Shown in pieces: positions 1 through 64,000 of a DNA stretch of 64,000 nt (position 1 is the first letter of the stretch; each line of letters starts with the position of its first letter). The DNA is taken from contig NC_086097.1 of NCBI RefSeq assembly GCF_963921235.1, positions 71,674,001 through 71,738,000 of the forward strand. The letters are read 5' to 3'. Both the position numbers and the translations under genes were made by a program. Below the pieces are notes generated by a model. It was not told where the DNA came from, ran no database searches, and saw only the letters and a program-made list of their open reading frames with translations. This DNA is from Mobula hypostoma (lineage: Eukaryota).

Positions 1-821
1 ACTTCCATCCAATTGATAGCTTTTGATTCTCATTAACATATCCAAATGACATTCACCTAAACGGTTTCTCAGCTTGTTTTTGAGTTGATTCGTTAGGCTA
101 AAACCCCGCTCACAGTCTGCACTAGATGCAAGAAAGGTTCCCCCAATGTCCATCAGCTGTGCAAGGTCGCAAAACTGTTCATTTTGAAGTACAAATGCCA
201 CCATTTGAGCAAAGTTTGAAATCGGTTTGGATTTAATTTTTTCTTGCACAGAAAATTTGAAATCATTAAACTGTCTAATTATTACAGTATTTTCAGCTAG
301 AAAATCATGATACTTTAGACATAAGGCATTAACCTGTTCATCGCTAAATGTGAAGTCACAATCTGCAATTGCGGAGAAATCAAAAGCTGACCATTCTTGT
401 ACCTCAACTCTGATCTCCTCTGGGTTTGATCGTTTTCACTCTCGCTCATCTGCACTCAGCGGTAATATGCGTAGCGCTCTTGTAACGAGTAATGACGGGT
501 TATGTTGCCTGAGCTTTTGTACACTGTACAAATGCGATTTACTTGCCAAATGATGCTTCAAGAAGTCAAGTTTCCAAATATCATCCCACGGAACAGGATA
601 GGTGAGGTGATGTAAATTAGTGCCGTGCATTGAAGTATTTGATAAACCGACTAACTAGTTACCAGAAACAGTTAGCTAAAAGATTATTTTCAGTAAGTAT
701 AATTATTAATTACTACATTATTTTAGGTAACTAACCTTTTGTGTGCACATTAATTTCTTTTGTGTGCTGGTTGAAAAACGTGTGTGCACGCGCACACACG
801 CACAGTTTAGAGGGAACTATG
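1..821 (-). mobile_element. Internally deleted hAT DNA transposon (runs off the left edge of the window)
   Basis: The minus frame reads WDDIWKLDFLKHHLASKSH (end of an N-terminal zinc finger), then a stop at 436-438, then in frame ...LASSADCERGFSLTNQLKNKLRNRLGECHLDMLMRIKS, a hAT C-terminal dimerization motif. TIR-like end ttagagggaactatg at 807-821. Confidence 0.8.
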
Positions 822-1122
822 GTTGTGACTTGTAATTCTCACATGTAAATGGCATTTGATGCAAGTTCAGATGCTAATGTCAAATCAGAGTTTGACGGAT
901 TTATGTTGACAATTATGCGCCAAACCATGCCTGAGGAATTAGTGACAATCAGCCAATACCTCATTGCAAAAGCTTCTGTTAAATGACCTAGTCCTGTCTT
1001 TATGTTCTTCGTTAGATCAGATTGGTATGAATTGACATTATAGCAACTCCTGTGGGGAGTCTGCATGGCTGACATCATTCAGTGTGTAAGACTAATCTGA
1101 TTCCAGTACTGCCATTTTGGAA

Positions 1123-1790
1123 TAATGTTCCCTCTAATTTGTAATGGACAGTGTGTGAAAAGATCTTGTGCTGTGCAACTTTTTATCCAATGACAACAAT
1201 ATATGCGCACTGAATTTTTAAGTGGAAGTAAACTTGAAGCTATTCTAAGGATAATAAACTACCAAGTCCAGTTCGTTGTTCATTGTTTAAAAGAAATAAA
1301 ATAAGAACTTCCATCTCCTCTGGGCTTGATTGTTTTTGCTCTTGCACACATATACACTCATATGCACTCCCACAAACATACGTAGCAGGCCTGTAGAGGG
1401 TAATGAAGAATTTTCTACCCAGTGCATATGTGATTTGCTTGTTAAATTATGCTTTAAAAAGTCAAGTTTTCACTATCACTCCATTGCTTCCCACTTGCAA
1501 ATTCTCCAGCAACCTCTGCATTGCGACAATACACACAGGTAACACCAGTTTCTGTATTGTACATAAATATTTGTCAAAGCTGTGCGTTCCTGACCTCATG
1601 AGTTTTCTGTGTAGCTGTTTCTACTTTTTTGTTAGGCCATTCTGCTTTAAATGAACGAGAAGTTCTTTGGCGCCTCACGCCCTTTGCTTCTTTGGAATTT
1701 GACTTTGTGGTCCAGTGGTTGGCACTGTTGGCAGCCAGTGATTAGTAGTGTTTCTCAATGGCTGGTGTTGGGGACATTTCTTTTCATTGA
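1123..1790 (-). mobile_element. Second, related hAT deletion derivative carrying a transposase N-terminal fragment
   Basis: Begins taatgttccctctaa, matching the TIR of the first copy. The minus strand encodes RSFKAEW...TCVYCRNAEVAGEFASGKQWSD/KLDFLKHNLTSKSH, with a stop and a frameshift, homologous to 436-630. Confidence 0.65.
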
Positions 1791-1902
1791 ATATGTCAAT
1801 GATATGGATGACTAAATTGATGGCTTTGTGGCCAAATTTACGGACAATACAAAGGTAGTTGGAGGAGTAAGTAGTATTGATGAAGCAGGGAGTCTGGAGA
1901 AG
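1790..1902 (+). mobile_element. Short CR1 RT fragment
   Basis: Translates as YVNDMDD*IDGFVAKFTDNTKVVGGV, a decayed CR1 NDLD..KFADDTKVGG motif. Confidence 0.6.
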
Positions 1903-2708
1903 ATTTATTGATACTGATGACCCTGAGTCCAAACATCTCATATTGCTGGCAACTAATAAACTCCTTATATTTCTATCCATGGATGACTAGTACTGTCAAT
2001 GGAGGCTGCTGCCAGCCATTTATCTGACCTGGATGCTGTCCTTGTTAGCTCCACAATCTGGTTGGCCATCAAATCAGACAGAGAGGCTGCTGCTGTGGTT
2101 CTGTCTGTTTAGTGAGTGGCTCTCGCATTTTTCTCTCTTTGTTAAACACTGCCTCCAACTATGGCCTGATAAGCCGCAGCTTTAACTTTCTAAGACAATT
2201 CTGGCACTCCCTCACTAGGTGCCCTAGTTCCTGGCACACAAGGAAGGGATTATGATATCACAATAACAACATCCATTACAGTCACTCGTCCCCCTCCTCT
2301 GGTCTATCTCACCAGCCATCGATGCTATTGCAGGTTATGTTGATCCTCAAATCTAAGATTTCCTGGTGGACTGAATCAAGCCTTCCTTTGGCATTTTCAG
2401 GAAGACTAGTTCATCTCTTCCTGGATTGTCTAGCCCTAAGTACTCCTTATATGCTTGATATTTGCACTCTGCATAATCCACGACAGGCTTATCATCGCTC
2501 TTAATCACTGACATTATTGTTCCCCAGTTACTCTCAGCTCCCTCTAGTCATTGCTTCACTTCCCCCTTAAAGGAGTGATATCTCTTTTTGTTACTGACTT
2601 TCCTGCTCGATGCCTGTGTACCATACTATCCCAAATATTCCTCATGAATTTCACTTTTACCAGCACATACATATCTTTTGCTTGCATCTAGTAAATTTCA
2701 ATCATTTC

Positions 2709-3417
2709 TTTCAGGGATCCTGCTGTTTCTGTAGCCAGCTGAGGTTGCTGGCCGAACTGAGTCTCGGAGCTTCCCTGGAGCAGAGATGGAACTGTCTGTT
2801 GTTCTCTGGTGCTTGTCTCCTCTTGTCCTCGCCTCCAAGGGGTAGGTCAGGCCGTCTTGCCGTTGCCCTATGGGGGAACATGTCTTGTCTTGTCTTTGCT
2901 TCTGTTGGGTAAGTCTGGCCATCCTGCCATTACCCAACAGATGGACCTGTCCCAACTTGGTGTGGAGAAGTTGAGTCCTGGCTTGTCTTAGGATAAGTCC
3001 TGGCTCTATGTTGATGTTTAGTTCCCAGTCTGCCTCTGAGCTCCAAGAACCCAAGCCTCGAGGATCCCGCGGCCAAGCTCAAGACCCAAGACCCCAAGCC
3101 TCGAGGATCCCAAGCCAAGCTCAAGACCCAAGACTCCAAGCCTCAAGCCATATCATGTCCTTGACTGGTTCCGGGGTCCGAGCCTGAGGCAAGACCCAGG
3201 TTCTGGGTCCTTGTCCAGTCTCGGGTTCGGAGTCCAAGCCTTGTCTCCTAGTCCATGGTTCCTAGTCCTGGTCCCACTTTCCCTAGCCCAACTCTGCATT
3301 CTTGTCCCTGCTCCTTGCCTGAATTCTGTCACATCCTTACCTTAGTCAAGTCCTGTTCCTTGTACTTCAGTGTCTGTGTCTTGCATTTGGGTCTGTTCCC
3401 AGCACCCCATTGTGACA
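2709..3417 (+). mobile_element. Probable solo LTR (fish Gypsy-type) inserted in the gag relic
   Basis: GC-richer block with internal tandem repeats, ending tcttgcatttgggtc...tgtgaca like fish Gypsy LTR ends. It splits the gag-like frame. No clear TSD. Confidence 0.45.
3051..3144. repeat. Tandem repeat, ~2.2 copies of a 42-43 bp unit
   Basis: ccaagcctcgaggatccc..gccaagctcaagacccaagac at 3051 and 3094, with a partial copy at 3136. Confidence 0.85.
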
Positions 3418-4219
3418 GAGACACTTCGTTAGGACCTGGCATGAGTAAGTCCTGGGCCCTTTCAGTGGTCAGGCCAGCGATCAAAACAGCAGACTAAGAG
3501 GATTGCCCCCGGGGTGAAGTCCATGGAGCATTCAGATAGAGACTACCCCATACCTTCCTGCAGGTTAATCAATGGGACTGAGATACCATTGTCAGATTAT
3601 TCTGACAATCAGCTGTCATGGTATTGTCATGGTGAACTGTTGCCTGTGAACCTGAAATGAAGTTACCTTGATGGTGCCCCTGCACACAGAATGACTACTG
3701 ATGACCACTATTGATAGCTATAGTTATCAGATGTAAAGGGACGAAGAGGATGTAATCAAGTTTCTGGAACATTTCATTGCTATCTCTGCTCCATAGCCAG
3801 TTAGGGAAGTTAGATAGTGTAGATGTACGTAGGTACACATTGGGATATGATAGGTTAGTCATTGGGAAAGGGATATGAAGTGAAGGGCATCTCCATAGTA
3901 CTGCTTAATCAGATCCTCCTTACGGCTTGGCCTTGCTGGGAGAGATTTCTGTCCAGAGGTATGTTAGAGAGTTTTTTAGAGTTATGTGGATATAACAGAT
4001 ATTAATTCAAGCAAAAAACACTCATCAGTTCTTGTACATAAATTCAGGAAGCTTAAAATTAGCCTTCAGTTTTTTTGTAAATTGCAGGCAGTAAATTGAA
4101 GTTACAAACCCAGGCTGCTCCACAGACCAAGAGGCTGCATATGCATCAGCCAGATGTTAAGACAATGGGGTTGCGTAATTGCCCTGTGTCAACTATGGTT
4201 AAAGGAACTTGCACCATTG

Positions 4220-4520
4220 TGTAAGTTCAGGGAAGTGTCCCTGCCGAGGTATTTAAACATTCAGAGGTGTCACCCACTGTAGATATGCAATTCCAGGGAA
4301 GCATTGCCAACCCAAAGTGATGACAAAGTAATGACAATGTCATTATAACTTTTGAAACTGTATTGGATCACCTACTGTTATCTTTGATCTTCAGGGTATA
4401 AAAATGTACTGTACCTTTGAGTTTGTGAGACTCTACTGAAGATGTCTCCAGAATGATGCCAACTCGTTGTGCTCAATAAAGACTTCTATATCACCAGCTT
4501 CAGTGACTTTAGGGATCACA
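4220..4520 (+). mobile_element. Retroviral-type LTR (~300 bp)
   Basis: Starts TGTAAG, has TATAAAA at 4397 and AATAAA at 4475, ends in CA at 4520, and is followed by a PBS. Confidence 0.7.
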
Positions 4521-4522
4521 TC

Positions 4523-4540
4523 TGGGGGCTAATCTGGGAT
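4523..4540 (+). promoter_or_regulatory. Primer-binding site, tRNA-Pro type
   Basis: TGGGGGCTAATCTGGGAT matches the canonical tRNA-Pro PBS TGGGGGCTCGTCCGGGAT at 15/18 positions and lies 2 nt after the LTR-terminal CA. Confidence 0.75.
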
Positions 4541-5432
4541 ATGTTCACAGCCCACTGAGTGGCTAGTGATTTAACAGTCCAAGGAAGTGAGTATTTTCAG
4601 AAGTAGCACCCATGTTTAGATCAATGACTACAGGATCACAAAGTATCAATGAATGTGGTGGAGAGATGTTTGTGCAAGAGACCAGCTATCAGGCAGTTTT
4701 GGGTGTCTTGGTGAAACAGGGCCACCAGTTGTGAAAAGTGGCTACTGACTGTTCGGAATGCCAGAGGGGTATGCATACACTCATTTGGGGGCATTATATA
4801 GTGGGATACTTGTTTGTGTGCTGGTGTATTTTAGAATAAATTTGAAATCTTGATAACAAGGATTTTAAATGCAAGGAAATATAACAGGTATTTTGAGTTC
4901 AGAGGCACATGTGGAAGATTGCAAGGTACCTACTCTGTAGTTTTACAATGACATTGTTCACATCAATACAATGCTTCCTTTGAATTATAGATCTTCAGTG
5001 GGAGACAGCCTCTGATTGGTCAGATACCTTGACTGGGACACTTACTCGTTGGTACAAATTTCTTAAACCCATAGTTGACGCAGGGCAATTAATACAACCC
5101 CATTGTCTTAAAATCTGGCTGATACATATGCAACCTCTCGGTCTGTGGAGCAGCATGGGTTTGTAACTTCAACTTACTGCTTGCAATTTACAGAACATTG
5201 AAGGCTAATTGCTAGCTTCTTGAATTTATCTACATTTACAATAACAACTGATGACAGGCTCTTGTTTGATTAAATATCTGCTCTATCTACATAACCCTAG
5301 AATACTCCCTTACCACCATAGTTCAGTATGTTCTAAGATTGTTTGGAATAAGGATAAGACTGGTCCTTAGGTGAAATGCTAAAATGAGGGAAAGCTCATT
5401 AGAATGGCAATAGGCAGGAATTGGGAGAATAT

Positions 5433-7885
5433 AAATATTGATTGGCATCTCCCTAGAGTGAGGGGTTTAGATGGGGTGGAGTTTGTTAGGTGTGTTCAGG
5501 AAGGTTTCTTAACACAATATGTAGATAAGCCTACAAGAGGAGAGGCTGTACTTGATCTGGTATTGGGAAATGAACCTGGTCAGGTGTCAGGTCTCTCAGT
5601 GGGAGAGCATTTTCGAGATAGTGATCACAATTACTCCTTTACTATAGCATTGGAGAGGGATAGGAACAGACAAGTTCAGGAAACATTTAATTGGAGTAAA
5701 CGGAACTATGAAGCTATCAGGTGGGAACTTGGAAGCATAAATTGGAAAGAGATGTTCTCAGGGAAATGTACAGAAGAAATGTGGCAAGTGTTCAGGGGAT
5801 ATTTGCGTGGGGTTCTGAGTAGGTACGTTCCAATGAGACATGGAAAGGATGGTAGGGTAGATAATCTGTGGTTCACAAAGGCTGTTGTAAGTCTAGTCAA
5901 GAAGAAAAGAAGAGCTACAAAAGGTTCAAAAAACTAGGTAATGATATGAATCTAGAAGATTATAAGGCTAGCAGGAAGGAGCTTAAGAATGAAATTAGGA
6001 GAGCCAGAAGGGGCCATGAGAAGGCTTTGGCAGACAGGATTAATGAAAACCCCAAGGCATTCTACAAGTATGTGAAGAACAAGAGGATAAGATATGAGAG
6101 AATAGGACCAATCAAGTGTGACAATGGAAAAGTGTGTATGGAACCAGAGGAAATAGCAAAGATACTTCATGAATACTTGCTTCAGTATTCACTATGGAAA
6201 TGGATCTTGGCGATTGTAGGGATGACTTGCAGTGGACTGAAAAGCTTGAGAATGTAGATGTTAAGAAAGAGGATGTGCTGGAGCTTTTGGAAAGCATCAA
6301 GTTGGATAAGTCCCGGGATTGGACGGGATGTACCCTAGGCTACGGCTACTCTGGGAGGTGAGGGAGGAGATTGCTGAGCCTCAGGTAATGATCTTTGCAT
6401 CATCAATGAGAACAGGAGAGGTTCCGGCGGACTGGGGGGGGGGTTGCGAATGTTCTTCTCTTATTCAAGAAAGGGAGTAGAGATAGCCCAGGAAATTATG
6501 GACCAGTGAGTCTTACTTCAGTGGTTGGTAAGTTGATGGAGAAGATCCTGAGAGGCAGGATTTATGAACATTTGAAGAGGCATAATATGATTAGGAATAG
6601 TCAGCCTGGCTTTGTCAAAGGCAGGTCGTGCCTTACGAGTCTGATTGAGTTTTTTGAGGATGTGACTAAGCACATTGATGAAGATAGAGCTGTAGATGTA
6701 GTGTATATGGATTTTAGCAAGGCATTTGATAAAGTACCCCATGCAAGGTTTATTGAGAAAGTAAGGAGGCATAGGATCCAAGGGGACATTGCTTTGTGGA
6801 TCCAGAACTGGCTTGCCCACAGAAGGCAAAGACTGGTTGTAGATGGTCATATTCTGCATGGAGGCTGGTGACCAGTGGTGTGCCTCAGGGATGTGTTCTG
6901 GGACCTCTACTCTTTGCGATTTTTATAAATGACCTGGATGAGGAAGTGGAGGGATGGGTTAGTAAATTTGCTGATGACACAAAGGTTAGGGGTGTTGTGG
7001 ATAGTGTGGAGGGCTGTCAGAGGTTACAATGGAACATTGATTGGAAGCAAAACTGGGCTGAGAAGTGGCAGATGGAGTTTAAGCCAGATAAGTGTGAGGT
7101 GGTTCATTTTGGTAGGTCAAATATGATGGCAGATTATAGTATTAATGGTAAGACTCTTGGCAATGTGGAGGATCAGAGAGATCTTGAGGTCTGCGTCCAT
7201 AGGACACTCAAAGCTGCTATACAGGTTGACTCTGTGGTTAAGAAGGCATACGGTGCTTTGACCTTCATCAATCGTGGGATTGAGTTTAAGAGCTGAGAGG
7301 TAATGTTGCAGCTATATAGGACCCTGGTCAGACCCCCCTTGGAGTACTGTGCTCAATTCTGCTCACCTCACAGTAGGAAGGACGTGGAAACCATATACCG
7401 TAAAGGGTGCAGAGGAGATTTACAAGGATGTTGCCTGGATTAGGGAGCATACCTTATGAGAATAGGTTGACTGAACTCGGCCTTTTCTCCTTGGAGCAAC
7501 GAAGGATGAGAGGTCACCTGACAGAGGTGTATAAGATAATGAGAGGCATTGATCATGTGGATAGTCAGAGGCTTTTCCCCAGGGCTGAAATAGCTAGCAT
7601 GAGAGGGCATAATTTTAAGGTGCTTGGAAGTAGGTACAGAGGAGATGTCAGGGGTAAGTTTTTTACGCAGAGAGTTGTGAGGGCGTGGAATTGGCTGCCA
7701 GCAGCGGCGGTGGAGGCGGAAATGACAGGGTCTTTTAAGAGACTCTAGATGGGTACATGAAGCTTAGAAAAATAGAGGGCTATGGGTAAGCCTAGGTAGT
7801 TCTAAGGTAGGGACATGTTTGGCCCAGTTTTGTGGGCCGAGGGGCCTGTATTGTGCTGTAGGTTTTCTATGTTTCTATGTTTCTA
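5433..7885 (+). mobile_element. CR1 LINE, 5'-truncated, frameshifted ORF2 (end of APE plus RT)
   Basis: PTRGEAVLDLVL, SDHN, YMDFSKAFDKVPH, SGVPQGCVLGPLLF, KFADDTKV; 3' tail (TTTCTATG)n. Confidence 0.95.
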
Positions 7886-8029
7886 ATATACTGAGTCTGT
7901 CCTGTTTGGGGATAAATATACTGTACATCTGATATGAGAGATTTTTTTTGAAAGACAAATTGATTCAGAACTGGCATGTTCTTGTGAGGTTGCTAAGGTT
8001 CTTAGATAACAAAATATAGTATATTTAAA

Positions 8030-10512
8030 ATAATCCTTAATCAGAAGAGAGGAAGCACATATAAAGACAAGGACCTCAGGGAATATAAAGAAAGCAGGAA
8101 AGAACTTAAAAAATTATGAGTTCTAAAAGAAAGAATGAAATATACTTGGCTAAAAGGATTAAGGATAATCCCAAGGCATTTCATATGTAAAGGGTAAGTC
8201 CACTCAGGAATAAAGAAGAGGATTTATATGTGAAGTGGAAGCTGATAAATCCTTAATGATTACTTTGCTTCAGTCTTCTCCAAAGGATGATGGTGAGATT
8301 AAAGGAGTTGATATTGATATTCTAGGGCATATCAATATCAAGGATGAGTAGGTGCAGAGTATCTCAAGACATTAACCTGTATGAGTCCCAGGAATCTGAA
8401 GATATCGAGAGCAGAATACTGAGGAATGCAAGGAAGGAGATTGTTGGGGCCTTACCAAAGATATTTGTTTCCTGTTTAGCCACAGATGAAGCACCAGAAG
8501 ACCAGAGAATAGCCAATATTGTTCCTTTGTTTAAGAAAGGGAATGGAACATACCAGGAAATTATAGGCTTCTGAGCCCCGTATCAGTGGTATTATTGGGA
8601 AGTTACTGAGTAAAATTGTAAGGAAAGAATTTACTTGCATTTAGAAAATCATGTACTTATTAGGGATCATCAACCTGGCTTTATGAGTCCTGTCTCAGAA
8701 AATTGATTGAACTTTATGAGGAAGTGGGCAAGATGACTAATGATGCAATGGGTGTTCTCCACACAGACATTAATAAAGCATCTAACAACATCTCTCATGG
8801 TTTGCAGGTGCAGAACATTAAGTTACATGGGTTCCGTGATATTACATATGCGTAGAGCAAGAACTACAACAGGCTTGTTTGAGTAAACATTTTTACCAAG
8901 TCATGTTAGTAACGGTACATGCTGTGCCAATTACAGTTCGGGAACTACAAAATGGGCCCACTGAAACAGAAGCACATGCGCACTTACAGGCCTGCACCCA
9001 AAGGAGAGTTCCGGCTGCACGTAGGAGGCCCAATCGATTGGCTGCACTGGGCACATTCTCACCTACCGATCTACTATGGTACACATGGGCATTGGTAAAC
9101 CGGACACAGAATGGACTTGGTCATAGTGGTGGAAGGGTGATATTCTGATTGGAGGTCTGTGACCAGTGATATTCTGCAAAGATCAGTGCTGGGACTTCTG
9201 TTGTTTGTGATATAATGATGTGGATAAAACTGCAGATGGTCTGTAAGTGTGCGGATGACATGGAAATTAGTGTAGTTGTGGGTAGTGAGGAAGGTTGCCA
9301 ATCGATTCAGCAGGATATAGATCAGTTGGAAATTTTGGCAGAGAAGTTGCTGGTGTCATTTAATCAGAACAAGTGTGTGGCATTTTGGGAGGGTGAACGC
9401 AAGAGGAAAGATACAGTAAATGGCAGGACAATTAGGAGCATTGATATACAGAGGGATCTTGAGGTGAGAGTCTGTAGCTCCAGAAAGTGGCAAAGTACAC
9501 TCAGTGGCCACTTTATTTGGTACAGGAGTGGAACCCAGTGTGTTCTGCTGCTGTAGCCCATCCACTTCAAGGTTCGACATGCTGTGTGTTCAGAGATGCT
9601 CTTCTGCACACCACTGTTGTAACACGTGGTTATCTGAGTTACTGTCACTTTCCTGTCTGCATGAACCAGTCTGGACATTCCACTCTGACCTCTCTCATTA
9701 ACAGGGTGTTTTCACCCACGGAACTGTTGCTCACTGGGTTTTCTTTTTGTTTATTTACACTATTCTCTGTAAACTCTCGAGACTGTTGTGTGTGAAAATC
9801 CCAGGAAACTGCAGTTTTTGAGATATTCACACCACCTTGTCTGGCACCAGCAATCGTTCTGTTGTCAACGTCACTTAGATCACATTTCTTCCCCATTCTG
9901 ATGTTTAGTCTGAGCAACAACTGAACCTCATGACCATGTCTGCATGCTTTTATGCACAGAGTTGCTGCCACATGATTGGCTAGTTAGATATTTGTACAGG
10001 TGTCCCTAATAAGGTGGCCACTGAGTGTAAGTGGATAGGATGATAAAAGATGATAAATGGCCGACTTGCTTTCATCTATTGGGGTATTGACAATAAAAGG
10101 TGGCAATTCATGCTGCAGTTGTATAAAACTTCGGTTTAGCCTCATTTGGTGTATTGTGGACAGGGCAGCTTATCACATTACAGAAAGAACGTGGAAGTTT
10201 TGGGGAGGGTACAATAGAGGTTCATCAAGATGTTACCTGGATTGGAATGTACAAGGTATGAGGAAAGGTTGGACAACCTGATAGAAACATATAAAAATAT
10301 GGATTGGCCAGTCTTTATCCCCAGGGTAGAAATGACAAATACACTGGCAATGGCAGAAGCAGATACAATATTTGAGGGACATTTGGACAGACATGTGAAC
10401 AGTCAGGGAAAATAGGGATAGGGTACATGTGTATGTGGATGGGATTAATTTAGATTGGCACCATGGTCAGCACAGTCATGATGGGCGGAAAGGCCTGAGC
10501 ATGTGCTGTTCT
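8030..10512 (+). mobile_element. Old, degraded CR1 LINE hosting later insertions
   Basis: KDNPKAF, ANIVPLFKKG, CKCADDMEI and MLPGLE remnants, plus a CR1-type 3' end near 10490-10512. Confidence 0.8.
9498..10027 (-). mobile_element. Tc1/mariner non-autonomous element (MITE)
   Basis: TIRs cactcagtggccactttat...ataaggtggccactgagtg with TA on both sides (9496-97 and 10028-29); Tc1 HTH fragment MGKKCDLSDVDNRTIAGARQGGVNIS. Confidence 0.92.
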
Positions 10513-10609
10513 AGACAGGGGTACACTGGTAGGAATTTTTCTTACAAAATAATGTGATTGGGAGATTAAACAGAAGGCTGGGAGAAGAAAGAAGAGGAGG
10601 TACAAAGCA

Positions 10610-10740
10610 TAAAGTAAATTTATTATCCAAGTACATATATGCCACCACATACAACCCTGAGATTCATTTTCTTGTGGTTGTACCTAATAAATTGCAAATA
10701 GAATAATAAGCGTAATGGAATCAATGATAGACTGCATCAA
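10610..10740 (-). repeat. 3' tail of an abundant retroposon/SINE-like family
   Basis: aaagtaaatttattatc..gtacatatatg..accacatacaaccctgagattcattttcttg recurs at 53640 and, inverted, at 12030-12100. Confidence 0.6.
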
Positions 10741-11089
10741 GGTGTTCTTACCACAGAATACATCTGTCATTGTACAACAGCAATTAGTTCTTATTCATTA
10801 GGTACATTGGTGACTGGAGCCAGAGTTACACAAAGCATCTGATGAATTGTCATTCGAGTTTTTTTGTACATGGAGGCCACTAAAAAGAACCAAGTTTTAC
10901 TCTCCCCTTTATCTATAGGTTAGCATATCAAGGGAAGATGCTGGTGAGGCAAAGTGCCACTGACTGAAGCCACATTGAACTTTAGGCACCACTGATCACG
11001 CTTGTCTCTGTTAGAAATAAAAAAGGTTTTAGATACAGTACTCAATGTCTGACAGCTATTGATATAGCAAACTGTACACAAACTGTGAC

Positions 11090-12100
11090 CTCTGAACTGA
11101 TTCCACAATATTCTACATACATGCTTTCAAGGACTCTTCAACCCATGGTCTCAGTATTTTTATAAATATACAGTACATATACATAATATAGGTATTATAT
11201 ATAAATTATAATTTGTCTTCTTTCACATATTGGTTGTTTGTCAGTCAAATCAAATCAAATTTAATTGTCATTCAAACCATACATAGATATAGCTGAAAGA
11301 GACAGCATTCCTCTTGGGCCAAGTTGCAAAAACATACACGCTCATTCAGAATAACAATAAAGGAAAAAAAGACCATAGTCACGTAAGATAACAAATTTTT
11401 AGACCAAGTTCCTAAGCGACGGCCTGTAGCTCAGCCTGTAATTCCACCAATTCACCACTGGAGGACAGCACCGAGGGGAGCAGCCTCCCCCATACGACTC
11501 CAGACACCAAGCTAATCCGCGAGCCCGAGGACTGTGGCCAAGTCCTAGCTGCAACCAAGGCAACACTGTTGCCTCGCCAATTGTCTAACCACCAAACAAG
11601 GGAAGCAGGTCTGCAGCAATCAAGTCCAACAGTCCTGCGATTGCAGAAAGAAAACTCCAAGATAGTCACTCATGGTTTCACCTCATGCCGCCTTTGTGCC
11701 AACTCGAGGGCACCAACTCCGATGCCGCTGAGTAGCAAGCAGCAGCACGGTTTCCACCCAGGTCAGCTCTTCTGAACCCAGTCCGGCTTCTCCTGTGGCC
11801 CAATAGCCCTGCTCAAATTCCCCAGCCCGATGGCCCAATTCTATATCTGCAGCCTGACTTACCTTCTCCGAACTGCCGGCCAGCTACTCTGAACAATGAG
11901 CTGCTCACTGATGTGATGGACCTGCTGTACAGGTCGTTACTGGAGAAAAGAACTGTCTTAATGTGTATAAAAATACATGTATTATTTTTCATAAATTCTA
12001 TTGTATTTCTTTATTTTCCTGTAAATGCCTGCAAGAAAATGAATCTCAGGGTAGTATATGGTGACATATGTTGCAGATACTTTGATAATAAATTTACTTA
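11090..12100 (+). repeat. SINE-like element of the same family, split by a ~700-bp opposite-strand insertion (~11246-11955)
   Basis: Both halves match the reverse complement of 53630-53925; the insert begins with an (AAATC)n tail. Confidence 0.5.
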
Positions 12101-13939
12101 GATTTTGTCTTTGACAACAGTGCCTTGAATCCTGGCAGCAGTCACGTGGCAGTCTACTCCACAGAACAAAGCGAGCCACCGAAGTAACAGTGATACCCTT
12201 TGATAATCTGGATGATAGCTTTGAAAAAGAACATTAAGAAGAACACCTGGGCCTGCATATACACACCATGTGACAGGAAATGAGACACAGCAGTCCTTTG
12301 GGTCTTTTGAAACCATGCCTCTACTGCTTGAATTACTCGAGAGAAACTTGGCTGAGTAGTTGTTGTGCTGGTTTGCAGACTCGTGCATCAGGGCACAGAG
12401 CCCATGTCGACAGCTACCTGGCAAGCAGCTGTGGAAAAAGAAACAGACAGGTAGATGCATCCAAACCATACCCTCTTGTCCAGACTGTCTGTGTGTGAAT
12501 AAAATCAGTTTAATCCATTGTCACAAAGAAGAAACAATTCTTCCTCATCAATAATTCGAGTTCCACCTGTTTCTTAATGCTGCATTGTCCAACTGACCAC
12601 AGTGTGATAATAAAAAATCTATGCAAATAAGTGTTTCAAGCAGTATTACTAGATCAAACTATTAAAAGAGATTAAAATAGTAGCACTTACTCTCAAGGTT
12701 TCCTATCCATTTTCCATGTGCCTTTGCCTTACCTGACATGTCTGTAGCACGGATAGTGGGTAGATGCTGACTTTCACTGGAAGGGTCTGCTAGTAGCTTT
12801 GAGAGACAAATTTTGAGGTCCCTTCTCTATTGATCACATGCTATTCCATAAATTTTGCACACTGTTTGGTATGAAACCAAGAGACGGCGTAGTTGCACCA
12901 TTACTGATTTCATGGACTTGAACTATAAACTGTTGTTAGAGGTCAGCAGATCAGGCAGCATTCATGCAGGTTGACTTTTCGGATCGTTTCCCTGCATTTG
13001 TCCTAAACATCCACTTGCTTCACAGATGCTGCTTGACAAACTGTTTTTCTTTTCAGCTGTTTATTGTTTTGCTCTAGATATATTGCACTCTTAATTCTCT
13101 TGTCTTTTCAATCTACTGACTTCCCTGCACTGCCTGACCAGGTTGAAATTTTTGCGTATTTAAAATGAAAAAGGGTCAAGGATAAGGTTGTGGCAGAGGT
13201 TGGGGAAAATAAGAGAGGCAGGCTTACATCAACTTCAGTCTGAAAATGCAAAGGCTATGAGGTGAGGTAGTGGAATTGAATAAGGATTGGGCTGTGAATA
13301 CTGTCACTGATGATAGTTTTAGGTGACACATCTGAATTTGGCCTCTTCCATGAGGAGTTAGGAGATGATGGCTTGCCTGAAATCTCTGGTTACGTACTGC
13401 CTGGCTGAATTTTCCCGTTCCTTGTTCCGGATGAAATTAGGTACCTGTCCATATGTAATGCGCACGGGTGATGTGACTTAGCTCCCAGTACTTGCAGTGT
13501 GAAAAATTTGGGTCCGAGGCTTGAAGTGTATGAGAGTGGTTGGATGCATTTGGGTGTTGAATGTGCATTTTGGGGATAGAGACTGTTGACAGGCAAGTGA
13601 TGGTGTGTGGTGAATAGGGTAATGCATGTTTGTGGTAAGCTTGGTGGGAGATGATCATTGAAGATACATTCAATCATCTTGACCACATATGAGGTGACTG
13701 AGCTTCTGTCAGCATGCAGGTCACTAAACTCTGGCTGCTAGAAATAACTTCTAGGACCACTTGCTCTTTTTTTTTTAATCTTCTCCATTCAGGTCCTAAG
13801 AACAGCGTTGGAAAATTGGATTCCTCATTCTCTAATGCATCACTCCTCTTATTTTCCAAGGCCCATTTCAGTTGCAGCACTAGCTCCCAAAACAACACTC
13901 TACCTTTTTAAAAAGTGAAGGCTAGCTGTAACTGAAGTA

Positions 13940-14445
13940 ATACACACAACACTGGAAGAACTCAGCAGGTCAGATAGCACCTACGGAGGGAAATAAGCAG
14001 TCAAAGTTGTAGGCAGAGACCTTCATCCGGGCTGAAAGAAAGAGATAGAAGCCAGAATAAAAAGATGGGGGGAGGGGAAGCTGGAAGATGATGTGAAACC
14101 ACGTGAGGGAGAAGGTGGGTGAGTGGTAAAGAGGGAAGAAAACGAATGATGTACGAAGCAGGAAGGGGATAGGTGGAAGGGGGATAGGGCTAAAGAAGTA
14201 GAAGGAATCTGATAGTACAGGACAGTGGACCATGGAATAAGGGGAAAGAGGCAGGGAACCAAATGAGCAGGTCATGAGAGTGGGGGGAAGGGGAAGAAAA
14301 GTAGTGAGAAGGCCATCAGAATTCTGCTACCTTCCTTTCCAGACCTGATGAAGGGTCTCGGCCCAAAACATGAACTGTTTATTCATTTCTGTAGATGCTG
14401 CCCGACCTGCTGAGTTCCTCCATCATTTTGTGTGCGTTGCTTCAA
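13940..14445. mobile_element. Penelope-like non-autonomous fold-back element (inverted pLTR arms)
   Basis: Minus pLTR at ~13940-14320 and plus pLTR end at ~14325-14445 containing cctgatgaagggtctcggcccaaaac...gatgctgcccgacctgctgagttcctcc. Confidence 0.8.
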
Positions 14446-15032
14446 TTAAACCTAGCCTTCATCATTTAAATTGGTAGAATGCTGTTCTTGCGTCTGGAGA
14501 ATCTCGTGTCTCAGCACTAGATGAGGGTTTGTTTTAAATGATCCTACAACTCATGACCCCCTGTTGCAGTCCTGTGCCAATGAACTCTGTGGTTGGCACT
14601 GGCTGGTTGCTACAGTCATTGCAGGAAGCAGGAAAGATGAAATTGCTAGACTGTCTGCATTCCCATGAGAATGTATGGGTTAACAGAGTACCAACATCTT
14701 CATGCAGAGATTTTGAGTCTAAATCACTTTTGGTTTTATAAAACTGATATCTGAAAGTGAATCAGGACATTATTATTATTGAAGGGAAATGTTATGAAGC
14801 ACAAATATTTTGTATTCAGCTTTTACTTTGTTTCATTCCTGCAATACCTTCTCAGAAATATTTAAGCAGGTGATCATTAACTGAATGACTGAGGCACTGG
14901 AGGCCATCAAGGGATGGAGAGACACTTGTAACTGTTATCCTCCATCATGTCTGATGCTTTAATTGCAGATACTGGGCTAGATGCTGTTCTAGAAACCCTG
15001 CAGAATTTCTTATATTCCATATTGGATGTAAC

Positions 15033-15420
15033 AGAATCAGATTAAATATCACCGGCATACGTTGTGAAGTTTATTAACTTTATGGCAGCGGTACAATGAA
15101 ATACATGATAAATAAATATACAGAAAAAAAACTGAGTGACATTAAGTATGTATATGTCTATAGTTAAGTTAAAATAAGTAGTGTGAAATACAGAAATAAA
15201 AAAGCAGTGAGGTTGTGTACATGGATTCACTCTGCATTTAGACATCAGATGGTAGAGGGGAAGAAACTGTTCCTGAATCGCTGAGTGTGTGCCTTCAGGC
15301 TCCTGTACCTCCTTCCCAACAGTATCAGTGTGAAGAGGGAATGTCCTGGGTGTCGGTAATCCCTAATGATGGACACCTCCTTCCTAAGGCACCGGTCCTT
15401 GAAGATATATTGGATACAAT
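15033..15420 (-). mobile_element. Rex1/Babar LINE 3' fragment
   Basis: (AATCAG) tail and a segment homologous to 62026-62470 (..YRSLKAHTQRFRNSFFPS). Confidence 0.8.
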
Positions 15421-17524
15421 GGATATAACTAGCATAATTCCAAAAACAAATACATTATTTATGTATAATTTAAAGGCTGAAGTAAATTATTTCAAGTCTG
15501 TCAGATGTACTGATGGGAAAACTCTTTGATGCTGTGCTGTATAAACCTTAAACACATTAAAGCTTCTTCTTGTCACAGAATAAGGGAGGACCAGCAAACG
15601 CAATCCTCAGGCTACAGCACAGAATGAACATTAACTGAGATCTTCAGCAGCACTTGGAAGAAAGTCACTTAAAAAAGGATTATGCTGAACCAGTTGTGGG
15701 ATGTATTTGCACATCGAGAACCTCAATAGCACAAGGAAAAATATTTCACTACAATTATATTAAACAGGATACATAAATCAAAAAGATTAACTACTGTGAC
15801 CTCAAACAAGAGCAGCTGCAGTGAAAGATTCTCCATGATCCCACAGGCAACATTATGATGACCATCATTAAAAAGTGAGGAAAGGGAGAGTGCAAAATGC
15901 AGTGCAAATGGTATAAAATCTTCCCTCAGTCAATATCTCCCACGTGTATAAATCAGGCAATCCTATAGAAATTCTTTCACTAAAATATCAATGCACGGAT
16001 CCTCCAAAATGTTTTACTGCCTCTGTCAGGAGGGGTGTCATTTTCCAAGCTTGGGTAAGAGACCAGGACCTCCTACTGTAAGCATGACTTATAGAAATAT
16101 TATAAGCCTGCTATCAATGGTCTTCTGACCCCTGAAATCATTGCTGCTAGTTTTTGTTTTACTTGGAAAACTCTCTCTAAATGTCTCTCTTATATTCTTT
16201 TCAGAGCTTTGCCTGCAGCCTTACTGACTCTTTATGAATATGCTGGTAAATGGCATTCATTTTATTCATAGTGCCTGTAAGAAGGAATAAAAGAATTATA
16301 TTTTTAGGATGGGATGGATTTTGATTTGTAGGCTTTATGTTTTAAAACGAGCAAAACTTTTTTCATACCGACACCACAGAGAATTTTTTTCCTATCAACA
16401 ACTGAGAGGGGAGATAAAAGAACCTATCTGATTTTCACTACTCATGTCAGGAAATCTCAGTTAAAATGAATTAGAGGGTGACAAATCAAGCTGATTACAA
16501 TGTAATGGGATGAGATCCATTTTTGTCAGAAAGCAGACATTAATGTCATGGCGGATGTCAATGTTGGCTGAATCAGCAAAGTTATTAAAGGCATGACATA
16601 CTCAAATACTACAGGAAGAACTTCTTATTTATCTAGCTGTGTGGTTTTATAGTGGATCGATTCAATAAAGTGGCAGTTTGTTCTTATAACTAATTAGTTA
16701 ATGAAACTTTTGTTCCTTGGAGAAGATATCAAGTAGCTGTGACCACGGGGTTTGAAGCATTTGGTGCAACATTTCCGTAGTGCAGCCTCTGTACGGGGAA
16801 TCACCAAGAAGGTTTTCAATCTCCTACAAACATCCGAGAAACACATTCATATATACTGTAAGCTGCAATTCATTGAAATTAAATAAGAAAGGGCCTGCTA
16901 TGAACAAGCAGAGATTATTTTGTTCAGAATTTAAATAGTACTTATATCTTGCTTGTATCAATGCTGCACTTGGTAAGGAACAACTAATTTTAATTATTGT
17001 TTTGCAGATTTATGCTGTATGAAGTATTATGGACTTGCATATGGAAAAGGAGAATGATGTCTGACAAATATATTTGACAATTGTATTTGGAATTCCAAAA
17101 GGCATTTGGTGTCTTGTAAGAGATTATACCAGAAGAGAAATTATGGAGAATAATGTTTTGACATGCATTGAGAAGGTGATGCTGAGAAAAAAAATCAGAG
17201 AATAAGAATAATTGGGTATTTTTCAAGTTGCAAGCTGTAACTAGGTGGGTGCTTCAGGGATCTAAGCTGGATCTTTGACTATTTACCATTTATTTTAATG
17301 GTTAGACTAAGGGGATAGTGATCTTAATTCTTGATTGCTAAAAATAAAAGGATTGGTGTAAAAGTAGGTTGTGAGGAGGGCATAAAACTGTAGAGAATGT
17401 AGACAAGTTGGATTGGCTGAAATCATGGAATACATTGTGAGAAATGTGCAGTTGTCTACTTTGATGCGAAGGATGGAAGTTTTAATGGCATGAGATAAAT
17501 ACAGGCCAGACTTCAGAGAAATTG

Positions 17525-18143
17525 AGTATTGAATATAAGAGCTAGAGTGTTATGATGAGGTTGTATAAGGCATTGGTGAGGCCAAATCTGGAGTACTGTG
17601 TTCAGTTTTGGTCACCAAATTACAGGAAGGATATAAATAAGGTTGAAAGAGTGCAGAGAAGGTTTACAAGGATGTTGCCGGGACTTGAGAAACTCAGTTA
17701 CAGAGAAAGGTTGAATAGGTTAGGACTTTATTCCCTGGAGCGTAGAAGAATGAGGGGAGATTTGATAGAGGTATATATAATTATGATGGGTATAGATAGA
17801 GTGAATGCAAGCAGGCTTTTTCCACTGAGGCAAGGGGAGAAAAAAACCAGAGGACATGGGTTAAGGGTGAGGGGGGAAAAGTTTAAAGGGAACATTGGGG
17901 GGGGGGCTTCTTCACACAGAGAGTGGTGGGAGTATGGAATGAGCTGCCAGATGAGGTGGTAAATGCAGGTTCTTTATTAACATTTAAGAATAAATTGGAC
18001 AGATACATGGATGGGAAGTGTATGGAGGGATATGGTCCGTGTGCAGGCCAGTGGGACTAGGCATAAAATGGTTCAAAACAGCCAAGAAGGGCCAAAAGGC
18101 CTGTTTCTGTGCCGTAGTTTTTCTATGGTTTCTATGGTTTCTA
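17525..18143 (+). mobile_element. Young CR1 3' fragment inserted in older CR1 debris (~17040-18420)
   Basis: LYKALVRPNLEYCVQFWSPNYRKDINKVERVQRRFTRMLPGL; tail (GGTTTCTAT)n; near-identical to 30212-30993. Confidence 0.93.
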
Positions 18144-18469
18144 AATCGGGCTGTCATCTTAAACGAAACACCAAAAGTTAATATGCGTGCACAGCAAGTA
18201 AATAGGAAGACAAAGTGAATGATAGCTCTAACTGCAGGAGGATGGAATACAATGGTGGTGGTCTTGTTGCATCTGGAGCACTATATAGCAATATAGCATC
18301 CTTGTTTAAGGATATCATCCTTACTAGAGGCAGAGCAGTGAAGATTCTGCTGGTATATTCCTTGATTGAGATGGTTGGCTGGTGCTAATGATTGAACAGA
18401 TTGGACCTGATTGTTAAGATGCTGCCCGATAACTGGTGACTCTTTACATGCAGCTCTGATGGGAATCAT

Positions 18470-21400
18470 TAGATATTCCCATTTAGGACCAATATCCTGG
18501 CAGGGAGGTTTGCAAAGGCTATGGGGGAGTGTTTAAACTAGAATTGCTGGGGGTGGGAACCGAACTGAAGTGACAGAGGAAGGGTAGTTTGGCTCACAAA
18601 TAGAGAAAGCTTGGAGACAGTGCAAGAGGGAGGATAGGCAGGTGATAGAGAATGGTTTGAGATGTGTCTATTTTAATGCAAGGAGTATTATGAACCATGC
18701 GGATGAGTTTAGAGTGTGGATCAGCATTTGGAGCTATGATGTTGTGGCCATTACAGAGACTTAGATGGTTCAGGGGCAGGAATGGCTACTTCAAGTGCCA
18801 GGCTTTAGATGTTTCAGAAAGGACAGGGAGGGAGGCAAAAGAGGTGGGGGCATGGCACTGTTGATCAGCGATAGTGTCATGACTGCAGAAAAAGAGGAAG
18901 TCATGGAGGGGTTGTCTACACAGTCTCTGCGGGTGGAAGTTAGGAAAAGGAAGGGGTGAATAACTCTACTGGGTTTTTTTTTTGCAGACCACCCAATAGT
19001 AACAGGGACATCGAGGAGCAGATAGGGAGACAGATTCTGGAAAAGAGTAATAATAACAGGGTTGTTGTGGTGGGAAATTTTAATTTCCCAAATATTGATT
19101 GGCATCTCCCTAGAGTGAGGGGTTCAGATAGGGTGGAGTTTGTTAGGTGTGTTCAGGAAGGTTTCTTGACACAATATGTAGATAAGCCTACAAGAGGAGA
19201 GGCTGTACTTGATCTGGTAATGGGAAAGGAACCTGGTCAGGTATCAGATCTCTCAGTGGGAGAGCATTTTGGAGATAATGATCACAATTCTATTTCCTTT
19301 ATTATAGCATTGGAGAGGGATAGGAACAGAAACGTTAGGGAAATGTTAACTAGAGTAAGGGGACTTATGAGGCTATCAGTCTGGAACTTGGAAGCATAAA
19401 TTGGAAACGGATGTTCTCAGGGAAATGTATGGAAGAAATGTGGCAAATGTTCAGGGGATACTTGCGTGGGATTCTGCATAGGTACGTTCCAATGAGACAT
19501 GGAAAGGATGGTTGGGTACAGGAACCATGGTGTACAAAGACTGTTGTAAATCTAGTCAAGAAGAAAAGAAGAGCTTATGAAAGGTTCAAAAAACTAGGTA
19601 ATGGTAGAGATCTAGAAGATTATAAGCTTAGCAGGAAGGAGCTGAAGAATGAAATTAAGAGAGCCAGAAGGGGCCATGACCCCAAGGCATTCTACCAGTA
19701 TGTGAAGAGCACAAGGATAAGTCGTGAGAGAATAGGACCAATCAAGTGTGACAGTGGAAAAGTGTGTATGGAACCGGAGGAGATAGCAGAGGTACTTAAT
19801 AAATACTTTGCTTCAGTATTCACTATGGAAAAGGATCTTGGTGATTGCAGGAACAACTTACAGCGGACGGAAAAGCTTGAGCATGTAGATATTAGATATT
19901 AAGGAAGAGAATGTTCTGGAGCATTTGAAAACCTTCAAGTTGGATAAGTCACTCGGACCTGACAAGATGTACCCCAGGCTACTGTGGGAAGTGAGGGAGG
20001 AGGTCGCTGAGCCTCTGGCGATGATCTTTGCATCATCAATGAGGACAGGAGAGGTTCCAGAGGATTGGGGGAGGGGGTTGCAAATGTTGTTCCCTTATTC
20101 AAGAAAGGGAGTAGATATAGCCCAGGAAATTATAGACCAGTGAGTCTTACTTCATGGGTTGGTAAATTGATGGAGAAGATCCTGAGAGACAGAACTTATG
20201 AACATTTAGAGAGGCATAATATGATTAGGAATAGTCAGCGTGGTTTTGTCAAAGGCAGGCCGTGCCTTACAAGCCTGATTGAATTTTTTGAGGATGTGAC
20301 TAAACACATTGATGAGGTTAGAGCCATAGATGTAGTGTATATGGATTTTAACAAAGCAGTTGATAAAGTACCCCATGCAAGACTTATTGAGAAAGTAAGG
20401 AGGCACGGGATCCAAAGGATAATTGCTTTGTGGATCAAGAACTGGCTTGCCCACAGAAGGCAAAGAGTGGTTGTAGACAGGTCATATTCTGCATGGAGGT
20501 TGGTGACCAGTGGTGTGCCTCAGAGATCTGTTCTGGGACCCCTACTCTTTGTGATTTTTATAAATGACCTGAATGAGGAAGTGGAGGGATGGATTAGTAA
20601 ATATGCTGATGACACAAAGGTTGGGGGTGTTGTGGATAGTGTGGAGGGCTGTCAGAGATTACAGCGGGATATTGATAGGATGCAAAACAGGGTTGAGAAG
20701 TTCCAGATGGAGTTCAACACAGATAAGTGTGTGATGGTTTATTTTGGTAGGTTCAGTATGATGGCAGAATATAGTACTAATGATAAGACTCTTAGAAGCG
20801 TGGAGGATCAGCGGGATCTTGGTGTCCAAGTCCATAGTCATACGGTGCATTGGCCTTCATCAGCCGTAGGATTGAGTTTAAGAGCCAGGAGGCAATGTTG
20901 CAGCTATATAAGACCCTGGTCAGACCCCACTTGGAGTACTGTGCTCAGTTCTGGTCGCCTCACTACAGGAAGGATGTGGAAACCATAGAAAGGGTGCAGA
21001 GGAGATTTACAAGGATGTTGCCTGGATTGGGGGGCATGCCTTATGAGAATAGGTTGAGAGAACTAGGCCTTTTCTCCTTGGAGTGACAGAGGATGAGAGG
21101 TGACCTGATGGAGCTGTACAAGATGATGAGAGGCATTAATCATGTGGATAGTCAGAGGCTTTTTTCCCAGGGCTGAAATGGCTAGCACGAGAGGGCACAG
21201 TTTTAAGGTGTTTGGAAGAAGGTACAGAGGAGATGTCAGGGTAAGTTTTTTACGTAGAAAGTGGTGAGTGCGTGGAATGGGCTGCTGGTGGCGGTGGTGG
21301 AGGTGGAAATGATAGGGTCTTTTAAGAGACTCCTGGACAGGTACATGGAGCTTAGAAAAATAGAGGGCTATGGGTAAGCCTAGGTAGTTCTGAGATAAGG

Positions 21401-21473
21401 ACATGTTCGGCACAGCTTTGTGGGCTGAAGGGCCTGTACTGTGCTGTAGGGTTTCTATGTTTCTATGTTTCTA
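18470..21473 (+). mobile_element. CR1 LINE: end of ORF1 plus nearly full, disrupted ORF2
   Basis: TNILAGRFAKA (end of ORF1), YFNARSI and DVVAITET (APE), NYRPVSLTS, KYADDTKVGG, tail (TTTCTATG)n; same subfamily as 5433-7885. Confidence 0.95.
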
Positions 21474-21659
21474 CTACCGCAGATGAAATCCACAGTCACA
21501 GACATGGGCACTTCAGCAAGCAACATTGTTTTAAGGCATTGAAAAAACCTATTCATACTCAAACTTGGCGGACCCTGGACTGTAGACTTAGGGTCACACG
21601 TGCATTACCCCTTTAAGAAAATGTAAGCACAGAAGCCGATCCAGCCTGCAGGTACAATA

Positions 21660-22920
21660 GAAACATAAAGACTTTAGAACCCTTCTCCTGACTATTCTGC
21701 TGGTGAATATAGAGTCTCTGGAAAATAAAACTGGAAATTTTAGAGGAAGATTGCAATACCAGGGAAAGATCAGAGACTGCTGTGACTTTGTCTCATGAAA
21801 CGTGGCTCATTGGTGCCATTTTGGATTCTGCAGTTGTAGCACGATGGCGTCACCATTCTCTGCAAAGACAGAACAGTTCAGTCTTTTAAAGGTAGAGGAG
21901 GTGGAGTATGCTTTATGATTAACTCATCGTGATGCACAGATGTGGTGAATCTGTCTGAATCCTGCTCACCTGAGCTGGAACGTCCTGCAATCAAATGTTG
22001 CTCATTTTATCTGCTGAGGGAGTTCTCTGCCGTCATCCTGGTAGCTGTGTACATTCCACCTCAGGCCAACATCAGGTAGGCATTGGAGGAGCTGAGTACT
22101 GTAATCAACAGTCCTGAAACAGTGCACCCCAATACCTTCTTATCATTGTTGGGGATTTCAACCAGGCCAGCTTGAAGAAGTTCCTGAACAATTACCACCA
22201 ACATATCACCTATGGAGCCAGAGAAGCCAATATACGTGACCGCTGTCATCAAGATACTTATCATGTCATCCCACACCCACTCTTTAGAAAGTCCAATCAC
22301 CTGGTTGTATTCCTATTCCCGACACATTGGCAAAGACTGAAGGCTGCAGCACCGGTGGTGAGAACGAAGAAATATTTTCAGTGGAGACTGAAGACCACTT
22401 ACAGGACTGCTTTGGACAATATTCAGGGATTCATCTTCGAAACTGAATGAATATGCCACAGTTGACACCGACTTCATGAAGACCTGTGTGGATGAATGTG
22501 TGCCTTTGAGAACATACTGGACTTACTCAAGCCAGAAATCGTGGATGATCCAAGAGAATCATAGTCTATTGAGGGTTAAATCCGCAGCACTCAAGACCAA
22601 TGATCCACAACTATACATGGAGTCCAACTAAGACTTTAAAAAGGCAATTTTAAGAGTGAAAAAAACAATTCTGATTGAAGTTAGAGACAGAATTAGATGA
22701 ACATCAGCTCTGGCAGGATATATGGGACATTACTTCCTGCAAAACAAAACTTAATATCACGAATGGCTGTGATGCTTCACTCCTAATTGAGCTGAACGCC
22801 GGTTATGCACATTTTGAAAATGAGAATAAAACTGCACCTGTGCAAATCCCTACAGCATCTGGTGACACTGTGATCTCTGTCTCAGAGGCCGACGTCAGAA
22901 CACCTTTCAAGCGGGTGATC
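21660..22920 (+). mobile_element. Rex1/Babar LINE, degraded endonuclease region
   Basis: TILLVNIESLENK, KGRGGGVCFMIN, REFSAVILVAVYIPPQAN, GDFNQA, ELNAGYAHFE. Confidence 0.8.
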
Positions 22921-23287
22921 CTTCTGATTCTGACCTGTACCTTCTGGATTTTAGAATGAGAGGTGTTCAGTGGGGATGACTAGGGATATCTTTGAATGGA
23001 AGAGCATAGTGTCTGCATAAAGTCCTCCGAGGATTGTGAATCTTTGGAATTCTTATCTAGAGAACTGTGGTTGATGTGTTATTAAGTATATTAAAGATTG
23101 AGATAGATTTTTGGACAATGTGAAACATAAACCTGGCAAGGAAATGTGACAGCACAGAACACATAGCCACAATCTAACTGAAAGGTACAGCCGGTTTGAG
23201 GGACATTGAATTTTATTCCAGCCCCTGCTTCTTGTGTGCTTTATAGAAGTCATGGGCACAACAGCAGATTTTGTGAATCATGCATTG

Positions 23288-23982
23288 TAAGACCATAAGA
23301 CCATTAGGCATAGGAGCAGAATTCGGCCATTTGGCCCATCAAGGCTACTCGCCATTCAATCATGTCTGATCCTTTTCCCCCTCCTCAACCCCATTCCCTG
23401 GCCTTCTCTCCATAACCTTTGGTGCCATGTCCAATCCCTGCCTTAAATACACCCAACCATCTGGCCTCTGCAGCTGCCTGTGGTAACAAATTCCACAAAT
23501 TCACCACCTCCTGGCTGAAGAAATTTCTCCACATCTCTGTTTTAAATGGACACCCCTCTATTATGAGGCTGTGCCCTCTTGTCCTAGATTCCCCTACCAT
23601 GGGAAACAGCCTTTCCACATCTACTCTGTCTAAGCCTTTCAACGTTCGAAAGATTTCAATGAGATTCCCCCTCATCCTTCTAAATTCCAGCAAGTACAGA
23701 CTCAGATTCATCAAACGTTCCTCACATGATAACCCTTTCATTCCCAGAAACACCCTTGTGAGCTTTCTCTGAACCCCCTCCAATGCTAGCACATCTTTTC
23801 TTAGATGAGAAGCCCAAAACTGTTCACAATACTCAAGGTGAGGCCTCACCAGTGCCTTATAAAGCCTCATTCCTGCTCTTCTATTCTAGACCTCTTGAAA
23901 TGAATGCTAACATTGCATTTACCTTCCTCACCACTGACTCAACCTGCAAGTTAACCTTTAGGATGTTCTGCACAAGGACTCC
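23288..23982 (-). mobile_element. CR1 3' fragment
   Basis: ORF 23385-23870 LYKALVRPHLEYCEQFWASHLRKD...NFFSQEVVNLWN; tail (TCTTATGG)n. Confidence 0.92.
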
Positions 23983-25822
23983 AGTGCCTAGCAGTAACAG
24001 ATATGTCTGATAAAGGTCACATTGTATTCATCTGTCAAAACGTTCATGGTTTACATGGCTATCCTAAAGATACACCAAACTAATGCTCTTCAGCACTTCA
24101 GTTCAAGAATTAGACACAGAAGTTCACTGTATTATAGATTTCAAAGTCAAATCAAAATCATGTATGCACAAGTATAATTGAAAACTTGTTTTCAGCAGCA
24201 TTGCAGGCACATAGCATCAGATGAGGAGCATTCACAAGAAAAAACATGAATGTAACATAAATAATACAGAATTTTTTTTACAAAAGAAGAACACAAGTAG
24301 AACAATAAAATACAAGTCCATATTACAGCAACATTGTCAAAGTGGTCATAGTGTTGTTAAACTGTAGTAATTACTATTTTGCTGGGTGGTTCAAGTACTG
24401 AATATCTGAAGGCACAGTTGTCTGAACAGATTCTTCACTTTAAATGCTGGGGAAGCACCATGAGGGGTACATATCAGAGGGTAGTCAGGAAAATACTGGC
24501 AAACGTCTGTCAATAAAATCAGGTCTTCTATAGCCATACAAATACACATGAAAATGTAGAATTTGTTGATACATATTGCAGCAATGGCAGCAGTTCATTA
24601 TAAAAATCATAGCATTTTCCTGAAAAATTCAGTCAAATTTTCGAAAAAGAACTAACAAGACATAACAATGAGCTTGTTTTAAAAATCAAAGTGGCTTAAG
24701 ATAACAGGTTACCCAGAGATGGGTGATTGGGCACTCATTAGTAATGCCCATGTCGGGGATATACCCACTTTCAATTATTTTAATAAAACAGCAACCAATT
24801 ATATTTCCGGAACACATTAAAAGTAATTCTTTATAGAATAAAATAAAGAAACAATTCATTTTCATGCGATTCATGTGATCATGCTGTCTGTGCTGTGTTA
24901 GATTCTGTTACTTTTGTGATTCCAAAGCTGCAGGTGGATCAACAGCATAGATAAAGGAATATGTTTTAATTAAAAGAAAGAACGAATGCACTGCTACAGA
25001 TATTCTGAGTGAAAATTAATGGTTGAGGTATTTTACCCACAACTGCATAATTCAAATGCAGCTAAAAAAAATTCATCTGTACTCCAGAAAAAAAAAATTA
25101 GATCCGTTTTCCCTCCCAAGCACAGATTCTTATCTCCTTTTATAATTCCAAACATATTAAAATTTCAATGCATTTAGTCTGATAGATACTTTTAAGAAAC
25201 AGAACAATAATTCTCTCAGGGTTACTACCAATTTTGATGCTGGTTCCTGGATTTAGTTAAATCAATTCTGATTAAAATTCTGTGCAGGTTCAATATTCCA
25301 CTGAGACTGGAGATGAATGGCAGGCAGTGGTTGAGTAGAACAGCATGCTAACAAATGAGATCCTAGTGCTCCACAGAGGATGGAATAAATTACTTCACCA
25401 ATAGAAGTTATATCTTGATGACGGTAAATTAAATCTGCTAACTTAATAACTTAGCTTGTTATAATAAGTTGCTCAGCCTGAGCTATAGTAGCACACCGAA
25501 CTACATGAGTTTTAATGTTGAGTGGTGAACAAATGCATCAGCCTCACTCCAGACGTAGCTTTGAACTAATTTAAATGTCTGTATTGAGCTTCAGATCCAA
25601 TGGTACCTTTTACATTACATTGATTTTGCAAGTTAATAATTGCAGAGCTGTGTCACTTATTGGAGCTGTTTGGTTATAAAACCAAATAAACAAACTATTT
25701 CAAAAACAAAAGGTCATTAAAGAAAAGTGTTACTGCTGAAGTCTGGCTTAAATCATTTTGCTTTCAGTGAAGGATATAGCCCACCCATAGCATGATAAAT
25801 TTTAACAAATAACAAAAATATA

Positions 25823-26339
25823 TGCTGAGTGGCCACTTTATTAGGTACTCCAGTACACTTGCTCATTAATGCATAAACACATGCAGACATGGACAAGAGG
25901 TTCAGTTGTTGTTTAGGCCAAACATCAGAATGGGGAAGAAATGCGATCTATGTAACTTGGATTGTAGAATGATTGTTGGTGCCAGACAGGGTGGTTTGAG
26001 TATCTCAGAAAATTGCAGACCTCCTGGGATTTTCACGCCCAACTCTCTGGAGTTTACAGAGAAAGGAGCGGAAAACAAAATTCAACCCGTGTGTAGCAGT
26101 TCCATGGGCAAAACCGCCTTATTAGTAAGCAAGCTCAGAGGAGAATGGCCAGACTGGTTCAAGCTGACAGCATGGTGACAATAACCCCATGTTACAACAC
26201 TGGTGGGCAGAGGAACACCTCTGAACATACAACACATCAACCTTTGAAGTGGATGTGCTGTAGCAGCAGAAGACCATAGGCACTCTCTCAGTGGCTACTG
26301 TTAGGTTCAAGAAGTAGCTAATAAAATGGCCACTGAGTG
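25823..26339 (+). mobile_element. Tc1-derived MITE (copy 2)
   Basis: Same TIRs as 9498-10027; MGKKCDLCNLDCRMIVGARQGGLSISE. Confidence 0.88.
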
Positions 26340-26349
26340 AGAGCCCTTG

Positions 26350-26700
26350 TGAATCAGATTCAAGCTTATTGTCAATAACATTTGATGTTTTGTGACTTCA
26401 GTACATTGCAAGTATAATTAATTACAATCCCAATGAATTATATTGCAATTATTACTACAGTATATTACTAAGTTAGAATAAGAAATAAAATACATAAATA
26501 GTGCAAAAGGAAAATAGTGCGATAGGCTTCATGGGTTCAGAAATCTGATAGCGTAGGAAGAAACTGTTGAGTGTGTGTCCTCAGGCATGTGTCCCTCCTC
26601 TCAATAGTAGTAATGAGAAGAGGGTATGTCTGAGATTGTGAGTGTCCTTCACGATAGATGCCACCTTCTTGAGGCACCAGCATTTGAAGATACCCTTGAT
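26350..26700 (-). mobile_element. Rex1/Babar 3' fragment, back-to-back with the plus-strand copy
   Basis: aatcagattc tail and homology to 15033-15420. Confidence 0.65.
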
Positions 26701-27897
26701 GGAATTTGCCTATTACCACAACATGTCTACATGGCCTTGGATCACCTGGGCATTAGCATTACCTACATCATTCTGCTGTTTATTGATTATAGCTCATCTT
26801 TCAACACAATCAAACTCTCAGTTCTAATCAACAATCTCCAAATCCTGGGCCTCTGTACCTCCCTTGATCCTACTGGATCCCTGACTTCCTCATTGGAAGA
26901 CCACAGTCTGTGCAGATCAGAAATAACATCTTCCCATCACCGACCTTCAACATTGGTGCACATTAAGAATGTGTGCTTAGCCTATGGATATACTTTGTCT
27001 TCATCCTACAGTTGTATGGCTGGGCACAGCTCAAACACCATCTATAAATTAGCTGATGATGCAGCTATTGTAGGCAGAATTTCAGATGGTGACAGCGAGA
27101 CATACAGTAGTGAGGTAGGTCAGCTGGTTGAGTGATGTTGCAAAAACCTTGCACTCGACATCAGTAAGACCAAGGAATTGATTGTGGAGTTCAAGAACAG
27201 GAAGTTGAGGGAACACACACCAGTCCTCAATGAGGAATCAGCATTGGAAAGAGTGAACAGTTTCAACCTGCTGGGTGTCAACATTTCTGAAGATCTATCC
27301 TGCGCCCAACATATTGCACAATTATAAAGAATGCACAAGAGTGGATATATTTCATCAATAGTGTGAGGAGACTCAGTATGCCACCAAACACTCTTGCAAA
27401 TTTCTAAAAATGTGCTGTGGAGAGCATTCTAACTGGTTGCATCACCACCTGGTATGGAGGGGTCACTGCGCAGAATCAGAAAAAGCTGCAGCAAGTTGTA
27501 AACTGAGCCAGCTCCATCATGGGCACTAGACCTTCCAGCAGCCAAAAGGCAGCATTGATCATTAAAGACTGTCTTCACAGATGACATTCTCTCTCCTCAT
27601 TCCTACCATCAAGAGGAGGTACCGGAGCCTGAAGACACACACTCAATGTTTCAGGAACAGCTTCTTTCCCTCTGTCATCCGATAGTGGAATGGTCAATGA
27701 ACTAACTGGTAACGTACGGACCTATTTCCTTTAGAGCAATGAGCCCCCACCTCGTAGCACTGCATATTGATCTATTGTCCGTGCATGTGCGTTTTACTCT
27801 CTCTGTCTTGCTGCAATGTGAATACACCAGTTAAAGCCATCTCCCGCTTGCATGCTTTTATTTAATCAATATGCAGTTGTGCGCAGACACAATAAAT

Positions 27898-27910
27898 TGG
27901 CAACGAGAAT
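27898..27910 (+). promoter_or_regulatory. Gypsy primer-binding site (tRNA-Ser(GCU)-like)
   Basis: TGGCAACGAGAAT matches TGGCGACGAGGAT at 11/13 positions, just after the 5' LTR. Confidence 0.65.
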
Positions 27911-30211
27911 GAACCTGAATGTCAGAAAAAATCATGAACAGCACTGACAGTTACAGACCGATTACGGGACAAACAGTGGGGGTTAAACAGCATGAGAAAG
28001 CCGTCATGGACACTCACAAAGGAATGTGTGAGTACAGTGAAAGACTCCTTGAATTTAAAGTGAAAATAATGTTGTGATGGCTTCATTCGGGAAAGTTGAC
28101 AAATTTGATAGCACTAATGAAGGCTGCAAACAACGTGAAGGAGCTAAAGAGAGCCCCTACACTTAGCTTAATGGGTGCAAGAACATAAGTCTCGTATGCA
28201 ACCCAGTAACCCCTGAAAAGCCAGCAAAATTGTTACAACTATACAAAATCATTTGGACCCTAAACTGCTGGTAATAGCTGAATGATTTTACAAAAGTAAC
28301 CAGTCAAAAGATGAAAACATTTCTGAATACATTGCAGAAATGCACAAACTTTCCCAGTACTGTGACTTTAGAGATGGACTTTCTGATGCATTAAGGGACG
28401 GTCTTGTATTCGGCTTGCATAGTCAAAACATTCAAAAAAGGCTATTATCTGAAGGAGACCTAACCTTAGAATGACCATTGATCGTTGCAATATCGTTAGA
28501 TACTGCAGCAAAGGATGCAGCAGAACAACAGAAAAGGAGCTTAGAATATCAAATGCACAAAATGTCCCTGAACAGTGCAACTAGCCAAAGATGTGATCGA
28601 TGTGGCAAATCCTCCCATGATGCAAATGACTGTTGGTTCAAAGAAAAAGTATGCAAAATGTCACAGACAGGATCCCACTACCTCTGCAGACAAAAGTTTA
28701 CACTAGTTACAGATCACCAGCCCCTTTTGTCCATTTTCAATCCCAGGAAGAGGATTCCAGTGATGACGACTACCCAGTTACAATGTTAGGCACTATTCAT
28801 AGGAGCCCAACTCTTACGACATAGAGTTCAAGGGTACCAATCAACATAGCAATTCTGATGGCTTGTCACATCTTCCACTCTTGGCAACTGAAGAAGTCAC
28901 CCAGCAGAAGTGTCCCACACCACATTGGTGGATCAGTTGCCTGTAACAAGTTGTGAAATACAAAGGAAAACAAAGAATGACCATACATTGACTAAGTCTG
29001 TGAAATCCCATGTAAGGATGGCCAGCTCAATGTAACTCTATGTTTCCAGAACTCTCTGCGAGACAAGACCAACTGATGGTTTGTCAAAGAACGCTGATGT
29101 GGGGATCTTGTGTTGTGGTTCCCTCTAAACTGCGCACCAGAGTGTTAGAAAATTTGCATGAAGGACACCTGGGTACAGTCAAGATGAAGAGTCTTGCCCG
29201 GAGCTATGTGTGGTGGCTGTGAGTAGATAAACAGATTGAAAGCTTGGCCAAAAGTTGTTCAGGATGCCAAAAGGTTCAAAATGTGCTCCCACAGCCACCA
29301 TTATACCCATGGGAGTGGCTGTCTTTGCCATGGCAAAGAGTACATATTGACTTAGTTGGGCCATTCATGAACTCCATGTCTCAGATTGCTGTGGATGCTC
29401 ATTTGGAGTGGCTGGAGGTTATACCAATAAAGTCAACCACTTCAGCAAAGTCTATCTCCACTCTGAGGACTACCTTTGCCAGAAATGGCTTACCAGAACA
29501 AATTGTGAGTGACAACGGGCCACAATACATGTCAGAAGAATTCTGACTGTTCATGAATAAAAATGGCATCAGACATTTCAAGTCAGCTCCTCACCACCCA
29601 GCAAGACATGGGTTAGCTGAAAGGTTTATCCAAACCTTCAAGAAGTCAGGTAAAGCGACGAACAAGAAGGGCATTCCTCTACAGCACAAGGTGGACAACT
29701 TCCTTTTTGTGTATTGCAACTCTGATAATGCAGCGTTGAATCAAACACCTGCAATGCTGTTCATGAACAGGAATCCGAGATCTCGCACAAACCTCCTGAA
29801 TACATATCTATGGAGGGAAGTACAGAATAAACAGTTCAGCCAGTTGCCAAGTGAAGCAGCAAGGAGCTTCGAGATTGGACAGGAAGTCTTAGTGCGTGAT
29901 TACCAAGAAGACAAGCTGACACCTGGTAGGGTAGCTACAAGAACTGGACCACTGGTGTACACAGTGGATGTTGGAGATCAGACATGGAGACGTCATGTTG
30001 ACCAGATACTGGATGCTCAACCGAAGAACACACCCGAGTCAACTGCTTCCAACAAGATGAACACATTACAGTCACTTGATTTACCTCTCAGTGATGATCA
30101 TGTCACTGACAGCAATGTGACACCAGTAACCGAGAAAGTTGCCGTAGACAAGACACCTAACAAACCTAATGGTTCTCCACAGGTCCAGAGGCAACACCCA
30201 AAAGACTGAAT

Positions 30212-30993
30212 CATAGAACCATAGAACCATAGAAACTACAGCACAGAAACAGGCCTTTTGGCCCTTCTTGGCTGTGCCGAACCATTCTCTGCCTAGTCCC
30301 ACTGACCTGCACACGGACCATATCCCTCCATACACCTCCCATCCATGTATCTGTCCAATTTATTCTTAAATGTTAAAAAAGAACCCGCATTTACCACCTC
30401 ATCTGGCAGCTCATTCCATACTCCCACCACTCTCTGTGTGAAGAAGCCCCCCCTAATGTTCCCTTTAAACTTTTCCCCCCTCACACTTAACCCATGTCCT
30501 CTGGTTTTTTTCTCCCCTTGCCTCAGTGGAAAAAGCCTGCTTGCATTCACTCTGTCTATACCCATCATAATTTTATATATCTCTATCAAATCTCCCCTCA
30601 TTCTTCTACGCTCCAGGGAATAAAGTCCTAACCTATTCAACCTTTCTCTGTAACTGAGTTTCTCAAGTCCCGGCAACATCCTTGTAAACCTTCTCTGCAC
30701 TCTTTCAACCTTATTTATATCCTTCCTGTAATTTGGTGACCAAAACTGAACACAATACTCCAGATTTGGCCTCACCAATGCCTTATACAACCTCATCATA
30801 ACATTCCAGCTCTTATACTGAATACTTTGATTAATAAGGGCCAATGTACCAAAAGCTCTCTTTACGACCCTATCTACCTGTGATGCCACTTTTAGGGAAT
30901 TTTGTATCTGTATTCCCAGATCCCTCTGCTCCACTGCACTCCTCAGTGCCTTACCATTAACCCTGTATGTTCTACGTTGGTTTGTCCTTCCAA
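30212..30993 (-). mobile_element. Young CR1 3' fragment nested in the Gypsy element
   Basis: Uninterrupted 213-aa ORF 30293-30934 (C-terminus of CR1 ORF2); tail (ATGGTTCT)n. Confidence 0.95.
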
Positions 30994-31105
30994 CTGTGAA
31001 GTTATCTATGGACTATTATTTTGAAAGCATGTTTATTTGGAATATGGGTTTATGAAAGGCAAATTGAATGTTTTGTGCATAGAAAGTTTTATGTTGCATT
31101 AATCT

Positions 31106-31119
31106 AAAGGGGGAGGAAA
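31106..31119 (+). promoter_or_regulatory. Polypurine tract
   Basis: aaagggggaggaaa directly before TGTAATG of the 3' LTR. Confidence 0.8.
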
Positions 31120-31515
31120 TGTAATGTATGAATCTAATTGTTTTAGAGCAAAGACCCCCCTTAGCACTACATACTGATCTGTTGTATATGCATGCACATT
31201 GTTCTCTCTCTCAGTGCAATGTGAATACACCAGTTAAAATCATCTCCCGCACGCGTGCTTTTATTGAATCGATATGTAGTTGTGCACAGACCCAGCGTAA
31301 CCCATGTACTTTTTTCTCTCTTTTTTTTGCTCTCTTTTTGCACTATTTAATTAATTTATTTTTTAAATATAAATTTCTGTAAATTGCAGTTAAGTGTTTT
31401 ATTATTATGTATTGCAATGTACTGCTGCCGCAAAACAACAAGTTTCATGACAAGCAGCACACATAAAAGTTGCTGGTGAATGCAGCAGGCCAGGCAGCAT
31501 CTCTAGGAAAAGGTA

Positions 31516-31553
31516 CAGTTGATGTTTCGGGCCGAGACCCTTCGTCAGGACAA
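31516..31553 (-). ncRNA. Degenerate hammerhead motif (opposite arm)
   Basis: The reverse complement ttgtc-ctgacga-agggtctcggccc-gaaa-catcaactg retains the core, but stems I and III are damaged by CpG-type changes. Confidence 0.5.
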
Positions 31554-32008
31554 ACTGAAAGAAGAGCTAGTAAGAGATTTGAAAGTGGGTGGGGGAGGGG
31601 GAGATCTGAAATGATAGGAGAAGACAGGAGGGGGAGGGATGGAGCCAAGAGCTGGATAGTTGATTGACAAAAGGGATATGAGAGGATCATGGGACGGGAG
31701 GCCTAGGGAGAATGAAAAGGGGGAGGGGGAGAAAAGCCCAGAGGATGGGCAAGGGGTATAGAGAGAGGGACAGAGGGAGAAAAAGGAGAGAGAGAAAAAG
31801 AATGTGTGTATATAAATAAATAAATAACGGATGGGGTACGAGGGGGAGGTGGGGCATTAGGGGAAATTTGAGAAGTCAATGTTCATGCCATCAGGTTGTA
31901 GGCTACCCAGACGGAATATAAGGTGTTGTTCCTCCAACCTGAGTGTGGCTTCATCTTGACAGTAGAGGGGGCCGTGGATGAACATTGACTTCTCATTCTT
32001 CTTTTAGT

Positions 32009-32046
32009 TAGTCCTGACGAAGGGTCTCAGCCCGAAACGTCGACTG
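32009..32046 (+). ncRNA. Minimal type-I hammerhead ribozyme motif in a Penelope pLTR
   Basis: UAGUC-CUGACGA-A-GGG(UCUCAG)CCC-GAAA-CG-UC-GACUG: intact core, stem I UAGUC/GACUG, 3-bp stem II, palindromic ACGU in place of stem III. Confidence 0.75.
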
Positions 32047-32189
32047 TACCTCTTCCTAGAGATGCTGCCTGGCCTGCTGCGTTCACCAGCAACTTTGATG
32101 TGAGTGGCTTGAAATTTCAGCATCTGCAGATTTCCTCCTGTTTGAAGTTTCATGACTTATGCCAGTGATGTTAAATGTGATTCTGATGG

Positions 32190-32510
32190 CGAGGCTAGGG
32201 TCCATGATCGAGTTAGCTGAATGTACAATCCTTCGTAGCCTCTTTCGATCCTGGGCACTGAAGACTTCAGACTAGTTACTGATGCAATCTGTCAGAATGC
32301 TCTTCACTGTACATCTAAGGAAATTTACTGATGTCTTTAGTGACATACCAAATCTCTTCAAACTCCGAATGATGTATAGCTGCTGGTGTGCTTTCTTCAT
32401 GATTGCATCAATATGATGGGCCCACAGTAGATCTGTTGAGATGTTGATGCACAGGAACTTGAAGCTGCTCACCCTTTCTACTGCTGACTCTTAATGAATG
32501 GTGTCTGTTC
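32190..32510 (-). mobile_element. Rex1/Babar RT C-terminal fragment
   Basis: ORF 32272-32472 SSFKFLCINISTDLLWAHHIDAIMKKAHQQLYIIRSLKRFGMS. Confidence 0.85.
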
Positions 32511-35147
32511 TCCAAGCTGAGAATATCTGTGCATTGTGAATAGAGCAATCTGCTAAAATGAATTATGACAAAGTTTTTGCCATGTAGATTTATAAAGTCC
32601 TTAACTTTAGATATGAATAAGAGTCCAGAAATTGATGACTGAAAGCTAACACAGGATATTCTCCTGCTTGGCGTTAGAAATACTAAACATTGAGACTTTT
32701 CAGTATGTTTCAGGTTAACACTTCATCAAGGAATAAGAATGGAGGTAGGACTGTGTGATTAAAACTATTTGTGATGGATTGGTTCAGGATCTGGCCTCTT
32801 GCCAGTGCACTCATATGATTGCTATTGCTGAACAGTGTTGGCTTACAAATAATAAAAAAAACTGAGAAGCAATCTTGACTTTGTACAAAAACATAATTAG
32901 ATAATGATAGATAACAAAGTTTAGCAATGACTGATCTGTTAGGGAAGGAAAGGAAAAGCATGAGAAATGGCGCACTTAGTTCATTTGAAGGGACTGAAGA
33001 TGAGGCATTTTTTTCAGGTTTTAATTTCGTTAGATCTGAAGAGATCACCTGTCAGATGTCTTGACAAAGGGTTTCTAGATTATGAAGCTTTGTTAGTGAA
33101 CAGTAATGGATCAATTGCAAGAATGTGGCAGCTGCTCAAGTGGCTGATTGATCGCGTGTGAATCAATTAGGCCTCCTATGCACAGAAGACTTTCTCTTTT
33201 GGTGTATGCTTTTGCCTTGGTGGGCCCGGTTCATCTCTCCCACACTGTATGTCACCCGCAGCATACCATTACTAGCATGACTCAGTAAAAATGCTAAAGC
33301 CTACTACTCTGTTGACATTCTTACTCCACGCACACGAAACAGTTAGGAGTGAAAATGTTTGATTCAGGAGGATAGAATGATGTTAGTACAAATTAACACA
33401 AAGAACCTGACATAAAATATTATTGAAACAAAGACCAAGGATTATTTTAAAAGAGAATTAGTTGGCTGATTGTGTAAGAATATCATTAGTCCAGAATTCC
33501 AAATGGGAAACCTTATCTCCCTATTCAGTTGGAAGGTAGCCAGACAGGTGGAATTAGTCATAGTCATAGTCATAGTCATACTTTATTGATCCCAGGGGAA
33601 ATTGCTTATTGATACCAGACAATCAATATTATGACCATGTGCTCGTTGATCGAGACAGGTTGTTAGGAATGAGGAATCTCCTGATTGGCCAATGTATCAT
33701 CAAGTAGCCTCAAATGATCATGATTGTGGCCATAATGAGATATTTTGCCACACTTGATTCTATTATTGTGTGTGGGTGAGGGTGAGAGGGGGTGTGGGAG
33801 ATGTGTAGAGAGGGAAGACTCTGGCTGAATGGACCATGGGAAGAAGTAGGATCTCGGGTTCAGTCTGGTTGTGTGGCAGAGGATTAATGTTAACACTTGA
33901 CTTGGTGATGGTATCACCAGAAGGTCATAGACAAACCAAAACATCATCAGCTCTCATCCTGAGCAACAAGCACTGCTTGAGAAAACATTTTCTGCCAAGA
34001 TACTATATACTTTGTAACATTTAAATCAGCTCTGAATGTCAACTAATTTTATATTTTTATGGGTCATTCCAAATAAATTGCCTTTTTTATTAGAAGGATA
34101 ATGTAATGTAAACTATTTCAAAGCTCGATCTTCTAAATGGCTGTCCAGTTAGTTTAGTAAAATTATGCAGGATCAGATGCAAAGAATAGCAGAAATAAAC
34201 TAAAATTATTGTTCAATTTGATGGCTTTTCCTTTGTCTGTTCAGAGGCTGATATCCATCTCCACTTAGGATTTCTACAACATCTCACCAATTCAATCTTA
34301 ATCTCACCACATATCATGGGCATTAACATTTGAGAATTATAACTATAAACATGAGTAAAATTCAATGCTTTTAGACTAAAATGCATCAAAATGTTGAGCA
34401 TACAGTAGTTGTTTTTATCTCAGTAGTTGTTTAATGTTTTGTACCTTGCCCAGTTAGTAGCAAAGTGTGATTTCCAGGAGGACATTCTGAACTCTACCCT
34501 GATACTGGATTTCCGTTCTGCAGCAACTCATAGCTGTGCAAGAATCCATCAAAATCTGTTGGTGTATAGCACAATAATTAGATACATCTAATGACTATAA
34601 ACAAAAAGAAGCAGATAACATCAGGATTAAAGGCTTGTTCAATTTAAAAACATAAACAGTGTAGATTTCCTTTTCATCATTAATTTCCTTCTTTATCATT
34701 AACATTGAGTTTGTGTGTTTTTCATCATTAACTGAATTTATATGCTTTCATCTGCTAGCTGACTTGCCTTCCTTCATTAGTCAAAGTTTCAAAGACTCTA
34801 ATGATTAGAGTTTAATCAATTAAAGTAGACAACACTTGATGGATTACCATTGAAATCATATTTCTAGTGATAAATGGAATTTGGGTGTCAGGTCTCATTC
34901 TTGAGGTTGAGGAAACAAGTTTTGGATCTGTATCTTTTATGGCATAGGGTGATGTTACAACCCAGTCTGTTTGGACACATATGAGAGTAAGCAGAATATA
35001 ATGACTTGACTGTATGATCCTTGGATAAAAACCAATACCTGCTTGATATGCCAGATATGTGTTATAACATTGTATAATTGTAATTTACCTCAAGCATCAA
35101 TTTTCAGCAAGATGGGCTTTGTAATAACTGAACTATGAGGATCTCTG

Positions 35148-35600
35148 GCTATCCATCCCATAGGATGATGATGGTTCTTTTCAGTCAGCTAGTGGGGTGG
35201 TATCCCACTCCTCAGAAAGGAACAGCATGTGCGTGAGTGGATTTTAGGTGAGTAGGGGGTTACACAGGTCCAGACCCGCCCTCTCGACATCCCCTCCCGG
35301 ATCCAGCGGCATGGTGGGGTCCAAGATGGCTGGGGGACGTACTGTTGCAGTGAATGGACAGACCAAGCTTCGATGCAAGGTTTGCCCTTTCCGCACTTCA
35401 TGGCATGTGTTTGCCAGATGGCTGTTGACCCTACGAGACGGTTCATCCACCCTTTGACAGGTCTTGTTTTTCGTCCTGCAGGGTGTCTAGCCACCCTCCT
35501 CATCAGGCAAGCCTGATGGGGGAGCCGGTTTAGTCGCCGACCACCCGACCATGCGACAGGTTACATGGTACCAGTAGCACTCAGACGAGTGACCTGACCA
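35148..35600 (-). mobile_element. GC/CpG-rich non-autonomous retroposon, possibly RTE-related
   Basis: Sharp compositional boundaries, no recognisable ORF; family assignment tentative. Confidence 0.35.
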
Positions 35601-36999
35601 GAAGAGGATAGTGACCAGAAGACTGTGAGGATAGTGCCTGACCAAGGTTGCATATGCACAGCTCCAGACTGAGCCAATATTTGGACACACCTGCATATAA
35701 ATATTGCTGTTCCCAACATCTTCCATCAAATTGTACATCCTTGAATAGCCAAATATTGGAAGTGAGTTCAGGCCTGTAGAACTTCGTCAGTGGCTGTCAA
35801 CGCAAGTCTGTTTTAAATGTTTACACACTGTGTATATCTCAGCAATGTGTTTCTGCCCAGATTTCCTAAACTACTTTGTTTGCCTGAAATCCTCATTTCA
35901 TCTGATGATGATGGCTTGTGAAGATCAGGAGGGAAGAAGAGTCCTCAGCAGTGACGGCATGACTGTTGGTGACTGTGGAGGCCAATTCTGGATCTGCAGA
36001 CTCTGGTGCAGTAGGGACACGGGAACAGCTGTGATGCAGGTTCTTGGGTAGTAGGATCCTTCCTATGTCTCTTCTTCTCTTCAACAGTTGCTCTTCTGGA
36101 TTCCTCAGAATTCCTGTCTGCTCCATGGATCAGTGTTCTCCAGCGGTCTCTGTCACAAGCCAGCTGCTGCCACTCATTGACCTCAATATTTGCCAGAGAG
36201 AGCTGCTGCTTTAGTTGGTCTTTGTGCCTCTTGTGCAGAAATATCCAATAATATGACAGAACACAAAATCCTTAAAAACTGTCTGCATTCGCCAAGCTGT
36301 GATATATTTTGGGAGTCATTTATGGACAAATGGTCCCTAACCCTAAAGAAGGTCATGAAGAGATAGGTTATTTAGCTTGCTGATACATGGCTGATCCATG
36401 GCAAAACTTTATATATTGGGTAATACCCACTGCCATAACAATTACACTGACACCTGGATGGTTATGTATTGGGAGGGTCACTTCAGTCATTTTGCTCAGC
36501 TTTTTGAGAAACCCAAGGATAAAATGTGATGAGAAATTAAATTCAGTTGCTACTCTGAGCAGAGTCATTCTTAAACTAATGCCCAGATCCAAGCCTAGAT
36601 TTCTATTTCTTGCCACCTTCTCTTGCATCACTTTCTACAGCATTCAGTTGTACAATATTCAATTCTATTCACAGTCACTCAGTAAATGAAGGGCCAAGCC
36701 TGCCTGCAGCAAGATAGTCAGGCATTGGCAGGTGACAAGTGACATTTAGGCCATAAAGTCACCAGGTACTAAGCAGCTCCAGTAAAAAAGAACCTGTCCA
36801 TCTACCCCTGAATTAATTGAGCCTCCACCGATCAATCAGCCAGAATTGAACACTGAAGAGAAGCTCCTTTCACCAGCCTACAACCATCAGAGTAGGAGAT
36901 CTGCTATGTATTCAGCAGTGATTTACTCCCCTCTTGATACACAAAGGTCTTTCCACAGTCCACAAGACAAAGGTGACATAGAATGCACAGTCCATGTTC

Positions 37000-38212
37000 C
37001 AAGCATTCCCTGGTAATGCTTCCCAACTCTTTCTGTGCTACATTGAGAACTGTGTTGGCGCTGCTTCATGCCTCTCTTCGTCAGTTTCATGAACTTTGCC
37101 TCTAGCTTCCACCCTGCCCATAAATCCCCTTTTTCAATCTCTCTGTTTCCATCTCTGAAGACAACTGTTCATTGATATCTTTAACAAACCCACTGCCACA
37201 CTTGGCTATCTTGACTATACCTCTTCCCACCCTGTCCCCTGTAAAAATACTATTCCCTTTTCTCAGTTCCTTTGTCTCCACTACATCTGTTCCCAGGGTA
37301 AGGCTTTCCTTTCCAGGATATTAGAGATGTCCTCCTTCTTAAAGAATGGGGTTTCCCTTCATCCACCACTGATGCTTCTTTCACCCATATCTCCTCCATT
37401 TCCTGGACATCTCTCCTCGCCTATCCTCTTGCTGCCTTAACAACATAGAGTTCCTCTTGTCCTCACTTACCACCCCATGATCTTCTGCATCTACTCTATC
37501 TGGCATTCCTAATGTGGCCTCCTTTACACTGGTTAGACCCAACGTAGATTGGGGGACCGCTTTGTTGAGCACCTATATATCCTGCTTTTTAGCAGGGTTT
37601 CCTGGTGGCCAACCATTTTAATTCCAATCCCCATACCCATTCCAGCATGTTGGTCCATGGTCTCCTTTACAGCCACGATGAGGCCACTCTCAGGGTGGAG
37701 GAGCAACAGCTCGTATTCTGTCCAGGTAGCCTCTAACATGACGGCATGAACATCAATTTCTCCCGCTTCTGGTAACTTCTCCCCCTGCCCCTTCTCTCTT
37801 CTTCAATTCCCCAATCTGAATCCCCCTTACCTCTTCTCTTCTCCTCACCTGACTATTACCTCCCCCCCGATGCCCCTTCCTTCCCTTTCTCCCATGATCC
37901 ACTCTTCTCTCCAGTCAGATTCCTTCTTCTCCAGCCCTTTACCTTTTCCACCTATCACCTCCCAGCTTCTTACTTCATACCGCTCCCTCATCTACCTGTC
38001 TTCGCCTATCACCTTTTAGCTTGTAATACTCTCCCTCCCCTCATCTCCTTATTCTGCTTCTTCCCCCTTACTTTCCAATCCTCATGAAGGGTCTCGGCCT
38101 TAAATGTTGACTGTTTATTCATTTCCATAGCTGCTGCCTGACTTGCTGAGTTCCATCAGCACTTTGTATGCGTTGCTATGGATTTCCAGCATCTGCAGAA
38201 TCTCTTGTGTTT
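37000..38212 (+). mobile_element. Penelope-like element: decayed RT and GIY-YIG endonuclease plus pLTR
   Basis: YIENCVGAAS (YIDD motif), YLDYTSSHP, IPFSQFL, GLLYTG*TQRRLGDRFVEHL; the pLTR has a degenerate hammerhead at ~38076-38113; an extra pLTR end lies at 38378-38495. Confidence 0.88.
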
Positions 38213-38659
38213 ATGCTCTCCCCTTGCATGAACAAGCACGGCTGCAACACCAGTCTAGAGACTCAAGTTATCCAAAAAAATCAGGCATTTGGTTGGCTAC
38301 TCCATCCTATATCCTAAGTATACAATACTTCCTCTACCAATATACTGTGTCTAAAGAATATACTATGACACAACATACTGACGAAGGGTCTTGGCCTGAA
38401 ATGTCGATTGTTTTGTTTCCATGGATGCTGCCTGACCTGCTGAGTTCGTCCAGCATTTTGTGTATGTTGCTTTGGATTTCTAGCATTTGCAAAATGTTTA
38501 AAACATACTATAGTTAGTTGCTTAGGCTACTCTGACAGAGCCAGCACAACCCATGACCCACGACCTTCATCTCCGTGAAGTGTAAGAGAGAAGGTCCATG
38601 GGAACACTGCCATTTTGCATGTACTTCTCTAACCTTCTCATCTTCCTCATTTGGAAATA

Positions 38660-39218
38660 CACCAGTGGCTCCTTTTTTTAGGTACACCCGTACACTGGCT
38701 TGTTAATGCAAATATGTAATCAGCCAATCATGTGGCAGCAACTCAGTGCATGCAGACAGTGTCAAGAGGTTCAGTTGTTGTTCAGACCAAACATCAGAAT
38801 GGGAAGAAATGTGATCTAAGTGACTTGGTCTGTGGAATGATCATTGGTGCCAGATAGGGTGCTTTGAGTATCTCAGAAACCACTGATCTCCTGGGATTTT
38901 CACACACAACAGTCTCTAGGATTTACAGAGAACTGTGCAAAAATCAAAACCAAAAGAAAAACATCCAGAAATCAGCAGTTCTGTGGGTGAAAGCGCCTCA
39001 TTAATGAGAGAAGTCAGCAGAGAATGACCAAACTGGTTGAAGCCGACAGGAAGGCAACAGTGGCTCAACTAATAACAGTGGTGTGCAAAAGAGCATCTCT
39101 GCATGCACAATACATTGACCTTTGAAGTGGATGGGCTATAGCAGCAGAAGATCACAAACATACGCTCAGTGACCACTTCATTGGGTAAAGAGATACCTGA
39201 TAACGTGGCCAGTGAGTG
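38660..39218 (+). mobile_element. Tc1-derived MITE (copy 3)
   Basis: TA at 38658-59 and 39219-20, degenerate TIRs, KCDLSD..GMIIGAR..LSISETTDLLGFSHTTVSRIYRE. Confidence 0.88.
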
Positions 39219-41784
39219 TACTGTATATCATCAGTACTACGTCATCAGTGGACCAGTACCCTGGAGCTCGCTATCTAACATAACTATGTTTCATCCAGAG
39301 GACTGCTGTGTTTCAAGAAGGGAACTCATCGCATCTGAAGGGCAAAATGGAATGGGCAATGAATGCTATCCTTATGAGCAGTACCCACATTGCAAACAAT
39401 TGGTAAAACAAAACTCTACCATTCTCCTTGTAGCTGCTACTTTTCTGTTCAAATCAATGAGCCTGCTGGAATTGTTCCAGGTTAACCTGGCACAGACTCT
39501 GTGTATGGGCTTCTGTCTTGTTTTCTGAAACAGTGCAGGGAAATCTGAGGAAGTCTCTACTCCCCTGTTGAACTCCATCAGGACTTCCAAGCTTCAATAC
39601 AATTTGTGTAAAAATCAACAGATGTGGATAGATCTGCCAGTTTTTAAGTGAAACCTTCTCCTATGAATTTGCAGATTTTAGTAGCCAAATGTGGCCTACT
39701 GCACAAATGTTGATAATTGGATAGTACTAACAAGTCTGCAGGACGGATTTCTTATTTGTCTTGAATCGAATGAAATCTGGGAAAATTAAAGCAGCTGTTA
39801 ATTTAAAGCTTATCCACTCAATATATGCAATAGAATTGTGCTCTGTTGTTGACGATCTAGTGGCTTTAGTAACACTGTCATGTGCATTTTTCTTCAGCAG
39901 TATGATATTTCCAAATGGTTCCCAATAGACCAGGCAACCAGTGTACATTGTCTGAGTGCCAGCCTATGGACTATCAGTCAGCAATATCTGATTGGACTGC
40001 TGAGTGGGGAAAAATTCCATTTTGATTGCTAGTTCTAAACAAGTGCGAGAGTATAAGACAATGATTTTACACTTCCTTCACATACAGTCCATTCGAAGGT
40101 AGGAAAGATGTACATAATAGAATTTGAAAAAAATATATATATTGCAGCATCACCTTGTGAGAATGTACTGCATGCTGCTGTTCGTTGACAGCTTCAGTGG
40201 ACAGTATGTTTGACAGTGCCAGTAAATGCTTCATAGATCACGGAACAAATGTACCATAATGGGAAATAAAATGGAATACCTGAATAAAACATTCATACAC
40301 CTGTACCTGTGCAAAGTTACAGTCAGAGCACTGAATATGGCTTTGGATTGTTTTGATTGAGTGTAAAATTGGGGAAAGGTAAACCAATTTCTTTGTTGAA
40401 CCCAGCTGGCAGGTTAGGTTAAAGCTCAAAGGGACAGGTTAGTGACATGAATGGTGTAGGACATGCTTGCAATTTGATTTTCATTTCTATCAATGATTTA
40501 TTGGTTTATGAGCAATGGACTGTGCAGCATGCAGGCAATACTAGGTGGTGAAAACAATCGTTGATGACATGTTCTTTGATCTTGACCATGTGAGTGGTCT
40601 TTTTGCAATCACCTTTCCATGCCCCACTGTTGGCTGAAGCAATTCCTCATTGTTTCCCACAACTAGACATTCACTCCTTTCTGAATTGCAAGTTTTGGAT
40701 CTGTTTATTGAACTCACGCCTTGATCCACAATTCTCCTTTAGTATCTGCACCATATACAACCACATCAGTCACCAGGCCTCCAAGATAAAAATGCGAACG
40801 TTTGCTTGGCAACCGAGCAGGTTGAAATATTGACAAAATCTTTCAATCCTTCAAGGTTCTGCAGGTGTTATTTCAGAGGAAGGATGAAAACAGACATTGC
40901 CATGGAGAAGACACTGTAGTTCTTGACACCCTTGCTGGGCAGGAGCCCTTTCATTTTGTTGAGGCACTTGAAGTGAGAGACCAGAATCGTGCAATCATCT
41001 TTGAGTGTTTCTTTCTGCTCTGTTCTGTCGCTGAGCATGAGGGAAGTTGCTAGCTTGAGTTATGATGGTTTCTAAGCAACCAATGAAAAAACATTGCTCT
41101 GGCTGTGCAGTGTATCATTGTAGGTTTATACAAAATCATCAGGGCTGCCACTCTGATAGCAAGGTATCAGAGCATTCAGAAATATGTTTTAAAACTCCTT
41201 TTGCCTCAGAATTTAGTGGGTTTTTTGATATCGATACCTTGTGCTTCAATATCCTTTGATTTACAGTAAATCACATCATCATTCTCCTTATACCAGAGAA
41301 GCAGGTGATTTCAAGGATTGAGTGACAGTGTTAGCACTTAGAATAAGCACAGCAAGCAAATTTTAGGGATTATACCCTTTTGGATTTGAGGATAAACCAA
41401 CACGACTGTTCAGGGAATTAATTATATGCTTTCAATAGACTGACAGGATTCCATTATAGATGCAACAATTTTTTCCTCCTGATTTTCCAAGGTTAAAAAC
41501 AAATAGGTTGAATAATGGCAAACAATACACTGGTTGATGAACTGAGAATGAGATAGCTATTTGTAAAAGTTTTGTTTTACCCTGCCGTTTTGAAGTTACT
41601 TGCCTGTTATCATGTACTAAAAATGCTTGAAGATATCAAAGTGGAATTTTTCTTGTTTTTTACACTGGATTGCTGAGTAGTGGCAATTTTTCTTTGTGTC
41701 AGATCAAACCTTCCTGGATGTATGTTCACAGAAGATGTATGCTGGAAAAGATGGACGTGATTCAGCATGATTCAAGGGGCTTTA

Positions 41785-42208
41785 GTGAAAGGTTGAATAC
41801 GTTAGGATTTTATTCTCTGGTGTGAAGGAGAATGAGGGGAAATTTGATAGAGGTATATCAAGCTATGATGGGTATAGATAAGGTAAATGCAAAGAGGCTT
41901 TTTCCACGGAGGTTGGGTGAGACTAGAACTAGAGGTCATAGGTTATTGGTGAAAGGTGAAATATTTAAGGGGATCTTGAGAGGGAACCTCTTCACTCAGA
42001 GGGTGGTGAGAGTGTGGAATGATCTGCCAGTGGAAGTGGTGTTCATGGGTTTGATTGCAACATTTAAGAGAAGCTTGGGTGAGTACATGGGTGGAAGGGG
42101 TATGAAGGGCTATGATCCGGATGCAGGCCTATGGGACCAGGCCGAAAAATAGCTTGGTACAGACTAGCTGGGAAAAAAGGCCTGTTTCAACTCTATGACT
42201 CTATGACT
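41785..42208 (+). mobile_element. CR1 3' fragment
   Basis: MRGNLIEVYQAM...NLFTQRVVRVWNDLP; tail (CTCTATGA)n. Confidence 0.88.
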
Positions 42209-42762
42209 GGGGAGATGATGAGGTAGGACTGTGCCTTTCTAGCCAAGAAGGTAGAATGGAGATAGGTGATATACCTCACCTGCAATATTCAGGAATGGAG
42301 GAAAGGGGCGTTAAGGGAACGGGTACAGGAGGTTGCTCAAAGGAAGGAGGGCATGGAGACAGTTAATGTGGCAGATATAGAAGTAGATTGATAAGGAAGG
42401 AAATCAATGCCAAGAGCCCTGCTTGCAGGATATGACTTCAGTCTGATCGATTCAGCAGTTCAGCCTGTGATCAAGGTAAGCTTGCACCTCATCAGATGGT
42501 AACAGCATCTCTCCCATCAAGAATTTTACAGAATGTTTCCACTAATTAATTGTGTTCTGTTGTTCTCACATCTAATAGTATTCCATCTTCAGAGGATCTA
42601 GTTCCACTTCAGGCATATCTCACTACTCTTGTAACAAATGTGGGCAAGTGGGACCATCTAAAATGGAAATCTTCGTCGGCATGAACCAACTGAGTCAAAG
42701 GTCATCCTTGTTTCTGTGTTGTAAGACTATGTGAGACATTGCACATACAGTCTGAATCTCAA

Positions 42763-43305
42763 GCCTCCGTCGGTCAGAGTTGACCACGGATATTGTGTTC
42801 TACCTGTCTAACTACACAAGCCTTGATAGTGTGATATGGAGAGCAAACCGTTGTCCAATGTAGCAGCTGATGAAGCCAAAGGAACAGCAGAGACCGAAAC
42901 AGTTTGGTTCCAGAAGCATCACAGGAGTTGCCAATCAATGTAGGAATTCCTTAGGGACTCCAGCTCCAGATTTTCCCTTGGGGTTTACTCCCAAAGCCTT
43001 CCCCATGAGTGGGTATAACCGCAGGGCAGCGGAGCTTTGAGATCAGAGTTTCCCTTCTCTTCGATGAGCTGCCAACCACGGCTGATGAGCCTCATCTACT
43101 GGTTTCATGGCACCAGTAACCCACCTTTGCCCCATCTCCTGTCAGTTGGAATGGTTCTGCCGGGCTTAGTAGCTAAGCTATACTTGAAGGCCAGGAGCTA
43201 GACTTGGTTATCAGAGGCTATTTGAGTGCATGCCATTCAAAGCATTTAACAGGTAGTGGAAGTTGTCCCCATTACCACCCCCAGCTAAGACAAGCTTAAA
43301 GAACC
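42763..43305 (-). mobile_element. RTE-like non-autonomous element (5'UTR-type sequence)
   Basis: The minus strand contains ggcagctcatcgaagagaagggaaactctga and cccactcatggggaaggctttgggagtaaacccc, resembling RTE leader motifs. Confidence 0.45.
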
Positions 43306-43339
43306 ATACATGTCAAAGGCAAAAAAGCAGAACTATGGG

Positions 43340-43678
43340 AAATGAGGTCAATATGAATGAGGGCTCATCACTTGCTGTAGAGGAAGATCTCATTTCCTGA
43401 AGAAGGATGGCAGGTCAGATGTCCTGAAGCAGAAAGCCTCAATTTTAGAACATGTGGTAGAGACGGAGAAACTGGATTCCTTTGAAGTGACTGACTAGGA
43501 GGAGGTGCTGTTAAGGTTGTTGTGAGAGTCAGTGGATTTATCATAAATGTCAGTGGATTGTTTGTTGAAAATGATCCAAGTGAGTCCAAGGGCGAGGTGG
43601 AACCATACTGCGAAGTTGAGAAGATGGTTGAGTTCTGCACAGATGCAGGATGCAGCACCAATGCATTCATGATGTAGA
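43340..43678 (-). mobile_element. Penelope RT fragment
   Basis: ECIGAASCICAEL..NFAVWFHLALGLTW..STDIYDKSTDSH..STSS, homologous to 37040-37230. Confidence 0.75.
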
Positions 43679-44375
43679 ATAATAGAGCCATAGAGCACTA
43701 CAGCACAAAACAGGCCTATTTAGTCTGTGTTGATCCATTAATCTGCCTCGTCACATCAACCTACACCTGGAACATAGCCCTCCATAACCCTCCCATCCAT
43801 GTACCTATCCAAATTTCTCTTAAGTGTTGAAATCAACCATGCATCCACCTTTTCCCTTGGCAGCTCATTCCACATTTTCACAACCCTTTGACCAAAGAAG
43901 TTCTTCCTCATGTTTCTCTTAAACATTTCACCTTTCACCTTTAACCTATGACCTCTAGTTTTCATCTCACCCGAACCTCTGTGGAAAAGGCCTGGTTGCA
44001 TTAACTCTTTCGATACCCCTCATAATTTTCTATATTGTACCTCTAGCAAATCGCCCCTCATTCTTCTATGCTCCAGGAATTAAAGTTCTACCTATTCAAC
44101 CTTTTCCTGTAACTCTGGTTCTCAAGTCCCAGCAACAACCTTGTAAATTTTCTCTGCACTCTTTTAATCTTACTAATATCCTTCCTGTAGGTAGGCTACC
44201 AGGACTGCCCACAATACTCCAAATTAGGCCTCATCAACATCTTATACTACTTCAACATAACATCCCAACTCCTGTACTCAGTACTTTGATTTATGAAGGC
44301 CAATGTGCCAAGAGTCCTCTTTATAACCCTATCTACCTGTGACACTACTTTCAAGGAATTCACGTTTCCAGATCC
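43679..44375 (-). mobile_element. CR1 3' fragment
   Basis: KTRGHRLKVKGEMFKRNMRKNFFGQRVVKMWNELP plus upstream LEYCGQSW-like remnants. Confidence 0.88.
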
Positions 44376-45529
44376 GTCTAATTTTAAGTGAATATAGAAC
44401 ATAGAACACTACAGCAGAGTAGAGGACATTTGGCTGATGATGTTTTGTCATCATTTTAACCTACTGTAAGATCAATCCAACACATCCCTCCTGTATAGCC
44501 CTCTATGTTCTATCATCTACGTGCCTACCTAAGAGTTTCTTAAAAGTCTAATGTAGCCATCATTGTCCGTAATGTATCCATAATGTAGTTGAGAAAGAGT
44601 TACTAATCTGCAACCTTTATCTCACAATCAGAACTGGCTTTCTTTCCATTCCTTCTCCAGATAAAGGAGGAACTGAGAAGGATCCACCTGGCTAAACACA
44701 CTCTCTCTCCTCCAATCCAGTAGCAGAGCAGAATCAATGGGCTGAATGGCCTACTTCTGCTCCTAGATCTTACATTCTTATGGTCTAATCCCCTATAGCA
44801 CATCATGCACTCTCTTCTCTGAGACATTACAAAATTAATGTTGATGGAGCACTGAAGTTTTTAACAAACTGTTTCATCTTTCACTTTGCCAAGATGATGT
44901 CCTGTGCTGTTGACTAACTTAGCTGTCTGGCTTCCAGTTTAGCCATTGTGGAGACATTTCAGGAATTTAGGGGATCTTGCCACTTTTTTGTAATAAGCAA
45001 ATTGCACCAACATGCTATATTATAATGCCACTATCGGGTCAGATGCCAGCAGCCCACCTGACTGTACATTAGATGATAAGAAAATCCAAATGGAAGACTT
45101 TTGACTAGGCTTTGGGCAATACATTTTCCAGAACCGTTTCTGTAGCTTGTTGTTGTAATTCTACGTGATGTCAGATGGTCACACTAAAGAAAATCTATGA
45201 TCATTTCTCCACAAGCTATTCATTCTCTCTCACTCAGATTTTTTAGATTTTATTCAAAAGACACTGAGGTTTTCTTATCTCTGAATCAAATTTACGGACC
45301 TGTTTGTTGTACTGGCAAAACATAACAAGTCCAGTTTTGGCTGCATGGATCAGAGCACAGGACGCTATGAAATGTATCTCATTAACCTCATGTAGTTACT
45401 CAAGCAGTCAATGTATAAAGTAGCATGCAGAAAATAAGTAAAGCCCCCTTAGAGACATTAGTTCTAAATAGGAAATATTGTATCCATGTTTTATCATGGC
45501 CAGAAACAATGCTTAACAGTGATCATAAC

Positions 45530-46775
45530 CACATGAAACTCTGCTGAAGCTGAAAATCTTGAGCAACACTCACAAAATGCTGGAAGAATGCAGCAATACA
45601 GGCCTCTTCCACAGAGGGAAATAAACAGTTGACATTTTGGGTGGAGACCCTTCATTAGGACTGGAAAGGAAGGGGGCAGAAGCAAGAATAGGAAGGTTGG
45701 GGGGGGGGAAAGGTGAAGGAGTACAAGTTGGCAGGCGGTAGGTAAGACCAAGTGATGGAAAAAGTGAGGGCGTAGGGGAGGGGGGAATGAAGAAAAAATC
45801 TGAGATAGTTGATAGGTGGAAGAGATAAAAGGTAGAAGAAGAAGGTATCTAACCCAATGACATGAATATTGATTTTTCACTCTACTGGTAATTACTCCCC
45901 TCCTCCCTCTCCCCTTTCTCTCTTTTTTCTATTCCCCATCATGGTTACCTTCTCACCTCTTCTCTTCTTGTTACCTGTCCATTACCTTCTTCTGGTTCCA
46001 CTCCTCCTTCCACTTCTTCCATGGTCCACTGTCCTCTACTATTAGATTTCTTCTTCTTTAGCCCTTTACCTCTTCCACCTATCATGTCCCAGTTTTTTAC
46101 TTCATTCCCCCCTCCCCACTCACCCACCTTCCCCTTCACCTGGTTTCACTTGTCACCTACCAGTTTGTACTCCTCCTATTCCCCCGCCTTCATATTCTAG
46201 CTTCTGCACCCTTTCTTTCCAGTCCTGAGTAATTACCAGTAGTTTGAAAAATCAACATTCATGCTATTGGGTTTGACTTCTTCTGCTTTATCTCTTCCAC
46301 CTATCAAACATCTCAGATTTTTACTTCATTCCGCACCCCCACCCCCCCGGCCCTATACACTCACTTTTTCCCTCTCTTGGTCTCACCTACCACCTGTCAA
46401 TTTGTACTCCTTCACCCCCCCCCACCTTCTTATTCTTGCTCTGCCCCATTCTTTTCCAGTCCTGATGAAGGGTCTCCACCCAAAATGTCGACTGTTTATC
46501 TCCCTCTATAGATGGTGCCTGAATTACTGAGTTCTTCCAACATTTTGTGAGTGTTGCTCAAGATTTTCAGCTTCAGCAGAGTTTCATGTGGTTATGATCA
46601 CTATTAAGCATTGTTTCTGGCCAGGATAAAACATGGGATACAATATTTCCTATTAATAACTGATGTCTCTAAGGAGGTATATTTATTTTCTCAGCCCAAA
46701 ATGTTGACTATTTATTCCCCTCCATAGATTCTGCCTGACTTGCTGTGTTCCTCCAGCATTTTGTGCGTGTTGCTT
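45530..46775. mobile_element. Compound Penelope pLTR cluster containing an inverted duplication
   Basis: Minus pLTR at 45530-45857; plus pLTR at 45858-46228 resuming at 46689; inverted copy of 45429-45897 at 46227-46691. Confidence 0.85.
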
Positions 46776-47958
46776 CAACACCGGTTTATTATTTGGGTAA
46801 GCTGGACACTGAATTGCATTTTGTGATGTGCAATACGTCTCGAGGAATACACACAAACTATAATATCTATCATAATGTTTTTAATATTGTGCTGGATCTT
46901 TGTTAATATGGAGCACGTAGTCAAGACCTGCTCCTGAACATGAGACCTATATTCTTTCTTAAGTAGCTTCATATACTGCTATATGGCAACAGTGACGTCA
47001 ATCACATGCTGGATGTCAGTTAGCAACATTGCTGCATGCATTTCCATTTCTGCACATAAACGTGTAAATCAATGGGTCAAACAATAATTTACTCAAGTAC
47101 AACACCGACGAAGGAGACTGCCACTCATAGTTAATAATTGTATTGTATGGTACATAATGATATTGCACAACATGACATTTTTATTTTTGTACCATCAGCT
47201 TCATGTTAGTTTTCGGTGGAAACCGGTGATGGATAACATCTTACAATATGAAGAGGATGCCCGGCAACAGTATACAGCGGATGCTAGTGAATGGCCATTT
47301 TATCATTAGCTATCAAATGTTGGGGATGTTCAAATAGTGTGCATGTCAGAGAAACGGTGGTGCGTCCATGTTTCTAAACTACTATTTGTACCTATGCTGA
47401 TTTTAGTTCATACAAACTTGTCTGGTCTTGGTAAAATATAATTCATTGTGAACTCTTTGGATAGAGTTAAAGAGCAGTGTTCAATATGATTGTTGAGGGA
47501 AGATGCTTCACAGTCTTGCTCCCTTGACGTAAAGATAATTTGACCAACAGTTTACTGGTTTCAATTTTGTAGATTGGGCTGCAGTTTAAGAATGCTTATA
47601 ATAATCAAATAGGAGTGGTAATAATTTGTACCACTGGAGACATTTCGAATCATAATCTAATTCTTACACAGAATTCAAGAATTAATATCATAAAATTATA
47701 GAGCTTGGACAAGTGTTCCATCTGGCTGATCTGGATATTTTAAGGAAGTATAGGAACAGTATTGGTCACTGTCCATTCCATCCTTACCCCACAATTTCTT
47801 TGATCAGGCGTACATATCCATTTCTGTTCTACGAATCTGCTTCCACATCTGTACTGGCAATGCATTTCAAATCAATCTTGGTCTCCCCATATGCCTCCGA
47901 TTAGTTAATTAACCCTATAGAAATAAAGGGGATTCTTCCATTATTGACAACATTTCAG

Positions 47959-48084
47959 ATTATCTCATGCCAAGAGCAGGCCCGAAAGGAAAATTTGCAG
48001 GAACGAAGAAGTGCTATGAAAGAGGGGCTGAGAAATGCAGTTGAAAGGTTTCACAGTGGAGAGGATGAAATTTGCGATATTGAT
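47959..48084 (+). CDS. Candidate coding exon of an unidentified gene (phase 0-0)
   Basis: tttcag|ATT...GAT|gtgagc, 126 bp, open: IISCQEQARKENLQERRSAMKEGLRNAVERFHSGEDEICDID. The next acceptor at 48190 continues KYLEKFEK. No homolog recognised. Confidence 0.3.
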
Positions 48085-49824
48085 GTGAGCAGAGATATGA
48101 TCTTTTTAATTAATTTACATCAATTAACTGTGTTTTCAGACACATTAATTATTTAATTTGATTCCGACTCATTTTAAATGTATTTTTCAGAAATACTTGG
48201 AGAAGTTTGAGAAAAGGTCTTTGCTCTACATCAACAGGATAGTCTGGGGCTCGGCTTCATGGGATAATTGCCCACAGACCATATCTCTTCAGGGTTTAGT
48301 AGCCCCATGAGGCTGCAAAATGTTACTGGATCTGTGGGGATCAGCCCAGGGGCTGGCTAAGCCAAGCACAATGTGACCTAATGTTGCAGACTGTCAGAAG
48401 CGCGAGCAAGAAGAACATGAGTAGTCCCTGAAATCTGGTCTAATTAGGACCTGCTATTCATCAATGTGCTAGCATGTAACCACAGTAACCATCATATTCT
48501 GAGTTCCTGAAAAATACAGAACTTGTTAGGAAGATAAAGAAGCTCCTTTCCTACTAAATTAATGCACTTCAACAGCAAGCTCCACATCTCCTACAGTGCA
48601 TAAACCTGGTAAACTTGAGACACCTGCAGCATGCTTAATTAAAACAGACCAGAATATTAAAAAATAATTGGCCAGAGAAATATCTGTTGCATTATATGCA
48701 TTGTAGAAATAAATGAGAGTCAAAATGCAAATCTGCTGTTCTGTTTGAGCTGGATTAACATTCACTCATCACTGAGAAGGTGCTCTTTGACCTGATATAA
48801 ATCTTCCCTGGGAGATGGAGCCCCCTAGCAAGGATTGAGGATAATTAAACAACTCCTGGAAAATAATAGCAGAATGATGTAGGAGAGTTGAGCAGATTTG
48901 CAAAATTAATTTAAATCATGGTCACATCAAGAAAAATATTATGCATGTATGGGAGAAAGATTATGTAGAAAGATTAATTCTTGTTTTGTTTAATTAAAAG
49001 TTAATTATTGGCTAACTCACTTTTGCTTTTATGTACATTCCTAAATAATTGTGAAAATAATAGATGTCTGGTTCCATGTAAATGCAGAGATGCTCTTTTA
49101 TTCAAATCTGTTATTCTCAACAGTTTATTGTCAGTCTGGGCTCAAAAGCAAATGCCCTCTGTTGTAGGCATGGGACCAGAAGAAGCTTGATTTTGGAGGG
49201 GAACAGTGATTAGGGTGTGGACATTGTAAACCTACTCCTTTACCTCCAGCTCTTTACATTCCAGTAGGTGGGGCTGTTGGCAAATATATAATTCCATTCC
49301 CCAAAACCCCTTCCTCTTCCCTACCACTAAAGGAGCTAGTCTGGGAAGTATGTGCATTTAAAAAAGGTTTTTGCCCTATATCCTATTAAAAACAAACCTG
49401 AGATGATTGGCCAAAGACATTCAAATATTTAAATATCCAAAAGCTGAACTTCAAGGGCAAAGCTTTCCCTTAGCGTGTGTTTGAGGCTCTGCTTCAGGTT
49501 AGGGCATTGTTACTAGGCACCATGTTGCTCTGGGCCAACAAGGTAGGGCCTGCTGTGTACAGATTAGCTAAGTACAACCAGGGGTGACTGCAGCCCAACA
49601 TTGTAGGCAGCGAGCTGTTGCTCAACCACTGCAGTTACTTTCACACTGCAACTAACTCCTTGTTGAATCCTTGTGAGCAACTTTACACTGCATTCAGAGG
49701 CTACATCCTTGTTTTGGAGGCTAGATTTGTCAAACATTCCCACACCTCATATCCCATTTTCACAAAGGAGACCAATGCTTTAAGTAAGACTAAAATACCT
49801 TTCATTGCCCTGTCCTGTCCGGCA

Positions 49825-50375
49825 TTACCGGAAGTTCAAGAAATCGATGTTCATGCCATCAGGGTGGAGGCTACCCTGCTGAAATATAAGGTGTTGCTCC
49901 TCCAACCTGAGTGCGGCCTCCTCGTGACAATGCAGGAGGCCATGGACTGACATGTCGGAATGGGAATGGGAAGTGGAGTTTAAATGGGTGGCCACTGGGA
50001 AATTCCACTTTTTCTGGCCAATGGAGTGTAGGTGCTCTCTCCCTCTGGTGTCCACCTCCTTTTCTTTCTTCCATGTCCTTCTGTCTTTTCCTATCACATT
50101 CCCCCTTCTCCAGCCTGTGTCCCTTTCACCAATCAATTTCCTAGCTCTTTACTTCACCCCTCCTCCCTCCCAGTTTCACTAATCACCTTGTGTTTCCTTC
50201 TCCCCTCCCCCCACTTTCATACTCTGGCTCCTCATCTTTTTTGCCAGTCCTGATGAAGGGTCTCGGCTGAAAATGTCAACTATGCTCTTTTCCATAGATG
50301 CTGCCTGGCCTGCTAAGTTCCTCCAGCATTTTGTGTGTGTTGCTTGGAATTCCAGCATCTGCAGATTTTCTCAAG
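49825..50375. mobile_element. Penelope-like element: inverted ORF end plus pLTR
   Basis: Minus PVATHLNSTSHSHSDMSVHGLLHCHEEAALRLEEQHLIF..PDGMNIDF; plus pLTR with cagtcctgatgaagggtctcggctgaaaatgtcaac at 50245. Confidence 0.88.
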
Positions 50376-50573
50376 TTTTTTCTGTCCTTCACCATCTGCC
50401 CTTCCCCCTGTCACCCATCCATGCTAGTCCAAACATCTTGCAGTCTCCACTTCCTTGCCATATAACTTTCTGTATTGTTCTGCTTTAGGCCCTCGAGTTC
50501 TACCTTTTTGCTCTTCGCTTGCTTTAAGGAAGTATTCGTCACACTGCAGATATACAATAAATTCAGACTCCTG

Positions 50574-51235
50574 GCAAAATGGCTCAGGTGTATCGACACA
50601 GAAATGTGTGGAGCCTCTGTGAATTAAGGGATGCACTGACTTTTGTAGGCCCTGTTAACATTTCTCTTATAAACAGCAATTTGTTCCCCTAATATAACAA
50701 AGCAAATTGATCATTCCAGAATTTTGGTCTCCACCTTGTAGCTGATTCCATGTGTTGATCTGTTTTTGTGAAGAAATCATCACTTTCATTTTGAAATCTG
50801 CCTTCTAGAAATTTGATTCTATCTTCTTTTGTCCTTCTCAAATTTAAGTTGAAGTCAATTTCTGTGTTTATCTGATCTAAATTACCAACCTCAGCATGAA
50901 ACAGAAGTGATTACCCTAACAATAGTACAAATTCAATCAAGGAGTTGGCAAATGTTGACAGGCAGAAGTCCTTGTCTTTCTGTACAAATGATCCTTTTTC
51001 CTGAAATGTGTCTGCATATCACTTTACTTTAAACATCACGTTCTGCTATCTAGAACTCATTGCTAAGTTATCTGAGAATAAGATTTTCTATCATCTTCTG
51101 AGTACATATTTCAATGTTGTGTTGGATGTTTTGCTTGTTATAAGGGAACTTTTAACAAGGCCTGCAAAAGTCAGTGCATCCTTAATTCACAGAGGCTCCA
51201 CACATTTCTGTGTTGATGCATCACAGCCATTTTGC
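50574..51235. repeat. Inverted repeat, arms 50574-50679 and 51131-51235
   Basis: Core acacagaaatgtgtggagcctctgtgaattaagg and its exact reverse complement; ~105-bp arms. Confidence 0.9.
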
Positions 51236-53628
51236 TGTGTGGCTTCACAAAATCATGCCCAGCTTGCTTGGAAACTGTGCAGATTCTCCAGTCAGGATTC
51301 CCTTCTGTCCAGGGCACTCGAAATGTCTCTCACTGAATCCAGTAATCGCAGCCAAACTGGATGGCAATATGTGTAAGCTGTTATTCCTTATCTTGACCTG
51401 ACTGCAAACTTTGGAAGTGTTTTACTGCACCATTTCTTCCAAAGCTACTTGTTGTAATGCAGCTCAGGGTTCTGCATTTATCCTGTGCTTATAAACAAAC
51501 ATCCTGTTATGGTTTCTCCTCTCCTTACTGCACCATTACCTCTGGTATTCTCCCATGGATTCCACAATAGCCCTACCCTCCTATTTCATCAGCATTGACC
51601 AAAGGCATCACCTACCTTCTATCTCAGCCTCAATAGCTTTGACATTTACTGGCTGCGTGTCCCACCTCTAACAATGCACAGTCAGCGCATTCCCCTCTGG
51701 AACTCATACCCACAGACAACTGTGGAGACCAAGTCACTGAGTACATTTAAAGCTGTGTTTGATATATTCTTCATTAGTAAGGGGGTCAAAAGTTATGAAG
51801 GAAGGCAGGACAGTGGGGTTGAGCGGGATAATAAATTGGCCATAATAGAATAACGAAGCAGACTTGATGGGCCAAAATGTCCCGATTCTGCTCCAAGGAT
51901 TATGGATATATCAAACAAGTCCAGGCAGGATGGGAGAGCATGTTCTTGGCAGATGGATTTGTCTCTACTTTCATATTAAATCCCAGCTCATCAAAAGGAG
52001 GTAGCCCAGGCCACGTTGGTGGATCCAGTCATGGAACGTAGCCTGTGGATGCCACTGAGGCACTTGTGGATGCTGGGTGAACAATTTGAATCATTTCTGA
52101 AGATGACTAATCATCTCTCCCAATGTGCATTTAAATAGTGAAAAGAACAGTAAAGCTCCTGCTTATGCTGAGACTATTGCACAAAGGTCAGAGGTTGTAG
52201 CTTTTGGTTGCAATTTATGTCATCAAAGGGTAGTAAGGGACATTACCAAAACAGAAACATCAATGATGAATGCCTACGCCTGAAAAAACATCAGATGTGC
52301 TAAGGAAAACAACACATGATGTTTGATCTAATACTTTATCCTTTACAATATAATTTGTAAAAGATCTCCAGTGCAATCTTTGACGGGTAAAAATAAAAGT
52401 GTACAACATAGCATAATAGAGGCATAATACAATCTAATTCAATATCGAAGATTTAGTTGTTATCATGCACGAGATCTGTAACCAGGGCTTAAAATACCTG
52501 CTTTGCATTTTATGATTATCAGTATACATATTCTGGTAAATCAAAATAAATACTGTATCTCACATAAAACAGATTTGCTGACAGTGACAGTTTTGTCGCA
52601 TTCACTACTTTTCCTTCTCAATTTCACTAAGAAATGTGCCAACTCATTCTCCGTAAAATTAGTTGCCACAATTTTCAAGCACTAACTCCTGGAGTGTGAC
52701 AGTGAGAAAGAAATGATCAGGCGTTTTATCACCTAAATCCTTCAGAATTACACTCCCTCACGTTTGTGTTTCATCCATCACCTTTCAATGCAGCATTTTC
52801 CTGCACAAATCATTTCAAGAGACAGAAGATGATAGTAGATGGAAAGGGAGTGTTGGATAAGCAGCCTGGTGTTTCAGCTGGAGAGACTACTTCAGAAATT
52901 CTGGATGTGCTTCCCTTTTCCCACTTGTATTCACCAGCTCAGAAGGATGGAGTCCGAATAAAAGAGGGCAGATGAAAAGTCATCAGGAGAAGAGATACAA
53001 AGCATAGAGATGAAAGTGAGTATCAGAGTCAGCGAGCATCCTTGTAAAATGTTGGATTTCATTTTTTCAACTTGTCCCAGACATTGCTGCTGTAATTGCA
53101 CTTGTTTTAATTGCCTGCTTGTATTTCTGTTTGTGGGGACTTGTTCTGTACAGATTGACTGCTGTGTGTTTCCCTTGTCACAGCAGTTATCTGATTGTAT
53201 GCTAAGAGATTTTGTATGCACCATATGAGGGACTTTTACAAAAGCAAATTCTTTTCATCACTTTTTTCCCTGTGGAGACCAAAGAACAATCCGAAACATA
53301 TAGCCAATAAGGGTTGGGCACTATTAATGAAGAGTAAAATGATTTGAGAACATCACACAATAGTGCCGGCACTATGCTCCATCTGCCAGAATGGCTGGCA
53401 CATGGCTGGGGTTGCAACTGAGGGCAGCACCAACATCTGTGCGACCATCACAGTGTTGTGTTCAGTCTAGGCTCGATCAGCAGAGCTTTGGTAGCAGAAC
53501 TGCGTCTCTTAAACCCACATTTCTAAACCCAGGGAAAACATGGACAGCAGGTGTTTGAAAACACTACTCCATTCAGATTTCCCTGCAAACCGTACACCTT
53601 CCTCAGTCTCTTTTCCTTCACTTGGTCT

Positions 53629-53925
53629 AATTCAAAATTCAAAGTAAATTTATTATCAAAGTACATATATGTCACCATATACAACTCTGAGATACATTTT
53701 CTTGTGGGCATACTGAATAAATCTAATAACCGTAATAGAATCAATGAAAGACCGCACCAACAGGGTGGACAAGCAGTGTGCAAATGACAACAAACTGTGC
53801 AAATACACAAAGAAGGAAAATAAACAAACAAACAAGCAGGTAGATAGATAGATAGATAAATAAATAAATAAACTATCAAGAACATGAGATGAAGAGTCCT
53901 TGAAAGTGAGTCCAAAGATTGTGGG
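53629..53925 (-). repeat. SINE-like element (same family as 10610 and 11090) with an internal (GATA)n run
   Basis: ttcaaaattcaaagtaaatttattatcaaagtacatatatgtcaccatatacaac...gagatgaagagtccttgaaagtgagtcc. Confidence 0.65.
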
Positions 53926-54589
53926 AATAGTTCAGAGATGGGGCAACTGAAGTTCAGTGAGGTTATTCCCTCTGGTTCTAGAGGCTGACACTATAGCAAA
54001 AAGATGAAGTACCAACCTACTATTCCTTCTTTGCACAAAGACGTTGTGCTGCCACTGCTGTTGCCCAGCCCAGGGAGCAATCGTGCTTTCTGATGACAGA
54101 CCTGCTTGATCCAGATGTGCTTCAGCTCCTGCTCCTCTCCTGCAATACAGATCACAGACTTGTTGCTTGAAGACCCAGATGGCCTGCTTCATAACCATCC
54201 TTGTGGAAACAAAGATTTCACTGTAAACAAGTGTGTGGGAATTCGAGTGGGTTGGCTCCCACTTCACTCCCACGGCATGTAGTTAACACTGCCACCCAAC
54301 AGCTTCCCTGTGACTGTGAAGCGAAAGTGCAGAAATTTGCTCCAGCATGGCAAAGTCCCAACAGTCGTGACACTAGGCAATTGTTGGCTTGATGCATTCC
54401 TGACTTCACAGATTGGGAGCGGCTATGCAAAACACTCATCAAAATCGGCTGCTCACAGAAATTGCCTCTATAGGGTAAATGCAAAGCTACCGTACTAACC
54501 AATGGTTATACAGCAGAAGGTGGTGACTGGTGTCAATAGAATCGCATCATTTGTCTCAAGATTCCTTGATGCAAAGTATATCCCACTGG

Positions 54590-54960
54590 ATAGAGGTATA
54601 CAAAATTAAGAAGGGTATAGATGAGGTAAATGCAAGTAGGCTATTTTTCCATTAAGGTTGGGTGGGACTAGAACTAGAGGTCATGGGTTAAGAGTGAAAG
54701 AGGAAAAGTTTAAGAGGAACATGACAGGGAACTTCTTCGTTAAGAGGGTTGTGAAAGTGTGGAAAGAGCTGCCAGCACAAATGGTGCATGCGAACTCGAT
54801 TTCAATGTTTAAGAGAAGTTTGGATAGGTACATGGATGAGAGGTATATGGAGGGTTATGGTCCTAGTTGATGGGAGGTTGATGGGAGAAGGCAGCTTAAA
54901 TGGCTTAGCATGAACTGGATGGGGTGAAGGGCTATTTTCTGTGCTGTACTTCTCTATGTC
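54590..54960 (+). mobile_element. CR1 3' fragment
   Basis: RTRGHGLRVKEEKFKRNMTGNFFVKRVVKVWKELP. Confidence 0.85.
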
Positions 54961-55169
54961 CCATCATTTTCATAACTAATGGGGAGTTATTCAATGTATA
55001 GCGACTACACTCCAGAACCAAAGTCCATAGAAGGTAAACAACACTTGCAATTATGCACATTCAGAGGGTGAGTTCTAATACATTAATTCCCTGAAACTCC
55101 AGAGAGCATGGGCCTTACACTCAACAACTGCGAGACAAAATCGTTTCTGCTAACCTATCCCCACTGCAA

Positions 55170-58100
55170 CACATGTTCCATAGGAGTGGTTTAAACTAAT
55201 GGGAACCAGTATGACAGAGCTGGGGACGTGCCAGCAGACTTGCAAGTAGATGATGGATGTAATATAAATGTAAGGAGGGGCAAACCAATGATTGGGAACA
55301 AATAGACCGAGCAAAGAGTTAATTTGTACCACAGAGGCAAAATTCAAAAGGACAAAGAATGCAGGACTGAAGGTGCTGTACATAAATGCATGTAGTCTTC
55401 AGAATAAGGTGGACAAACTCATGGTGCAATTAGAGATTGGATGGTATGGTGTCATGGGCATTACTGAATTGTGGCTGAAACAAGGTCATTGTTGGGAGCT
55501 TAACATCAAAGGATATACTTTCCATTGAAAGAACAGGCAGGAAAGCATAGGTGGTGGTGTGGCTCTGTTGGTAAGAGATGGAATTACTTCTTTAGAAAGA
55601 AGGTGAAATAGGGGCAGAAAATGTTGAATCTTTGTGGGTGGAGTGAAGAAACTGTAAGGGTAAAAGAACCATTATGAGAATCATATATAGGTTTCCAAAT
55701 AGTAGTCAAGATGTGGGGTTGAGATTACAGAGGGAGCTGGAAAGGGCATATAATGTCACAGTTGTAATAGGAGACTTCAATATCCAAAGGGATTGGAAAA
55801 ATCAGGTTGGTATCGGATTGCAAGACAGGATATTTGTTGAATGCCTACAAGGTAGTTTTTTAGAACAGCTTGTGCTTCAGCCTACTTGGGGAAAGCCTAT
55901 CTTAGATTGGGTGTTGTGTAACAATACAGATTTTATTAGGGAGTTTAAGGTAAAGAAACTCTTATGAGTCAGTGATCATATAATTGAATTCATACCGCAA
56001 TTTGAGAGTGAAAAGCATGTATCTGGATCACAATGGAATAAAGGGAATTACGTAGGCATGAGAGAGGAGCTTGCCCAGGTGGATTGGAGAAGGATACTTG
56101 TGGGGATGGTGGCACAGCAGAAATGGCTGAAGTTTCTGGGGATAGTTCACAAGGAGCAGGATAGATATGTCCCACAGAAGTTGTTCTCAAGTGGCAGGGG
56201 GAGGCAACTGTGGCTGACAAGGGACGTTAAGGTCTGCATAAAAGCCGAGGAAAGGGCATATAATGTAGCCAAAATGAGTGGGAAGTTGGATGGTTGGGAA
56301 GGTTTTAAAATCCAACAAAAGGCAACCAAAAAGCCATAAGAAGGGAAAAGATGAAATATGAGGGCAAACTAGCCAATAATATAAAGCAGGATACTAAAAG
56401 TTTTTTTTCAGTTATATGAAGAGTAAAAGAGAGGTGAGCATTGACATTGGACTGCTAGAAAATGATGCTGGTGAGGTAGTAATGGGGACAAATAAATGAC
56501 ATATGAACTTAATGGGTACTTTGCTTCTGTCTTCAATGTGGAAGACACTAGCAGTGTGCCAGAGGTCCATGATTGCCAGGGAGCAGGAGTGAGAGCCATT
56601 ACTATTCCAAAGGAAGACGTGCTGGGCAACCTCAAAGGTCTTAAGGTGGATAAGTCATCAGGACCAGATGGACTACATCCCAGAATCCGGAGAGAAGTCG
56701 CTGAAGAGATAGCAGGTGCAATGGTCATGATCTTTCAAGAATCACTTGATTCTGGCATGTTTCTGGAGGACTGGAACATTGCAAATGCTACTCCACTCTT
56801 TAAGAAAGGAAGGAAGGCAAAAGAAAGGAAATTATAGGCCAGTTAGCCCAACCTCAGTGGTTGGGAAAATGTTGGAGTCCATTATTAAGGATGAGGTTTC
56901 GGGGTACTTGGGGGACTAAGGATAAAATAAGTCAAAGTCAGCATGGTTTCCATGAAGGGAAATCTTGCCTGAAAAATCTGTTAGATTTCTTCAAAGAAGT
57001 AACAAGTAGGGTGGACAAAGGAGAGGCAGTGGATGTCATTTACTTGGATAATCATCAGGCATTTGATAAAGTGCCACACTGAAGCTGCTTAACAAGATAA
57101 AATTCTATGGCGTTACAGGAAAGATACTGGCATGGATAGAGGAATGGCTGACAAGCAGGTGGTAGTGAGCGGGGGCCTTTTCTGGTTGGCTGCCTGTGAC
57201 TAGCGGTGTTCTTCAGTGGACAGGATTAGGTCACTGCTTTTCACATTGTTTGACAATGATTTAGATAATGGAATTGATGGCTTTCTGGCAAAGTTTTCAG
57301 ATGATACAAAATTAGGTGGAGGAGTAGGTAGTGCTGAGGAAGCAATGTGATTGCAACAGGACTTAGACAAGTTGGAAGAATGGGCAAAAAAAATGACAAA
57401 TGGAATACAGTGTTGTGAAATGTATGATCATGCATTTTGATAGAAGGAACAACAGTGTGGACTGTTATTTAAATGGGGAGAAGGTTCAAACATCAGAGGT
57501 CTAGAGGGACTTAGGAGTCCTCGTGCAAGACTCCCAGAAGGTTAATTTACAGGTTGAGTGTGTGGTAAAGAAGGCAAAAGCAATGTTGGCATTCATTTCA
57601 AGGGGAATAGAATATAAAAGCAAGGAGATAATCCTGAGCCTTTCTGAGATATGGGGCCCAAAACTGTTGGAGTATTGTCAACAGTTTTGGGCCCCATATC
57701 TCAGAAAGGATGTGTTGTCATTGGAGAGAGTCCAGAGGAGGACCACAAGGATGATTCTGGGAATGATGGGTTAACATATGAGGAGTATTTGGCAGCTTTG
57801 GGCCTGTACTCACTGGAATTTAGAAGAACGCAGGGGGAATCTCATCAAAACCTACCGAATGTGGATGTGGAGAGGATGTTTCCTATGGTAGGAGTGTCCA
57901 GAAATAGAGGGCACAGCCTCACAATTGAGGGATGATCCTTTAGTACAGACATTAGGAGGAACTTTTTTAGCCATGGAGTAGTGAATCTGTGAAATGCTCT
58001 GCCACAGACAGCTGTGGAGACCAAGACCATGGATATATTTAAAGTGAAAATTGATAGTTTCCTGATTGGTCAGGGCATTAAAGGTTATGGTGAGAAATCA

Positions 58101-58201
58101 CATATACGGGGTTGAGTGGGATCGGGGATCAGCCATGGAATGGCGGAGCAGATTCGATGGGCCGAATGGCCTAATTCTAATCCTATGTCTTACGGTCTTA
58201 T
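55170..58201 (+). mobile_element. CR1 LINE, nearly full ORF2, heavily disrupted (second subfamily)
   Basis: LKVLYINACSLQNK, GITELWL, IGDFN, KSSGPDGLHPR, AFDKVPH, KFSDDTKLGG; tail tcttacggtcttat. Confidence 0.93.
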
Positions 58202-59894
58202 AACAAAAAGGTTTACATCATGATTTTGGCAAACATGGGCCTCATCTTACTGCACATCCTGGAAGCCACTTTTGACTAAAGCAGACATTGATAACAACGT
58301 TCATCATTGTCTTCAATGTTCCTGTTCAGCACTCATTCATTGACGAATTGGGTATTTAAAGATCATATCCTGGAACTAGTTAACTAAATCTAGCAGTGAC
58401 CTCTATCCTCCTACATGTTACTGGACTACTTACAGAGGACATCTCAGAAGCACTGGAATGCTATCACTAACACTGTCTCCATAAAAATCCTCTAAATTCA
58501 CTTGAAAAATAAATAACTAAATGTGCAAATGAATCTTCCTTCATTTAGACAGACTGCCTGAGAAGATGCAGGCCTATCTATGACTACATTCTGGCTGTGT
58601 CTAAATGAATGGGATGAATAGAATTCCTCTTGCTTGTGGAAAATGGCCGGGTGGTCAGGCATAAATCGTGGGCAAAGTGAATGCAATTGATGATACCCTC
58701 CACTGAGAGAACTGGTATACTGGAGCTCATACACCGAATGCTAAAGGTCAGGTAAAATGGAATGTTTGGATATTGAGGACTATTCATACCACGTGTCCCA
58801 TGCAACTCGTATGCATGGGACTTCCATCAAAGCTAATGTCATTAGTCAATTCATGCTTGGGGAACTTCAGTTTGAAATCATTCTGCATTCAATTTATCCA
58901 CTTTTAATTTGTTTTCCTTTTACATGTTTTCTGTTAAAAATTCTTGCATTAGATTGTTACCATCTTTCAAGTAGTGTTTTCCCTTTGCTTTCTAGTTTTA
59001 ATGGCTTTGTATATTTTTTGTGTATGCTTGCATCACTTCCTCTGTTTCTGCTGTTGCAAATATTTTTGATTCAGCTTCTGTATATTTGACTCGCAAAATA
59101 TTTTACCATTCAGTTTCCAGCAATATTTTTCTTACTTTACTGGAGTTTGATTCTGTGCACTTTTACACATACTATAAACACTAATCTTCTGAGAACATCC
59201 TGACAAGGTGAGTGCGCATTCAACAGAAGAGATTTGGTGCCATTGGAACTGGTTCATTGCCTACATCTGTTCAACTCTCCCTCTGTGAAACAATATTTTG
59301 AATTCTGGAAGTTTAAGAAGAAGCACACACCCTTTCAGTCCCAATTTCCTAAATGCATTTATCTCCAATTGCTCATATGTCCTTAATACATAGGAGGCCA
59401 TTCAGTCCATCGAATTTGTGCCAACTCTCGGTGTAATCCCATCAGTTATGTTATTTTAATCAGTTGCAATTATGTACTAAAGAAAAGTTGATTTGCACAT
59501 TTGGAATGTAATAATACTGTTATTTTTATTGATTGCAAAAGTATGATTTAATTGAGGATTTTGATTGGAACCATGATGGAGAGGTCTAGAATCAAGAGAC
59601 AATATTAGAACCAGATATCCTGGGGAGAAATTAGGAATCACTTCTGCCTACAAAAGGTGGAAACCTTTATCAGAAAATGCTTGCTCTGTTAACCTTTAAA
59701 TCTGGGGTCAATAAGCATGTAGAAAAGATATTAGAAAGGCAGAGTTAACAGAGCAGGTCAGCCAGTAGAACAAGATCAAGACACAGTACTGCTTGTACGT
59801 GTTTCCATATCATTTGTTCCAATGTTGATGATAGTATCCTGATTGCCAACCCATTGCCAACTTGGAATCGGAATTCCTCACTGATTGAAATGTG

Positions 59895-60029
59895 AGACAC
59901 AAGAGATTTAGCAGATACTGGAAATTTTGAACAACACAGAGTCCTGATTAAGGTTCTCAACTAAAAAACCCCGACTGTTTATTTCCATCCATAGATGCTG
60001 CCTGATCTGCTGAGTTCCTCCAGCATTTG
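59895..60029. mobile_element. Very short Penelope fold-back remnant
   Basis: Minus pLTR terminus joined to plus gtcctgattaaggttctc...gatgctgcctgatctgctgagttcctccagca. Confidence 0.65.
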
Positions 60030-61774
60030 ACGTCTGTAATTGATTGAAATGTCATTATTCTTACTAGCCGCATTTGGAAGCTTTAGTTTAGGCCACTAGA
60101 TGGTGGTGTTTGTAATCAAACATCTCAAATCTACTTTGAACCTTCAACACTTGGTTCAATATGTAGAGTTCTCAAAGCTCATTCTGTGAACTGCCTAGGC
60201 AGGAATATAAACACATAATACTCCATAGAAATACACAAATCCAACAAAGGTTTCACTAATATTGTGGAATAAAGCATTGTAGCTATTTCTTCATGTACTG
60301 GTCTGTGTTACCCTGTGTTTTATTCTGTACAGTCAACAGCAAGAAACTTGTAAGGTTATATCATGTTAGCGTGGTTATACTGTATATCTGCTGGTCAGAA
60401 TCAGAATCAGAATCAGATTTATTATCACTGGCATGTGATGTGAAATTTGTTAACTTAGCAGCAGCAGTTCAATGCAATACTTAACCTAGAAGAAGAAACT
60501 AGATGAGCTAAAGAGCCTATATCTGTTTTGTAGTACTCTATGACCCTAGGTGCTTCAGGCCCATGAATTATAAACAAGTGTCGTCACTGTTTTGTTTATA
60601 AGCCAATGAACAACATGAGGAAAATATGCCAGTGTGTTCTGATAGTAATAGAGAAAGTTGCATGCTGGCTAGGTTTCCTCTTTGAGTCATGCCGAGGGAC
60701 CATTTATGCTATGCTGAATAGACTATCGCTTTATCATAACACGTGTCTCACCTCATTACAACCTAAATCCAGAGAAAAAGGATGAACAAATTCACATGGT
60801 GGACTAATTCACTTGTTCTGATCACAAGAAATGAGGCATTCATACTGTACATGTGTCCAAATGTGGTTCTGATTCCAAGTGCTGATTTTTTGTTTCTATC
60901 CACTGGCATTTTTCTCAAATCAGTCACAAAACATTAGGCTACACTTGGGAGAGGAATTCTCAAGTATTCTCAATTTCAAAGCCGGACAAGTATGGGATGC
61001 TTTTTGCTTCTATTTATTTTTGTTGTTTTTTTTTAAATGCCTGGGAAGAGTTTGGTGACATTGGGAGATTTTTAACAATCACTGTAACAGATCCCACTGT
61101 GGAGAGGGAGCCGTGATCACAGGAATGAGCAGAACTTATGATTCAGGAAAAACAAATGGAGAATGCTATGTTATAAGAATCTGTATTTTTCATTCTGAAA
61201 CATGCAGGGTATTGTACTGGTTGGCCTCAAAAGAGCAGAGAATAAAGACTACTTCATGTCCTGTGAGAAACTGCAGCAGCCAGCACACAACTGTTGCCAA
61301 GGTCACTGCAGGCCTCCATCTATTTACCTGGAACGATCGCCGGAGGAAATACTGCAACTCCTGTCTCATTCCATATTTGGATAAAGCAAAAATAATGCCT
61401 ACATGCTTAGCAAATGCGACTGTAACTTTTCACGTGGGTATCCGGAAATAAGGAGTATGGCTCTGAGATCTGGTTGCCTTCCACACTCTCAAATAAACCA
61501 TACTGACTTCATGAATTACAAGGATGCCTACTCCATTAAAGCATAATTGTTAGATGATGGTTGGCAGTATATCATGTAGGACTCTGCCTGCTATATAAAC
61601 AGTGCCACAAGACTTCTAAATTGCTCTTCCTGTTCCAGCTCTTATTTGTAAATGAGAAGCTGATTGCTTGTGTACAAAGGTCATTGCTGCAGAATTGGCC
61701 CAGAGCTCCTCTCATGTTTTGGACTTTCAGGCTAACTGTGTGAGGGGAGATTAAACAGACATCAAAATATCCTG

Positions 61775-62975
61775 GGCAACATATACAAAATGCTGGAGGA
61801 ACTCAGCAGGTCAGGCAGCATCTATGGAGGAGAATAAATAGTTAATGTTTCGAGCCAAAACCCCTCATCAGAAATAGAAAGAAAGGGGAAGAAGCCAAAA
61901 TAAGAAGGGAAGGGAAGGAATACAAGTTGGCAGATGTAGCTTAATCCAGATGAGGGGGAAGATGAGTGGGTGGGGGAGGGAAGATGAAGACAGAAGACAT
62001 GAAGAGTGAGAAGTGAGAATTCCAGATCAGAATCAGAATCAAAATCAGGTTTATTATCACTGGCATGTGACGTGAAATTTGTTAACTTAGCAGCAGCAGC
62101 ATTTCAATGCAATACATAATCTAGCAGAGAGAGGAAAAAAATAATAAATAAAATAAAACATGACAATAAATAAACAAGTAAATCAGTTACGTATATTGAA
62201 TAGATTTAGAAAAATGTGCAAAAACAGAAATACTATATTAAAAAAGTGAGGTAGTGTTCAAAGCTTCAATGTCCATTTAGGAATCAGATGGCAGAGGGGA
62301 AGATGCTGTTCCTGAATCGCTGAGTGTGTGCCTTCAGGCTTCTGTACCTCCTTCCTGATGACAACAGTGAGAAAAGGGCATGCCCAGGATGCTGGAGGCC
62401 TTTAATAATAGACATTGCCTTTCTGAGACACTGCTCCCTAAAGATGTCCTGGGTACTTTGTAGGCCAGTGCCAAGCTGGAGCTGACTAGATTTACAACCT
62501 TCTACAGCTTCTTTCAGTCCTGTGCAGTAGCCCCTCCATACCAGACAGTGATGCAGCCCATCAGAATGCTCTCTGCAGTACATCTATAGAAGTTTTTGAG
62601 TGTATTTGTTGACATGCCAAATCGCTTCAAACTCCTGATAAAGTATAGCCGCTGTCTTGCCTTCTTTATGGCTATGTCAATGTGTTGGGACCAGATTAGA
62701 TCCTCAGAGATTTTGACACCCAGGAACTTGAAGCTGTTCACTCTCTCCACTTCTGATCCCTCTATGAAGATTGGTATGAAGGGTCTTGGCCCAAAGCATC
62801 AACTGTTTATTCTTCTCCACAGCTGCTGCCTGGTCTGCTGAGTTCCTCTAGGTGAATTAGCTCTTCTACCTATCAACTCCTATTTTACCATTTTGTGTGT
62901 TGTTGAGATGAGAGGTGATGGGTGGAAGAAGTAAAAGACTGAAGATAAAGGAATCTGTTAGGAGAGGAGAGAGAA
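61775..62975. mobile_element. Penelope pLTR cluster interrupted by Rex1
   Basis: Minus pLTR at 61775-62015, plus pLTR end at 62776-62850, minus pLTR resumes at ~62905-62975. Confidence 0.75.
62026..62778 (-). mobile_element. Rex1/Babar LINE 3' fragment (relatively young)
   Basis: ERVNSFKFLGVKISEDLIWSQHID..KKARQRLYFIRSLKRFGM..CITVWYG, HPGHALFSLLSSGRRYRSL; (AATCAG)n tail. Confidence 0.92.
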
Positions 62976-64000
62976 ACAAAATATCCTGCTGTATGTGGCT
63001 GTCATACTAGGCCATATATAATGCTACGTTATCACTTCTTGCCAGTAAGGTCAGTCTGCCTTCTCCTTTGGTCTCATAATACTTTGGATAGACGCACAAC
63101 CATCCATTTCCCCCACCCCTTCCTGACAATCTTTCTTCTTCCCTCTCAGTCTCAGTCTGGTTCCAGCATCTGCACTCTCCATTGTCTTCACTTCTTCCTA
63201 TTGCATTCTGTGCAATGCCAGCTTCCTCTGAAAGAAGATTTGGCCAGTTGGGCTTTTAATGTGTAAGCTTAGGGTTGAGTCCTTGTTTAAAGAGAGGAAC
63301 AGCAGTAGCACCAAGAGACAGAGGACGATGGTGTTGGAGCAGTTTTGAGGTTGGGTACAGATCTCAAGGGCGTGATTCCAGGAAGGATAAGATGCAGAGA
63401 AATGTCCCGCAGTGACTGGAAAAAGGCACAAAATTGGAAGGAAAAAGGAAATGATTACACCAAGATGAAAGTAAACAGCACTGCCTGTTCGGAGCAAAAT
63501 AAATATGAAAGGAGTCTTTGCTTGAAATCTGGTGAGGAGGTTAATCTCTGCCTGCTCGTGGCTGTGACTTGCTCTGCAATTCCTTCCATTTGTCCTGTTA
63601 CTCATTTATTGGGGAAGAGGCCCGCCTTCTTGCTACTCACTTCCTCTAGGAATTGCAATCAGTGTGAATTTGCTTTGAAAGCAAAATCACATTTCTTGAC
63701 ACTTTGCAGGGGCTACAGACTGTCTTATATTAAACTGGAAATCCTTTTCTCTCAATTGGCATGTTGTTCACAAATGATTTGATTAAAGCTAGCAGATCAT
63801 TGTTTAAGTGAGCTTTGAGATCCAAAGTGCAGAACCCAGTAGGTAAACACAGCAGGCAGAAACAATGCCTCTCCTGTTACCCATCCAAGATGTACCCAAG
63901 TTGGAAAACACCAGGAATCCATAGTATCTCTCCCTTACCTGTGACCACAGCAGCCTGGATGAAGGCCACTCCTCATCTGGGGCATGAAAATATAGCTTTT

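What the first reader, a model, noticed from the sequence alone, without database searches (positions are those of the whole stretch)
1905..5430. Hidden endogenous retrovirus-like relic: tRNA-Pro PBS, MHR-like capsid, two zinc knuckles, protease
Seen: an LTR (4220-4520) and 15/18 Pro-PBS on the plus strand. On the minus strand there is a capsid MHR-like peptide (2535-2377), two decayed CX2CX4HX4C knuckles (2245-2204, 2187-2146) and LDSGSSVS (1932-1909), in retroviral order. Established: a Pro PBS and this MHR pattern are typical of class I (gamma/epsilon-like) retroviruses, and gammaretroviral Gag normally has one knuckle. Inference: possibly a poorly described chondrichthyan ERV lineage. No RT is present here to place it.
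Basis: partly seen in the sequence, partly recalled or inferred. Interest (0 to 1): 0.7.

Follow-up and report, generated by a model that had tools for sequence, protein, structure and literature searches.

The report
Scrambled snakehead-like retrovirus fossil
This is a dead, scrambled piece of an old retrovirus in what is likely a shark or ray genome; its capsid, two zinc knuckles and protease start match proteins of a ray, a shark and sea turtles that likely belong to the little-studied snakehead-retrovirus group, while the nearby end-repeat points the other way and only possibly comes from the same virus.

Summary
The relic is real but differently built and differently placed than first read. 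Minus strand 2729-1906 is a decayed gag-pro: alone it gets only a sub-threshold Pfam hit, but it matches Gag proteins of a devil ray (46%, E 3.5e-20), horn shark and sea turtles; three of these four have two CCHC knuckles. The linked Pol proteins are retroviral (dual RNase H, far from Gypsy), score equally against MLV and foamy RT (135 vs 132 bits) and carry snakehead-retrovirus (SnRV) motifs, not gamma/epsilon or lokiretrovirus ones; the horn-shark Gag shares a motif with the SnRV-like elephant-shark CmiERV lineage I. So likely SnRV-like, not class I. The LTR is 3962-4520 (not 4220), with a 15/18 Pro primer site, but it points away from gag; a second, inverted LTR piece (5313-4943) lies on gag's strand. 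Whether this LTR family belongs to this Gag is unproven (about even odds). The junctions are shared with related organisms, so the scramble is old. SnRV and CmiERV-I have one knuckle; two here is a modest variant. No earlier look-alike in this scan. Ordinary dead locus, mildly useful pointer to an under-described lineage.

The parts
1791..1908 (+). CR1-like LINE fragment that cuts off the protease (boundary of the relic; not part of it)
   Evidence: very high depth and loose ends at 1791; similar to 57185-57344; CR1 label read by eye and recalled
1906..1965 (-). start of aspartic protease, LDSGSSVS at 1932-1909; truncated by the LINE
   Evidence: aligns to the RVP domain of P0004; weak alone (24 of 200 shuffles as good)
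1992..2084 (-). spacer between nucleocapsid and protease
   Evidence: aligns to P0004 residues 160-190, 2 of 200 shuffles as good
2146..2187 (-). second zinc knuckle, decayed
   Evidence: matches P0004 knuckle 2, 0 of 200 shuffles as good; weak hits to lentiviral NC
2204..2245 (-). first zinc knuckle, decayed
   Evidence: zf-CCHC E 0.046, below cut-off; 2 of 200 shuffles as good
2287..2595 (-). capsid C-terminal domain with MHR-like segment (2535-2377)
   Evidence: 79 bits with profile A2; 46% to P0004, E 3.5e-20
2577..2729 (-). end of the capsid N-terminal domain; the rest of gag is missing
   Evidence: 26 bits with profile A2; tblastn to P0013
2715..3417 (+). unrelated very high-copy repeat ending in TGACA (Gypsy-type LTR, inferred), without a visible target-site duplication; younger than the relic
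   Evidence: summed depth 10^4-10^5; contigs of runs X10 and X9 stop matching at 2714 and 3418; 42-nt tandem unit
3418..3961 (+). multi-copy segment before the LTR, likely the 3' end of an internal region
   Evidence: other copies join 3890 to 3958 in 3 of 4 runs; no Pfam hit; no match to relatives' Gag start or Pol end
3962..4520 (+). complete LTR, 559 bp, TGT...ACA, TATA box at 4397, AATAAA at 4475
   Evidence: boundaries from loose ends of other copies at 3962 and 4505; motifs
4523..4540 (+). tRNA-Pro-type primer binding site, 15/18, two bases after the LTR
   Evidence: only site of 13/18 or better in the window
4541..4942 (+). leader, cut off before any recognisable gag
   Evidence: collinear in a contig of run X9; no match to P0010 residues 1-260 above shuffles
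4943..5313 (-). inverted partial (U3-side) copy of the same LTR family, on the strand of gag
   Evidence: 78% over 356 nt to 3963-4306, extends to 4348; 17% mismatches, K2P 0.19

Best explanation
The stretch is a dead, rearranged endogenous retrovirus remnant: a broken gag-pro on the minus strand, likely from a snakehead-retrovirus-like (SnRV-like) lineage of sharks, rays and sea turtles, beside two copies of one LTR family that likely belong to the same virus. Shown: capsid, two knuckles and protease start are spread over all three minus-strand frames with stops; a LINE cuts the protease; no pol or env is present; the plus-strand LTR has a Pro-type primer site and points away from gag. Inferred: the ancestor primed reverse transcription with tRNA-Pro, packaged its RNA with a two-knuckle nucleocapsid, and spread to many sites; here a minus-strand provirus (LTR start at 5313, gag-pro at 2729-1906) lost its middle to a 1.5-kb piece (3' end, LTR, primer site, leader) that was inverted or inserted from a second copy, before the related organisms in the sequencing runs split; a younger repeat then landed at 2715-3417. 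It makes no protein now.
For: Gag relatives: 5 of 14 phmmer hits are Gag-like: P0004 devil ray, P0010 horn shark, P0013 and P0016 sea turtles, P0017 unnamed; two complete knuckles in 3 of the 4 long ones. Link to Pol: P0010 holds this Gag and an RT in one gene model; the protease start of P0004 is 61% identical over 54 residues to P0038 (E 2e-17), whose cluster holds a Mustelus protein. Retrovirus: tether plus second RNase H in P0038 and P0041; starred separation from Gypsy loci. SnRV-like: RT core scores 135 bits to MLV, 132 to a foamy RT, 80 to Ty3, while a gamma-type control scores 768 to MLV and 173 to foamy over its whole Pol; 6 of 6 clade proteins have LTIDY and LPQGFHN, 0 of 6 have QDLR/HDLR or CPFG, the SnRV pattern in the labelled alignment of PMC7947760 (by eye); P0010 shares a DWG-x-L-x-EEAV-x-Y motif with CmiERV scaffold 2, the SnRV-like lineage I of PMC4422223 (by eye). 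LTR link: the inverted LTR piece lies on gag's strand; other copies differ from the window by about 15-18% in both LTR and capsid; TGT...ACA ends are described for class III ERVs (PMC8278194). Age: contigs of run X9 bridge the LINE-protease junction and the leader-inverted LTR junction at about 93% identity.
Against: No RT in the window, so placement rests on relatives at 24-46% Gag identity. The tree backbone is unresolved, holds no labelled SnRV, epsilon or ERV-L sequence, and does not reject grouping with gamma-type RTs (p-AU 0.059). P0010 is a gene model without protease and with a decayed RT centre. No locus was seen in which this LTR and primer site lead into this gag; the leader shows no Gag start. 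The SnRV-like CmiERV-I has a different primer site (Ser-type, recalled) and one knuckle. Language-model neighbours of the capsid are Gag_p30 and Gag_p24 clusters, all under 0.9. The rearrangement needs at least two events and cannot be ordered from these data.
Confidence: 0.5

Rival explanations
1. Two unrelated retroviral families lie side by side: an SnRV-like gag-pro relic, and LTR pieces with a Pro primer site from a separate class I ERV family.
For: Primer site and gag are on opposite strands; no Gag start in the leader; no clean empty site across 2715-3417, so the original distance is unknown; Pro priming is typical of gamma-type viruses (recalled); CmiERV-I uses another primer site; earlier scan notes report class I ERVs in this genome (not tested here).
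Against: A copy of this LTR family sits upstream on gag's strand; similar divergence of other copies in both parts; primer sites vary within ERV groups (PMC1224870, passage).
Confidence: 0.3
2. One reading: the whole is an epsilon-like or gamma-like class I ERV.
For: Pro primer site; epsilon viruses have two knuckles; MLV RT is narrowly the best solved match; capsid neighbours include Gag_p30 clusters; grouping with gamma-type RTs not rejected.
Against: No Gag_p30 hit in any of 5 Gag-like relatives; 0 of 6 clade RTs have the QDLR/HDLR motif that all 6 gamma and epsilon rows read have; MLV and foamy scores are equal, unlike the gamma control; Gag motif shared with CmiERV lineage I.
Confidence: 0.14
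3. The gag-pro is from a Ty3/Gypsy retrotransposon or a lokiretrovirus.
For: Two knuckles, a D-S-G motif and TGT...ACA ends occur in Gypsy elements (recalled); lokiretroviruses share LTIDY and have decayed copies in turtles.
Against: Dual RNase H and retroviral RT in relatives; starred split from Gypsy loci; lokiretrovirus RTs read CPFG and the LPQGFHNS motif has 0 occurrences in the held part of that supplement; the window's own Gypsy element scores only 8.8 bits with the Gag profile.
Confidence: 0.05

Closest known systems
CmiERV lineage I (elephant shark, scaffold 2; Han 2015, PMC4422223: part 1 of 2 of the text and part 1 of 3 of supplement 1 read)
   Same: Cartilaginous-fish ERV that clusters with SnRV; LTR begins TGTTAG as here; Gag motif shared with relative P0010; RT motifs of the same pattern as the relatives' Pol (by eye).
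   Different: One zinc knuckle and a Ser-type primer site (tRNA identity recalled) against two knuckles and, if linked, Pro here; complete with env, while this locus has no pol or env.
Snakehead retrovirus (SnRV) and the SnRV-like clade / clade Huo (PMC6001957, PMC4977317, PMC12193657, PMC1224870: passages; RT row in supplement of PMC7947760, part 68 of 82)
   Same: RT motifs RLTIDY, DIxNGFW, LPQGFH in the relatives; intermediate between class I and spuma-like; GPY/F-like motif after integrase in P0041; hosts across fish and reptiles.
   Different: SnRV has one knuckle; its accessory genes and env could not be compared here.
Ovex1 (chicken; PMC2717909, passages)
   Same: MHR of the Q-x3-E-x4-Y-x2-R-K type like the relatives; Gag related to SnRV.
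   Different: No knuckle, no primer site, conserved single-copy gene; this locus is decayed.
Epsilonretroviruses (WDSV, Xen-1) and CmiERV lineages II-III
   Same: Two knuckles, fish hosts.
   Different: RT motif HDLR/QDLR and DLxNAF, absent in 6 of 6 clade proteins.
ERV3/ERV-L and ERV4 (PMC4299795, PMC8278194: passages)
   Same: Non-class I/II RT; TGT...ACA ends.
   Different: Both lack Gag zinc fingers and the GPY/F motif; this family has them.

Membership tests
Retroviridae (ERV) | gag with capsid/MHR and nucleocapsid followed by protease | tested here: met
   decayed in the window, intact in P0004
Retroviridae (ERV) | retroviral RT with tether and second RNase H | tested here: met
   in relatives only (P0038, P0041); the window has no pol
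Retroviridae (ERV) | env gene | not testable with these tools
   no DNA of a full-length relative could be fetched; no env hit in the window frames
Retroviridae (ERV) | LTR and 18-nt primer site upstream of gag in the same direction | tested here: not met
   LTR and primer site exist but on the opposite strand; explained only by rearrangement or a second element
SnRV-like clade (clade Huo) | RT groups with SnRV | tested here: inconclusive
   no labelled SnRV in the tree; outside the gamma-type clade, backbone open; motif pattern matches SnRV by eye
SnRV-like clade (clade Huo) | Gag related to SnRV-like ERVs | tested here: met
   motif shared by P0010 and CmiERV lineage I, read by eye without a score
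SnRV-like clade (clade Huo) | single zinc knuckle as in SnRV (descriptive, not defining for the clade) | tested here: not met
   two knuckles in the window and in 3 of 4 relatives
Class I (gamma/epsilon) | RT with QDLR/HDLR and DLxxAF motifs, much closer to MLV than to foamy | tested here: not met
   0 of 6 clade proteins; 135 vs 132 bits against 768 vs 173 for the control
Class I (gamma/epsilon) | Gag_p30 capsid profile | tested here: not met
   no hit in 18 window frames or 5 relatives; only sub-threshold Atlas neighbours
Lokiretrovirus | RT with CPFG motif; paramyxo-like Env | tested here: not met
   0 of 6 with CPFG; env untested
Ty3/Gypsy | Gypsy-clade RT with single RNase H | tested here: not met
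ERV3/ERV4 | no Gag zinc finger, no GPY/F motif | tested here: not met

The most novel reading that the evidence does not exclude
An undescribed SnRV-related lineage shared by rays, sharks and sea turtles that keeps two nucleocapsid knuckles (the state from which SnRV, with one, and spuma-like viruses, with none, would have been reduced) and primes with tRNA-Pro; long uninterrupted Pol frames among its relatives (P0041, 1166 residues) would mean that some members spread recently.
Probability: 0.3. Interest if true: 0.5.

Novelty: new member of a known kind. Interest (0 to 1): 0.3.

Why it matters
The locus itself is dead and does nothing. It points to a retroviral family of cartilaginous fishes and turtles whose proteins sit in databases as 'uncharacterized' and whose capsid escapes Pfam. 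SnRV-like ERVs are known from sharks but are thinly described; a two-knuckle member would fit the proposal that knuckles were lost several times (PMC1224870), and a ray-shark-turtle distribution would fit the reported role of turtles as transmission hubs (PMC6001957). It also shows that a primer site and a gag lying near each other should not be read as one element, nor Pro priming as proof of class I.

Tried and rejected
No whole genome is held for this window, so copies could not be retrieved. Word-indexed search with the 64-residue capsid frame: 0 of 12 candidates; with profile A2 among longer proteins only P0010. 9 of the 14 phmmer hits (8 FG-GAP repeat proteins and P0012) are unrelated and were dropped. 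DNA of relatives not found in viral, metagenome or prokaryote collections; one search gave 14 distant loci (22-32%), 8 of which served as Gypsy-like outgroup. Rfam: nothing relevant; no tRNA gene in the window. No RNA holder listed; this says nothing on expression. Structure model of the P0010 Gag part was poor (pLDDT 50) and gave no match at E 0.001; its weak top rows were retroviral capsids and nucleocapsids; not used as evidence. DIRS-like inverted terminal repeats rejected: the arms are an ordinary LTR with a primer site and a truncated copy. The idea that 3418-3961 holds the missing gag start, or the leader does, found no support. The D-S-G motif is no lineage marker: contigs of other organisms differ at that codon. 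Dating with the shark rate assumed in PMC4422223 was not done, as that rate is an assumption; summed contig depth was not taken as a copy number. The test of the clade together with Gypsy (p-AU 0.29) only probes the root and was not used. Supplement 6 of PMC6001957 holds names only; its supplement 7 was not searched. Seven literature searches listed no paper describing a two-knuckle or Pro-primed SnRV-like ERV of elasmobranchs; Repbase, Dfam, Hayward 2015 and Hart 1996 could not be or were not read, so the family may already be catalogued.
Full report
Setting. The window is repeat-rich vertebrate DNA with many LINE fragments. The closest named proteins come from a ray, a shark and sea turtles, and earlier scan notes call the genome ray-like (not tested here). 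No assembly is held, so other copies were seen only as short contigs of 4 public runs.

The peptides are there. The MHR-like stretch (2535-2377), two damaged knuckles (2245-2204, 2187-2146) and LDSGSSVS (1932-1909) read as stated. Alone they are not significant: 1 of 18 frames gave a Pfam hit, zf-CCHC below its cut-off, and solved-structure hits were at E 0.86 or worse. A search of 1.84 billion proteins with the main frame gave 14 hits; 5 are Gag-like and 9 are unrelated and were dropped. The best, P0004 (Mobula hypostoma), is 46% identical (E 3.5e-20) and has capsid end, two knuckles and an RVP domain; P0010 (Heterodontus francisci) has the Gag and an RT; P0013 and P0016 are from sea turtles. 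A profile of four of them scores 79 bits at 2595-2287 and 26 bits at 2729-2577; the reversed window reaches 3.4. The matches lie in all three minus-strand frames with about six changes of frame and several stops: the gene is dead. A LINE fragment cuts the protease at about 1908, and no pol of this family is in the window.

What kind of element. An RT search with P0010 gave 18 proteins. The closest (P0019, P0020 at 54-55%, with cluster members P0036 from Mustelus asterias, P0038 and P0041) are tied to the Gag a second way: the protease start of P0004 is 61% identical to that of P0038. P0038 and P0041 have a tether and a second RNase H, the retroviral arrangement described in PMC7947760 (part 1 of 4 read). 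In trees of 29 and 19 rows the retrovirus-like rows are split from Gypsy-like loci with starred support, and the four gamma-type proteins form a starred clade without ours; the backbone is open and grouping ours with the gamma-type rows is not rejected (p-AU 0.059). No labelled SnRV, epsilon or ERV-L sequence was in these trees. The RT core of P0041 scores 135 bits to MLV, 132 to the best foamy RT, 80 to Ty3 and 74 or less to lentiviral RTs; the gamma-type control P0033 scores 768 to MLV and 173 to foamy over its whole Pol (not the same stretch). In the labelled alignment of PMC7947760 (supplement part 68 of 82, read by eye) the 4 gamma and 2 epsilon rows have QDLR or HDLR, the 5 classical foamy rows VLDYR, and SnRV has RLTIDY, DISNGFW and LPQGFH; lokiretroviruses have LTIDY but CPFG; ERV-L rows were not in that part. 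Of 17 proteins checked, all 6 of our clade have LTIDY and LPQGFHN, 5 of 6 DIANGFW, none QDLR/HDLR or CPFG. CmiERV scaffold 2, the SnRV-like lineage I of PMC4422223, shows by eye a DWG-x-L-x-EEAV-x-Y Gag motif also in P0010, and the same RT pattern, but one knuckle and another primer site. I put the SnRV-like placement at about 0.8, class I at about 0.14.

Knuckles. Two complete knuckles occur in 3 of 4 long relatives. PMC1224870 (passages) reports two in epsilon viruses and HERV-H, one in SnRV, none in spuma-like elements, and reads this as repeated loss; PMC4299795 (passages) reports none in ERV3 and ERV4 and leaves SnRV relatives unclassified. Two knuckles are therefore a variant for the SnRV group, not a surprise for retroviruses.

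The LTR. Other copies start at 3962 with unrelated flanks and diverge after 4505; the LTR is 3962-4520, TGT...ACA, with TATA at 4397 and AATAAA at 4475. The 15/18 Pro-type site at 4523 is the only one of 13/18 or better in the window. It reads away from gag. Upstream, 3760-3961 is multi-copy and joined to the LTR start in other copies (joint 3890 to 3958 in 3 of 4 runs), so this LTR has a likely 3' end before it and a primer site after it, as in a tandem or recombined provirus (inference). A second copy of the LTR's first 386 bases lies inverted at 5313-4943, with 17% mismatches, on gag's strand. The segment 2715-3417 is a separate very high-copy repeat with no visible target-site duplication; contigs of X10 and X9 stop matching at 2714 and 3418, and X10 has no cover at 3489 and 3508, so DNA was probably lost there and the original distance between gag and the LTRs is unknown. 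Neither the leader nor 3418-3961 matches the relatives' Gag start or Pol end above shuffles. The link of LTR to gag is thus indirect: same strand for the partial copy, and similar divergence of other copies (about 15-18% in both parts, from the few pieces listed). I give it about 0.6.

Age. Contigs of run X9 bridge the LINE-protease junction (1873-2535, 44 other letters in 675) and the leader-inverted LTR junction (4863-5223, 25 in 374), and X10 holds 2002-2373; the arrangement predates the split of these organisms. The piece tables are cut, so absences in them prove nothing.

How it most likely arose. Shown: dead gag-pro, a full LTR with primer site and truncated leader, an inverted partial LTR, later insertions. 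Inferred: a provirus of an SnRV-like family integrated on the minus strand; its middle was replaced by an inverted piece of itself or of a second copy; LINEs and another repeat then cut it further. Rival: the LTR pieces come from a separate class I family (0.3).

Verdict. Observation partly confirmed; retrovirus yes, class I probably not; new member of a known kind. Seven paper searches listed no description of this family, but repeat libraries could not be checked. Look-ups by sequence in this scan were blank, as was one by words. Papers: PMC4422223 part 1 of 2 and supplement 1 part 1 of 3 plus passages; PMC7947760 part 1 of 4, supplement part 68 and passages; PMC8278194, PMC4977317, PMC6001957, PMC12193657, PMC4299795, PMC10435555, PMC1224870, PMC2717909, PMC4131045 passages only. 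Interest 0.3.

Noticed in passing
window 28001-29900 (+): Decayed Gypsy-type element with gag knuckle, RNase H remnant and integrase (Integrase_H2C2 E 1.6e-13, rve E 2.1e-9); RT appears deleted.
   Followed up: partly
window 1-1790 (-): Peptides that look by eye like the start and end of a hAT-type transposase (recalled; no Pfam hit), with a 65% direct repeat at 406-588 and 1306-1483.
   Followed up: partly
window 5433 onward (+): CR1-like LINE with RT (RVT_1 E 8.7e-16); a contig of run X9 matches 5204-5433 and goes on for 989 other letters, so this insertion may be absent in that organism (table cut).
   Followed up: no
window 17525-18120 and 30233-30826: Two LINE 3' fragments in inverted orientation, 95% complementary over about 600 bases.
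   Followed up: no
proteins P0038, P0041, P0022, P0023: Long Pol frames (1057-1172 residues) of the same broad RT type in unnamed metagenome records; P0022 and P0023 have YCDD at the RT centre and P0023 clusters with herring proteins.
   Followed up: partly
protein P0032: A Pol-like protein fused to an unrelated N-terminus, with long branch and decayed integrase centre, possibly a domesticated retroviral gene.
   Followed up: no

What the first reader, a model, noticed from the sequence alone, without database searches (positions are those of the whole stretch)
32009..32046. Apparently intact minimal hammerhead ribozyme in a Penelope pseudo-LTR
Seen: UAGUC CUGACGA A GGG UCUCAG CCC GAAA CG UC GACUG. 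It has the hammerhead core CUGANGA...GAAA...UH, a 5-bp stem I, a 3-bp stem II, an extra A after A9, and stem III reduced to the palindrome ACGU. Established: Penelope-like elements carry minimal type-I hammerheads thought to cleave as dimers. Inference: this copy could self-cleave after GUC (32041) when paired with a second copy. It is invisible to the ORF track.
Basis: partly seen in the sequence, partly recalled or inferred. Interest (0 to 1): 0.75.

Follow-up and report, generated by a model that had tools for sequence, protein, structure and literature searches.

The report
Minimal hammerhead in inverted Penelope fragment
This is a real, well-formed copy of the tiny self-cutting RNA motif that Penelope-type jumping genes are known to carry, but it sits in a short broken insertion with no suitable partner copy, so it is an ordinary example that probably never cuts.

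Summary
The motif is at 32009-32046 exactly as described. It is the only hit of a strict minimal-hammerhead descriptor in the window, against 0 hits in 300 shuffles. Stem II can be 4 bp. The motif lies in the tailed + arm (31997-32144) of one head-to-head inverted, 5'-truncated Penelope-like insertion (31452-32144) with an exact 12-bp target-site duplication. The other arm carries the ORF end, 35/39 identical to a Neptune-type ray protein. Minimal hammerheads with an extra base after A9, opposite-strand pairs and one-sided 30-40 nt tails are all published. Against cleavage of this copy: the only near partner is on the opposite strand and decayed, and in a read-through RNA it would pair with 36 of 38 bases. 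None of 5 same-strand copies could cut it, and both arms were copied through an uncut site. Intactness needs no selection (about 11% by chance). No raw reads were available, so ends were untested. The scan found this family before, in the same genome and in others. Verdict: ordinary new member of a known kind.

The parts
31440..31451 (+). Left copy of the 12-bp target-site duplication
   Evidence: Exact 12-mer repeated at 32145-32156. Random 30-nt window pairs shared a 12-mer in 2 of about 20000 draws.
31452..31979 (-). Long arm: 5'-truncated PLE 3' end (ORF end, pyrimidine-rich pLTR, decayed hammerhead), without tail
   Evidence: Related contigs continue the ORF beyond 31979 (loose ends).
31516..31553 (-). 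Decayed hammerhead of the inverted arm (palindrome broken, stem I 3 of 5 pairs)
   Evidence: The changes at 31552, 31523 and 31520 are replaced by the + arm letters in 97-99%, 46-74% and 50-73% of depth in 4 runs.
31857..31979 (-). Last 40 codons and stop of the PLE ORF (C-terminus of the GIY-YIG endonuclease region)
   Evidence: 35/39 identical to P0002, E 8e-23. P0002 has an RT motif, CX4CxxC linker and GIY-YIG.
31978..31995 (+). 18-nt junction piece, an exact inverted copy of 31869-31886 (fold-back or template switch)
   Evidence: blastn 18/18
31997..32144 (+). Short arm: pLTR end starting 12 nt upstream of stem I, 90% identical to the long arm over 115 nt, plus tail
   Evidence: (I16)
32009..32046 (+). 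Minimal type-I hammerhead motif, intact; predicted cut after C32041 in a dimer only
32112..32144 (+). 33-nt one-sided PLE tail (33-34 nt given a 1-nt ambiguity with the TSD)
   Evidence: Present on this arm only. 4 of 11 other copies align out to 32141-32143.
32145..32156 (+). Right copy of the 12-bp target-site duplication
   Evidence: The left and right flanks are contiguous in 3 of 3 uninterrupted copies of the target repeat in the window and in 470 contigs of run X19.

Best explanation
The motif is the ancestral minimal type-I hammerhead of a very abundant Neptune-type Penelope-like retroelement family, most likely of a ray (inferred from the nearest named proteins). It survives in the short arm of one dead insertion. 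SHOWN: 12-bp TSD; head-to-head arms; ORF end; one-sided 33-nt tail; 18-nt inverted junction piece; intact motif. INFERRED, from the in vitro Poseidon data of Frangieh 2024: the element's endonuclease cut both target strands 12 bp apart. Each end primed reverse transcription at one of two internal start sites, about 70 and 103 nt 3' of the ribozyme cut site. Both cDNAs ran through an uncut (or religated) hammerhead. One ran 528 nt into the ORF end and folded back for about 18 nt; the other stopped after 148 nt; the two were then joined. In an active tandem element the hammerheads of adjacent pLTRs would pair through the ACGU palindrome and swap stem I strands, and each core would cut the partner after GUC, probably slowly and with help from the element's protein. 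This genomic copy has no same-sense partner nearby, folds alone into an inactive rod, and would be locked by its antisense arm, so it most likely never cleaves in vivo. It is intact by chance.
For: Anatomy. Family; 58 of 65 homologous proteins screened carry a CX2-5CxxC motif 20-80 residues before the GIY-YIG G[EQ]T motif. Abundance: 79,528, 54,899, 9,351 and 9,814 contigs laid in 4 of 4 runs. Among the 40 rows shown, the only change inside 32009-32046 is loop II 32029 A>G (51-88% of depth). Folding: monomer stem III impossible; 14 of 14 dimer pairs canonical; 36 of 38 bases pair with the inverted arm at P 0.87-1.0. Core G5-G8 pairs with C15.2-C17 at P 0.98-1.0 in the monomer. Neutral survival chance 0.114 from the arm divergence. 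Literature.
Against: No cleavage assay or raw reads exist here, so silence of this copy is argued, not shown. A transcript starting at the junction, without the inverted arm, keeps stem II (P 0.89-0.99) and partly stem I (P 0.24-0.74) and could meet family RNA in trans. Table 3 hid 90 further rows, and contigs that fit both arms are split between them, so family conservation is only roughly measured. At the inverted arm, C11.1>U (31529) reaches 10-58% of depth and the palindrome is lost in 26-54%, so much of the family is CpG-decayed. Covariation in 9 window copies is not above shuffles. The clade call rests on the linker motif, not on a tree.
Confidence: 0.85

Rival explanations
1. This copy is a working ribozyme in vivo. 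It is transcribed on the + strand from a start near the junction and is cut after C32041 by (or cuts) RNA of other family copies in trans, perhaps helped by PLE protein.
For: All core bases, stems and the palindrome are intact. The local fold keeps stem II. The family is abundant in two contig sets guessed to be RNA. This copy could form 5/5 stem I and 4/4 stem III pairs with the substrate strands of copies at 38076, 38373 and 46457.
Against: No evidence that this locus is transcribed: no piece spans it and no host exon was found by Pfam in 248 ORFs. Inverted-arm duplex. The active dimer (-16.7 kcal/mol) lies far above the best dimer (-29.0) and two monomers (2 x -12.9) in a model that omits Mg2+ and tertiary contacts. 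Frangieh 2024 found no cleavage without protein and no reads at the cut site; Li 2026 saw cleavage in 1 of 9 dimers.
Confidence: 0.08
2. The motif belongs to a non-autonomous retrozyme (hammerhead mini-element amplified as tandem repeats or circles) rather than to a truncated autonomous PLE.
For: The + arm is short and non-coding; retrozymes related to pLTRs are reported for one chondrichthyan.
Against: The same TSD-bounded insertion carries the ORF end. The copies are inverted, not tandem, and have the one-sided tail. 5' ends vary between copies.
Confidence: 0.05
3. Chance match to a loose motif.
For: The loose core pattern is common by chance; Rfam finds nothing.
Against: Strict descriptor 0 of 300 shuffles. 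The motif sits in the pLTR position expected from the literature and recurs in decayed form in 8 further copies.
Confidence: 0.02

Closest known systems
Minimal hammerheads (min-HHR) of metazoan PLE pLTRs, including fish Neptune, Poseidon and Xena (Cervera and de la Pena 2014, PMC4209133)
   Same: Short helix I (4-5 bp), unpaired base between positions 9 and 10.1, G10.1-C11.1 pair, palindromic 15.2-16.2, no loop III, pLTR location; dual motifs 100-700 bp apart on opposite strands are described there.
   Different: Helix II is 3-4 bp here against 7-8 bp in the Schistosoma families. The parts I read name no cartilaginous fish, and a search of the supplement text for shark/skate terms gave 0 hits (figures not held).
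PAc Poseidon element of Anolis (Frangieh et al. 2024, PMC11167929)
   Same: Hammerhead in the pLTR; two RT starts that define a 30-40 nt tail; both strands cut and extended; uncut RNA used as template.
   Different: Different clade (this family has the Neptune/Nematis-type linker). In PAc the ORF starts inside stem II; the start codon of this family was not located here.
Inverted-pLTR insertions with one-sided tail and 8-10 bp TSD in EN+ PLEs (Arkhipova et al. 2013, PMC3846280; Craig et al. 2021, PMC8557442)
   Same: Head-to-head inverted arms, tail on one end only, TSD around the whole unit.
   Different: TSD is 12 bp. The junction carries an 18-nt fold-back piece with a 91-nt loop rather than a tight palindrome.
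Non-LTR retrozymes (Li et al. 2026 preprint 10.64898/2026.07.22.740005)
   Same: Type-I hammerhead derived from PLE pLTRs; present in the one chondrichthyan sampled.
   Different: Retrozymes are tandem and non-coding; this unit is inverted and carries ORF sequence.

Membership tests
Minimal type-I hammerhead of PLEs | Core CUGANGA ... GAAA ... UH | tested here: met
Minimal type-I hammerhead of PLEs | Helix I open-ended, 4-5 bp; helix II with G10.1-C11.1; extra base after A9 | tested here: met
   5 bp, 3-4 bp, A32021
Minimal type-I hammerhead of PLEs | Palindromic 15.1-16.1 segment; stem III possible only in a dimer | tested here: met
   Monomer closure is forbidden; homodimer has 14 of 14 canonical intermolecular pairs
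Minimal type-I hammerhead of PLEs | Covariation in stems across family members | tested here: inconclusive
   9 decayed window copies: 84% of cells paired, not above shuffles (196/500); 3 double changes (29/500). No outside sequences obtained.
Minimal type-I hammerhead of PLEs | Self-cleavage as a dimer | not testable with these tools
   Needs an assay; all 24 runs offered were contigs only
EN+ Penelope-like element | ORF with RT and C-terminal GIY-YIG endonuclease | tested here: met
   Only the last 40 codons are in this copy; they match P0002 at 35/39. P0002 has an RT motif and a GIY-YIG hit at E 0.00046, just under Pfam's cut-off; most of its 63 longer homologues carry RVT_1.
EN+ Penelope-like element | pLTR, inverted 5'-truncated copy, one-sided 30-40 nt tail, TSD | tested here: met
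Neptune clade | CX2-5CxxC Zn-finger-like linker between RT and EN (shared with Nematis) | tested here: met
   In P0001, P0002 and 58 of 65 proteins screened; definition. The linker lies outside the part kept in this copy.
Neptune clade | RT phylogeny with reference Neptune elements | not tested
   No named reference set was at hand; Neptune versus Nematis is not formally resolved
Non-LTR retrozyme | Tandem, non-coding units each with a hammerhead | tested here: not met
   Arms are inverted and one carries ORF sequence; nearest same-strand copy is 6,067 nt away

The most novel reading that the evidence does not exclude
In this ray family the ribozyme is gated by RNA processing. A long pyrimidine tract ends in AG at or just before stem I in most long copies, and older copies read G|GTAA at the ORF stop (4 of 4). 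The pLTR could thus be an intron whose removal rebuilds stem I, as reported for Drosophila virilis Penelope. Intact solo copies like this one could act in trans on the abundant family RNA, while inverted arms act as antisense locks or hairpin RNA sources. This would be a splice-switched vertebrate retroelement ribozyme. It is untested: the GTAA includes the stop codon, this copy lacks the donor, and no splice joint is among the 15 shown of 403.
Probability: 0.07. Interest if true: 0.6.

Novelty: new member of a known kind. Interest (0 to 1): 0.14.

Why it matters
Little as a single copy: such motifs run to thousands per genome in fish and amphibians. Its modest value is as a clean fossil of Penelope insertion, with TSD, two RT start points 33 nt apart and a fold-back junction. 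It shows that both templates were uncut at the ribozyme, which bears on the open question of what PLE hammerheads are for. A family this abundant would be good material for asking, with end-mapping, whether they ever cut in vivo.

Tried and rejected
Rfam scan of the whole window at E<=1: 2 weak miRNA matches, no hammerhead. No whole genome is held, so genome-wide copy counts and orthologous sites could not be had. A metagenome pattern scan for outside family members gave 88 loci; none aligned to either arm by blastn at E<=1e-3, so all were dropped as chance matches. Pfam on the two short ORF ends: 0 families. Host-exon search: 248 ORFs scanned (242 of the 268 non-repeat ORFs of 52 aa or more, plus 6 long repeat ORFs); only retroelement domains and one weak 8-residue TEP1_N match were found. 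This is a weak negative, so the transcribed strand is unknown. Covariation test not significant. Sequencing runs: 24 of 24 were contigs, and the two 'RNA?' runs laid are guesses, so ends, strand and expression could not be read; 4 of the 24 were laid. Contig loose ends that begin at 32010 and 32047 suggest the hammerhead is a conserved island between subfamilies, but a 2-nt indel next to stem I explains the 3' edge equally well, so I give it little weight. The idea that the + arm is a spliced product was rejected: it keeps 12 nt upstream of stem I including the AG. Lunse et al. 2017 is not held and is known to me only as cited in PMC6765202. Literature searches for this motif in cartilaginous fishes listed no paper on this family; the closed supplements of the 2026 preprint and Repbase may hold it.

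Full report
OBSERVATION. Stem I has 5 pairs, the core is CUGACGA, an extra A sits at 32021, stem II has 3 G-C pairs plus a possible U-G pair, and GAAA is followed by the palindrome ACGU and C32041. The loose core pattern is not informative: 13 matches against a shuffled mean of 7.7. A strict descriptor (core, stem II, palindrome, UH, 4 bp of stem I) finds this site alone on both strands and nothing in 300 of 300 shuffles. Rfam reports no hammerhead.

WHAT SURROUNDS IT. The motif lies in one arm of an inverted repeat: 31451-31565 and 31997-32111, 90% complementary, 431 nt apart. The minus arm runs from 31979 down to 31452. It holds the last 40 codons of an ORF, a pyrimidine-rich stretch and a decayed hammerhead at 31553-31516. 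The plus arm starts 12 nt upstream of stem I and extends 33 nt beyond the end of the minus arm. Between the arms is an 18-nt exact inverted copy of 31869-31886. An exact 12-mer flanks the whole unit (31440-31451 and 32145-32156); random 30-nt window pairs shared a 12-mer in 2 of about 20000 draws. The flanks are the two halves of another repeat's 3' end. They are contiguous in 3 of 3 other copies found in the window, and 470 contigs of run X19 run from 31452 straight into right-flank sequence. This is one insertion event.

WHICH ELEMENT. A 70-residue ORF end from a sister copy at 49828-50037 retrieves 4 proteins named from Hypanus sabinus and Mobula hypostoma, so the window is probably from a ray (inference). 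The ORF end of this insertion is 35/39 identical to P0002. P0002 has an RT motif, a CX4CxxC linker and a GIY-YIG match just under Pfam's cut-off. Its 63 longer homologues are mostly RT-bearing proteins of 740-1150 residues, and 58 of 65 proteins screened carry the linker. Craig et al. 2021 (passages) give this linker as the mark of Neptune and Nematis; Neptune is the one reported in vertebrates. No tree was built.

FAMILY VIEW. In 4 of 4 runs laid (contigs only, at least 85% alike), 9,351 to 79,528 contigs fall on the stretch. Among the 40 difference rows shown (90 hidden), the only one inside 32009-32046 is loop II 32029 A>G, at 51-88% of depth. The three changes that damage the minus-arm hammerhead are replaced by the plus-arm letters in 97-99% (31552), 46-74% (31523) and 50-73% (31520) of depth. 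The plus-arm sequence is therefore the ancestral form. Against a tidy picture: at the minus arm, C11.1>U reaches 10-58% of depth and a quarter to a half of depth lacks the palindrome. Contigs that fit both arms are split, so these shares are rough. Of 9 copies scored in the window only this one is intact; most losses are CpG-type transitions. Their alignment shows no covariation above shuffles.

IS INTACTNESS SPECIAL? The arms differ at 11 of 115 sites: 4 of 12 CpG-by-arm sites and 7 of 103 others. At these rates all constrained bases of the motif survive with probability 0.114. In a family with tens of thousands of matching contigs that is unremarkable, so there is no sign of selection on this copy.

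COULD IT CUT? As a monomer stem III cannot close, and the core bases G5-G8 pair with C15.2-C17 at P 0.98-1.0, making an inactive rod. A homodimer forms 14 of 14 intermolecular pairs, so the design is sound. Its nearest-neighbour energy (-16.7 kcal/mol) is above the best dimer (-29.0) and two monomers (2 x -12.9); the model ignores Mg2+ and tertiary contacts. The near partner is on the other strand, and even as sense RNA it would break 3 of 14 pairs. In a + read-through RNA it is made first and pairs with 36 of the 38 bases at P 0.87-1.0, reducing stems I and II to P 0.00. In the double-hammerhead model the partner's core cuts this copy's GUC (inference from the topology). Of 5 same-strand copies scored, 4 have broken cores and the fifth (38373, 6.4 kb away) forms 1 of 5 stem I pairs. 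In favour of some activity: a transcript starting at the junction keeps stem II at P 0.89-0.99, and this copy could in principle cut three of those copies. No host exon was found and no raw reads were offered, so transcription is unknown.

MECHANISM. Shown: the anatomy above. Inferred: staggered cuts 12 bp apart; priming on both strands at two internal RNA sites about 70 and 103 nt 3' of the cut site; one cDNA of 528 nt that folded back for about 18 nt; one of 148 nt; joining head to head. This follows Frangieh et al. 2024 (parts 1-2 of 4 read). They found that the Anolis Poseidon protein cuts and extends both strands, that the tail is the stretch between two RT starts, that the hammerhead cuts only with protein present, that cutting is not needed for insertion, and that no RNA-seq reads end at the cut site. 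Both arms here span the scissile bond, so both templates were uncut or religated.

COMPARISON. Cervera and de la Pena 2014 (parts 1-2 of 4 read; supplement text searched) describe every feature seen: the extra base after position 9, G10.1-C11.1, the palindrome, presence in fish Neptune elements, opposite-strand pairs 100-700 bp apart, no monomer cleavage and low dimer cleavage. Arkhipova et al. 2013 (passages) describe inverted pLTRs, a 31-bp one-sided tail and 8-10 bp TSDs. Li et al. 2026 (preprint, parts 1-3 of 5; supplements closed) report hammerhead repeats in one chondrichthyan and cleavage in 1 of 9 Xenopus dimers. A review (PMC6765202, passages) cites Lunse et al. for dimer cleavage; that paper is not held. 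Searches listed nothing on this ray family. Earlier notes of this scan describe the same kind of family in this genome and in others; they agree but are not independent evidence.

VERDICT. Observation confirmed; interpretation partly supported. It is a genuine minimal hammerhead of a known kind in a dead, inverted PLE fragment, and this copy most likely does not cleave in vivo. Interest 0.14.

Noticed in passing
window 45484-46636: A second, older inverted PLE unit whose two arms share about 70 nt beyond the tail end, i.e. apparent flank sequence duplicated in inverted form. It also has an internal junction near 46225-46262 where a pLTR stops inside the hammerhead core and joins an inverted ORF end. 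No TSD was found.
   Followed up: partly
window 49821-50380: Third inverted unit: ORF end on the minus strand joined head to head with a + pLTR, decayed hammerhead and tail.
   Followed up: partly
window 38372-38509: Very short solo copy that starts at the hammerhead core and is flanked by an 8-bp direct repeat (38372 and 38502), a likely TSD.
   Followed up: partly
window 14340, 32009, 59942, 62768: 4 of 12 copies have their 5' break within about 25 nt of stem I, 6 run further upstream, and 2 gave no alignment.
   Followed up: partly
window 36994-38220: Longer decayed + strand copy of the same PLE with RT-thumb to GIY-YIG remains, pLTR and tail; further remains at 43363-43668 on the minus strand.
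   Followed up: no
window 37746, 45862, 46262, 49854 and the pLTRs upstream of stem I: Older copies read G|GTAA at the ORF stop, and long copies have a 75-93% pyrimidine stretch ending in AG at or near stem I: a possible intron across the pLTR, untested.
   Followed up: partly
window 28475-30206: Fragments of an LTR retroelement pol gene (RT RNase H, integrase zinc-binding and core domains) in several broken frames.
   Followed up: no
window 5383-7900 and 19090-21480: Two copies, about 85-95% alike and 13.6 kb apart, of a LINE with RVT_1 hits.
   Followed up: no
P0004: An annotated ray protein named ATP synthase subunit C3-like ends in this PLE's endonuclease C-terminus: either an annotation artefact or exonisation of the element.
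   Followed up: no
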